In this document: piece by piece, positions 1-45,443 of the stretch | Numbering within the stretch: the stretch's first letter is position 1 | Layout of the letters: each line of letters starts with the position of its first letter | NCBI GenBank assembly: GCA_964514595.1 | Contig: CAZEQZ010000003.1 | Coordinates: 1-45,443, forward strand | Direction of reading: 5' to 3' | DNA length: 45,443 nucleotides | From: an uncultured Candidatus Saccharibacteria bacterium | GTDB lineage: Bacteria > Patescibacteriota > Dojkabacteria > SC72 | Notes under the pieces: model-generated | Told to the model about the DNA's origin: nothing | Databases searched by the model: none | What the model saw: the letters and a program-made list of their open reading frames with translations, nothing else | Made by a program: the position numbers and the translations under genes

Positions 1-42
1 CCCCGATTTTCAAATTCCCCACGATCTGTTACTATATTACTC

Positions 43-672
43 ATGGATATTCAAAAGTTTCTTAAAAGACTATCTCTAAAAAGATTATATTTTATAAATG
101 CCGTACTTATTTTCTTCCTTTTTGTTTTAATATCCTCAACAACAGGATCAAACTTCTCCTTTCCCATATCTTCATACAGTAATTTAGGGAATCCTATGAA
201 TAATAGACTCTATATGTTTTTTAACGTAGGGTTAATAACTTCAGTAATATTCCTATCTATCTATTTCAGATATATTACTATGAAGTTATTCAAACACTCA
301 GAAATATTTCGAATCAGTTACATTATCCCAATAATAAGTGTAACTTTCATAGGTCTATTTCCTCAACAGGGAGACCTAAAACTACATGGATTTGCCATAA
401 TTGCCAATTTAATAATACTAACTGTTCTAACCCCTATTAACATTATTGGCCTCTACAGAAAAAGTCGCAAATTATTTTTCAAGTTGTTCCTTACAACCAC
501 CTCATATCTATTCTTAATCATCTTGTCGTTACTAATGATACCCTTTGACACAAAAAAGTTAGGGGTCCTAGAAACATTATTAATTCTCTATATTCTAACT
601 ATTTGCCTAATTGTTGATAATTTTCTTTTTAAAACAAGACTACTAAGCGGTAGAAGGCGACAGCAAGTATAG
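43..672 (+). CDS. polytopic membrane protein, function unknown
   Basis: 209-aa ORF with about six hydrophobic helices and a basic C-terminus (SGRRRQQV). A TGtTACTAT -10-like box ends 7 nt before the ATG. No catalytic motif recognised. Confidence 0.5.
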   Translation: MDIQKFLKRLSLKRLYFINAVLIFFLFVLISSTTGSNFSFPISSYSNLGNPMNNRLYMFFNVGLITSVIFLSIYFRYITMKLFKHSEIFRISYIIPIISVTFIGLFPQQGDLKLHGFAIIANLIILTVLTPINIIGLYRKSRKLFFKLFLTTTSYLFLIILSLLMIPFDTKKLGVLETLLILYILTICLIVDNFLFKTRLLSGRRRQQV

Positions 673-699
673 ATTTATCACACAGTAGAACTTTTCTAT

Positions 700-727
700 T
701 TGACACGACGTTATTTTGTGTTAGAAT
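700..727 (+). promoter_or_regulatory. sigma-70-type promoter, TTGACA-16 nt-TGtTAGAAT
   Basis: Consensus -35 at 700-705 and TG-extended -10 at 719-727, located 43 nt upstream of the ATG at 770. Confidence 0.5.
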
Positions 728-731
728 ATTA

Positions 732-747
732 ATGGGTATATACCCAT
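732..747. promoter_or_regulatory. perfect 16-bp palindrome ATGGGTATATACCCAT (candidate operator over the transcription start)
   Basis: The sequence equals its own reverse complement. It starts 5 nt after the -10 hexamer. Confidence 0.4.
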
Positions 748-769
748 ATTAAATTATTAAACAAATATA

Positions 770-979
770 ATGCCAAACTTAGACGGAACAGGACCATTGG
801 GGAGAGGTCCTAGAACAGGAAGAAGAGGAGGAAACATACCAAGACCTAGAGGATTGGGTGGTTCTTCTGAATGCATCTGCCCTAAATGTGGTTACAAAGA
901 GCCACATAAAAGAGGTGTACCCTGCTCTACAATCAGTTGCCCTAAGTGTAATGCTCCATTAAAAGGGCAATTCTGTTAA
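770..979 (+). CDS. small DUF5320-like protein with C-terminal double-CxxC zinc ribbon
   Basis: 69 aa. The N-terminus MPNLDGTGPLGRGPRTGRRGG is the Gly/Pro/Arg signature I associate with DUF5320. The C-terminus CICPKCG...CPKCN carries two CxxC knuckles. Lies 10 nt upstream of a DUF134 gene, its usual neighbour. Confidence 0.6.
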   Translation: MPNLDGTGPLGRGPRTGRRGGNIPRPRGLGGSSECICPKCGYKEPHKRGVPCSTISCPKCNAPLKGQFC

Positions 980-989
980 AATATATACT

Positions 990-1271
990 ATGAGAAGAAG
1001 ATCTAGAAGAAGAGTCGGTTACAATTTTAAAGAGGAATACTTTAAACCAAAAGGTATTCCTCTTAACCTGCTTCAAGAAACTACTCTCTCTTTTGAAGAA
1101 TTGGAAGTATTAAGGTTAAGATATATCAAAAAGTTAGATCAAACAACGGCATCAAAGGAAATGAATATATCACAGAGCCAATATCAAAGAGATTTAAGAA
1201 CTGCTTTGGAGAAAATAAGTAATGCCCTAATTAATGGAGATGCAATAAAGATAGAGAGAGAAAAGAAATAA
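990..1271 (+). CDS. DUF134/UPF0251 family putative DNA-binding protein
   Basis: 93 aa. Basic N-terminus followed by LSFEELEVLRLRYIKKLDQTTASKEMNISQSQYQRDL, a sigma-70 region-4-like HTH. Confidence 0.7.
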   Translation: MRRRSRRRVGYNFKEEYFKPKGIPLNLLQETTLSFEELEVLRLRYIKKLDQTTASKEMNISQSQYQRDLRTALEKISNALINGDAIKIEREKK

Positions 1272-1274
1272 TCA

Positions 1275-1303
1275 TTGCAAATTCTCTTAAAAACTCCTAC
1301 AAT
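1275..1303 (+). promoter_or_regulatory. promoter TTGCAA-17 nt-TACAAT for the LemA/DUF2207 pair
   Basis: Hexamers at 1275-1280 and 1298-1303 with a 17-nt spacer, 30 nt upstream of the ATG at 1333. Confidence 0.4.
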
Positions 1304-1332
1304 ATTAATATTAAATTAAACATATAATACAT

Positions 1333-1875
1333 ATGATATATGCAATTGGTATATTAGTACTCTTAGCAGTAGTACTTGTTGGTCTCTATAACAAACTTGC
1401 TAAACAGAAAATTGTTGTAGAAGAAGCCTCTGCTGATATTGAGACATTCCTTAAACAGAGATATGACATGATCCCAAACCTTGTTGAGATTGTAAAAGGA
1501 TATGCAAAACATGAACAGGAGACATTCAAACAGATTACCGAAATGAGGGCAAAGGCAATGTCCGCAGGATCTTTGGAGGACAAGATGGAGATAGAAGGTG
1601 AACTTACAAAAGCACTTTCTAAGATAATTGCTGTTGCAGAGAACTATCCTGAACTTAAAGCAAATACAAACTTTCTAGAGCTTCAATCAAGTCTTAAAGA
1701 TTTAGAAGATAATATTCAAAAATCTAGAAGGTTCTATAACGGTGCTGCTAGAGACTTTAATACTTTAATAGCCGTATTTCCAAATAATATCCTCGCAGGA
1801 GTATTTGGTTTCACAAAATTGCCATTCTTTGAGGCATCTGAGGAAGAGAAAAAGAATGTTGAGATAAAATTCTAA
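1333..1875 (+). CDS. lemA: LemA family membrane protein
   Basis: 180 aa. N-terminal TM helix, then YNKLAKQKIVVEEASADIETFLKQRYDMIPNLVEIVKGYAKHEQETF, which is LemA-like by eye. Confidence 0.85.
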   Translation: MIYAIGILVLLAVVLVGLYNKLAKQKIVVEEASADIETFLKQRYDMIPNLVEIVKGYAKHEQETFKQITEMRAKAMSAGSLEDKMEIEGELTKALSKIIAVAENYPELKANTNFLELQSSLKDLEDNIQKSRRFYNGAARDFNTLIAVFPNNILAGVFGFTKLPFFEASEEEKKNVEIKF

Positions 1876-1884
1876 GAAAGAGAT

Positions 1885-3615
1885 ATGAAAAAAGCACTGT
1901 ATTCTCTATTACTAGCCTTTTTTCTTTCTACATATCCCTTGGGTATGTTATTTGCCCAAGATTCACCACCTATAACTGAGCAAATTACACTGTTTAGGAG
2001 TGATATAGAGCAGTTTGAGAATACAGATATAAATATTAGAGAAGAAATACATTACTATTTTCCATCATACAAACACGGAATTATTAGAGAAATACCTATT
2101 GATTACAAAGTACAAGCTGGATTCAAGCGACCAACAACATTAACTCTAAATGAAATTTACTATTATCCAAAAGATTTTCCTGAAAGAAAATTCACACAAT
2201 ATGAAAGAAGCAGTAAAAGTGGTTATGCAATATTTAAGATAGGAGATCCTGAATCTACTATTCAGGGAGAGTATGTATACGTCATCGATTACACCTTAAA
2301 AAACGCTGTTAATTACTTTGATGAATATGACGAATTATATTTAAATATAACGGGGAATGGTTGGTCTGTACCTATTATCCAGGCAGTCTCAAACATCAAA
2401 GTTCCAGGGAGTATAACAGACAAGATCTGTTATACAGGCCTTGCTGGCTCTACAGAATCCAATTGTACATTTGAACAGGTGAATGATACGGAGATTAACC
2501 TTTCATCTAATACACTATTAGGAAATCTTGAAGGCTTAACTGTAGCAGTTAAAATGCCTAAGGGAACACTCGAAGATACGTCACGAAGACAGTTATTTGC
2601 TTTATTAATAGCAAACATAGGAATCCTTCTTCCTATACCAACTTTTATATTCCTAAGTGGTATTGTAAAGAAGAAAGGAAAAAATAAGAAGATAACTGTA
2701 TTTCCACATTATGAACCTGAAAAAGGTATGTATCCTATATTAGGAGGATATATATACTCTAAAGCACTGAATAATAAACACATTACTGCAGAAATAATAC
2801 AATTAGCTATAGATGGGCATATCAAAATAAAGCAAGAGGGGAAGAGAGATTACATATTAGCAAAGGATAATGTTGACAAGGAGATTAGTTTAGAGATACC
2901 AAGAACCCTGTACTCAGGTTTATTTAAGAAAGGAGATGAAGTTAATACAAAAAAGATTAGTTCTGATTTTTATCTCACTGTTAGAAGTCTTAATACTTCC
3001 TTAAACAAGGAGGTATATGCAGAGGAATACTTTAGTACAGAAAGAAGAAATCTAAAAGGCAAACTTGTTCTAGCGGGAGTTCTAGGAATATTTCTTTTCT
3101 TTTTCACAATTGCCCAATTATCATATATAGCAGCAACCGGCTGGGGGATTGGGTTATTAATCTCATCTATACTTTCTTTAATATTCGCATTTCAAGTAGA
3201 TATTAGGGCAGATAGGGGAAATAAAGCATATTATGAATTAGAAGGATTAAAAATGTATATTAATACCGCAGAGAAACACAGAATAGAGTTCCATAATGAT
3301 CCTGAGAAATTTAGAGGGGTATTCGAGATGCTACTTCCATATGCAATTATTTTCGGTTTAGAGAAGAAATGGGCAAATGAATTTAAAGATATATACAAAG
3401 AACCTCCGTCTTGGTATGAGGGCGATATGAGAGCCTTTAACTCATATGTATTGGCTAACTCCATAGCAGGCATAAGCAAGAATGTACAGGCAAGATCTGC
3501 TCCACCTAATAGTGCTGGAGGATTCTCTTCAAGTCACGGAGCATCAGGAGGAAGTGGTTTTAGTGGAGGAAGTAGTGGTGGAGGTTTTGGAGGAGGTGGT
3601 GGAAGCAGTTGGTAG
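1885..3615 (+). CDS. DUF2207 domain membrane protein
   Basis: 576 aa with signal peptide, N-terminal ectodomain, internal TM helices and a Gly/Ser-rich C-tail (GGSGFSGGSSGGGFGGGGGSSW). Starts 9 nt after LemA, the conserved LemA/DUF2207 pairing. Confidence 0.75.
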   Translation: MKKALYSLLLAFFLSTYPLGMLFAQDSPPITEQITLFRSDIEQFENTDINIREEIHYYFPSYKHGIIREIPIDYKVQAGFKRPTTLTLNEIYYYPKDFPERKFTQYERSSKSGYAIFKIGDPESTIQGEYVYVIDYTLKNAVNYFDEYDELYLNITGNGWSVPIIQAVSNIKVPGSITDKICYTGLAGSTESNCTFEQVNDTEINLSSNTLLGNLEGLTVAVKMPKGTLEDTSRRQLFALLIANIGILLPIPTFIFLSGIVKKKGKNKKITVFPHYEPEKGMYPILGGYIYSKALNNKHITAEIIQLAIDGHIKIKQEGKRDYILAKDNVDKEISLEIPRTLYSGLFKKGDEVNTKKISSDFYLTVRSLNTSLNKEVYAEEYFSTERRNLKGKLVLAGVLGIFLFFFTIAQLSYIAATGWGIGLLISSILSLIFAFQVDIRADRGNKAYYELEGLKMYINTAEKHRIEFHNDPEKFRGVFEMLLPYAIIFGLEKKWANEFKDIYKEPPSWYEGDMRAFNSYVLANSIAGISKNVQARSAPPNSAGGFSSSHGASGGSGFSGGSSGGGFGGGGGSSW

Positions 3616-3617
3616 CA

Positions 3618-4676
3618 TTACCATTTGATGGTGTATCCTTTAACTGTCGTAATTAACCAAGAGTATATGTAGTAAATGTAATACTTTAGTTTGTTTAAAG
3701 GATAATCCCTACTATGCATATATGTAACTTTCTGACCACCTAAACTCTGTTTAAAATCATTTACCCCTTTCCAAGGATGCTTCTTTCCTTCATACTGCAT
3801 AGGTACTACACCACCAAAAAGATCTAAAACCTCACAACCCAACTCTTTCCCTAATTTCAAAGCTTCCCAAAACAGAAGATATGAAATATTAATATTCTTA
3901 TCCCTAAACTTAGTATCAGTACCAGCCTGATACAGGTGCATATGCTTTCCATATACAGTACATTGCCATATACCAATAGGCTTACTATTGTAATAGCCAA
4001 TTAGCATATAACACATACCTTTTGATATTTGCTCCCTTAACTCTGCAAGAAGTAATCTTACCGGCTTATCCCTGTACCCCTTTAATTTAGTTGTTTGATT
4101 GTGAAAATCTTCAAAAATTTCAAACTGAGAATCATCCGTAAACACTTTAACTAATGCATTCTCGTCCTTTAATAATCTATTTAATAAATTTCTCTTTGTC
4201 TTATTCATATCCCTCCTTAACTCCTCCAAATCCTTTCTAAGATCTATTTGTTGAGATATCAAAGCGTCCACATTATGTATAGGTGCCTTAATTAGGGAAT
4301 TTTTACTATAGAAATTTTTTAATTCTTCATTTTCTCTATATAAGGGGGCAAATCGTACTAAGAAACAATTGTTTTCTTTCCCAACCTTTCTACAAAAACT
4401 CAAGATCTCTTCCCAATACTCTACCCTACTGTTTAATAAAATAGGGGAGTGTTTGCATTCTAAAAAATGTCCAAATATTTTAGAAAACCCCACAGATAGC
4501 AATACTATTCCTAAATACTGCTCTTTATTAAATATCGCATATCTGAAAGACTTAGCACCTACACTTTCGTTATACCTATGTCTAGCACTACTATTTAAAA
4601 AGGAATATATTGGTAACTTAAGTACATACTCATCCCACAAATTATCATCTTCTATTAACCTAAATTCTAATTGCAT
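3618..4676 (-). CDS. FemAB-family peptidoglycan bridge-formation (aminoacyl) transferase-like protein
   Basis: 352 aa. Two-lobed GNAT-like layout with a central coiled region (DLRKDLEELRRDMNKTKRNLLNRL) and a C-terminal KGVNDFKQSLGG, as in FemA/FemB/FemX-type proteins. Confidence 0.6.
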   Translation of the reverse strand: MQLEFRLIEDDNLWDEYVLKLPIYSFLNSSARHRYNESVGAKSFRYAIFNKEQYLGIVLLSVGFSKIFGHFLECKHSPILLNSRVEYWEEILSFCRKVGKENNCFLVRFAPLYRENEELKNFYSKNSLIKAPIHNVDALISQQIDLRKDLEELRRDMNKTKRNLLNRLLKDENALVKVFTDDSQFEIFEDFHNQTTKLKGYRDKPVRLLLAELREQISKGMCYMLIGYYNSKPIGIWQCTVYGKHMHLYQAGTDTKFRDKNINISYLLFWEALKLGKELGCEVLDLFGGVVPMQYEGKKHPWKGVNDFKQSLGGQKVTYMHSRDYPLNKLKYYIYYIYSWLITTVKGYTIKW

Positions 4677-4688
4677 ATAGATATATTA

Positions 4689-5939
4689 TTAAATCTTAAG
4701 AGGTTTAGCAAAGGTATTTATAATATCTACAATCTTTCTGGCTATATCCTCGGTAACTTCTATATTTGTTGGGAGATTAAGTACACCATTCATACATCTC
4801 TCAGCATTAGGACACTGAGAAGAAACATACCCCACCCTTTCTAATTCTTTCTCATTCAAGGGGAATACAGGAGTGCTGTACCATATACCTGCTATAACAC
4901 CTTCCTTTGCAAATTTCCGTTTTATTTCATTCCTGTTTCCCAAAAGTATTGGATATCTAATTAGTGTATTACTACTTGAATTAAATTTAAATTCATTTTT
5001 CAGACCTACAGCATAAATATTAACGATATTTTGCCTATGTTTATTAAGCTCCTCCAATTTATGTAACTGATTAAGAAGCATGGAGGCTTGAATTTTACTC
5101 ATCTTTTTGGCTCCCTCTATTTTTAATGTGTCAAAAGAAGCCTGTCTCTTAATTAATCCCAAGGCTCTGCACAGTATAATTTGTATCTTTCCAAGGGTAA
5201 TATTCCCAATGGGGAGGATCTTTTTAAAATAATTTCTCTTAATCCTATCCCAAATAACAACATACCGCGCACAATACTTCGCTTCCTTTTTAGGAATCTC
5301 ACCCAATTTTAAATATGCGCTGTCTATGATCTCTTTCAATTCCTGATTATTAACAACAAGCATAGCTCCTTGTGTACAGCTGATACTCTTATCCTGAGAA
5401 AAGCTAAAAAAATACATGTCTGAATACTGACCAATATTTAGCTCTTGTAGATTTTTTGTAAAAAGGTGTGCACAATCCTCTACTAAGTAGATCTCATTTT
5501 CTCTCTCTCTACCCTTATTTATTTCATCTACTATCATTCTCACCTTTGAGACATTAATGATGTTTCCGAATGTATGTTGCAGGATAATTACTCTGGTTCT
5601 ATTTGATACCTTACTTCTCAATTGCTCTGGGTTCATATTAAAAGTATTCGGATTAATATCGACATATACCGGTTTTGCACCAACCCAGAGTATTGGGGCT
5701 ACTACAGCAACGCACGTGAATGCTTGAGTAATTACTTCATCCCCCTCTGAAAGGTTTAACTGTTTTAGAAAGAAATACAGTGCCTCCCTTCCTTTGTTGA
5801 AAAAAAGAGCTTCTTTTCCTAACTCTTCTCTCAGATGATTCAGTGAATTTGTTGTATCTACTTTCCCTCTCAAAGCATCCCTTGCCAACAATACATCATC
5901 CTGTTGTGCATTTGGGGTAGAACCAATAAATACTCCCAT
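4689..5939 (-). CDS. DegT/DnrJ/EryC1/StrS family sugar aminotransferase
   Basis: 416 aa. Motifs GDEVITQAFTCVA, DCAHLF and FSFSQDKSIS (PLP-lysine context). Confidence 0.8.
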   Translation of the reverse strand: MGVFIGSTPNAQQDDVLLARDALRGKVDTTNSLNHLREELGKEALFFNKGREALYFFLKQLNLSEGDEVITQAFTCVAVVAPILWVGAKPVYVDINPNTFNMNPEQLRSKVSNRTRVIILQHTFGNIINVSKVRMIVDEINKGRERENEIYLVEDCAHLFTKNLQELNIGQYSDMYFFSFSQDKSISCTQGAMLVVNNQELKEIIDSAYLKLGEIPKKEAKYCARYVVIWDRIKRNYFKKILPIGNITLGKIQIILCRALGLIKRQASFDTLKIEGAKKMSKIQASMLLNQLHKLEELNKHRQNIVNIYAVGLKNEFKFNSSSNTLIRYPILLGNRNEIKRKFAKEGVIAGIWYSTPVFPLNEKELERVGYVSSQCPNAERCMNGVLNLPTNIEVTEDIARKIVDIINTFAKPLKI

Positions 5940-5940
5940 A

Positions 5941-6651
5941 CTATTTGTTTATTAAAAATAAGCAGGGGACCTTTTCTAATACAATATTTGTACTTTTCCA
6001 CTCTGATATACTCTTTGTTTTAACATATTCATCTTTCGACATAATATTCATAGCTATACATAGTTTTGTATCATCTTCACAAATTTCTAAAATATCTTCT
6101 AACATATATTGATTCTTATATGGTGTTTCCATAAATATTTGTGTTTGTTGCGTATTAACAGCTACTCTCTCCAATGATTTAATTCTTTTTCTTTTTAATC
6201 CTTTCTCTTTTGGTAGATATCCATTAAAAGCAAAGCTTTGACCATTTAAACCAGATAGCATTAAGGAAAGGATTATAGAGCTTGGCCCTACCAATGCTTT
6301 TATGTCTAGACTTTCTTCTTGGGCTATAGAAACAATACGATATCCAGGATCTGCAATTGTGGGAAGTCCAGCATCCGAAATTACCCCTATATCATTTCCT
6401 GAGTATATTGGAGATAACAATTCTTTAAGTTCTTCATCCACCGTATGTTCACTAAGAACACTCATATGTGCCTCCTGTATTTTCTTTTTAAGAGGAAGTG
6501 TCCTTAAAAAGGAGCGTGCAATCTTGGGTGTCTCCACTATAAAATGCTCTAAATTTGAAATTGATTCTAGATACATAGGTAGCAATATATCTTGCATACT
6601 TTGATCTGAAGATATTGGTGTTGGTATTAAAAAGAGTGTTCCTTTTTTCAT
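5941..6651 (-). CDS. tetrapyrrole-methylase-fold SAM-dependent methyltransferase, RsmI-like
   Basis: 236 aa. Motifs GTLFLIPTPI and ISDAGLPTIADPGYRIV. Its ATG overlaps the mutL stop codon by 1 nt. Confidence 0.65.
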   Translation of the reverse strand: MKKGTLFLIPTPISSDQSMQDILLPMYLESISNLEHFIVETPKIARSFLRTLPLKKKIQEAHMSVLSEHTVDEELKELLSPIYSGNDIGVISDAGLPTIADPGYRIVSIAQEESLDIKALVGPSSIILSLMLSGLNGQSFAFNGYLPKEKGLKRKRIKSLERVAVNTQQTQIFMETPYKNQYMLEDILEICEDDTKLCIAMNIMSKDEYVKTKSISEWKSTNIVLEKVPCLFLINK

Positions 6652-8441
6652 TAATATGTTCTTTCAAAATTACTATCTATTTGTGAAAGTGTTAACTTCC
6701 ATACGGCAGGTCTTCCATGAGGACAGCTATATGGATTATCACACTTTGAGAGCTTATCAAAAAGATCTAACATTGTTTTTTTGTCCAAAGCCTGTCCACT
6801 CCTAATACTATTATGACATGATATTGTGGCTAAAACATCATCCCTTAACTTTTTAAAGTTTTTCTCAAGTTGAGAAATATTTTCTTCTAGGGCAAAAATT
6901 TCCTCGAAAACCTTTTTAAAATCAGCATGAGAAAATTCCACTGGGGAACTCATAAGTAAAATCGTTCCATCTTTAATTTCATACAATATACCTAAATCTT
7001 TGAAGAACTCTGTATGTTCATCTAGGAAAATGGTTTCATCCTTTCTTAATTCTATTTCAATAGGTACAAGGTAGTTTTGTATATCCATTGATGTTTTTCC
7101 TTTTAATAACTTTTCAAAGGTAACTCTCTCTGCTGCTGCATGCTGATCTACTATCCAAAGGTTATCATCCCTAAACTCCACAACTATATACTTATTAAAT
7201 ATCTGAAATATATTAGACACATCACGATCCTCATCCCACGGAAATTCTTCCTGTTCTAAGGGTGGAGAATCTTTCAGCAGTTCTTTCGAAAATAGTAGTG
7301 TGTCTTTAACAGAAGTAGATTTGTTAGAGGTATATATATTTATTGGTTTATATTCCTTAATACCCGTACTTTCTTTCTTAAATCCATTCCTTAATGAAGA
7401 GAAATCTGTAGATGTGTTTTTAAAAGACAGCTCTTTTTCCAGAGTATGCCTGACAGCTTCCTCTACGGCAGAGTATATTCTAAATGGATTTTCGAACCTA
7501 ACTTCTTCCTTTCTGGGATGTACATTAACATCAACTAATTCTGGATTAATATTTAAAGAAACCACAAAATCAACTTTCTGACCAAAAGGGAGATATCGAG
7601 AATATCCTTCATATACTGCCCTAACAATCCCCCTGTCTGAAATCGGCCTGTTATTTACAAAGATATATGACCTAGATTGTCTTGTGCTATGTGATGAAGG
7701 GTGAGCAATATATCCAGAGATTTGTAATCCAGAGCCATTATAGTTTAACTTCAAAAAATTGGAGCTATCACCCAAAATTCCTTTTACTCTTTCCAATGAT
7801 ATCTCTCCTGCAACATTATTAAGAATTTCAGGCAGATCCTCAATCACTTTCCCATCTTTCTCAAGGATAAAGTGGATATTGGGGTATATTAGAAAGTAGT
7901 TTGTTAGGAGTTCATATATTTTCCTATATTCCGTCTGTGCTGTTTTAAGATATTTCTTTCTAGCAGGAATATTATAGAAAATATTTTCTACTCTCACTGT
8001 GGTTCCCTGTTCCTTAGCTGTTTTTTTTACAGAAGACTTACCTTTTTCATCAAAATAAATCTCATTGGCTATATCATCACCTTCATATTTTGAAGCTAAA
8101 TGAACTCGTGATACAGAAGTGATTGTTGAGAGTGCTTCACCTCTAAAACCCATACTAAGAAGTGTATTAAGATCCTCTATATCCTTTATTTTAGATGTGG
8201 TATGAGAATCAAAAACAGAAGCGATATTCTCCTTAGGGATACCTATACCATTATCAGAAATCTCAATACTATCTATCCCTCCATTTTTGATCTTAATGTG
8301 TATCTTAGAAGCTTGTGCATCAATTGAATTGTCTACTAACTCTTTAACAACAGAGCTAGGTCTTTCCACTACCTCCCCAGCTGCTATCTGATTAATCACT
8401 TCCTGAGACAATTTGGTTATTACTGGTTTTTGCATATTCAT
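6651..8441 (-). CDS. mutL: DNA mismatch repair protein MutL (endonuclease-proficient type)
   Basis: 596 aa. GHKL ATPase motif IAAGEVVERPSSVVKELVDNSIDA and C-terminal motifs DQHAAAERVTFE and CPHGRP. An alternative ATG lies at 8435. Confidence 0.9.
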   Translation of the reverse strand: MNMQKPVITKLSQEVINQIAAGEVVERPSSVVKELVDNSIDAQASKIHIKIKNGGIDSIEISDNGIGIPKENIASVFDSHTTSKIKDIEDLNTLLSMGFRGEALSTITSVSRVHLASKYEGDDIANEIYFDEKGKSSVKKTAKEQGTTVRVENIFYNIPARKKYLKTAQTEYRKIYELLTNYFLIYPNIHFILEKDGKVIEDLPEILNNVAGEISLERVKGILGDSSNFLKLNYNGSGLQISGYIAHPSSHSTRQSRSYIFVNNRPISDRGIVRAVYEGYSRYLPFGQKVDFVVSLNINPELVDVNVHPRKEEVRFENPFRIYSAVEEAVRHTLEKELSFKNTSTDFSSLRNGFKKESTGIKEYKPINIYTSNKSTSVKDTLLFSKELLKDSPPLEQEEFPWDEDRDVSNIFQIFNKYIVVEFRDDNLWIVDQHAAAERVTFEKLLKGKTSMDIQNYLVPIEIELRKDETIFLDEHTEFFKDLGILYEIKDGTILLMSSPVEFSHADFKKVFEEIFALEENISQLEKNFKKLRDDVLATISCHNSIRSGQALDKKTMLDLFDKLSKCDNPYSCPHGRPAVWKLTLSQIDSNFERTY

Positions 8442-8477
8442 TATTCTAACACATTCATATATCTGCTAGAATACGAT

Positions 8478-10442
8478 ATGAATCAATTTAGACTGAATTC
8501 ACCGTACAAAACTTCTCCTGATCAAGAGGAGGTTATAGAGAAATTAACTGATAATTTTCTTAAGGGAAAAGAGAAACAGACACTTCTTGGTGTTACAGGC
8601 TCTGGAAAGACCTTTGTCATGGCAAATGTTATTAACAAACTAAACAGACCTACCTTAGTTATATCTCATAACAAAACCTTAGCTGCACAGCTATACGAGG
8701 AGTTTAAGGAGTTTTTCCCAGATAATTCTGTTAAGTATTTTGTATCATACTATGACTACTACCAACCAGAGGCATATATACCTGCAAAAGATCTGTATAT
8801 TGAAAAAGAATCAGAGGTTAATAAGGAGATTGAAAATTTGAGATTTGGAGCTATGAATTCCGCTTTAACACGAAGAGACACAATCGTTGTTGCTTCTGTA
8901 TCGTGTATCTATAATATTGGTAATCCTGAAAATTATGAAAACAAGAGTCTAGCATTTCACATTGGTCAAACAGTTGAATTATCGCAGCTGGCGATAGAGC
9001 TTGTTTCTATGAGATATAGCAGAGATACATATGATTTCACTACTGGGGTATTCAGAATAACCGGTGATATTATAGAAATATATCCTCCATATGAAGAAAG
9101 TTCATATAGAATAGAGTTGTGGGGGAATAAGATAGAGAGTATATCTAAGGTACATCCTATTTCAAAACAGAAGCTACAGGAATTGAAGGAGGTTTTAATC
9201 TTTCCTGCCACATCACTTGTATACTCCGAGGATGTCATAAAGGGTGCTACTGATAATATTAGAAGGGATTTAAAACAGAGGGTTGCTTTTTTAAGAAATA
9301 TTAAAAAGGATGTAGAGGCGTATAGGTTAGAGCAGAAGACAAATTACGACATTGAGATGCTAGAACAGGTTGGTTATTGTAAGAGTATGGAAAACTACAG
9401 TATATATTTTGATGGGAGAAGATCAGGAGAGCCACCATATACACTATTAGATTATTTCCCAAAAGATTATCTGATGTTTATAGATGAATCCCATATTACA
9501 ATTCCACAGATTGGGGGAATGTATAATGGTGATAAAGCAAGAAAGGATAATTTAATTGAATACGGCTTTAGACTACCCACAGCTAGGGATAATAGGCCTC
9601 TGAATTTTAAGGAGTTCCAACAGAGACAAGGAAGTACTATGTATATATCTGCGACTCCATCGGAATGGGAGATTAGGGATAGTAATGAGAATGTTGTGGA
9701 GCTCTTAACTAGACCAACAGGATTGTTGGATCCAAAGGTGGAGGTTAGAAAAACCGATGGTCAGATTGATGATGTGATATCTGAGATAGGGAGAAATGTG
9801 AAGAAAGGTCAAAGGGTTTTGGTAACTACTTTAACCAAGAGAATGGCAGAAGACTTAACTTCCTTTTTAAAAGATTTAGACATAAAGGTTCAATATCTAC
9901 ACTCTGATATTGATACAGTTGAAAGGGTAGATATTTTAAGGGATTTGAGATTAGGTGAGTATGATGTCTTAGTTGGAATTAATCTACTAAGAGAGGGTAT
10001 CGATTTGCCAGAGGTTTCTTTAGTTATAATATTGGACGCCGACAAAGAAGGATTCTTAAGAAGCAAGGTTAGTTTGGTTCAAACCATAGGTAGAGCTGCT
10101 AGGCATTTAGACGGAAGAGTAATTATGTATGCAGATAGTATGACTGACAGTATGAAGTATGCGATTGAGGAAACAGTAAGGAGAAGGCAGTATCAAATGG
10201 AATATAACAAGAAATACAACATTACACCTAAAAGTATAAAAAAAGAAATAAGAGATAGACTAGTAGATAGTAAAAAGGATGAGATTGAGGCTGATTTAGA
10301 CATAGAAAGGCTGGATGAGAAGCAGAAGAAATTATTAATTAAGGATCTCGAAGTTAAGATGCTCATAGCTGCAGACAATTTGCAATTTGAGAAAGCAGCG
10401 CAACTGAGGGATGAGATCAAGGAAATAAAAGCTAATATTTAA
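8478..10442 (+). CDS. uvrB: excinuclease ABC subunit B
   Basis: Walker A GVTGSGKTF, helicase motifs, and a C-terminal UVR motif FEKAAQLRDEI. The ATG at 8478 (MNQFRLNSPY) is preferred over the TTG at 8430 used in the ORF track. Confidence 0.95.
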   Translation: MNQFRLNSPYKTSPDQEEVIEKLTDNFLKGKEKQTLLGVTGSGKTFVMANVINKLNRPTLVISHNKTLAAQLYEEFKEFFPDNSVKYFVSYYDYYQPEAYIPAKDLYIEKESEVNKEIENLRFGAMNSALTRRDTIVVASVSCIYNIGNPENYENKSLAFHIGQTVELSQLAIELVSMRYSRDTYDFTTGVFRITGDIIEIYPPYEESSYRIELWGNKIESISKVHPISKQKLQELKEVLIFPATSLVYSEDVIKGATDNIRRDLKQRVAFLRNIKKDVEAYRLEQKTNYDIEMLEQVGYCKSMENYSIYFDGRRSGEPPYTLLDYFPKDYLMFIDESHITIPQIGGMYNGDKARKDNLIEYGFRLPTARDNRPLNFKEFQQRQGSTMYISATPSEWEIRDSNENVVELLTRPTGLLDPKVEVRKTDGQIDDVISEIGRNVKKGQRVLVTTLTKRMAEDLTSFLKDLDIKVQYLHSDIDTVERVDILRDLRLGEYDVLVGINLLREGIDLPEVSLVIILDADKEGFLRSKVSLVQTIGRAARHLDGRVIMYADSMTDSMKYAIEETVRRRQYQMEYNKKYNITPKSIKKEIRDRLVDSKKDEIEADLDIERLDEKQKKLLIKDLEVKMLIAADNLQFEKAAQLRDEIKEIKANI

Positions 10443-10451
10443 CAAATTAAC

Positions 10452-11201
10452 ATGAAAATAAAGTATTTATTAAGTAAGGATAAGAGAGTTGTGAAATTCA
10501 ACAAACTTATTGAAACAAACTTTCCTCAACTACTAAATGAAGAAAATCCTGATATATATCTTGTAGCAGGGGGAGATGGAGCTATGCTTCATGCTATACA
10601 TGATACTATCGATACAGGTATTCCATATATTGGTAAGGCATTAGGAACTTTTAATTTTTTAATGAACAGGGTTGAAGATGACAGGAAGATAATTAGGCAG
10701 TTGCTTGAAGACAAATTGAAGATTGATTATTTTGAGTCTAATGCTATCACTGCATATCTTGATGGGGAACGACTTGGGGATGCAGTTAATGATGTGATAC
10801 TTGGAGATAAACTGACAGGTTATCATTATTTTAATATATCTACGGAATTTGGGGATCTTTCAAATTTTGATATTTATGGATCTGGAATTTGTATTAGTAC
10901 AACTATTGGCTCTACAGCTTTTAACTACAACAATAATGGACGGATACTACCTTTAGATTCCGATTTACTTTCGATTACAGGTGTTGTGTGTAATAGATAC
11001 TTGAATGATATTGTGCCATTTGGAGAAATTCAAATTAAAAGTGACGGTGCTAGGATATATTTGACTAATGTGAGATCAAAAGTTCTTAAAAAAGGTTCTG
11101 AGCTTATTCTAAAGAAAGGTCCTAGAATAAAGATCGGATTTCTTGATAGAGAAGATTTTTTGAAGAGAAGGATTGAGATAGCACATAGGTTTAGGAAATA
11201 A
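10452..11201 (+). CDS. nadK: NAD kinase
   Basis: 249 aa with DIYLVAGGDGAMLHA (GGDG motif) and a typical NadK length. Confidence 0.85.
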   Translation: MKIKYLLSKDKRVVKFNKLIETNFPQLLNEENPDIYLVAGGDGAMLHAIHDTIDTGIPYIGKALGTFNFLMNRVEDDRKIIRQLLEDKLKIDYFESNAITAYLDGERLGDAVNDVILGDKLTGYHYFNISTEFGDLSNFDIYGSGICISTTIGSTAFNYNNNGRILPLDSDLLSITGVVCNRYLNDIVPFGEIQIKSDGARIYLTNVRSKVLKKGSELILKKGPRIKIGFLDREDFLKRRIEIAHRFRK

Positions 11202-11218
11202 ATTATTATTTAATCATT

Positions 11219-11455
11219 ATGAATAGAGGAATTATAGAATTAAAAAAGGATGAATTAGAGGAATTAACTAAGTTTGTTAGATTAGAAAAGTTTGATTTAG
11301 CAAAGGAGAACATGAAGGAAACAAATAGAATATTTGTTAACGAAGAAGAGCTAGAAAGTATTATGGATGAGATTGGGGCGATTTTTGATAACGAGATTTT
11401 AACAGAGGTGAAAAGTAAAATCTCAGAGACATTATTACGTTTTAGAAACCCATAG
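11219..11455 (+). CDS. small acidic hypothetical protein
   Basis: 78-aa ORF, E/L-rich and helical, 17 nt after nadK. No motif recognised. Confidence 0.4.
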   Translation: MNRGIIELKKDELEELTKFVRLEKFDLAKENMKETNRIFVNEEELESIMDEIGAIFDNEILTEVKSKISETLLRFRNP

Positions 11456-11541
11456 AATATTAACTGGGAGTTAAAAACTCAGTATAGTAATCATAACAAG
11501 GGGGTTTATGTACAAACTGAACGTAAGAATAGTTTCAAGTT

Positions 11542-12333
11542 TTAGGGGATGTATCTATCTGCTGGGCTTTTTCCTGTATCTACAGTTTCTAATGAAAATC
11601 CTTTTTCTAATAATCCCTCAACGATTAAATTTGCCTGAGTATAATCATATCGTCTAAACATGTGTGATAGTATAATCGCACCAGGCTTTGCAGCCCACAG
11701 AACTTTCTGATAAGTGTCAGGCACTAAACCATTACTTCCTGTTGTCCAATATACATGTTGCAATCCAAATTGTGCTGCTACCTTTAGTATTCTTTCATCA
11801 CTAACTCCATCTCCGTAAGGCATTCTGAAATATTTCATTCTGTATCCAGGTACGATTTTTTCAAGGGTAGATATATTTAATTCAAACCATCTTTTAATTC
11901 TATCCGAGGATAGGGTTGACATTTGAGAGTGATTCCAAAAATGAGAGCCTAACAAATGACCTTCATCTACAATTTTTTGAATTGATTTTGCACTCCATTC
12001 AAGCTTATCTCCTAAGTAGAAGAATGTGGCTTTACAATCTGGATAAGGGCGATAAGCGGAAAGAATCTGTTCTATCTGTTCTTCACTTCCCATATCATCG
12101 TATGTCATCATGACCACATTTCTACTGGTATCTCCTTGAACAATTTCGTGTTTAGCTATAAAATCTATTTCTTCCTCACTAGGTTCATTAGAAGTGACTG
12201 ATTCCGAATATCCCGAGATATTTTTTATTACAGGCATTACGCAAGCAGTAGCAAGTAATTTCGCAGATTTTTCAAGAAAATCCCTTCTGCTTATTGATTC
12301 GTCATTCGTTGAGAATATTTCTTTATCACTCAT
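11542..12333 (-). CDS. polysaccharide deacetylase (NodB homology domain) with Tat-like signal
   Basis: NodB motifs MTYDDMG (TFDDG-like), HFWNH (HxxxH) and RMPYG (RxPY). Start set at MSDKEIF (12333) because the longer ORF runs through tRNA-Gln. SRRDFLEK is followed by a hydrophobic stretch. Confidence 0.75.
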   Translation of the reverse strand: MSDKEIFSTNDESISRRDFLEKSAKLLATACVMPVIKNISGYSESVTSNEPSEEEIDFIAKHEIVQGDTSRNVVMMTYDDMGSEEQIEQILSAYRPYPDCKATFFYLGDKLEWSAKSIQKIVDEGHLLGSHFWNHSQMSTLSSDRIKRWFELNISTLEKIVPGYRMKYFRMPYGDGVSDERILKVAAQFGLQHVYWTTGSNGLVPDTYQKVLWAAKPGAIILSHMFRRYDYTQANLIVEGLLEKGFSLETVDTGKSPADRYIP

Positions 12334-12375
12334 TAAATGATTATATAACAATGAAAATATTATGGATACCCGTTC

Positions 12376-12449
12376 TGGTTGCGGGACATGGACTCGAACC
12401 ATGATTGACGGCTTCAAAGGCCGGTGTCCTACCATTAGACGATCCCGCA
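12376..12449 (-). tRNA. tRNA-Gln (anticodon UUG), CCA encoded
   Basis: The 74-nt cloverleaf folds by hand: acceptor UGCGGGA/UCCCGCA with a U1-A72 pair, anticodon loop CUUUGAA, T-loop TTCGAGT and 3' ACCA. Confidence 0.9.
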
Positions 12450-12513
12450 ATAATGCAAAATTATACTACATGTGTATGTTAAATAGAAAGAAGATATTGT
12501 AATATAGTAAGGT

Positions 12514-13617
12514 ATGGCACTATTTAAGAAGAAAAATAATAAAAATAAGAAACCAAACACACAGGTCTATATGCCGTATAAAAAATCTACTCCTAAGGTA
12601 GTACGAAGGAAGAAAAAAAGAAGTTTTTCCTTTGGGAGAAAACATAAATCCTCAAAAAGACGTTCTAAAACTCCCCCTTCCTCTGTAATCTTCTACATTA
12701 TCTTCCCACTCGTGGGTATTGCCCTACTCTATATATCCACCCTATTTATTATCAGAATGAGAAATAGGGAGTCTTTTGAAGTATACGAAGAGCAGTATGT
12801 GATTGGCTTGGAGGATATTCCTATATTTCCTAATTCTGAGTTTATATTTACAAATAGTATTAATGAGCCCTCAGTAGCGAATTTTATAAGCTCCGGAAAT
12901 TCTGCATACAGACTTCCTCCGAATACTTCTATTACGAAAGTCTATGAATATTATGAAGATGTATTGCCAAGGAAAGATTGGACCTTTGTGTTGTCCGTGG
13001 ATATTGGTTCCGAAGAAATGAAAAATGGGCAGTATTGGACGAAAAAGGGTGTGGGATTGAGAATATATTCCAAATTTAATGATATATGGTATGAGTTACT
13101 TTCCGAAGAGCAGGCTATTACTGGTTTAAGGGAAAGGGTCGAAAGAGAGATTGAGCGCGATTTGTTACTGGCCAATCAGGAACTGCAGGATTTACTTCCT
13201 GATTTTCCTTGGGTAATTCAAATTCCGAAGGAATATATTATTTCGTATAGAGTTTCTGACTTTGAGAACTTGCGATTGGTGGAATTTAAAAGAATAGGAA
13301 GCGAAGAAAGATTAATTATTACTCCCATCGGATATATTGGAAGCAAGCCTTTGGATGATTTACTTAGAGAGTACGTTGAGTTGTTAAATAAGGATGGAGA
13401 GAATCTATGGAATATCTCTAATACATTATTAACTTATACAGAGTACGGTAGAGCTTTAAGAGGAACAATTACTGAAAATGGGAGAGCTAATACCGTAGCT
13501 GTAATTCCAAACCCATACGATAAAATTATGTATGTATTAGATTATAATTTAGAACAGGAGGAGTTCTTCGAATTTGTTTTATCTAATCTAGAACCCCAAG
13601 GTTTAAAGAAGGAATAA
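12514..13617 (+). CDS. membrane-anchored hypothetical protein with very basic N-terminal tail
   Basis: 367 aa. A 57-residue K/R-rich N-terminus is followed by one TM helix (VIFYIIFPLVGIALLYISTLFII) and a roughly 285-aa C-terminal domain of unknown function. Confidence 0.55.
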   Translation: MALFKKKNNKNKKPNTQVYMPYKKSTPKVVRRKKKRSFSFGRKHKSSKRRSKTPPSSVIFYIIFPLVGIALLYISTLFIIRMRNRESFEVYEEQYVIGLEDIPIFPNSEFIFTNSINEPSVANFISSGNSAYRLPPNTSITKVYEYYEDVLPRKDWTFVLSVDIGSEEMKNGQYWTKKGVGLRIYSKFNDIWYELLSEEQAITGLRERVEREIERDLLLANQELQDLLPDFPWVIQIPKEYIISYRVSDFENLRLVEFKRIGSEERLIITPIGYIGSKPLDDLLREYVELLNKDGENLWNISNTLLTYTEYGRALRGTITENGRANTVAVIPNPYDKIMYVLDYNLEQEEFFEFVLSNLEPQGLKKE

Positions 13618-15087
13618 TTATTTACTGGATTGACGAAGATAATTATATATTTTTTCTGACACCTTTCTGTTTTTTATTATCTTGTTTAATTCCTTAACGG
13701 TAGCCCTTTTTATCCTATCTATACTCCCTAACTGTTTTATTAACAATTTTCTCCTTTTCTCCCCTACCCCTTCTATCTTGCTAAGTTCGGATTCCCTTCC
13801 CTTTCTTATTCGTGCCTTTCTGTGATGAAGTATTGCAAACCTATGGGCTTCATCTCGTAGATCTATTAGTACTTCCTTATTCATTATATCTACTCTTTTT
13901 ATACCATCTTTGGAAAAGAACCAAAATTCATCTAGTAATCTACTTCCTTTTCTTTTCAATCTTTTACCCTTGGATATTCCTAAAAGGTGTATCTCGTTTG
14001 GCACGTATTTTCTTAACACAGATAATTGGGATTTCCCTCCATCTATAAGAACAATATCTGGGGAACGTGAATATTTATTTTGATTTAGTTGATTAAACCT
14101 TCTCAGAATAACGTGTTTGAGCATTGCAGGATCGTTTGGAGTATCTATGTCCTTGATTCTAAATACTCTATATTCACTTCTTTTTATTTCTCCATCTTGA
14201 GCAACGACCATAGAACCGTACGCTTCTTTTCCTTGAATATTAGAAATATCATAACATTCAATTCTAGAGAGATTCTTAAGGCCTAGTTCATTTTTTAAAT
14301 CAAGGAAGTTCTGTTTTAATACAATTTTCCTTCTTTTTTTATACGATTGCTCTGTTTCATTAGCTTCAAAATCTATTTTCTCTCCCAGATATTTAAGATC
14401 TTCAATCTTGTCTCTTAATTCAGCAGCTTTTTCATACTGTTTGGTAGCAGAGTATTCTTTCATTACAGATTCCATTTCCTTTATTTGGCCTCTCTTCCGC
14501 CCACTTAGAAATTTTATTATCTCATTTATATTTTTCCTATACTCTTCCTCTGTTATATGGCCTTGGTGTGGACCTGGACATAACCCAAGGTGGAAGTACA
14601 GACACTCTTTGCTATTTGCTCTTTTGCATGTACAAAATGGATATATTTTTCTCAAGTATGTAAATATTCTTTTGGTTGCAGAGCTACTAGGGTATGGGCC
14701 GAAGAGTCTTCCTCTTTTCAATTCTTTCCCAGTTATTTTCCTAATTATCTTTACAGTTGGGAATTTATCTTTTGTGGAGATGTATATCCATGCATATGAT
14801 TTATCATCCTTTTTATCCGAATTATAGAAGGGCTTATACTGTTTAATTAATGCTGACTCCAGTACCAAGGATTCTATTTCGTTGTTAGTCTCAATAATTT
14901 CAACATCACCAATGAAGGGAATCATCTGTTTAACCCTTGGTCGATCATAGAGATCGCTTGAGAAATATGATTTTACTCTTGCCCTTAGGTTTAAGGCCTT
15001 TCCTATGTACAGGATTTCTCCGTTTTTATCCAAGAATTTATAAACTCCAGGAGTTGTGGGGAGAGTATCTAACTTCGATTTGTTCAT
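13618..15087 (-). CDS. uvrC: excinuclease ABC subunit C (compact)
   Basis: GIY-YIG (PGVYKFLDKNGEILYIGKALNLRARVKSYF), UVR domain (YEKAAELRDKIEDLKYL), endonuclease domain (IECYDISNIQG) and HhH (IEGVGEKRRKLLIKQLGS). The ATG at 15087 is preferred over the TTG at 15093. Confidence 0.9.
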   Translation of the reverse strand: MNKSKLDTLPTTPGVYKFLDKNGEILYIGKALNLRARVKSYFSSDLYDRPRVKQMIPFIGDVEIIETNNEIESLVLESALIKQYKPFYNSDKKDDKSYAWIYISTKDKFPTVKIIRKITGKELKRGRLFGPYPSSSATKRIFTYLRKIYPFCTCKRANSKECLYFHLGLCPGPHQGHITEEEYRKNINEIIKFLSGRKRGQIKEMESVMKEYSATKQYEKAAELRDKIEDLKYLGEKIDFEANETEQSYKKRRKIVLKQNFLDLKNELGLKNLSRIECYDISNIQGKEAYGSMVVAQDGEIKRSEYRVFRIKDIDTPNDPAMLKHVILRRFNQLNQNKYSRSPDIVLIDGGKSQLSVLRKYVPNEIHLLGISKGKRLKRKGSRLLDEFWFFSKDGIKRVDIMNKEVLIDLRDEAHRFAILHHRKARIRKGRESELSKIEGVGEKRRKLLIKQLGSIDRIKRATVKELNKIIKNRKVSEKIYNYLRQSSK

Positions 15088-15104
15088 GGACAATTATACC
15101 AACT

Positions 15105-18100
15105 CTAAAACCTTCTTAGCCATTTTTTCGTATTCTCGTCCATAGCTATGGTTTTATTTAAAACTACACTTTTCGAGCTTTCTCCATCGTTAACTATAAT
15201 TTGAACGGGAACCTCACCCTTTGATTCTTGTATATATTTTTTTAATTCTGCTATTTCCTTCTCTGAATGAATTGGAGATATTCTAAATGTGATCCCATCA
15301 AATTTTGAGGAGTGCTTTGTTTCATCTATATATTTAGCTTTCTGAACTATTATACTTTTCTCTCCATCTCTTATATTTAATCTGCCTGCTATTAACATTG
15401 GTTTGTTTTCTGTCAATGCATCCTTTATTTCCTGGTACACTCGAGGGAAAATAACTGCATCTGTTTTCGCAGTTTTATCTTCGATTGTTAAAAAGGCCAT
15501 AACTTCACCTTTTTTTGTTGTTATTTTTCTAACTTTTGTAACCATTACTCCGAGGATGAGAACATCGTTATTCTTTTTGATCTCCAAAGCTTCGTTAAGG
15601 GGTATTACATTTCGTTTTTCGAAGAATTCCTGTAGATAATCTAAGGGATGACTAGAAAAATACAGGCCTAAAAGTTCTTTTTCCCATTGTAGAATTTGAG
15701 CTGTTTCGGTTTTAACATCAGAAGGTAGTGACGTTTTGTCAATACTTCTTTCCTGCTTTTCTCCATTACCATTTACAGAGAATATGTCTATCTGCCCTAT
15801 TTCCTCACTCTTTCGTAGGGCTTTTTCCCTGTCATATATCTCTCCCAGAACTCGAAGAAGTGCACCCCTATCACCAAATGAATCCATTGTTCCAGCCATT
15901 ATTAGGTACTCTATGGCTTTTTTATTGACTTTGTCATAGACCCTATGAACAAAATCGTCTAGATGAAGATACTTTCCTTTTTCTTCTCTTTCACATACAA
16001 TGCCCTTGACCAGATCGTTCCCTACATTCTTTATACCCCCCAATCCAAACCTTATGCTTCTTTCTCCTTCTACGGTGAAATAGAACCCACTCTCATTAAT
16101 ATCAGGAGGAAGAACCTCTATACCCAATCTTTCACACTCACCGAGATCTAGTATCACTCTATCAAATTTGTCTAAATCCCCTTCAAGAAGTGCGGCCATG
16201 TATTCCAAAGGATAGTTAGCTTTAAGATATGCGGTCCAGTACGCTATTGTTGCGTAGGATGCGCTGTGGGCTTTATTAAATCCGTAGTTTGCAAACTGGA
16301 CTAACCTTTCCCAAAGTTTTTCCACATCTTCTTTGTTAAAACCATTCTTTACTCCTCCCTCTACAAAAGCGGGCTTCTCTGCTTGCATAACATCTAGCTT
16401 CTTTTTCCCCATGGCTCTTCTTAATATATCAGCAGCACCTAGAGAGTATCCCGCAACTACCTCTGCTATTTTCATTACCTGCTCTTGGTATGTTATAACA
16501 CCGTTTGTTATGGCAAGAATTGGTTCGAGGTCATCGATTATATAGTCGGGTTCCTGCTTCCCTTTCTTCACATTTGCATAGTCACTTATAAATTGCATAG
16601 GGCCAGGTCTATATGCAGAGAGAATATAACAGATGTCTTCCAAACTCTCAGGCTCTAGACTTCTGATAGTTCTTTTCATACCCTCACTTTCCATCTGGAA
16701 TATTCCAATTGTATAACCAGATTTGATTAGATCGTAGGTCTTCTGATCATGTTGATCAACCTTAGAAAGATCTACTTTAACACCTTTTGTTCCTTCTATC
16801 TTTTTTAAGGCTGCACCAATAATGTTTAGGTTTCTAAGACCTAAAAAATCAAACTTCATTAACCCCAATGGCTCAATATCAAACATCTCATACTGAGTCA
16901 TTCCTATTCCCTCTCCATGGGCATCTCTTTGGATTGGACAGTACTCTACTACTGGTTGAGGAGTTATTACAATACCACATGCATGTGTCGAAACACCCCT
17001 ACAAAGACCTGAAACTTTACGTACTATTTCAGCCAGATGTCTAGTTTTTTCTGTTGAATTTATTATTTGAGCAAATTCAGGATTATGCTCCAACATATAG
17101 TCAATTCCCTTGGCTTTTCCAAATACAATCTCTACCATCTTAGAAAGCTCATCAGCTATCTGAAGATCTACACCTATAACTCTGGAAACATCTCTTATAG
17201 CTTGTCTGGTTTGTAGTTTACTAAAAGTACCTATCTGTTTAACATTATCTATTCCGTATTTATTAATAGCATAATTAACAACCTCATCTCTTCTTTTATC
17301 AGCTATATCCAAATCAAAATCGGGTGGACTTGGTCTTTCCGGATTAAGAAATCTCTCAAAATACAATTCCCAAGATATCGGTTCTATGTCTGTTATATCA
17401 GCAGAGTATGCAACTACCGAACCACACCCAGAACCTCTCATACCCACTACTATGTCATTATCACGACAAAATTTCACAATATCTCTAAATATTAGGAAAT
17501 AATCATCATACCCCTTGTCATGAATTATTTCTAACTCGTACTCTATTCTCTCTTTAAGCTCTTTTGTTACTTTCCCATATTTCCCTTTTGCACCTTCAAG
17601 TGTTACTTCCTTAAGATACTCTTTCGCACTTTTTCCCTTTGGGAGATCGGGATACGGTATCTCCACTCTTTCAAAAGTTATATCAAATTCCTCGACACCC
17701 TCAGCTATCTTTTGAGTATTTTGCACAGCTTCGGGAATATCTTTAAATAGCTCTTCCATTTCCAGAGGAGATTTAACATAGAATTCGTTTGTTGGCATTC
17801 TTCTTCTATTAGGATCATCCATTGTATACCCATCACTTATACACCAAAGAATTTCTTGTATTTCTGCATCCTCTTTATCTAGGTAGTGGGAATCGCATGT
17901 TGCTACTAGAGGCAGATTTAAATCATTCGCAATTTTAATCAATCCTTCATTAACCAATTCTTGTTCTTCCATACCATTTCTTTGAATTTCAATATAGAAA
18001 GAATCTTTGAAAAGTTCGCTGTATTTATTAGCATTCTCTTTTGCTAAATTGAAATTATTTTGTAGAATTGGCTTACTCACTGGACCAGCTAAACATGCTG

Positions 18101-18500
18101 ATAGTGCTATTAAGCCTTTTGTATGCTTTGATAATGTTTCGATGTCTATTCTAGGCTTGTAGTAGAAACCCTCCATATGAGCAACAGATACTATTTTCAT
18201 CAAATTTTTATACCCTTCAAGATTCTTTGCTAAAAGTACTAGATGAAAATATTCATTATCTATACCAAACTCCTTTTCTTGCATACTTCTAGGAGCAATA
18301 TATATTTCACAACCAATAATGGGTTTCAAACCAGCATCCTTCATTGCTTGTTGAAATTTGAATATCCCATACATACTTCCATGATCAGTTACAGCACAAG
18401 ACTTCATACCAGTTTGTTCTAGCTTTTCGATCAATTCAGATATCCTGATGGTTGCATCAAGTAAAGAATACTCTGTATGTAGATGTAAATGCGTAAACAT
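15105..18500 (-). CDS. dnaE: DNA polymerase III alpha subunit
   Basis: 1131 aa. PHP domain FTHLHLHTEYSLLD, palm/fingers region (GLMKFDFLGLRNL) and a C-terminal OB-fold region. Confidence 0.95.
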   Translation of the reverse strand: MFTHLHLHTEYSLLDATIRISELIEKLEQTGMKSCAVTDHGSMYGIFKFQQAMKDAGLKPIIGCEIYIAPRSMQEKEFGIDNEYFHLVLLAKNLEGYKNLMKIVSVAHMEGFYYKPRIDIETLSKHTKGLIALSACLAGPVSKPILQNNFNLAKENANKYSELFKDSFYIEIQRNGMEEQELVNEGLIKIANDLNLPLVATCDSHYLDKEDAEIQEILWCISDGYTMDDPNRRRMPTNEFYVKSPLEMEELFKDIPEAVQNTQKIAEGVEEFDITFERVEIPYPDLPKGKSAKEYLKEVTLEGAKGKYGKVTKELKERIEYELEIIHDKGYDDYFLIFRDIVKFCRDNDIVVGMRGSGCGSVVAYSADITDIEPISWELYFERFLNPERPSPPDFDLDIADKRRDEVVNYAINKYGIDNVKQIGTFSKLQTRQAIRDVSRVIGVDLQIADELSKMVEIVFGKAKGIDYMLEHNPEFAQIINSTEKTRHLAEIVRKVSGLCRGVSTHACGIVITPQPVVEYCPIQRDAHGEGIGMTQYEMFDIEPLGLMKFDFLGLRNLNIIGAALKKIEGTKGVKVDLSKVDQHDQKTYDLIKSGYTIGIFQMESEGMKRTIRSLEPESLEDICYILSAYRPGPMQFISDYANVKKGKQEPDYIIDDLEPILAITNGVITYQEQVMKIAEVVAGYSLGAADILRRAMGKKKLDVMQAEKPAFVEGGVKNGFNKEDVEKLWERLVQFANYGFNKAHSASYATIAYWTAYLKANYPLEYMAALLEGDLDKFDRVILDLGECERLGIEVLPPDINESGFYFTVEGERSIRFGLGGIKNVGNDLVKGIVCEREEKGKYLHLDDFVHRVYDKVNKKAIEYLIMAGTMDSFGDRGALLRVLGEIYDREKALRKSEEIGQIDIFSVNGNGEKQERSIDKTSLPSDVKTETAQILQWEKELLGLYFSSHPLDYLQEFFEKRNVIPLNEALEIKKNNDVLILGVMVTKVRKITTKKGEVMAFLTIEDKTAKTDAVIFPRVYQEIKDALTENKPMLIAGRLNIRDGEKSIIVQKAKYIDETKHSSKFDGITFRISPIHSEKEIAELKKYIQESKGEVPVQIIVNDGESSKSVVLNKTIAMDENTKKWLRRF

Positions 18501-18536
18501 AACAAATATTGCCCCGATTTGATATACTAAACTATT

Positions 18537-19256
18537 ATGCCAGATGACATAGTAGGAAAGTCAAATCTTTTTCTCAGAAACAACATATTGAACTCTAATT
18601 TTCCTAGAGTATTAACTGTGTTAATTACTTTGATACTTTACTCATTCTTACTTTCACCCAAAGTAGAATCTTTTTTTATAAATAAAATAGCCTCCAGTAT
18701 TAGAAATAACTCTCTTGTAGAGGTTAACTCTCTCACCCCAATATTTGATATTCATGTGTATGCTGGAGAATACAATCTTTCTTCTTCTTTTGATGGAGGG
18801 AGTAGTACAAGTAGGACTAGATTCTTTACACTTGATCCAAGAGTCCTTGCAATGAACAAATTTTTAACGGACTATCAATCTCCAATGGCTAAGTATGCAG
18901 AGGTATTTATCACAGAAGCAGACAAATACGGACTTGATTGGAGACTTATTGCCTCAATCTCCGGTGTTGAATCCGCATTCGGGAATATTATGCCAAGAGG
19001 ATCTCATAATGGTTGGGGATGGAGAGGAATAAATAGAAATGATGCTGGGTGGAGTATATTTGGATCCTGGGAAGAGGCAATATCACATATTACGGAGCGA
19101 ATGGCATTAGGATACGGAACAGACTTAACTCCTTTTGAAATACAGAATACATACTGTCCCCCTTGTGGAGAGTCTGGTCTAGATCTCTGGGCTAAGGGTG
19201 TAACTCGATTCATGAATGAGTTAGAATATTATGTAAATAATCTAGATACACTTTAA
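18537..19256 (+). CDS. membrane-anchored lytic transglycosylase-like (SLT/MltB-like) protein
   Basis: 239 aa with an N-terminal TM helix. YGLDWRLIASISGVESAFGN resembles the catalytic Glu-Ser region of lytic transglycosylases. Confidence 0.5.
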   Translation: MPDDIVGKSNLFLRNNILNSNFPRVLTVLITLILYSFLLSPKVESFFINKIASSIRNNSLVEVNSLTPIFDIHVYAGEYNLSSSFDGGSSTSRTRFFTLDPRVLAMNKFLTDYQSPMAKYAEVFITEADKYGLDWRLIASISGVESAFGNIMPRGSHNGWGWRGINRNDAGWSIFGSWEEAISHITERMALGYGTDLTPFEIQNTYCPPCGESGLDLWAKGVTRFMNELEYYVNNLDTL

Positions 19257-19259
19257 ATC

Positions 19260-19547
19260 ATGCTAAAACTTCTAATACGTCTAGGATACATCGCCATAAT
19301 GTTTATAGAGGCATTAATTATAACCAGAATAATTCTGTTATTAATTAATGCAAATTTGGAGAATCATTTTGCTAGTTGGATTATGAGTATGAGTAGTATA
19401 TTTGTCCAACCTTTTGATGGAATAGTAGCTTCTACATTACAAATAAATGCTTTTTCAATACCTCTAACTCCAATAGTGGCTCTCCTTTTCTATATAGTTG
19501 GCGCCTTTGTACTATCAGAACTACTAAAATCTTTCTCTAGAGAGTAG
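19260..19547 (+). CDS. YggT-like small membrane protein
   Basis: 95 aa, two TM helices, and a size and pattern (FVQPFDGIV...IPLTPIVALLFY) compatible with the YggT family. Confidence 0.5.
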   Translation: MLKLLIRLGYIAIMFIEALIITRIILLLINANLENHFASWIMSMSSIFVQPFDGIVASTLQINAFSIPLTPIVALLFYIVGAFVLSELLKSFSRE

Positions 19548-19562
19548 AATTGATATGGTATA

Positions 19563-20306
19563 ATGGTTGGCATGGCAAGAATAGATTTGAAAAAGACCTC
19601 AGGTTTCCCAATTGTATATGATGGTGACGACCTAGTAGTTAAAGATTTCTCCTTTAAAGAAAAGATTGACATCACTATTGATGACATGAGGGTTCAACTT
19701 CTTAACAAGGAGCTTTCTTGTCCAGATGTGTTCTATAGAAAATACAAATGTCTAGATCATAATGACATATATAAATCAAAGGATGTGAAGATTAATTTCT
19801 ACACACTTAAGCCCAATCTAGCAGGTATAGAGTTTGTTAAAACAAGAGCCACTAGATGCAAAAACTATCCTAGGATATTTGATATTGTATACGGTGGAGC
19901 CACAGTATTACTCCAAAAATATACAAATCCAAAGAATAATAGAATTATAAAAATAGTTGCTAAAAAGGAGCAAAAGATTATTGTCCCTGCAGGATATGAG
20001 GTTGTTGTTGTGAATACTAGACAGAATTCCAATCTTGTTTTTGCAGAATATTTAAGTTGCAAAGCAACACCAAAAGTAGTGCTTGATGATAATAACGGTT
20101 TAGCCTATTATATTATTAGGAAAAATGCTAAACAGGAAACTGTCCGTAATCCTAGCTACAAAATTGTTAATGAACCAGAGAAATTAGATTGGGACAGAAT
20201 TATAAAAGAGTATGGTATTACTCCTAAAACTCCTGTTATTAAACAAATTATAAGGAAGTATGAGAAATTTGACTGGCTATTTAAAGAAAATTCTGTATCT
20301 ATTTAG
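19563..20306 (+). CDS. cupin-type phosphoglucose isomerase-like protein lacking the His metal ligands
   Basis: 247 aa. PNLAGIEFVKTRATRC...LLQKY and VPAGYEVVVVN follow the scaffold of the archaeal cupin-PGI signature, but GHxH is replaced by ATRC and the second His by Glu. Confidence 0.45.
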   Translation: MVGMARIDLKKTSGFPIVYDGDDLVVKDFSFKEKIDITIDDMRVQLLNKELSCPDVFYRKYKCLDHNDIYKSKDVKINFYTLKPNLAGIEFVKTRATRCKNYPRIFDIVYGGATVLLQKYTNPKNNRIIKIVAKKEQKIIVPAGYEVVVVNTRQNSNLVFAEYLSCKATPKVVLDDNNGLAYYIIRKNAKQETVRNPSYKIVNEPEKLDWDRIIKEYGITPKTPVIKQIIRKYEKFDWLFKENSVSI

Positions 20307-22149
20307 TCCGTTATTCCTATTTATTATTTTTCTTAATTCAACATTTGCAAACGAAGGCTTTAAAATATATACAGCCTTTGAGCATACATTAACGGAAAGT
20401 TCTATTGATTCACAAGTATTAATTCAAATACAATCAGACTCCCCTAGAGTTCTCTCCTACTATACCGCGTCTATCCCAATAAAGGATTTAAATACAGAGT
20501 GTCTTAATTACAAAACAGGCCAACCCGTTGAATGCACATTGTACCACAGAGGAAGCGTTACAGACGTTCTGTTTAATCTTAAAAACTCAGTTGTTAAGCC
20601 AGATGCTCCTATGGAGATATTGCTAAAATATAGTACTTCATCTACAACAAGTAATACATACACCATGCCTTCACAGATAAGTGATACTACTACAAACAGT
20701 ATTTTGATTAGATATCCTAAAGAAATGGGAGAACCTCTCTGGTCATCTGATCCTATCCAAAATATTAAGGCCTCTGGAGAAAACTTAGAGATTATAATAA
20801 ATAAGCCCTCCTACTCTAGTATCTCTCTGCTTTTTGGAGAAAACGTTACATACCGATTTGATATCAGCAAAGTATTTTCTAATTCTTTAGAAGGAGAGAA
20901 TCAAACCTTTGAGGTATATGTTCCTGCTGACACGTCAAACCAAATTGTTATATGGGACGAAATATCTCCACAGCCCAACACTACGCTTAAGGATGAAGAT
21001 GGAAACTATATTTTTAAATATATTGTAGCTCCAAATGAAACCTTGGATTGCAAAATATCTGGATATATAAAGAAAACCGAAACAACACAGGAAGAGGTAT
21101 CTAACTCATTTCTGACAGAGACAACAGGGTACTGGTCTATAACCAATAATACAGAATTTAAGAGAGTAAATACCTATTTAAAGAAAAAAGGGTTAAAAAT
21201 AGAGGATAATTTTGACGATATAAATGATATAGATGATAATCAGAAGGAGCTTTTCTACAAATACATATATCAGTATGTAATAGAGAGATTAAATTACGAA
21301 TCAAATATATCCTTAGGTATAACAAATGAGACCAGATTAGGAGCCAATGCATTAACAGAAGCTTCTAATGAATCAAGCACAATAGATTATGCTGATTTCC
21401 TCATAGCTATCCTTAGAAAATACAAGGTACCAAGCAGATTGATCATTGGATATATTTCAAATATCACTGGGTACACTGCAGACGGATTCTATCATCACTG
21501 GGTTGAATATTTTGACACAACAACAAATAAATGGATAACAGTAGATCCATTCCTAGAGGAATATTTTGAGAAGCCTCTTTCGGGAAGCTCCTTCTATGAC
21601 CATATTGTGATACTTAAAAGAGGAAAATCAGCTGTCTCACCTAAAATGTCTTTCTTCCAAGACAACGATTTTGTGGTTCGATCTGATACTCAAGAGAATG
21701 TAAAGGCGGAATTTGATGTTAACTCTCAAATAAGCTTTGAGGAGTATAAAATAACTAACAGATATCTGAAGGGATATATATATGTATCAAATGTAGGAAA
21801 TACTGCTATTAGCTCATATAAGATATTAAAATCCAACATATCTAACATACAAAGATATATGGATCCTGTTAATAACCTACAATCTCAAATAATCCTTCCA
21901 AAGCAGAACAGTACACTCCAGCTTAATATCCCTACAGAGAAGGTAAACAGCAAGAATATATTTATAAATATAACATACGAGAATAGTAACTCCCAGAAGA
22001 AGGAAATGATACTTGAGAACGAATTAGAGGAGATTGTGCCTGGATATCTTATCTTGATTGCTAAAATTCTTTCCTTAATAATTTTTTCAGCTATTACTTT
22101 TTTGATATACTTCTTAGTAAAGAAATTTATAAAAAGAAAAAATGGATAA
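20260..22149 (+). CDS. secreted/membrane-anchored transglutaminase-like domain protein (no catalytic Cys)
   Basis: 629 aa with signal peptide and C-terminal TM helix. The core DYADFLIAILRKYKVPSRLIIGY...HHWVEYFD...WITVDP matches the transglutaminase-like fold. SD AAGGAAG sits just upstream of the ATG. Confidence 0.65.
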   Translation: MRNLTGYLKKILYLFSPLFLFIIFLNSTFANEGFKIYTAFEHTLTESSIDSQVLIQIQSDSPRVLSYYTASIPIKDLNTECLNYKTGQPVECTLYHRGSVTDVLFNLKNSVVKPDAPMEILLKYSTSSTTSNTYTMPSQISDTTTNSILIRYPKEMGEPLWSSDPIQNIKASGENLEIIINKPSYSSISLLFGENVTYRFDISKVFSNSLEGENQTFEVYVPADTSNQIVIWDEISPQPNTTLKDEDGNYIFKYIVAPNETLDCKISGYIKKTETTQEEVSNSFLTETTGYWSITNNTEFKRVNTYLKKKGLKIEDNFDDINDIDDNQKELFYKYIYQYVIERLNYESNISLGITNETRLGANALTEASNESSTIDYADFLIAILRKYKVPSRLIIGYISNITGYTADGFYHHWVEYFDTTTNKWITVDPFLEEYFEKPLSGSSFYDHIVILKRGKSAVSPKMSFFQDNDFVVRSDTQENVKAEFDVNSQISFEEYKITNRYLKGYIYVSNVGNTAISSYKILKSNISNIQRYMDPVNNLQSQIILPKQNSTLQLNIPTEKVNSKNIFINITYENSNSQKKEMILENELEEIVPGYLILIAKILSLIIFSAITFLIYFLVKKFIKRKNG

Positions 22150-22558
22150 TTCTTTATTTCTACCAATAACAATATTAATATTAATAGCCGTACTGTTTCT
22201 TCTAGTAGCTATAAATAGCAAGAAGATAGATATAACTAAGAAGAAAAAACTATTAGAAGAACTATATGCCTTAAAGAGTTTGGCATTAAGTGAGGAACTC
22301 TCTGTTAGGAGAGATTCCATTATTAAATTGGATAATCTATTATCAAAATCACTTCAGCTTTATTTCAAAAACACCCTACCCTGTGGTGATAATTTAAAAA
22401 GTGCAAAAAAAATATTTAAAAAGAGAGCATATAATTCGTTGTGGGAAGTTCATAAATTAAGAAATAAAGTTGTTCATAATGATTATGCTGTATCATTGGA
22501 TGAAGCAAAAAAGGCATTTGAAATATATAAAATAAGTATATTAAAGATACTACAATGA
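22142..22558 (+). CDS. membrane-tethered small protein with HEPN-like Rx4H motif
   Basis: 138 aa. N-terminal TM helix, basic cytoplasmic linker, and WEVHKLRNKVVHND (R107-x4-H112). Overlaps the upstream stop by 8 nt and the downstream start by ATGA. Confidence 0.55.
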   Translation: MDNSLFLPITILILIAVLFLLVAINSKKIDITKKKKLLEELYALKSLALSEELSVRRDSIIKLDNLLSKSLQLYFKNTLPCGDNLKSAKKIFKKRAYNSLWEVHKLRNKVVHNDYAVSLDEAKKAFEIYKISILKILQ

Positions 22559-23208
22559 AGAAAGTACTACTTCTCACAATACTAATTACACTACTCACCC
22601 CATTTTCTATATTCGCTGGAGAGGGGTACGCTGACATACAAGAGAATAACCAACAGGTAGTACAACCACCAACCTCAGAAAATGAAGAGGATTTTGAAGA
22701 GACGACACAGATAGATGAAAATACGAAGAAGGTAGCTACAAAATACTTTGATTTAACCTTAGAGAGAAGACCTCAATCTGCATTTGGTAATCATGTCCCA
22801 TATGTCTTAACTATTAAACCACATCTTGATTCTCCTAGAACTCAGATTCTTTGGAATACTCCCTCCACATTAGAGGTAAATTCCCGACATGCTGAGTTCG
22901 TAGATTTAGAGGAGGGAGAGACATACACATTTAGGGTAAATATTAAACCGTTAAGGGCAGGTACATATGATTTCTCCGCGTCTGTAATATCATGGCAACA
23001 TGATACAAATTATACAAATTCTATAGATGACACTTTAACATTTGATAGGAGCTTGGTACTACAACCTGTTAGTTCCCAGTACCAAATCTTTAATGTTTTG
23101 AAGATCGTTATAATACTTATACTGTTTATCGTAGTCTGTATTATAGCTGTGAGAATTGTAAAGAGGTATATGGTTAAAGCAAAGAAATGGCTAACACCTC
23201 CATACTAA
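22555..23208 (+). CDS. surface protein with Ig-like beta domain and C-terminal TM anchor
   Basis: 217 aa. Signal peptide, acidic linker, a beta-rich domain (GETYTFRVNIKPLRAGTYDFSASVISW) and a C-terminal TM helix followed by basic residues. Confidence 0.55.
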   Translation: MKKVLLLTILITLLTPFSIFAGEGYADIQENNQQVVQPPTSENEEDFEETTQIDENTKKVATKYFDLTLERRPQSAFGNHVPYVLTIKPHLDSPRTQILWNTPSTLEVNSRHAEFVDLEEGETYTFRVNIKPLRAGTYDFSASVISWQHDTNYTNSIDDTLTFDRSLVLQPVSSQYQIFNVLKIVIILILFIVVCIIAVRIVKRYMVKAKKWLTPPY

Positions 23209-23408
23209 TCTTTCAAGAAATAGCCAATATCCTTATTTAACTCCTTTGCTATTTTAAGTAGGTTACCCACAGGTGGATACACGATTCCCTTCTCATACAT
23301 ACTTATAGATTTATCTGACAGTCCTACTCTCATACCTAATACCTTCTGAGAGTATCGCATATCTTCTCTAGCCTTTCTTAATCTTTCTGCAAATATTTTA
23401 GTATTCAT
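23205..23408 (-). CDS. XRE-family helix-turn-helix transcriptional regulator
   Basis: 67 aa. ERLRKAREDMRYSQKVLGMRVGLSDKSISMYEKG is a typical Cro/C1 HTH. The start overlaps the upstream stop (ATGA). Confidence 0.8.
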   Translation of the reverse strand: MNTKIFAERLRKAREDMRYSQKVLGMRVGLSDKSISMYEKGIVYPPVGNLLKIAKELNKDIGYFLKD

Positions 23409-23959
23409 CTTTCTCCAAAGAAAAGATAAAGTAATCTATCTAAGAACCCTTCTTTCTCTTTTCTCTCTACATGACTATCTTTGGGTATACTGTAATGAAC
23501 ATTATTCTCTTCAAATATATTCTCATTTGTCAAAAAGGGTGTATTTCTATTCTGTCTTAATGATTCAATTGTATTATTTTTCTCAACCAATAATCTTTTT
23601 AACTCAAGAAATTCATTCTCCTTATCTTCCAATGTTGTTTTGAGTTTTAATACAGTAGATTGATACTGTTTATTTTCTTCCTTTAGTTCAGGAAACTTAT
23701 TAGACTTCTCCAATATATTTTTATGTTCATCTCCCTCTAATAACTTTTTTACAATCTGTTCCTTTTTCAAAGTACTGTATTTGTAGTATGACATTTCTCT
23801 AGATGATGGTTCCCTGCCTAATACTAATTCAAATATTTCCTTTATAGCAGGGAGTTTTATAGCAGATGGTTCAAAGCTCAATTGGGAGGATGATCCTCCT
23901 TTGGAAAAGTCATCTGTGTCGTCACCTTTGTCCCACATTGGAACATCAACGTTTTTCAT
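23405..23959 (-). CDS. hypothetical coiled-coil protein with DUF4214-like segment
   Basis: 184 aa. IKEIFELVLGREPSSREMSYYKYS resembles the DUF4214 repeat, followed by a long E/K-rich coiled coil. Confidence 0.45.
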   Translation of the reverse strand: MKNVDVPMWDKGDDTDDFSKGGSSSQLSFEPSAIKLPAIKEIFELVLGREPSSREMSYYKYSTLKKEQIVKKLLEGDEHKNILEKSNKFPELKEENKQYQSTVLKLKTTLEDKENEFLELKRLLVEKNNTIESLRQNRNTPFLTNENIFEENNVHYSIPKDSHVERKEKEGFLDRLLYLFFGER

Positions 23960-23997
23960 ACCTATGATTATATTACAAATTGTGGATAATTTGTAGA

Positions 23998-24074
23998 TGG
24001 AGCAGGAGACGGGACTCGAACCCGCAACCCTCTGTTTGGAAAACAGATATTCTAACCAATTGAACTACTCCTGC
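23998..24074 (-). tRNA. tRNA-Gly (anticodon UCC), CCA encoded
   Basis: Hand fold: acceptor GCAGGAG/CTCCTGC, anticodon stem TCTGT/ACAGA with loop TTTCCAA, T-loop TTCGAGT and discriminator U73, which is typical for Gly. Confidence 0.85.
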
Positions 24075-24094
24075 AAGAGCTATATACAAATATA

Positions 24095-24586
24095 CTAAGA
24101 TTCTTTCTTCTCTTCAACCTTTACTTCCTCTACAACCTCTTCCTTTGCTACTTCTTCCGGTATCTCCTCGCCTTCTTCCAACTGCTCCGGCGCTACCTCT
24201 CCCGTTACAGGTACATCTACTTCATCAGTTAGATATATATCTTTTGTCGATCCAGTTTTAAGAGCTTTTCTTCCAACCCTACCTCTTAGGTAGTACAACT
24301 TTGATCTCCTAACTGTACCTCTCTTAACCACTTCTATCTTTTCCAATACTGGGGAGTGTAATGGAACTATCTTCTCTACTCCCACACCGTATGATATCTT
24401 TCTAACTACAATATTCTTATTCAAGCCACTACCCTTTATTGATATTACCACACCCTCAAATACCTGTATTCTCTCCTTGTTCCCTTCCTTAATCTTAAGA
24501 TGAAGCTTAACAGTATCTCCAACCTTAACATCAGGTCTTTTTTTGTAGAAACTCTCTTCTACTTTTTTAATAATATTACTATCCAT
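24095..24586 (-). CDS. rplS: 50S ribosomal protein L19 with about 48-aa acidic C-terminal extension
   Basis: [34 protein letters not shown]...[10 protein letters not shown] is canonical L19. Tail [50 protein letters not shown] upstream. Confidence 0.9.
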
Positions 24587-24674
24587 AATGAATTCCTTAA
24601 ATATATTACTAGTTTGCAGTTGTGATTATAGAATAAATTTCAAAAATATGCCACAATGTATACAACAACTGCCT

Positions 24675-26204
24675 ATGAAAGTAAAACAAAAAGTACTGTT
24701 AATAATATTAGATGGATTGGGAGCTGCTCCAAAGGACAAGGGAAATGCTGTTGTACTGGCAAATCCAGAAAACCTTTCTAGCTTCTGGAGTATATATCCA
24801 CACACATATCTCCTTGCATCTGGCGAGGCTGTGGGACTTCCTAAGAACGTTAAGGGAAATAGTGAAGTTGGACATCTTAATTTAGGTGCTGGAAATGCTG
24901 TATACCAAAGTCTTCCTAGAATAAATAACGCCATACAAAGAGGATTAATATACAGGAATGATACATTAAGAAATGCATTTATACATGCTCAAAAATTTGG
25001 TAGTAATATACACCTAATAGGATTATTAAGTGATGGTAGTGTACACTCACATATAGATCATTTTAAGGTTTTCATTGATTATTTTGCTAAATCAAACTTT
25101 CAAAATGAACTCTTTATACATGCCATAACAGATGGAAGAGATACTGCCCCAAATGTTGCTCTTAATCATTTAATCAGTATAGACAAATTTTGTTTGGAGA
25201 GAGGTATCGGGAAATTAGGAACATTCATAGGGAGATACTATGCCATGGATAGAAATAGAAAATGGGATAGAACACAAAGAGCATACTATTTATTAGAGAA
25301 AAACATAGGGGAGAAATTTCCGACATACCAAAAAGCCATAGAGGAATACTATGCCAGAGGTATAACTGACGAATTCCTTGAGCCCACTGTTGTTAATCCT
25401 AGCACAATACAGCCCAATGATGTTGTATTAATGTTAAATTACAGACCTGACAGATCACTTCAATTAACCGAGGCTTTGCATGCTCCAGATTTTAATGGCT
25501 TTAGCAGAGAATTAATACCCAATCTTTTTGTAGCAAGTATGATTGAATACAGAAAAAATTTCCCGGAGAATGTTGTCTTCCCTAAACAGTATATAAATCT
25601 GCCCGTGGGGAAAATAATAGATTCAATGGGTTTAAGACAGTTAAGAATTTCTGAAACAGAAAAATTTCCTCATGTGACATATTTCTTTAATGGTGGAGTA
25701 CCTGCTCCTTTCTCAAAAGAGGATCGAACAGTTATTCCATCTCCCAAGGTTGCAACATATGATCAGAAACCCGAGATGAGTGCATTGGATATAACAAGCG
25801 TTTTAGTAGATAGGATAAAGACCCAAATGTATGATTTTATACTTGTTAATTTTGCCAACACAGATATGGTTGGCCATACTGGAAACCTGGAGGCAGGAAT
25901 TAAGGCCGTAAAGGTGATAGATCACTGTATACATGAATTAGTCAGAGCTTTCACCAGCTACGGTGGGGTTGTAATCATCACTTCGGATCATGGAAATGTT
26001 GAAGAGATGATAAATGTAGAGGATGGAGGTATCGATACAGAACACTCCCTGAATCCAGTACCTTTCATAATTGCAGGCACACAGGTAACTGCTAAAACCC
26101 TCCCCTACGGCTCTCTTCGAGATGTTGCCCCTACGATATTAGAAGTTATGGGTATACCAAAACCAAGTGATATGACAGGTCAATCACTTATTCGATCTCT
26201 TTGA
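24675..26204 (+). CDS. gpmI: 2,3-bisphosphoglycerate-independent phosphoglycerate mutase
   Basis: Motifs LLIILDGLG, GNSEVGHLNLGAG, NFANTDMVGHTG and ITSDHGN. Start at MKVKQKV (24675) is preferred over the ORF-track start at 24588. Confidence 0.9.
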   Translation: MKVKQKVLLIILDGLGAAPKDKGNAVVLANPENLSSFWSIYPHTYLLASGEAVGLPKNVKGNSEVGHLNLGAGNAVYQSLPRINNAIQRGLIYRNDTLRNAFIHAQKFGSNIHLIGLLSDGSVHSHIDHFKVFIDYFAKSNFQNELFIHAITDGRDTAPNVALNHLISIDKFCLERGIGKLGTFIGRYYAMDRNRKWDRTQRAYYLLEKNIGEKFPTYQKAIEEYYARGITDEFLEPTVVNPSTIQPNDVVLMLNYRPDRSLQLTEALHAPDFNGFSRELIPNLFVASMIEYRKNFPENVVFPKQYINLPVGKIIDSMGLRQLRISETEKFPHVTYFFNGGVPAPFSKEDRTVIPSPKVATYDQKPEMSALDITSVLVDRIKTQMYDFILVNFANTDMVGHTGNLEAGIKAVKVIDHCIHELVRAFTSYGGVVIITSDHGNVEEMINVEDGGIDTEHSLNPVPFIIAGTQVTAKTLPYGSLRDVAPTILEVMGIPKPSDMTGQSLIRSL

Positions 26205-26810
26205 GTATTCCTTTCCTATTTTCCATATATACAGTAATAGAGCAATTACTCCTATGAAAATTATAATTCTTTCATACTCATCAACATATGCTGAAACAAG
26301 ATGCCAACTCTCTCCAAGAAAATATCCTGCAAAACAAATGATAGATGTTAAGATTAAACATCCTGAGAAAGTTAAAACAACAAAATGAGCAAAGTTCATC
26401 TTAACCATTCCTGCAGGGAAAGACACTACAGATCTAACGATAGGGAGAAGTCTTCCAAAGAATACAATACTACTTCCATGCTTTTCAAAAGCTTCATACC
26501 CTTTAGCCACATCTTCTTCGGATAAAAATACATACTTACCGTATTTCTCCAAAAACTTTCTAATATGCTTCTCTCCCCACAATCCAATGAAATAGTATGG
26601 GGTGGTGCCTAAGAATGCTCCTAAGGTTGCAAAAATAATCACTACAAATATATTAAGAGTTCCTTGAGATGCTACAAATCCAGAGAATGCTAATACAACT
26701 TGACTAGGAATAGGAGCAATAAAACTTTCCAGAAACATTGTAAATAGTATACTTGGATATCCCAATGTATCTATGGAATTAACAAGCCAGTCTACTAGTT
26801 GATTAATCAT
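26184..26810 (-). CDS. DedA family membrane protein
   Basis: 208 aa. LGYPSILFTMFLESFIAPIPSQVVLAFSG is followed by four to five TM helices. The 3' end overlaps the gpmI 3' end by 21 nt. Confidence 0.8.
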   Translation of the reverse strand: MINQLVDWLVNSIDTLGYPSILFTMFLESFIAPIPSQVVLAFSGFVASQGTLNIFVVIIFATLGAFLGTTPYYFIGLWGEKHIRKFLEKYGKYVFLSEEDVAKGYEAFEKHGSSIVFFGRLLPIVRSVVSFPAGMVKMNFAHFVVLTFSGCLILTSIICFAGYFLGESWHLVSAYVDEYERIIIFIGVIALLLYIWKIGKEYSKRSNK

Positions 26811-26854
26811 AGGTGTTAGTTAAAAAGTAAGCTAACGGAAACTATACCACCTTA

Positions 26855-27406
26855 TTACTCTGATGCCAAATGTATGCTTAAACTATTCCCCACCTCAACT
26901 CCATTAGTGTCACTAAATCCCCCATTGACCTCAAGAACATACTTATACATAGCAGTAGATACAATCTGCGGACAGTATGTGTCCGTACACGGTTCATTGT
27001 TCTTAGAGATATCAACTATGAATCCTTGCTCATCTATGAACATAATATCCAAGTTAATATACATATCCTTCATCCAAAAAGGATGGAATACTTTCTCATC
27101 AAACAGAAATAACATGCCGTTATAATCACCTAAATACTTTCTGTTAGACAATCCTAATGCTCTTAAAGCATCAGTATTTGCTACCTCAACATCCACTTTA
27201 ATACTCTCTCCTCCCTTTAAATATATTTCTACGTAGTTTCTAGTATCCTTCTCGATAATATTTCCAGCGTCTCCACTCTCTTCCTTCTGTTCCTTTTTAC
27301 TATTATCAATAAAAGAGATATCAAAAAGATCGTAGCTATCCTGGATATAAAAGAATACTGCAACTATGAAAGCTATATATAAAAGTAGCTTCAATTGATT
27401 ATTCAT
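26855..27406 (-). CDS. DUF192 domain protein (secreted)
   Basis: 183 aa with an N-terminal signal/TM. RALGLSNRKYLGDYNGMLFLF...FWMKDMYINLDIMFID matches DUF192 by eye. Confidence 0.75.
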   Translation of the reverse strand: MNNQLKLLLYIAFIVAVFFYIQDSYDLFDISFIDNSKKEQKEESGDAGNIIEKDTRNYVEIYLKGGESIKVDVEVANTDALRALGLSNRKYLGDYNGMLFLFDEKVFHPFWMKDMYINLDIMFIDEQGFIVDISKNNEPCTDTYCPQIVSTAMYKYVLEVNGGFSDTNGVEVGNSLSIHLASE

Positions 27407-27497
27407 ATATTAATATACCATAATCCTAAAATCCTTTACATTTCTCCCCATTTCATATATATTCAATACTCGTAACATCATTGCCTCACAACATATT

Positions 27498-29705
27498 ATG
27501 CAAACCTTTAAAAAGTACTTAAACCCTTTGTATAGGGATGTAGATACCATAGCCGATTTCTCAGACCTAAAGGAGTTAACACCACTAGAGGAAGAGGAAT
27601 ATACCAATCTAAAAAAAGTAACGAACATTAAGGCAATGGATATAAAAAACCTTCTTCCTAGATTAGACAAATTAGAAGAGGAGCTAGAGCATCAGATAGA
27701 GCTAATACAAACAGAGAGTGATATAGATGAAAGAAAGGCAGCAAAGGGTATATACAATATGTTACTAGCAAAAATTGAGGAATTGGTGGGGAGAATAAAT
27801 AATGAATTAATAACACTAGATTCCCCATACTTTGGAAAGATTGTATTCACACCGTATGATTCTAGAAATAAAAAACCGCTATCACTATACATCGGTAAAT
27901 TTGCTCTCGTAGAGAAAGACACACATATACCCCTAATCACTGATTGGAGATCTCCAATATCTAACATATACTATGAGAATGCAGGACCTACTAAAGATGT
28001 CTCATTTCAAGCACCAATAGGAGAAAGAAAAGGAGATTTAGAACAGAAAAGACAATTTCAAATATCAAGAGCCAGAATAAAGGGAATATATGATGCTAAG
28101 TCAGGGAATGTTGCAGCAGATGAGTTTCTTTTATCTCAATTAACAGAAAGATTAGGGAAAAAACTTCAAGATATTGTATCCACAATACAACAGCAACAGA
28201 ACTCCATCATTAGAGATACTCTTAGAAAACCAATAGTTATGCAAGGCGTAGCGGGAAGTGGGAAAACAACAATACTACTTCATAGGCTTGCATATCTCTT
28301 CTATACGTACAAAAAAGAAATATCATCTAATAATTCATTAATAATTGCTCCTAATCAAATGTTCATAGACTATGTATCCGATGTACTTCCTAATCTAGGT
28401 GTGGAGAAGGTTGATACAGAGACATATCTATTCTGGTCAAAGAAGGTATTAGGCTGGAATGATACATATACCATATCTCCGCAGAAAGAGGATTTAGATA
28501 TTAAAGAGTATAAGGGTTCCATGCAATTTATAGATATACTAGATAAATATTTTGACATATTCGAACAGGGGCTTTTGGAAAATATTCCATACTCTAGATG
28601 GGATGTTATAGAGAAAAGATACTATGAACTTAAGGAAGAGTTTCCAGATATAGATATGAGAGAAAGGTTAGAGCTAGCTACAGAGTATGCTTTTGCACAA
28701 AAACAATTTAAACAGGGCAATACAGGTTTCTGGGATGCTACAAATGATACAGATATAGAGTTCCGAAAAAAGATATATGCATATTTTAGAAAGAAGTGTG
28801 ATGTATATTCCCTGTACAAAGAGCTATTTAAGACAGATTTAGTAACAAAGGATACATCAAAATATACATTAGAGGGATTAACACAGAGTGGAAAGGTTAA
28901 ACATTATAGAATGGAGGATTTAGGAGCTATTGTATATCTTCATTTAAAGATAGAGGGTACTAAGATGTATGAGAGAGACTATATTATGGTTGATGAGGCT
29001 CAAGATGTTAGTTTTGTTCAACTAGCTACACTACTTAGAGTAGCTAAGAATGGGAATATTACTATCACAGGTGATTTAGCGCAGTCCATAATACCACCTT
29101 TCTATATCAAGGATTGGGAGGATGTATTCAAATTAGTAAAAAGAATTATTAACAAAGATACTGAGTACTATCAACTTCAAAGGTGCTATAGAACTACAGT
29201 AGAGATTGTAGAGTTTGCAAACAGTATATTTAAAGAGAGGTTTCCTAAGTCATACAAACTACCTGAAGCAGTACTTAGGCATGGGGATGATGTAAAGATA
29301 CTTGAGTATGATAGAGATATATCACAATTAAATAATCAAGGAATAAAGGAATTGGTAGGTATTATGAAGGATGAATTTATTAAAGGCTCCGTTACATGTG
29401 CCCTACTTTGTAGGGATAGGAATCATGCTAATACCCTATACAATATATTTAAAGAGTATGAGGATATAATAGGAAGAAGAGTTATTAGTTATGAAGAGAA
29501 TGATTATCATAGTGGGTTACTTGTACTTCCTATAGAGAATGCAAAGGGTTTGGAGTTTGATAGTGTTATATTTGCTGATGTTAATAGTAACTATTACAAA
29601 GATACAGAGTTAGATACAAGGTTACTGTATGTAGGTATTACAAGGGCATTACATAGGTTGTATATGGTTAAGAGGAAGGATGATAGTATACTAGGTATAC
29701 TCTAA
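27498..29705 (+). CDS. UvrD-like superfamily 1 helicase, HelD/helicase IV-like
   Basis: 735 aa. N-terminal coiled-coil arm, Walker A GVAGSGKTT, Walker B MVDEAQD, and C-terminal AKGLEFDSVIF and YVGITRALHRL. Confidence 0.8.
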   Translation: MQTFKKYLNPLYRDVDTIADFSDLKELTPLEEEEYTNLKKVTNIKAMDIKNLLPRLDKLEEELEHQIELIQTESDIDERKAAKGIYNMLLAKIEELVGRINNELITLDSPYFGKIVFTPYDSRNKKPLSLYIGKFALVEKDTHIPLITDWRSPISNIYYENAGPTKDVSFQAPIGERKGDLEQKRQFQISRARIKGIYDAKSGNVAADEFLLSQLTERLGKKLQDIVSTIQQQQNSIIRDTLRKPIVMQGVAGSGKTTILLHRLAYLFYTYKKEISSNNSLIIAPNQMFIDYVSDVLPNLGVEKVDTETYLFWSKKVLGWNDTYTISPQKEDLDIKEYKGSMQFIDILDKYFDIFEQGLLENIPYSRWDVIEKRYYELKEEFPDIDMRERLELATEYAFAQKQFKQGNTGFWDATNDTDIEFRKKIYAYFRKKCDVYSLYKELFKTDLVTKDTSKYTLEGLTQSGKVKHYRMEDLGAIVYLHLKIEGTKMYERDYIMVDEAQDVSFVQLATLLRVAKNGNITITGDLAQSIIPPFYIKDWEDVFKLVKRIINKDTEYYQLQRCYRTTVEIVEFANSIFKERFPKSYKLPEAVLRHGDDVKILEYDRDISQLNNQGIKELVGIMKDEFIKGSVTCALLCRDRNHANTLYNIFKEYEDIIGRRVISYEENDYHSGLLVLPIENAKGLEFDSVIFADVNSNYYKDTELDTRLLYVGITRALHRLYMVKRKDDSILGIL

Positions 29706-29754
29706 GTAAATTAGATGTTGTTTTTTCCTTTTTAATAGGTACTTCTCATGCATA

Positions 29755-29782
29755 TTGACATATTTATTGATGGGTATATAGT
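29755..29782 (+). promoter_or_regulatory. promoter TTGACA-16 nt-TATAGT
   Basis: Consensus -35 at 29755-29760 and -10 at 29777-29782. It would give a leader of roughly 130 nt before the ATG at 29920. Confidence 0.45.
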
Positions 29783-29794
29783 ATTAATTAATAG

Positions 29795-29886
29795 ACACAG
29801 GTAGTAATTAATATTATGTGCTCTATTTATCTATCTGTGTAGTTCTTACTGCTCAGATTGGATACTCTTTTTCCAATGCTAAGAAC
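29795..29886 (+). promoter_or_regulatory. structured 5' leader: two hairpins
   Basis: Hairpin 1 pairs ACACAGGTAG (29795-29804) with CTATCTGTGT (29831-29840), 9/10 complementary. Hairpin 2 is nested: GTTCTTA (29842-48)/TAAGAAC (29880-86) enclosing ATTGGA (29857-62)/TCCAAT (29872-77). Confidence 0.35.
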
Positions 29887-29919
29887 AATATAATAATTAA
29901 ATTATTAATATATTAGTTA

Positions 29920-30915
29920 ATGAAGAAAGTACTTAGTATACTATTAGGAATACTAATGGTATTTGCATTAGTATTGTTAGTAGATTATGGAAAGAAGGTG
30001 GAGGCTAATGGAGGACCAAAGAATAAAACTTCCATTTGTAAAACTATTCAAAGTGGTGAATTACTAACTAGTGATAACAGAGTTATAACAACTGGATTTG
30101 ATGAATGGGGATATAACTATCAAGCTATGCTCTTTAATGGGAAATATTGTAATGCCTATCAAGATGATGATTGGTGTCAACCATATAAGGATGTTGATAT
30201 TTTAATGAAATGGAATGATGCATGGTTAAGTAATAAAGATTGCGATGGAGATGGATTACTTGATAGACACTATGGTTTTGGCTCTTACATCGGTTCTGGA
30301 GCTTGGTTAACTAATCATATGCGTGGAGAATATGAAGACACTTCATCTTATCATTGGGATATTTCAGGAGAATGGATTATTGCAGTAAATTCTGGTACAT
30401 ATCTACATGATTACACATTCTCTATGACATCTCTTGAAGATGGTACTTTTACAGGTTTTGGAGGATATCCTTCTGGCGCCAGCCCATATATCTATGACGA
30501 GATTGTAATAGATGGAATGATAAATGGTAACTCCATATCATTTAAAGCTATTTATTACCAAGGTGGTAATCCAACTGGATATTCATGGACCACTACAGGA
30601 ACAATAGATAGTAGTGGTGAAATGTCTGGAACAGGAACAAGTGGTGTAAATGAATGGCACAGCACCTCTGGCTCAGCTGAAAAATCATATTCTATATGCG
30701 AATGGAGTTATTTTGTAAAAATAGTTGCTGTTCCAGGAGATGCAACAAAAGATGCTGGCTATTGGTATTCAGCTGAAAATGTAAAAATTGGTCCTGTAAT
30801 TTGGGGAGACTTTGCTATTGTTCAAGAAGTCGATAATGATCCTTGTGCAGGATACGAAGGAGTTTCGTATAAAGGTGCATATTCTCCAGGTTTTGGTTTT
30901 TATAAACCCAGATAA
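29920..30915 (+). CDS. secreted Trp/Tyr/Gly/Asp-rich protein with six Cys and a DxDxDG-type Ca-binding-like motif
   Basis: 331 aa. Signal/anchor MKKVLSILLGILMVFALVLLV, motif NKDCDGDGLLD (aa 105-115) and a G/S/T-rich beta-like middle third. No family name recalled with confidence. Confidence 0.6.
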   Translation: MKKVLSILLGILMVFALVLLVDYGKKVEANGGPKNKTSICKTIQSGELLTSDNRVITTGFDEWGYNYQAMLFNGKYCNAYQDDDWCQPYKDVDILMKWNDAWLSNKDCDGDGLLDRHYGFGSYIGSGAWLTNHMRGEYEDTSSYHWDISGEWIIAVNSGTYLHDYTFSMTSLEDGTFTGFGGYPSGASPYIYDEIVIDGMINGNSISFKAIYYQGGNPTGYSWTTTGTIDSSGEMSGTGTSGVNEWHSTSGSAEKSYSICEWSYFVKIVAVPGDATKDAGYWYSAENVKIGPVIWGDFAIVQEVDNDPCAGYEGVSYKGAYSPGFGFYKPR

Positions 30916-30947
30916 CAAGAACTAATTACTAAAATATAAGCTACAAT

Positions 30948-30973
30948 CTCCCTAGTATGTAAACACTAGGGAG
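30948..30973 (+). terminator. 9-bp stem hairpin after the 331-aa gene (no U-tract)
   Basis: CTCCCTAGT (30948-56), 8-nt loop, ACTAGGGAG (30965-73), starting 33 nt after the stop codon. Confidence 0.4.
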
Positions 30974-31004
30974 GAGATAGATAATAGCTCTTTAAATATA
31001 TACC

Positions 31005-31033
31005 TTGTAAAAGCATTCCTTTAGTAATATAAT
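31005..31033 (+). promoter_or_regulatory. promoter TTGTAA-17 nt-TATAAT
   Basis: Hexamers at 31005-31010 and 31028-31033. The same hexamer pair and spacing recur at 36047-36075. Confidence 0.5.
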
Positions 31034-31078
31034 CCTATAGTAGATAATATTTAATATTAAAATATAATTAAAATATTA

Positions 31079-34000
31079 ATGAAAAATTTACAAAAGAAAT
31101 CTTTTTACAAGATTTTAGTGTCTCTATTTACAATAGTAGGTACAATTATTTTCTCCTTCCTACTCTTCGATAATATCTCAAAAGTTAACGCACAAACCAG
31201 CGGTTGGCCATATTGTGGTTTCCAATGTCAAGCAGGCGATACCTACGTTACCTCTTTTAATTTGGTTGATTCTTCACACAATCCTATTCTCACATGTAAT
31301 CCAGGAGATCAAATTAATGGAATTATTAGGGTAACAATATACAACAATGCAAACAGTGACAGAAAGGCTCCTGTTCTGCTAGGAGATATTTACTCTGGTG
31401 AACAACAAATAGCTCATCTTGCCACACAGGTAGGACCTAATCTAATTGATGGGGTATGCGTAAGTGAGACAACAATACCGAAGAAAAGCTTCTTAACAGC
31501 AGATATTTACAATTTTACATGGACATGCGGTGAACCTTTAACAATTAGAAATATGGTTCTTTCTTGGACAACCGGGAATGATACTTGTGCTGATCACTTC
31601 AGTAACCCCTCTTGTGGGAACAGAACAACAAAATGTTACTCTAGTCCTAGCTTCTTAGTTACAACCCCTCTTGTAGCAGACTTCATTGCTTCTAATGTAT
31701 GTTTTGGTAATACTGTAAGTTTTCAAGATAAATCAAGTGGGGGATTACTACCATATACATACAGTTGGCTTTCAGACTCTGTCCAAATTTCAACCGCAAA
31801 AGATTTCTTATACACATACGGAACATTTGGGACCAAATCAGTCACTTTAAACGTAAAAGATTCTTTACTTCAAACAGACTCCCAAACAAAGAGTGTGTAT
31901 GTCTGGAAAAATCCTGTTGCAAGTTTTACAACCTCCACATTTACGGGATATGCTCCATTAACTGTCAACTTTACTAACACTTCAACATTAGGGGGAGCAG
32001 CAATAATATCATGGCTTTGGAACTTTGGAGATGGAAATACATCTACGTTAGTAAATCCTTCACATACATATTTAACTGACGGAACATATAATGTAACTTT
32101 AACTGTTTCAGACGCAAACGGTTGTACTCATACTAGTGCATCTACTGCTATTACAGTATTAGAACCATTAGCTTACTTAACACTAGAAAAAACAGTTGTT
32201 AATGATGATGGAGGAACTGCTACTGAAGATGATTTTCAAGCATATATTGACACGGATGATGTAGATTGGGATGTTGCTGTACCTTTAGTAGCAGGAACAT
32301 ACACTGCAAGTGAAATTACTTCTGTAACTGGCTACGACCCCTCAGATTGGAGTGGGGATTGTGATGCTGACGGATCAATTACTCTAACACCAGGACAAAA
32401 TGCAACTTGTGCAATTACTAATGATGATATAGCTCCTACAATTACTTTGAACAAAGTTGTACAAAACAACTACGGTGGTACTGCAGGAGTAAACGCTTTT
32501 GGATTGAGCATTGGAACAACTACCGTTAACTCAGGTCAAGAACTTAAAGTTAAGGCAAATGAAGCTATCGCAATCGATGAAGATGGCCTTTACGGCTACG
32601 AATTTGTTTCCATAACAGGAAAGGATTGCCCTACTGAATTAGGTGGTACTGTTACATTGGATGTTGGAGAAGATTTAGTATGTACAATTACAAACAGAGA
32701 TATTCAACCAAAATTAACTGTGATTAAAACAGTAGTAAACAATGAGGGAGGCCAAGCTGTTGCAAGCAACTTTACAATGCTTGTTACAGGAACTAATGTA
32801 AGTTCATCATCATTTGCTGGTAGTTCTACTGGTACCTTAGTAACACTCAATGCTGGTTCTTACTCTGTTGATGAACAAGCTTACACTGGATATTCTAAAT
32901 CAATTGGTGCTAATTGTTCTGGAACTATTAGTGTAGGAGATGAAAAAACATGTACTATCACAAATACAGATATAGCTCCTACCTTAACCTTAGTAAAAGT
33001 TGTCGTAAACAACAATGGTGGGACAAAAGGAATATCTGATTTTCCACTTTTTGTAGGTGCAACACAGGTTACAAGTGGTACACCTGTTACACTTAAATCT
33101 AACCTTGAATATACCGTATCTGAGACAAATCAATCAGGCTATCAAGCCTCTTCTTGGACAGGAGATTGTAGTACGGATGGAAAGATTACTCTTCAACCAG
33201 GTCAAAACAAGACATGTACAATTACTAATGATGATATTGCTCCATCACTTACATTAGTTAAGAATGTTGTAAATAGCTATGGTGGAACAGCATCCGCTAC
33301 AGATTGGACACTCTATGCTAATGGATCTACAAACATATCAGGAGCTGGAGGAGTGACAAGTGGTTCAACATTCAGTGCTGGAACCTATACTCTCTCTGAA
33401 AGTATAGGTCCGAACGGATATACAGCGGGTGATTGGGTCTGTACAGGAGTAACAAATACAGATGATTTAATAACCATAGGAATTGGACAAAGTGCTACAT
33501 GTACAATAACTAATACAGCATTACCTGGAACAATTATAGTTAAAAAGGATGTAACTAAAAAAAGTGAAGGAGAAAATATATTCTCTGATGCAACCTTTGG
33601 AGTTATGTTGGATCAAGACATAGCAGGAATGAAAACCATAAGAGATTCATCTACTGAAAGAATAGATGCTACATTTGGTTTACTAAATGCAGGAACATAC
33701 ACATTAACAGAAGTACAAGAAGATGGGTACCTCTTTATGGGATGTTATCCAGAACTTCCAGAAATTAGAAGAGGGGAACTAAGTCTACTTAATATATATG
33801 ATCCTCTTAATCCTGAGATTCAATTAGGAAATGGAGAAACTATCACATATGTATGTTACAACGAAGTAATACAACCACAACTTGAAATTGAAAAACTAAA
33901 CGATACAGGTGGACTAGGTATGAGTGCAGGAGACATTGTTACATATACAATCATAGTAAAAGCACCAGCAGATAATATTGATGGTAAATACTTACTCAAG

Positions 34001-35407
34001 AATGTTGTAGTAACCGACATATTACCGGAAGGATTTGAATACATACTAGGAAGTTGGACAGGAACAACCAATGAACCTGTATACAACGGAGTACCTGCTA
34101 AATGGGAAATAGGAGACATGGAGGAAGGAGATGTAGTTATACTAACATACAAAGCCCTCATATCTACCACACAAGAGCCAGGAGTATATCCTGACATAGC
34201 ATGGGTATCAGGAGAAGACATACTAGAAGAATCTGTCTTAGGAATATCTAGCGTAGAACCTACTGAGAACTTTGTAGGTACAAAGGTATTGGTAGTTGCA
34301 GAGGAAGAATTAGAAGAGGGAGAGGTATTAGGAGCTACTACCACAGAAACAATTGAGCTCCCAAGTACAGGAGCAAATATCCTAATTACAATAGGTGCAA
34401 TAGTATCAATGATACTAGGATTCATACTCCTACTCTTTAAACCTAAAAAGAAAGTGAAAGTACTACTCTTAACTACTATACTACTTTTAGGAATGAGCAT
34501 TTTTCTAACACCTAAAGCAACATATGCAACTGAAAGTGAAAAGATAAATGTAGTTATTAGTGAACCACAAACTCCAACTAACAAAACATCCTTTAATATT
34601 GTTTACGGAGTAGCAGATTTAGACTCAAGATCATTAACCATAGAGTGTCTAGAAGAAACATACGGTAAATATGCTACACATAATACATATAGTGGTAACT
34701 GTGCTGTAGGAGCATCCATTATAACAGGAAGTGGTACATATACATTCACTGTAAAAGCTACAGCCAACGATGGAAGTGGAGATTACAAAATATCAAAACC
34801 CGTAACAGTAGTAGTAGACTTAGAAACACCAACAGCAATTACAAACTACACTAAAACAGAAGGAGTATGTACATACACACTCTCCTTTACAACGGGGAGT
34901 AAAAGTACAAAAGTACAGATATTTAGATCCACTACACAACCATTCACTGCTAATGCATCTACATTAATTAAGGAGATAGCAGTAACACCTAACCAATATG
35001 TTACATACACAGACACTATACCTATATGTGCCCAAGAATATTTCTATGCTGTAAGAACTACTGATAATGTGAATAACACTTCCCCAATAGTCACAGACCC
35101 TATTGTTAAGACCGTAGAAGTATTAGGAACCGATACTGTACCCCAAACAACAAATACACCCACCACTCCACCTAGAACCACAACCCCTATCATTGCAGAG
35201 GAAGATACTGAAGAGGAAGTAAAGGGTGAGGAGGAGATGCTGGATACAGAAGCTCCAGAGGAATTAGAAGAAGTAGAGAAGGAGGAAAGCGACAAGGACG
35301 ATGAAGATGAGAAAAAAGGCAATGCATGGTTAATAGCTATTATTGCAATACTCTTGCTGGGTAGTGTAGGATATCTGTATGTTAAAAGACAAAGAACTAA
35401 TTACTAA
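31079..35407 (+). CDS. giant surface protein: Cys-rich head, 2 PKD domains, 5 tandem ~90-aa beta modules, SpaA/CnaB-like and DUF11-like domains, internal LPSTG sorting signal, then a second signal-like segment, Ig/FN3-like domains, T/P stalk, acidic block and TM anchor
   Basis: 1442-aa uninterrupted ORF with signal peptide (..KVNA|Q). PKD signature WLWNFGDGNTS...HTYLTDGTYNVTLTVSD. Repeats begin D-I-A/Q-P-x-L-T-L/V-x-K-x-V-x-N-x-x-G-G. LPSTG at aa 1094-1098 is followed by a TM helix and KPKKK. Confidence 0.85.
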   Translation: MKNLQKKSFYKILVSLFTIVGTIIFSFLLFDNISKVNAQTSGWPYCGFQCQAGDTYVTSFNLVDSSHNPILTCNPGDQINGIIRVTIYNNANSDRKAPVLLGDIYSGEQQIAHLATQVGPNLIDGVCVSETTIPKKSFLTADIYNFTWTCGEPLTIRNMVLSWTTGNDTCADHFSNPSCGNRTTKCYSSPSFLVTTPLVADFIASNVCFGNTVSFQDKSSGGLLPYTYSWLSDSVQISTAKDFLYTYGTFGTKSVTLNVKDSLLQTDSQTKSVYVWKNPVASFTTSTFTGYAPLTVNFTNTSTLGGAAIISWLWNFGDGNTSTLVNPSHTYLTDGTYNVTLTVSDANGCTHTSASTAITVLEPLAYLTLEKTVVNDDGGTATEDDFQAYIDTDDVDWDVAVPLVAGTYTASEITSVTGYDPSDWSGDCDADGSITLTPGQNATCAITNDDIAPTITLNKVVQNNYGGTAGVNAFGLSIGTTTVNSGQELKVKANEAIAIDEDGLYGYEFVSITGKDCPTELGGTVTLDVGEDLVCTITNRDIQPKLTVIKTVVNNEGGQAVASNFTMLVTGTNVSSSSFAGSSTGTLVTLNAGSYSVDEQAYTGYSKSIGANCSGTISVGDEKTCTITNTDIAPTLTLVKVVVNNNGGTKGISDFPLFVGATQVTSGTPVTLKSNLEYTVSETNQSGYQASSWTGDCSTDGKITLQPGQNKTCTITNDDIAPSLTLVKNVVNSYGGTASATDWTLYANGSTNISGAGGVTSGSTFSAGTYTLSESIGPNGYTAGDWVCTGVTNTDDLITIGIGQSATCTITNTALPGTIIVKKDVTKKSEGENIFSDATFGVMLDQDIAGMKTIRDSSTERIDATFGLLNAGTYTLTEVQEDGYLFMGCYPELPEIRRGELSLLNIYDPLNPEIQLGNGETITYVCYNEVIQPQLEIEKLNDTGGLGMSAGDIVTYTIIVKAPADNIDGKYLLKNVVVTDILPEGFEYILGSWTGTTNEPVYNGVPAKWEIGDMEEGDVVILTYKALISTTQEPGVYPDIAWVSGEDILEESVLGISSVEPTENFVGTKVLVVAEEELEEGEVLGATTTETIELPSTGANILITIGAIVSMILGFILLLFKPKKKVKVLLLTTILLLGMSIFLTPKATYATESEKINVVISEPQTPTNKTSFNIVYGVADLDSRSLTIECLEETYGKYATHNTYSGNCAVGASIITGSGTYTFTVKATANDGSGDYKISKPVTVVVDLETPTAITNYTKTEGVCTYTLSFTTGSKSTKVQIFRSTTQPFTANASTLIKEIAVTPNQYVTYTDTIPICAQEYFYAVRTTDNVNNTSPIVTDPIVKTVEVLGTDTVPQTTNTPTTPPRTTTPIIAEEDTEEEVKGEEEMLDTEAPEELEEVEKEESDKDDEDEKKGNAWLIAIIAILLLGSVGYLYVKRQRTNY
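32168..33520 (+). repeat. five tandem, diverged 86-94-aa coding repeats inside the adhesin
   Basis: Module starts at aa 364, 450, 541, 631 and 719 (nt 32168, 32426, 32699, 32969, 33233). Each starts ..LTL.K.VVN..GGTA..DF and ends ..C.ITN.DI. Confidence 0.8.
34358..34453 (+). other. complete sortase cell-wall sorting signal located internally (aa 1094-1125 of 1442)
   Basis: LPSTG, then the hydrophobic ANILITIGAIVSMILGFILLLF, then KPKKK. The frame continues without a stop. Confidence 0.8.
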
Positions 35408-36041
35408 GATTAAAGAGAACGGAGTAAGATACGTTGCTATCTTACTCCTTCTCACAGGCCTAATATCCCTAGTACTAACCTTCTATCCAATACTTAAATC
35501 ATACATAGACTACATACTCTTTCCACCTAATACAGATATAGCTGTTGAGATTGTTAAAGATGATAAAGATATTACAAAAAACATATCTAAAGATACAGAT
35601 ACTGTATTACTAGACCCTAACTTTGGTATATATATACCTAAAATTAAAGCAAATGCCCCTGTACTACAAGATGTTAATCCAAATGATGAAGATGAATATA
35701 TTAATGCTCTGTACAAGGGTGTAGCGCATGCTAAGGGTACTTCCACACCCAATAGGGAGGGCAATGTATTTCTCTTTGCACACTCTGCCGTAAATTTCTA
35801 TGAACAACGTAGATTTAACATATACTTCTATCTCCTAGGCGAACTTAAGAAGGATGATCCTGTATATATAAGCTATCAAGGAGAGATATATACATACAAA
35901 GTATTAGAGATTAGGAAAGTAGATCCATCTGAAACAAAATACCTAGGTAAATATATGGACGAAGATACTCTAACTATTATGACTTGTTGGCCAGCAGGTA
36001 CAGATTTTAAAAGGTTAATAGTTACTGCTGTGAGAGAGTAA
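35379..36041 (+). CDS. sortase family transpeptidase
   Basis: 220 aa. N-terminal TM helix, His in NVFLFAHS, catalytic Cys in TLTIMTCWP (TLxTC) and Arg in KRLIVTAVR. Overlaps the adhesin 3' end by 29 nt, with AGGA 8 nt upstream of the ATG. Confidence 0.85.
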   Translation: MLKDKELITKIKENGVRYVAILLLLTGLISLVLTFYPILKSYIDYILFPPNTDIAVEIVKDDKDITKNISKDTDTVLLDPNFGIYIPKIKANAPVLQDVNPNDEDEYINALYKGVAHAKGTSTPNREGNVFLFAHSAVNFYEQRRFNIYFYLLGELKKDDPVYISYQGEIYTYKVLEIRKVDPSETKYLGKYMDEDTLTIMTCWPAGTDFKRLIVTAVRE

Positions 36042-36046
36042 ATACA

Positions 36047-36075
36047 TTGTAATAAAGGCGTTTTTGTGATATAAT
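36047..36075 (+). promoter_or_regulatory. promoter TTGTAA-17 nt-TGaTATAAT
   Basis: Hexamers at 36047-36052 and 36070-36075 with TG at 36067-68. ATGs follow at 36077 and 36083. Confidence 0.5.
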
Positions 36076-36076
36076 T

Positions 36077-36229
36077 ATGGGTATGAAAATATTAATACTG
36101 CTTTTAACAATAGCAAATACATTCCTCTTTCCATTAATTGATTCTAAAGAGGTATATCCAATAGATACATCTGAAGATATCCTTTCTGAAGGTATATCTG
36201 ATCCTGCATATATAGCTAGGGGATATTAA
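36077..36229 (+). CDS. possible small exported peptide (48-50 aa), below the ORF-track size cutoff
   Basis: Hand translation: MGMKILILLLTIANTFLFPLIDSKEVYPIDTSEDILSEGISDPAYIARGY*. Hydrophobic N-terminus and acidic remainder. It could instead be only the leader of the next gene. Confidence 0.3.
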   Translation: MGMKILILLLTIANTFLFPLIDSKEVYPIDTSEDILSEGISDPAYIARGY

Positions 36230-36284
36230 ACAACTTCCATCATATATTCTTTGTCATATTCTCTTTTTTGAGCTACAATAAACA

Positions 36285-36854
36285 ATGCTCAAAAAGAAAA
36301 TAGCAAGAATAATATCAGAAATATCCAATGGTTTTATGACTATGATGCTAACTCCATTAATAGCCATTAATACACTACCATTAAATACTAAGGATAGAGC
36401 AATATATTCCATAGCATATATACTCTCTCCCCTCCTCCCCTATTTTGTTCTCAAATCTATGGGCAAAATATCTGACTATGAATTCACTAAAAGAGAGGAA
36501 AGACCCCCATACTTTACAACCATATCCATACTATTTGGAATAATATATTTTTTTGTTAGAAATTTAGATATACAGATATTAACAAATGTATCACTAAACA
36601 TATTCATAGTATCATCAGTAATAACATTCATTACATTCTTCTGGAAAATATCAGGTCACATGACATACTCCACACTCCTATTTGCCACTCTAATATATCT
36701 CTTTCCTAACACCCCCACCCTATACTTTCTATTTCTTTTCTCACCATTCATAGGTTGGTCTAGGATTGTCTTAGAAAAACATACACTCTCACAACTGACA
36801 CTAGGTACACTACTCACCCTATTCATTTCCATTCTCATTTACTGGGGATTTTGA
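36285..36854 (+). CDS. PAP2-superfamily-like membrane phosphatase (variant motifs)
   Basis: 189 aa, six TM helices. KISGH (PSGH-like) and SRIVLEKHTLSQ (SRx5Hx3 with Q in place of D). Motif 1 is only approximate (TKREERP). Confidence 0.5.
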   Translation: MLKKKIARIISEISNGFMTMMLTPLIAINTLPLNTKDRAIYSIAYILSPLLPYFVLKSMGKISDYEFTKREERPPYFTTISILFGIIYFFVRNLDIQILTNVSLNIFIVSSVITFITFFWKISGHMTYSTLLFATLIYLFPNTPTLYFLFLFSPFIGWSRIVLEKHTLSQLTLGTLLTLFISILIYWGF

Positions 36855-36867
36855 TAGAATACCAAAT

Positions 36868-38316
36868 ATGAACCTAACTATTACAGAACTTAGAGAAAAA
36901 CTTCTTAAAAAAGAAATATCATCTAAAGAGATAGTCAAATACTACTTAGAAAGAATTAAAAAGCTTAATCCTAATCTTAATGCATACATTACGGTATGTG
37001 AAAAAGAATCTCTTTCTAAAGCAGAGGAGATAGATAATGATTTTAACAAACTTAAAGAAAATAAATTGGCAGGAGTACCTGTCGCAGTTAAGGACATATT
37101 CTCCACACAAGACATACTCACTTCAGCAGCATCCCATATACTAGATGGCTATAAACCTGTATATAATGCAACGGTTATTGACAGGATACTAAAAGAGGAA
37201 GCAATACTCATTGGAAAAACAAACCTAGATCAGTTCTGTCACGGTTCAGGTACAGTAACGTCATACTACGGACCTGCTAGAAACCCATGGGATGTTAAAA
37301 GACTCCCTGGGGGCTCTAGTGGTGGTAGTGCTAGTGCATTAGCTGCAGATCTTTGTACAACAACCTTAGGAACAGAAACAGCAGGATCTATTAGACTCCC
37401 TGCATCATGGTGTGGGTTAGTTGGACTCAAACCAACATACGGTAGGGTATCACGATACGGTGTACTTGCAATGGGATCTTCCTTGGACTGTCCAGGACCC
37501 ATTACAAAAAGCGTAGAGGATGCAGCATATATGTTGGGTGTAATAGCTGGGTATGATAGTAATGATTTCACATCTTCCAAAACAGATACTCTGGACTACT
37601 ACAAAAACCTAAGTACGAAGAATTTAAAAGATATGAAGATAGCCCTTCCTAAAGAATACCTTGAACTAGAATTGGAAGAGGGTGTTAGAAAGAATTTTCT
37701 TAAAGGAGTTGATGCATTAAAGAAAATGGGAGTGACTGTGGAAGAGGTTAATATATTGGATCCTAAGTATGGTATAGCTGTATATACCATAACATGTAGA
37801 AGTGAAGTATCTTCTAACTTAGCTAGATATGATGGTACAAGATACGGTTTAGAGGGAAGCAAGAGTGATAATGTTAAAGAGCTATTTGAATCCACAAGAG
37901 GAGAAGGTTTTGGAGAAGAGCCCAAGAGAAGAGTAATGACTGGAACATTTTCTCTTTCAGCTGGATATGCAGATGAGTATTTCAAAAAATCTGAACAGGT
38001 TAGACAGTTAATTAAGGAGGATTTGGATAGTATACTTAAAAAATATGATGCTATAGTTGGACCCACTACTCCATCCATAGCTCTTAAGGACAAGGATGCA
38101 GATAATCCACTGTTTGGTGAAATAGCTGATGTATTAGCAGAAGGTAGTTCTGAGGCAGGACTTCCTGGTATATCCATACCTTCTGGATTAAGTGAAAATA
38201 TGCCAACAGGTATACAGTTTGTAGGGAGATATTTTGATGAACAAACAATACTTAACTTAGCATATGCATTGGAGAAAGAATTAGGGAGATTGATACTAGA
38301 TACAGATACGATATAA
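36868..38316 (+). CDS. gatA: Asp-tRNA(Asn)/Glu-tRNA(Gln) amidotransferase subunit A
   Basis: 482 aa. Amidase signature GGSSGGSASALAA, VAVKDIFST and a typical GatA length. No gatC or gatB is adjacent. Confidence 0.9.
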   Translation: MNLTITELREKLLKKEISSKEIVKYYLERIKKLNPNLNAYITVCEKESLSKAEEIDNDFNKLKENKLAGVPVAVKDIFSTQDILTSAASHILDGYKPVYNATVIDRILKEEAILIGKTNLDQFCHGSGTVTSYYGPARNPWDVKRLPGGSSGGSASALAADLCTTTLGTETAGSIRLPASWCGLVGLKPTYGRVSRYGVLAMGSSLDCPGPITKSVEDAAYMLGVIAGYDSNDFTSSKTDTLDYYKNLSTKNLKDMKIALPKEYLELELEEGVRKNFLKGVDALKKMGVTVEEVNILDPKYGIAVYTITCRSEVSSNLARYDGTRYGLEGSKSDNVKELFESTRGEGFGEEPKRRVMTGTFSLSAGYADEYFKKSEQVRQLIKEDLDSILKKYDAIVGPTTPSIALKDKDADNPLFGEIADVLAEGSSEAGLPGISIPSGLSENMPTGIQFVGRYFDEQTILNLAYALEKELGRLILDTDTI

Positions 38317-38323
38317 TGGATTA

Positions 38324-39454
38324 ATGAAACCAATCAGAATACTGTCCATAATTGGTATTGTAGTAGGTACACTGCTAATTATATCCTCCTCCACACTTCT
38401 TTTCATTCACGATAATAATCGAAAGGATGTTCTTCCAGCACAGGAAGATATATATGAATATGTACCTGATATCCAAGAAACAGATAAAGAAGAACCTCCT
38501 GAAGATATTATAGAGCTAGAGGTAGTAATCAGGGAATCAGGATGGATACCTAATTGGGCTTTTGATTTAGGATATGAAAGTCTGGTTAATAATAAGGGGG
38601 TCATAGACACCGTGCTTCCAGTACTGTACACAGTAGATAATAGTGGGAATGTTGTAACAAGGGGTGTATCGGAAGCAAATATACAGAAACTTCTAACATA
38701 TACCCGCGAGAACAATATACGTGTGATACCCACTATTGGATCATACAATACAGAAGCTATGGATGCACATTTTGCTAGTACTGAGGCATATAACAGGAAT
38801 ATTTATACAATAGTTGCCGAAATAGAGAAGTATGGTTTTGATGGTATAGATTTAGATTATGAAATGATTAGTAGTAATAATAAGGATATGTATTTACTTT
38901 TTTTAAAAGATCTACGAATTGAATTAAAGAAGAAGAACAAAATACTATCCGTTACTGTATTCGCACAATGGGATAATGGTACATATACAGACCATCAGGA
39001 TACTAGGATAGTACAGGATTATTCTAGAGTAGGAGCATTTGCTGATGAAGTAAGGATAATGGCATATGACTATACATCCTCCTCCTCAAAAGTAGCTGGA
39101 CCCATAGGGCCAGGAAATTGGATACGGGATGTACTAGATTATGCTACAAAAAATATCCCTAAGGAAAAGATATGGTTAGGTGTACACCTATACGGATATC
39201 AATGGGCTCCTGGAAAAACTACAGCTTTAACATATACAACATTAAACTCTGTACTAAACGATCCTAATACATTCGGTACATTCCGAGAGGATATAGGGGA
39301 AGGGTACTTGGAATACGGATGTGATGGTGGTCGTTGTATCGTCTACTATCAAGAACCTAAGGGAGTACAACTAAGAAGAGATATCGCAAAAGAATACGGT
39401 ATAGCTGGTATATCGTATTGGAGATTAGGTGGAGAGATGGATATATTGAAATAA
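38324..39454 (+). CDS. membrane-anchored glycoside hydrolase family 18 protein
   Basis: 376 aa. N-terminal TM helix and the catalytic DxxDxDxE motif in FDGIDLDYE. C-terminal GISYWRLGGE. Confidence 0.8.
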   Translation: MKPIRILSIIGIVVGTLLIISSSTLLFIHDNNRKDVLPAQEDIYEYVPDIQETDKEEPPEDIIELEVVIRESGWIPNWAFDLGYESLVNNKGVIDTVLPVLYTVDNSGNVVTRGVSEANIQKLLTYTRENNIRVIPTIGSYNTEAMDAHFASTEAYNRNIYTIVAEIEKYGFDGIDLDYEMISSNNKDMYLLFLKDLRIELKKKNKILSVTVFAQWDNGTYTDHQDTRIVQDYSRVGAFADEVRIMAYDYTSSSSKVAGPIGPGNWIRDVLDYATKNIPKEKIWLGVHLYGYQWAPGKTTALTYTTLNSVLNDPNTFGTFREDIGEGYLEYGCDGGRCIVYYQEPKGVQLRRDIAKEYGIAGISYWRLGGEMDILK

Positions 39455-39549
39455 TTAAATATTGTTGACTGCATATATATTGTATGTGATAATAGATTAT
39501 CACCATGGAGGAACTACCAAAAGGTTTTGTCCCAAGGGAATGTCCTCCA

Positions 39550-40035
39550 CTATTTTTCTAGTAAATTTCTTACATATTCTATATTAAGTATATCCTCTCC
39601 AAATCTTCTTAAGAGTGATGAATATTTATTACTTGGGACTATTATTCTGAGAAGTTTATCATATTCCTTTAGGTACTTTATTAAGCAAAGAAAATCTCCG
39701 TCCCCAGAAACAATTATGGCTTTGTCATAGTTATTAAACTCCGACATAGCTTGTAATACTAACTCTGCATCTACATTACCTTTAATATACATCTTCTTAT
39801 TCCTCTTTTGTGATAATGTTTCTTTGAATATAATAATATACCCACTTTCCCGAAGATGCATATAAAGCTTTTCGTTTCCATATATATACCCAATAAAAAG
39901 GAAAGCCTTATGAACATGATATTTCTCTTTGAGATATATTCTGAATTTCTTAAAATCTAATACCCACCCAGCACTTCTAGTACCAAGATTTAAGTTTTGA
40001 CTATCTATAAATGCATAGATTATTTCCTCTACCAT
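39550..40035 (-). CDS. NYN (LabA-like) domain protein, putative RNase
   Basis: 161 aa. YAFIDSQNLNLG, GNVDAELVLQAM and IVSGDGDF are the conserved acidic motifs of the NYN/LabA fold. Confidence 0.75.
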   Translation of the reverse strand: MVEEIIYAFIDSQNLNLGTRSAGWVLDFKKFRIYLKEKYHVHKAFLFIGYIYGNEKLYMHLRESGYIIIFKETLSQKRNKKMYIKGNVDAELVLQAMSEFNNYDKAIIVSGDGDFLCLIKYLKEYDKLLRIIVPSNKYSSLLRRFGEDILNIEYVRNLLEK

Positions 40036-40086
40036 ATATATATGATAGAAGATAATTATTAAATCTAGATTAACTGAATGTGTGAA

Positions 40087-40143
40087 CCTAAGGAATAGAA
40101 AAATATGATTAAATCATATTATTTATAAAATCTATTCCCTAGG
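40087..40143 (-). terminator. long nested hairpin downstream of the 163-aa gene
   Basis: CCTAAGGAATAG (40087-98) pairs with CTATTCCCTAGG (40132-43), 11/12 complementary. The loop contains the palindrome AATATGATTAAATCATATT. Confidence 0.4.
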
Positions 40144-40166
40144 TATTCTCACATTAAAACCAACAA

Positions 40167-40658
40167 TTATTCCACTACCTCCCTATACATTTCTATTAAG
40201 CTATCCCAAGATCTCATAACTTCTGAGTACTCAGCATAGTTTTGTAAAGACAATAACATTGCCGGTGCAGGAACAGGATCTCCATCTATACTTGTAATAG
40301 CATATAGTGATCCCATCTGTGGATACATCTGTCGAAGGATCTTTCGAGCTTTTCCATATTTCTGTGCCCCTAAACGTCCTAACAGATCAACACATTTGTG
40401 ATTCCAGTCACCAATTGATCTTCCCCAACATCTCCATTCCCCCCAAGGACTCCATATACTGTATGGTCTTCCTTTTGAGATCTCCAAAAAGAAGCCTCTT
40501 GCTGTTTGCTTTGATGTTGGATTTGGATCACAGTGCTGGCGATCCTCTAAATACAAAATGCCTTCCATATTGGGAATAGAGACTGCATAGTCATATGCCA
40601 TTTCCCTAATCTTTTGTAATACTAAGAAATCTTCCAACTTCCTACTATCATCTTGCAT
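40167..40658 (-). CDS. orphan Trp-rich cytoplasmic protein, compositionally foreign
   Basis: 163 aa containing SIWSPWGEWRCWGRSIGDWNHKC. About 43% G+C in a 100-nt hand count. Strong SD AAAAGGAGATAATA precedes the ATG. Confidence 0.6.
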   Translation of the reverse strand: MQDDSRKLEDFLVLQKIREMAYDYAVSIPNMEGILYLEDRQHCDPNPTSKQTARGFFLEISKGRPYSIWSPWGEWRCWGRSIGDWNHKCVDLLGRLGAQKYGKARKILRQMYPQMGSLYAITSIDGDPVPAPAMLLSLQNYAEYSEVMRSWDSLIEMYREVVE

Positions 40659-40851
40659 TATTATCTCCTTTTTTATTGTTTTAACGTGCGAAGTACAGGA
40701 TTATATCAATAAATAAGGAAAATGTTCAATAATACAATGTTTTTGGGATATGGCAAGGGCGAGACAGTTTTGTAACTAATTGTAATAAACTGTTGGAATT
40801 AGGTCCTTTATTAAAAAGCATTAACTTTACCATTAATATAACAAATGGTGA

Positions 40852-41214
40852 TTAAACTTGTTTTCTAGGAAAGAAATCTCCTCTCTTCAATGCTATCCTG
40901 TCCCCCACATCTAATTCTATAAATTCTTTGTTACTGGTAAAGTATATTCCGTTTATCCAATTATCTATCTTAAATTTGAATATGTACTGTGGTCTTTTGC
41001 CAAAAATTCCGAGAGTATCGTCGAGGATATAATAAGTAAACATTGTCTCAAAACAGTCTGTCACAAAATTTCTTTCCTTCTTCCATATAATTGTTCCTTC
41101 CCATATAGTTGACTGCATTGGTTTCCTTAAAATTTTTAAGTATCCAATTAGAATAAAAACAAGGTAAACAAACGTTATTAACAAAAAAATAAATATAAAT
41201 ATATCTAATTGCAT
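40852..41214 (-). CDS. small membrane-anchored hypothetical protein
   Basis: 120 aa. An N-terminal TM helix is followed by a beta-rich domain. No motif recognised. Confidence 0.45.
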   Translation of the reverse strand: MQLDIFIFIFLLITFVYLVFILIGYLKILRKPMQSTIWEGTIIWKKERNFVTDCFETMFTYYILDDTLGIFGKRPQYIFKFKIDNWINGIYFTSNKEFIELDVGDRIALKRGDFFPRKQV

Positions 41215-41356
41215 TTATCATCCGATAAAAGATATTATGTTTACAAAAATAATGGAAAAAGGCACATAAGTCAAGATTTGAGAAATTCTATGAGTGGACA
41301 TGACCACATGTCTAACCTTAGTTATATTATTTGTTCAGTTGATCAATTAAATGAAT

Positions 41357-41385
41357 TTGACGATTAATTTTACTATTTGTATACT
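41357..41385 (+). promoter_or_regulatory. promoter TTGACG-17 nt-TATACT
   Basis: Hexamers at 41357-62 and 41380-85. The ATG at 41392 lies only 6 nt downstream. Confidence 0.45.
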
Positions 41386-41391
41386 TGGATA

Positions 41392-41859
41392 ATGAAACCA
41401 TTCATTATTCCAATCGTTTTGTTTTTAATTGTTTTCGTAATTGCAGAGTTATTAAAAAAAGAATCTACTTCTAAATTTCAAAAGGTTCAGTTCCTTCTCA
41501 CTCACTCAGAATTAACTTTTTATAAATATCTAAAAGAAAATATACCATCATATATAACTGTAATGTGTAAAGTTAGATTAATAGATATTATTAAACCTGT
41601 ATCAAAAGGAAAAGCATATATCAGTGATAAGAATAGAGTTAAGTCGAAACATATAGACTTTGTACTAATAGATGAGAATAGTTCCGAAATAAAGGCATTA
41701 ATTGAATTAAATGGAGGATCTCATCAAAGATCAGATAGAATGACTAGGGATAGTTTTGTAAATGAATTAACCAAGGGTGTAGGGCTACATCTCTTTTTTA
41801 TAAAGATTAAACCTCAATATAAGATTGAAGATATTAAGAAGGTATTAGAATCTATTTAG
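41392..41859 (+). CDS. membrane-anchored DUF2726 (restriction-endonuclease-like fold) protein
   Basis: N-terminal TM helix, then LLTHSELTFYKYL...KHIDFVLIDENSSEIKALIELNGGSH, the DUF2726/Vsr-like core. The ATG at 41392 is preferred over the TTG at 41377. Confidence 0.65.
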   Translation: MKPFIIPIVLFLIVFVIAELLKKESTSKFQKVQFLLTHSELTFYKYLKENIPSYITVMCKVRLIDIIKPVSKGKAYISDKNRVKSKHIDFVLIDENSSEIKALIELNGGSHQRSDRMTRDSFVNELTKGVGLHLFFIKIKPQYKIEDIKKVLESI

Positions 41860-41862
41860 ATA

Positions 41863-41936
41863 TGAGGCGCCCGAGACTCGAACTCGGCACCTACTGCTTA
41901 AAAGGCAGTTGCTCTAACCGGATGAGCTAGCGCCCC
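41863..41936 (-). tRNA. tRNA-Lys (anticodon UUU), no encoded CCA
   Basis: Hand fold: acceptor GGGGCGC/GCGCCTC, anticodon stem ACTGC/GCAGT with loop CTTTTAA, T-loop TTCGAGT. The 3' end lies 3 nt from the convergent DUF2726 stop codon. Confidence 0.9.
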
Positions 41937-41985
41937 TCATATATATCTTAAAAGACTTGCAATTATACTACTATATCTTTTTCTA

Positions 41986-42489
41986 TTACAATACTTTATT
42001 CCAATCTATATTCTCTATCCAATACTTAGTCATAGTACTTACATTGTCATCAAAATCCTTTAGTTCTTTAATATCTAACCACCATTCATTCTCCACTTCA
42101 CTAGGATCTACCCTTAATTCCTCCTTATCTACATATACTAGAAAAAACTTCGCACACTCTTTCTCACTCTTATCTTGGAAAATTTTAGTACCTAACTCTT
42201 TGAAATTAGTTGGTGTAAAACCTAATTCCTCCTCTACACCCCTTATTAATGCATGCTCATAATCTTCCCCTGAGAGAACATGTTCTCCTAAGAAAATATT
42301 CATTCCTTGATCTTTTCTCTTTCCCATTGGTTGTTTAGAAAAGAATATTCTCTTACTATTTTTGTTATAGAGTGTGAAATGTACACCTCTATGTATTATA
42401 TCTGGATTATTATGACATTCTTCTCTACTTGTAGTACCTATTACCTCATCATTCTCATTAACAATATCAAAGGTCTCTTGTTTTTCCAT
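41986..42489 (-). CDS. NUDIX hydrolase (IDI-like architecture)
   Basis: 167 aa with the Nudix box GEHVLSGEDYEHALIRGVEEELG. Confidence 0.8.
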   Translation of the reverse strand: MEKQETFDIVNENDEVIGTTSREECHNNPDIIHRGVHFTLYNKNSKRIFFSKQPMGKRKDQGMNIFLGEHVLSGEDYEHALIRGVEEELGFTPTNFKELGTKIFQDKSEKECAKFFLVYVDKEELRVDPSEVENEWWLDIKELKDFDDNVSTMTKYWIENIDWNKVL

Positions 42490-42510
42490 TATTGATTATA
42501 TCAAAAAGGA

Positions 42511-42575
42511 GTTTCTCTGGGCTGATATGTATAATACAATTTAAAATTGTAATTAATTATATAGCCCAGAGAGAC
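42511..42575 (-). terminator. intrinsic terminator-like long hairpin plus T-run
   Basis: On the minus strand GTCTCTCTGGGCT pairs with AGCCCAGAGAAAC (12/13), with an inner palindrome TACAATTTAAAATTGTA. TCCTTTTT follows, and the hairpin starts 10 nt after the stop of the 118-aa gene. Confidence 0.6.
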
Positions 42576-42585
42576 CCGATCTATT

Positions 42586-42942
42586 TTATTTGCAACCGTC
42601 ATGCATACCGAGCTTCCTGATGGAAACCCCTTCCTCACAAAACTTTGTGAGGGGAATCCCAAAGGGATCACAATAAAACAATAAACTGTCACCACTAGCA
42701 GTGATGACTTGCTTTTCAACCCCTTTGAAGGTATATGATGAATCCTTGCAATCCCATGGGAGTCCTAAGGCTTCGAAGCCTTCCAAGTTAGGTTTCCCTG
42801 GTCCTGCTGGATCTATCGGGGTTGGTTGATTTTGTGGCAAGTTCGGATGCACATCTCCATCCATTGTAACTATTGCCAAAAACAAGCCTCCCAATAATAT
42901 AACCACTAACGTGGTTATTGCTAACTGTTTGCAACCTTCCAT
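42586..42942 (-). CDS. orphan membrane-anchored/secreted Cys-containing small protein, compositionally foreign
   Basis: 118 aa counted from MEGCKQ. SD AAAAGGAGATAGAA precedes the ATG. One TM or signal helix. About 50% G+C in a 100-nt hand count. Confidence 0.55.
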   Translation of the reverse strand: MEGCKQLAITTLVVILLGGLFLAIVTMDGDVHPNLPQNQPTPIDPAGPGKPNLEGFEALGLPWDCKDSSYTFKGVEKQVITASGDSLLFYCDPFGIPLTKFCEEGVSIRKLGMHDGCK

Positions 42943-43141
42943 TTCTATCTCCTTTTCTGAATATTTATTTCTAATAATTTCTAATACTACCCCCAAACCT
43001 ATTAATTAATGGAGTACTAATTAACAAATTAGGAGGTAATATATTAAAGGAGATATATAGAATAGATCGGGTTTTTAAAGAGCAGTTCTGTAGGATATAT
43101 ATCCATACAGGCCTATAGTATACCATATTTGGTGATAAAAA

Positions 43142-43780
43142 TCACTTTCTAATAGGTTTGAAACTCCTCCTATGAATATCACAAATACCATATTTTGATA
43201 TTGCTTCTAAATGCTTCTTAGTACCATACCCCACATGACTATCAAAACCATACACTGGATACTTAGTATGATACTCATACATAATCCTATCTCTTGTAAC
43301 CTTAGCTAATACAGATGCTGCGGATATTGAATAGTGAAGAAGATCTCCCTTTGTAATCTTCTTCATCTTGTATTTAGGTATGGATAATATATTTTCTCCA
43401 TCAGCAATAATATAATCTACCTTGCTATTTAATTTTCTCTCTACTATCTCCAAAGCTATACTCATTGCTTCAAGCACTGCCCTCTGTATACCCAACCTAT
43501 CTATATCCCTACTCCCTACTATCCCTACCCCATATGCCACAGATTTTTTTCTAATCTCATCATATGCTTCATTTCTCTGTTTCTCAGTCATCTTCTTACT
43601 ATCCCTAACAATAGGTATAACTTGTTTAATATCTGAAATAACCACCCCTGAGGCCACTACAGGCCCTGCTAAAGGCCCTCTACCAGCCTCATCAAGACCA
43701 AGTACTACCTTGTATCCCTCTTTCCATAGTTTTTCTTCTAACTTAATATCTGGATATACCATATACATATATGTTAACAT
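43142..43780 (-). CDS. rnhB: ribonuclease HII
   Basis: Motifs LGLDEAGRGPLAGPVV, RDSKKMT and AASVLAKVTRD. The start is ambiguous among M1, M5 and M7 (43780, 43768, 43762). Confidence 0.9.
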   Translation of the reverse strand: MLTYMYMVYPDIKLEEKLWKEGYKVVLGLDEAGRGPLAGPVVASGVVISDIKQVIPIVRDSKKMTEKQRNEAYDEIRKKSVAYGVGIVGSRDIDRLGIQRAVLEAMSIALEIVERKLNSKVDYIIADGENILSIPKYKMKKITKGDLLHYSISAASVLAKVTRDRIMYEYHTKYPVYGFDSHVGYGTKKHLEAISKYGICDIHRRSFKPIRK

Positions 43781-43786
43781 ATACCT

Positions 43787-44077
43787 ATGAAAAAACTACT
43801 AACAACTATCCTCCTCCTATCATTCCTTCTCATTCCCTCTGTTCATATCTATGCACAGGAAGAAGAAACCCTAGACTCTACTATTGAACAAAATATCGAA
43901 GAGGAGAACGATACAGAAGAACAGGAGAAAGAAACTCTCTCGGACACATTAGAGGAAAAGGAAGTCGAAGAAATACAACCACCATCTCCTTCATTCTTTA
44001 CAATACTAGCTTCTATCCTAATACCTAGTATATTTATCATAATCTGCTACCTAATACTAAAGTTTTTTAAATTCTAA
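43787..44077 (+). CDS. small acidic protein with signal peptide and C-terminal TM helix
   Basis: 96 aa: signal peptide, E-rich middle and C-terminal hydrophobic helix. Confidence 0.45.
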   Translation: MKKLLTTILLLSFLLIPSVHIYAQEEETLDSTIEQNIEEENDTEEQEKETLSDTLEEKEVEEIQPPSPSFFTILASILIPSIFIIICYLILKFFKF

Positions 44078-44139
44078 TTAGACATATTAAAAGATATATA
44101 TTACTATATATATGTAGTTAATTTTAGCTAAATAATCAT

Positions 44140-44508
44140 ATGAGCAATAATAATGCAGAATCATTTATGAAAGGCCTACTCTTTGGAACAGTAGCTGGAG
44201 TAGTGGCCGGTATATTACTTGCACCTAAATCTGGGGCAGAGACAAGGGAGGATATTAAGAAGTTAGCAGAGGAATTAAAAGACAAAGCAGAGGACGCATA
44301 TGCTAAAGCAAGAAGAGAGGTTGAAAGGAAGATAGCACAGGTTAAGAAAGCAGGAGGGAAGATTGATGAAACGAAGTATAAGGCGCTAGTAACAGAGGTT
44401 GTGGATGAATTTAAGAGGGATGCAGAGGTTACATCATCTGCAGCTCAGAAGTTAGCTGAACAACTCAAGGCTGATTGGAGTATGGTTAAGAAGGAGTTAG
44501 CTAAGTAA
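44140..44508 (+). CDS. YtxH domain protein
   Basis: 122 aa. GLLFGTVAGVVAGILLAPKSGAETREDIKK is the YtxH N-terminal signature, followed by charged helices. Confidence 0.8.
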   Translation: MSNNNAESFMKGLLFGTVAGVVAGILLAPKSGAETREDIKKLAEELKDKAEDAYAKARREVERKIAQVKKAGGKIDETKYKALVTEVVDEFKRDAEVTSSAAQKLAEQLKADWSMVKKELAK

Positions 44509-44531
44509 TATATGTTACATATATGAATTAG

Positions 44532-44560
44532 AAAGGGACTAGATATAGTCCCTTTTTCTT
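44532..44560 (+). terminator. rho-independent terminator
   Basis: AAAGGGACT, loop AGATAT, AGTCCCTTT, then TTCTT, starting 24 nt after the YtxH stop codon. Confidence 0.75.
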
Positions 44561-44577
44561 AGTAAAATAACATATAT

Positions 44578-44650
44578 GCGAGAGTAGTTCAGTTGGTAGA
44601 ATGTCTGCTTCCCAAGTAGAAGGTCGCGGGTTCGAATCCCGTCTCTCGCT
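44578..44650 (+). tRNA. tRNA-Gly (anticodon CCC), no encoded CCA
   Basis: Hand fold: acceptor GCGAGAG/CTCTCGC, anticodon stem TCTGC/GTAGA with loop TTCCCAA, T-loop TTCGAAT and discriminator U. Confidence 0.9.
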
Positions 44651-44652
44651 TC

Positions 44653-45279
44653 TTACCTCATACACTTCCCATTACTAAAAGTTTCTGCTAATAACTCTCT
44701 ATCCCTAAACGGGGGTAGATGCTCCGATGGAGACACCTCGTGTACATCATGCACTAATCTAACGTGTAGAGGTTGATTCTCAGTTGGTAGATAGTAAACT
44801 GAATAATTACACTCTTCTATTTGACCTACTGTTGTACAATACATCCTGTCCTGTCTCCTACAATCCCTATCAAATATCCCTCCACATGTTTCTGCTAAGT
44901 TATCGGAGAACCCAATCGTAGCAGATATACCCGGATACTCTAAACCATCTATCTCTACCCTATCCTTCTTTCTAATATCAAAACTAAAGGGAGTTAAATT
45001 ATTATTCCCAACCATAACAACTGGAAGATTGAAAAGATTATGTCCCTCATCTACACAAAATCTTGACAGTAGTATATCCGATGGGACCTCTTCTACAAGT
45101 CTAAGAGGGGAATATATTTTCCCTCCTGGAATTAATTGACTATTCAATAATGCATATGTGACCCTATACCTATACCAATACAAAGACCTAGGTTCCCCAT
45201 CCTCAATATGATTTCTTGGATCCCTATTCTTGTATCTATTCTCTTTTTCTATACAAATTTCACTAAAATCCTTTTCCAC
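44653..45279 (-). CDS. orphan Cys/His/Arg-rich hypothetical protein, compositionally foreign, GTG start
   Basis: 208-aa ORF filling the gap between tRNA-Gly and tRNA-Thr. It has no in-frame ATG near the 5' end (GTG at 45279). About 44% G+C in a 100-nt hand count. Confidence 0.45.
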   Translation of the reverse strand: MEKDFSEICIEKENRYKNRDPRNHIEDGEPRSLYWYRYRVTYALLNSQLIPGGKIYSPLRLVEEVPSDILLSRFCVDEGHNLFNLPVVMVGNNNLTPFSFDIRKKDRVEIDGLEYPGISATIGFSDNLAETCGGIFDRDCRRQDRMYCTTVGQIEECNYSVYYLPTENQPLHVRLVHDVHEVSPSEHLPPFRDRELLAETFSNGKCMR

Positions 45280-45344
45280 AGGCCATTATTATACACTATA
45301 CATAGAATATATTGACATAATAATCATATTTTAATAGCATACTC

Positions 45345-45373
45345 TTGTTGATATTACCATTCTTTGTTACAAT
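45345..45373 (+). promoter_or_regulatory. promoter TTGTTG-17 nt-TGtTACAAT for tRNA-Thr
   Basis: Hexamers at 45345-50 and 45368-73. The mature tRNA 5' end lies 13 nt downstream. Confidence 0.45.
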
Positions 45374-45385
45374 ACTGTTACATTC

Positions 45386-45443
45386 GCTGATGTAGCTCAG
45401 TTGGTAGAGCATTCCCTTCGTAAGGGAACGGTCGATGGTTCGA
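45386..45443 (+). tRNA. tRNA-Thr (anticodon CGU), truncated by the window end
   Basis: Acceptor GCTGATG, D-arm GCTCAGTTGGTAGAGC, anticodon stem TTCCC/GGGAA with loop TTCGTAA. The T-arm is cut at the window end. Confidence 0.85.

Follow-up and report, generated by a model that had tools for sequence, protein, structure and literature searches.

The 1442-residue open reading frame (ORF) at 31079..35407 probably encodes a natural two-in-one precursor, from which cleavage would yield an adhesin linked to the wall and a tandem-FN3 protein anchored in the membrane. We assign this reading a probability of roughly 0.7, with the cleavages, the wall acceptor and the topology all deduced from sequence. 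One precursor giving two products is the best-supported mechanism because fused and split forms of the locus encode the same parts.

Within the window (the whole 45,443-nucleotide stretch of DNA analysed), the ORF lies on the + strand, as do all features described here, and comprises 1442 codons plus a stop; the same protein is found on 13 contigs from several sources. It opens with a Sec-type signal peptide, judged from sequence (aa 1-38, 31079..31192; MKNLQKK..., a hydrophobic core, then VNA with Q following the predicted cut). The adhesin body comes next (aa 39-1093, 31193..34357), where Pfam and NCBIfam models recognize a PKD domain at aa 278-360 (Pfam PKD_4, 2.2e-22), five SpaA_2 prealbumin-fold repeats (best stretch aa 721-810; Pfam SpaA_2, 9.7e-60) and a DUF11-type repeat at aa 950-994 (NCBIfam TIGR01451, 4e-06). 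Adhesin bodies of relatives range from about 300 to 2500 aa. Directly upstream of the sorting motif stands GEVLGA (aa 1081-1086, 34319..34336), the sole strict match to a V-L-G-A-type motif among the window's ORFs; of 111 fused relatives, 94 have a motif of this type in the 20 aa preceding LPxTG, against a background of about 0.024 per 20-aa window.

The sortase recognition motif LPSTG (aa 1094-1098, 34358..34372; surrounding sequence GEVLGATTTETIELPSTGAN) was read directly and is conserved in relatives. It is followed by TM1, the 22-aa hydrophobic segment of the sorting signal (ANILITIGAIVSMILGFILLLF; aa 1099-1120, 34373..34438; helix H16-36 in the AlphaFold2 model), and by the basic loop KPKKKVK (aa 1121-1127, 34439..34459), of which KPKKK makes up aa 1121-1125. 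An LPXTG pentapeptide, a hydrophobic segment of about 20 aa and a positively charged tail are thus all present, but sorting signals are expected at the extreme C-terminus (within about 35 aa), whereas 344 residues lie downstream of LPSTG and the frame stays open for 317 codons past aa 1125, much as the initial annotation had described. The Pfam Gram_pos_anchor model scores 18.3 bits on the precursor (cut-off 20), and the NCBIfam search returned no TIGR01167 match at E <=0.01.

Beyond the loop lies TM2 (aa 1128-1150, 34460..34528; helix H41-59 in the model), a putatively retained internal signal peptide with a 16-aa h-region and the c-region TPKATYA. It ends in ATYA followed by TE, also as first annotated, with a predicted signal peptidase I site after A1150 (nt 34526-34528) and a predicted module N-terminus of TESEKINVVISEPQTPTNK (TESEK...). 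These signal-peptide and topology assignments come from motif inspection and crude hydropathy scripts. TM2 matches the position of the N-terminal signal peptides in stand-alone modules, and a helix-breaking Pro and a c-region of the x-[YHL]-A type occur in fused and split forms alike; judged by these sequence features, the internal segment still resembles a signal peptide. Across the family, the median hydrophobic run is 21 aa for TM1 versus 16 aa for the TM2 h-region, and the loop between them carries a net charge of +2 to +8 (median +4) in those relatives (100 of 106) that have two hydrophobic runs. We infer that the KPKKKVK loop is cytoplasmic and does double duty, closing the sorting signal as its charged tail and opening the next signal peptide as its n-region.

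The module that follows is predicted to hold a tandem seven-strand beta-sandwich fold of FN3/Ig-like type, with domain 1 at aa 1156-1247 (34544..34819; a conserved Cys pair) and domain 2 at aa 1255-1328 (34841..35062; motif YxYAxR..D..N.S). AlphaFold2 pLDDT exceeds 90 over model residues ~70-250, covering the two beta domains, and the best PDB matches of the module in Foldseek are tandem FN3 pairs (E from 3.5e-08), generic and eukaryotic; the model and these matches support the two Ig/FN3-like domains originally proposed. No Pfam FN3 model exceeds its cut-off on the module, which draws only a weak Y_Y_Y match (18.9 bits versus 26.6) and is without a Pfam or NCBIfam family match. Its Cys columns are 100% conserved. 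A Thr/Pro-rich and then acidic stalk, predicted to be disordered (aa 1329-1415, 35063..35323; pLDDT <50), leads to the putative membrane anchor, TM3 (AWLIAIIAILLLGSVGYLYV; aa 1416-1435), and the basic tail KRQRTNY (aa 1436-1442), which together span 35324..35404 (helix H333-358 in the model) and agree with the ending first annotated. An NCBIfam match to EssA (19.6 bits) across the acidic stalk and membrane segment was taken as a composition artefact. The stalk includes EEVKGE, a degenerate copy of the family's G-E-V-L-G stalk motif (G 95% and V 82% conserved in 136 relatives), and this motif is common to the adhesin tail and the module stalk.

The internal arrangement is widespread. A full HMMER search placed the protein in a family of at least 771 clusters at 50% identity. 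Among the best 150 hits, 110 proteins were at least 450 aa long, and 99 of these long relatives have the strict LPxTG-plus-hydrophobic pattern 326-424 aa from the C-terminus. The remaining 11 mostly bear variant motifs (LAxTG or weaker), with one fragment and three proteins showing no clear motif. About 100 separate clusters at 50% identity show the internal motif, paired hydrophobic runs and basic loop, and the arrangement exceeds chance by far.

An open junction could nevertheless be an artefact, with a stop or a base lost to sequencing or assembly error, or to a recent inactivating mutation, at what are truly two genes. The junction DNA is A-rich (AAACCTAAAAAGAAAGTGAAAG), and one A fewer in its A5 run (34445-34449) would give KPKRK and then TGA, a stop overlapping the GTG at 34454; split relatives, moreover, do exist. 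However, the identical ORF occurs on the 13 contigs, all seven of seven related genome loci (33-70% identity) are in frame and open across the junction despite differing junction nucleotides, and the fused form is found in about 100 distinct clusters, so assembly error does not account for the open frame; the contigs and diverged loci led us to reject an indel in the A5 run. Between the window and its close relative L005, the stretch from LPSTG to ATYA differs by 11 synonymous-only and 3 amino-acid-changing codons. Codon comparison thus points to purifying selection on the junction in this frame, which also weighs against an artefact, and we consider that explanation exceedingly improbable.

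Other Patescibacteria carry the same parts as three genes: an LPxTG adhesin, a module of about 320 aa and a sortase. Split status was verified for seven loci (L012-L018, of which L016 and L017 share module protein P0201); some other hits called as stand-alone could be fragments. In all seven, the upstream gene ends in LPxTG, a hydrophobic segment, a basic tail and a stop, and the module begins with a classic N-terminal signal peptide whose ATG lies inside the upstream gene, with an overlap of exactly 8 nt. Wherever the contig reaches far enough, the sortase is next. Two candidate stand-alone modules, the initial hits of a word-indexed search, were dismissed as uninformative: P0001, which begins at base 1 of its contig, and P0002, which is flanked by putative adapter sequence that we take to be Nextera. 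Since split relatives have the same parts, the window ORF is best read, at the level of sequence comparison, as genes 1 and 2 of this conserved cassette joined in frame. The initial annotation had offered either a gene fusion or a lost or mis-sequenced stop; an evolutionary fusion is upheld by the split relatives, while the lost stop is contradicted by the contigs, loci and clusters above. It had also looked to orthologues to tell whether the locus is one ORF or two, and they give both answers: one ORF in seven related loci and two genes in the seven split loci. At least 13 changes between fused and split states were counted on a rough tree (neighbour-joining on a short, divergent alignment), so the two forms appear to interchange, as expected if they are functionally equivalent.

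The two halves might also be made separately, with the module translated from an internal start at GTG 34454 or the adhesin ended by a programmed frameshift, in which case no processing would be needed. The in-frame GTG (aa 1126), which we located as first annotated, coincides exactly with the ATG position of the split forms, and stops lie nearby in both other frames. Such stops are expected, however, at 34-37% G+C, and no conserved slippery site was found in the fused loci. Nor is the start conserved: the codon homologous to GTG is GTA, ATT, ATA, CTA, ATA or TAT in the six other fused loci, none of them a start, and the window lacks a Shine-Dalgarno sequence ahead of GTG, whereas AGGAG or GGAGG occupies that place in six of seven split loci. 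Because the fused loci share no conserved start codon and the window has no Shine-Dalgarno sequence, the module within the fused ORF is predicted to be untranslatable on its own. The proposal that GTG 34454 begins the second half was accordingly abandoned, as was the frameshift, neither being conserved; separate synthesis seems highly improbable.

The gene next to the precursor encodes a 220-aa sortase with an N-terminal membrane helix (35379..36041; Pfam Sortase, PF04203, 85.3 bits, E 3.6e-24, cut-off 26.6). Its start overlaps the end of the precursor ORF by 29 nt (35379 versus 35407), in agreement with the original annotation, and the related loci that reach that far all have a sortase directly downstream. 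Among 38 homologues, His135, Cys203 (TLxTC-like) and Arg212 never vary, and the predicted structure shows a sortase fold. The enzyme looks active because of this invariant His/Cys/Arg triad and the overlap with its substrate gene. By sequence and structure scores it is weakly closest to the pilus-building class C, but its 80.2 bits under the class C model NF033745 fall short of the cut-off of 160, and Foldseek separates class C, A and D structures by no more than about one to two orders of magnitude in E-value; with NCBIfam and Foldseek scores ambiguous across C, A and D, a class assignment was dropped. As to the DP[WFY] lid motif of class C, the window's sortase has DPNF directly before the first beta strand, where the family consensus is VDxxFG, and no canonical lid motif was evident by eye.

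In the two-product reading that we favor, the N-terminal signal peptide would export the adhesin until TM1, oriented out-to-in, stops transfer and leaves the KPKKK loop in the cytoplasm. TM2, once the module's signal peptide, would then restart export, and TM3 would anchor the module. The neighboring sortase would cut between T and G of LPSTG and pass the adhesin to a cell wall precursor, while signal peptidase I would cut past ATYA, releasing a type I membrane protein whose Thr/Pro-acidic stalk bears two FN3-like domains. The membrane would retain a hairpin of about 52 aa. The products would equal those of the three-gene form, at a fixed 1:1 ratio.

Alternatively, the sortase may not cut at all, and LPxTG would then be a relic within a single three-TM protein, or within one cut by signal peptidase only, with the adhesin held by the hairpin. 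The Pfam anchor score just under threshold is consistent with a relic, and TM1, whose sequence is unusually conserved inside the window's clade, could owe that conservation to a structural role in the hairpin. Yet LPxTG or LAxTG is retained in nearly all of the roughly 110 diverged fused proteins among the best 150 hits, the translationally coupled sortase keeps its catalytic triad in every locus, and in the split form the same motif is part of a canonical C-terminal sorting signal. We therefore regard a relic motif as unlikely and continue to favor sortase cleavage with two products.

The destination of the adhesin could also differ. Rather than linking it to the wall, the sortase might join the adhesin to the module, through the new N-terminus or a lysine, and thereby build a covalent, membrane-anchored adhesin on a stalk. 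This would account for the fixed make-up of the cassette, which always holds exactly these three parts, and it would suit both a sortase weakly nearest to class C and a G-E-V-L-G motif present in adhesin tail and module stalk alike. Against it, the search of 136 modules for a conserved acceptor lysine yielded a best column of only 79%, and the pilin-type candidate (Y-x-K at the domain linker) was rejected at that value, with R or H in some members. The residue past the predicted signal-peptidase site varies by inspection (T, S, E, Q, A, L, D, G or V), and the sortase both falls at 80 bits against the class C cut-off of 160 and has no canonical lid motif evident by eye. Attachment to the module thus appears quite unlikely, and wall linkage remains our preferred outcome. 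As a working guess, the module serves the adhesin-sortase pair as a membrane-tethered partner or scaffold. A bolder and doubtful extension is that a sorting system specific to Patescibacteria may require the module as its third component, not carry it passively, and that the module would either accept the adhesin or, as a membrane scaffold, present it to the sortase via G-E-V-L-G. If so, the acceptor version would amount to natural 'sortagging' of two surface proteins, and the fused precursor would be a self-contained kit of substrate, partner and, by translational coupling, enzyme.

Patescibacteria (CPR) are thought to live attached to other microbes, and the fused form belongs to a large group of tiny, uncultured members. 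Because the cassette holds the only sorting-signal-bearing substrate within the stretches examined, and lies among housekeeping genes in two Microgenomates genomes, it is a good candidate for a main surface attachment device of these bacteria and offers a concrete target for proteomics or heterologous expression. No conserved neighbors outside the cassette were found in the related loci, except in L005. The coexistence of fused and two-gene forms argues, from sequence, that two proteins can be processed out of a chain in which a signal peptide follows an internal sorting signal. Substrate predictors and curated models expect the sorting signal at the C-terminus and will miss or mis-describe this family, whose members, where looked up, were unnamed, 'hypothetical protein' or given generic domain labels only; annotation should treat fused and split forms as one system.

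Our search of the literature on internal LPXTG motifs, sortases in CPR/Patescibacteria and sortase polyproteins found no description of the window's family, but several known systems share parts of its design. Like canonical sorting signals (PF00746, TIGR01167), the window's has LPxTG, a helix of about 21 aa and a basic tail behind an adhesin with SpaA/PKD/DUF11 repeats, and split-form relatives carry a fully canonical signal; it differs in lying 344 aa from the C-terminus, ahead of a second export signal and a folded module. Sortase-assembled pilus loci likewise cluster a dedicated sortase with its substrate and encode SpaA-type adhesin domains, and the best class-level matches of the window's sortase are to class C. 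In contrast to pilus loci, each cassette has a single LPxTG protein, the partner has neither LPxTG nor a conserved acceptor lysine, and the sortase falls far short of the class C cut-off (80 versus 160 bits). The FbcH cytochrome b-c1 precursor of Bradyrhizobium is also one ORF that gives two membrane or surface proteins, split by signal peptidase at an internal signal, with separate genes elsewhere. FbcH-type polyproteins, however, have no sortase step and form an unrelated protein family.

The nearest likeness is to streptococcal IgA1 protease (ZmpA), ZmpB, ZmpC and ZmpD, which similarly combine a signal peptide, LPXTG, two hydrophobic segments and a second signal-peptidase-like site (PMC3518915; the window's sites are assigned by motif). 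In the Zmp-type model, as outlined in a passage of PMC3518915 citing Bender and Weiser 2006, LPXTG is accompanied by two TMs and a second signal-peptidase site, the second hydrophobic segment being a second signal peptide; pneumococcal proteomes are depleted of ZmpB and IgA1 protease when SrtA is lost (PMC13604702). The initial annotation's statement that no sortase substrate with a large module past the sorting signal had been described was therefore too strong (PMC3518915). The differences are nonetheless considerable. Zmp LPXTG motifs lie near the N-terminus behind a short segment, whereas 1055 aa of adhesin precede the window's (up to about 2500 in relatives), and what follows is a zinc metalloprotease (HEXXH...E) in Zmp proteins but a tandem-FN3 module with its own C-terminal anchor here, Pfam and NCBIfam detecting no protease domain in the window's precursor. 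Unlike Zmp proteins, the window's family has a dedicated, translationally coupled sortase and a split two-gene form, and in a comparison made without direct alignment the two show no sign of sequence homology. By analogy, then, the layout is a variant of the arrangement already published for streptococcal IgA1 protease and the Zmp proteases, and the little-studied Zmp arrangement is extended to a second, unrelated and much larger family.

The precursor ORF (31079..35407, + strand; 1442 aa) carries a complete cell-wall sorting signal well before its end, and translating it reproduced all of the positions in the initial annotation. LPSTG (aa 1094-1098; 34358-34372) is followed by the hydrophobic segment TM1, ANILITIGAIVSMILGFILLLF (aa 1099-1120; 34373-34438), and the basic tail KPKKK (aa 1121-1125; 34439-34453), beyond which the frame continues for 317 codons. 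These comprise an in-frame GTG (aa 1126; 34454), a second hydrophobic stretch, TM2, ending TPKATYA/TE (aa 1128-1150; 34460-34528; slashes mark predicted cleavage sites), and, after the remainder of the module, a final helix, TM3, AWLIAIIAILLLGSVGYLYV (aa 1416-1435; 35324-35383) with the C-terminal basic tail KRQRTNY (aa 1436-1442; 35384-35404). The sortase ORF (35379..36041, +; Pfam PF04203, 85 bits, E 3.6e-24) overlaps the precursor ORF by 29 nt. The region upstream of LPSTG is a typical repeat adhesin: after a predicted signal peptide (aa 1-38, VNA/Q), Pfam and NCBIfam identify a PKD domain, SpaA_2 prealbumin-fold repeats (five) and a DUF11-type repeat. The strand opposite the adhesin-module junction carries a 242-aa ORF (33856-34584, - strand); we take it as a probable shadow of the coding strand rather than a gene because its counterparts in relatives are also antisense to adhesin genes.

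The junction is A-rich, and removing one A from AAAAAG yields KPKRK-TGA, whose stop codon would overlap the GTG. Since this single deletion reproduces the look of a two-gene junction, the idea that the fused ORF is an artefact, with a stop codon lost or mis-sequenced, was tested in earnest. Assemblies from NCBI, JGI, ENA and Logan contain the identical 1442-aa protein on 13 contigs, the longest of 760 kb. A scan with the C-terminal module as query, covering a single genome of each species, returned seven loci in Patescibacteria MAGs (Dojkabacteria, UBA9296, bins labelled Saccharibacteria and one unclassified bacterium), with module identities to the window of 33-70%; in all seven, adhesin, LPxTG, both hydrophobic segments and module form one open frame. 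Junction nucleotide sequences vary from locus to locus. Furthermore, over the 57-codon stretch between LPSTG and ATYA, both included, the window and its closest relative, L005, show 11 synonymous-only and three amino-acid-changing differences, indicating that the junction is read in this frame and constrained. We therefore regard sequencing error as excluded and give an artefactual ORF almost no weight.

The fused form is widespread. HMMER, run exhaustively with a profile against 1.84 billion representative proteins, returned 771 clusters at E <=0.001 (302 at <=1e-30), the best 150 of which were analyzed. Among these 150, 110 proteins of at least 450 aa carried the module at the very C-terminus, and 99 of the 110 matched a strict LPxTG-plus-hydrophobic-run pattern at a distance of 326-424 aa (median 358) from the C-terminus. 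The remaining 11 mostly had LAQTG, LAATG, LAVTG or an LPxTG followed by a weaker helix, and included one fragment and three proteins with VLGA[AI]TGT but no clear motif. Two hydrophobic runs followed the motif in 100 of 106 fused proteins, the first of membrane-anchor length (median 21 aa) and the second with an h-region of signal-peptide length (median 16 aa), separated by a loop of net charge +2 to +8 (median +4). Nine of ten family proteins checked were unnamed, the tenth being an "uncharacterized repeat protein (TIGR01451 family)"; named matches in a second homology search were "hypothetical protein" except for one "LPXTG-motif cell wall-anchored protein". One family protein, P0002, is a chimeric fragment, since its contig, L004, from a public metagenome, contains Nextera adapter sequence (CTGTCTCTTATACACATCT) both at its start (1-40) and inside the end of the called module gene (about 740-758).

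Adhesin length is highly variable: the whole protein is 1442 aa in the window (adhesin part 31079-34357) versus 2714 aa in L005 (777-8921), whose sortase is 90% identical, and ranges from 660 to 2900 aa across the family. While the adhesin varies, the C-terminal ~400 aa and the sortase remain conserved, a pattern consistent with fast turnover of its binding region.

Relatives also encode adhesin and module as two overlapping genes, bearing out the suggestion that two genes have been fused. About 25-30 of the best 150 matches were the module alone (306-344 aa) with a predicted classic N-terminal signal peptide, e.g., MNKILIAIFSFILSISLFASVALA/AG, and the second search added about 60 stand-alone modules, the named ones from Collierbacteria, Gottesmanbacteria, Microgenomates and Saccharimonadales and all labelled "hypothetical protein". 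Seven split loci were inspected, two of which (L016 and L017) share the module protein P0201. In all seven, the gene before the module finishes with a canonical sorting signal and then a stop codon (e.g., GEILGASIALPQTGADIKWIIAASLLLTFGVTTFALGIKIRRKYE), and the module ATG overlaps it by exactly 8 nt (ATGnnTAA; L012 2942-2949, L013 197-204, L014 2886-2893, L015 1499-1506, L016 and L018 10001-10008, L017 3955-3962). A Shine-Dalgarno sequence (AGGAG or GGAGG) lies within Arg codons of the sorting-signal basic tail in six of the seven, and the sortase directly follows the module wherever the contig reaches. In two Microgenomates genomes the trio sits amid housekeeping genes (tig, thrS, infC, rplT, pheST and a class A PBP).

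As the split loci are built of the same parts, the unit is a three-gene cassette of adhesin, module and sortase, the first two genes of which are fused in frame in the window. The module's signal peptide persists as the second hydrophobic segment of the fused form; its c-region (Pro, then x-[Y/H/L]-A) is alike in both forms, and the sorting signal's basic tail doubles as its n-region. On a rough, noisy neighbor-joining tree of 136 modules, of which 113 are fused and 23 split, the state changes at least 13 times, which suggests that the two forms interconvert easily; a single-base indel at the 8-nt overlap would convert one into the other.

Separate halves could also arise from a fused gene by internal initiation, as had been suggested for the GTG at 34454, or by frameshifting. 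However, the homologous codon in six other fused loci is GTA, ATT, ATA, CTA, ATA and TAT, and no Shine-Dalgarno sequence was found ahead of the GTG in the window, making this route highly improbable. The fused-form module must therefore be made as part of the long chain.

We propose that this chain is a precursor of two proteins. The adhesin would be exported by Sec; TM1 would stop transfer, keeping the basic loop inside; the retained signal peptide would restart export; and TM3 would anchor the module. Sortase would then cut LPST/G and transfer the adhesin to the wall, and signal peptidase would cut after ATYA, yielding at a 1:1 ratio the mature pair that the three-gene form makes and leaving behind a hairpin of ~52 aa. 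The sequences establish the architecture, how far it is conserved, the equivalence of fused and split forms and the link to the sortase; from them we infer both cleavages, the acceptor and the topology. This polyprotein reading is well supported by the comparative evidence, and we put the probability of a wall-linked adhesin and a membrane-anchored module arising from one precursor through sortase and signal peptidase at roughly 0.7. Alternatively, the product may remain an uncut protein with three transmembrane segments, which is unlikely given that both the LPxTG and a coupled, intact sortase are retained almost universally. The sortase might instead transfer the adhesin onto the module, but no lysine column is more than 79% conserved and the predicted new N-terminal residue is variable by inspection, so we consider such a linkage rather improbable.

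An AlphaFold2 model of aa 1084-1442 (40-sequence alignment; mean pLDDT 79) comprises a TM1/TM2 helical hairpin, two beta-sandwich domains (pLDDT >90), a disordered stalk and a final helix. A Cys pair is conserved in each beta-sandwich (columns 100% and 92% conserved). The closest PDB matches are tandem FN3 pairs (e.g., neogenin FN5-6, E 3.5e-08), which carry no information on module function. In 94 of 111 fused proteins a short motif, G-E-V-L-G-A, lies before LPxTG, usually separated from it by exactly three residues (window copy 34319-34336), against a background rate of about 0.024 per 20 aa; the motif is found in split-form adhesins too. A similar G-[EQ]-V-[LK]-G lies in the low-complexity module stalk (window about 35063-35323; G 95% and V 82% conserved in 136 sequences) with no LPxTG nearby. 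Both products would therefore share one membrane-proximal motif, which hints at a common recognition step.

The sortase model has a sortase fold, and His135, Cys203 and Arg212 do not vary among 38 homologues. The sortase fits no class. Its best class match is class C, at 80 bits versus a cut-off of 160, and PDB matches from classes C, A and D score similarly. No other LPxTG-plus-hydrophobic signal was found in the window or the first ten related loci and fragments (L003-L011), and across loci only the substrate-sortase pair is conserved. Downstream, genes for a PAP2-family phosphatase (36285-36854, +; 25.6 bits, slightly below the Pfam cut-off), an Amidase-family protein (36868-38316, +; GatA-like by our reading) and a GH18 glycosidase (38324-39454, +) are conserved in L005 only and do not belong to the cassette. 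A PAP2 enzyme beside a sortase could be tied to lipid-carrier recycling. Directly upstream of the adhesin, a predicted secreted protein of 331 aa (29920-30915, +), Gly/Tyr/Trp-rich with a signal peptide, matches nothing in Pfam or NCBIfam and is missing at the syntenic position in L005, which suggests a lineage-specific insertion. Rfam identified four complete tRNA genes in the window (Gln-TTG, 12376-12449; Gly-TCC, 23998-24074; Lys-TTT, 41863-41936; Gly-CCC, 44578-44650), a fifth cut by the window end (45386-45443) and no other family at threshold.

Literature searches returned neither an account of this family nor, beyond bare mention of a sortase gene, one of Patescibacteria sortase systems. 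The initial annotation knew of no described sortase substrate with a large module after the sorting signal, but the layout does have a precedent: a passage of PMC3518915 (citing Bender and Weiser 2006) describes streptococcal Zmp/IgA1 proteases as having a signal peptide, an atypically placed LPXTG and a very large extracellular part, and knocking out srtA in pneumococcus depletes ZmpB and IgA1 protease (PMC13604702). The likeness lies in the way the arrangement works, and the adhesin-module family is not a member of that group. Unlike in the Zmp proteases, its LPxTG is not near the N-terminus and comes after a whole adhesin, what follows the motif is a membrane-anchored FN3 module rather than a protease, the sortase is dedicated, and a split form exists.
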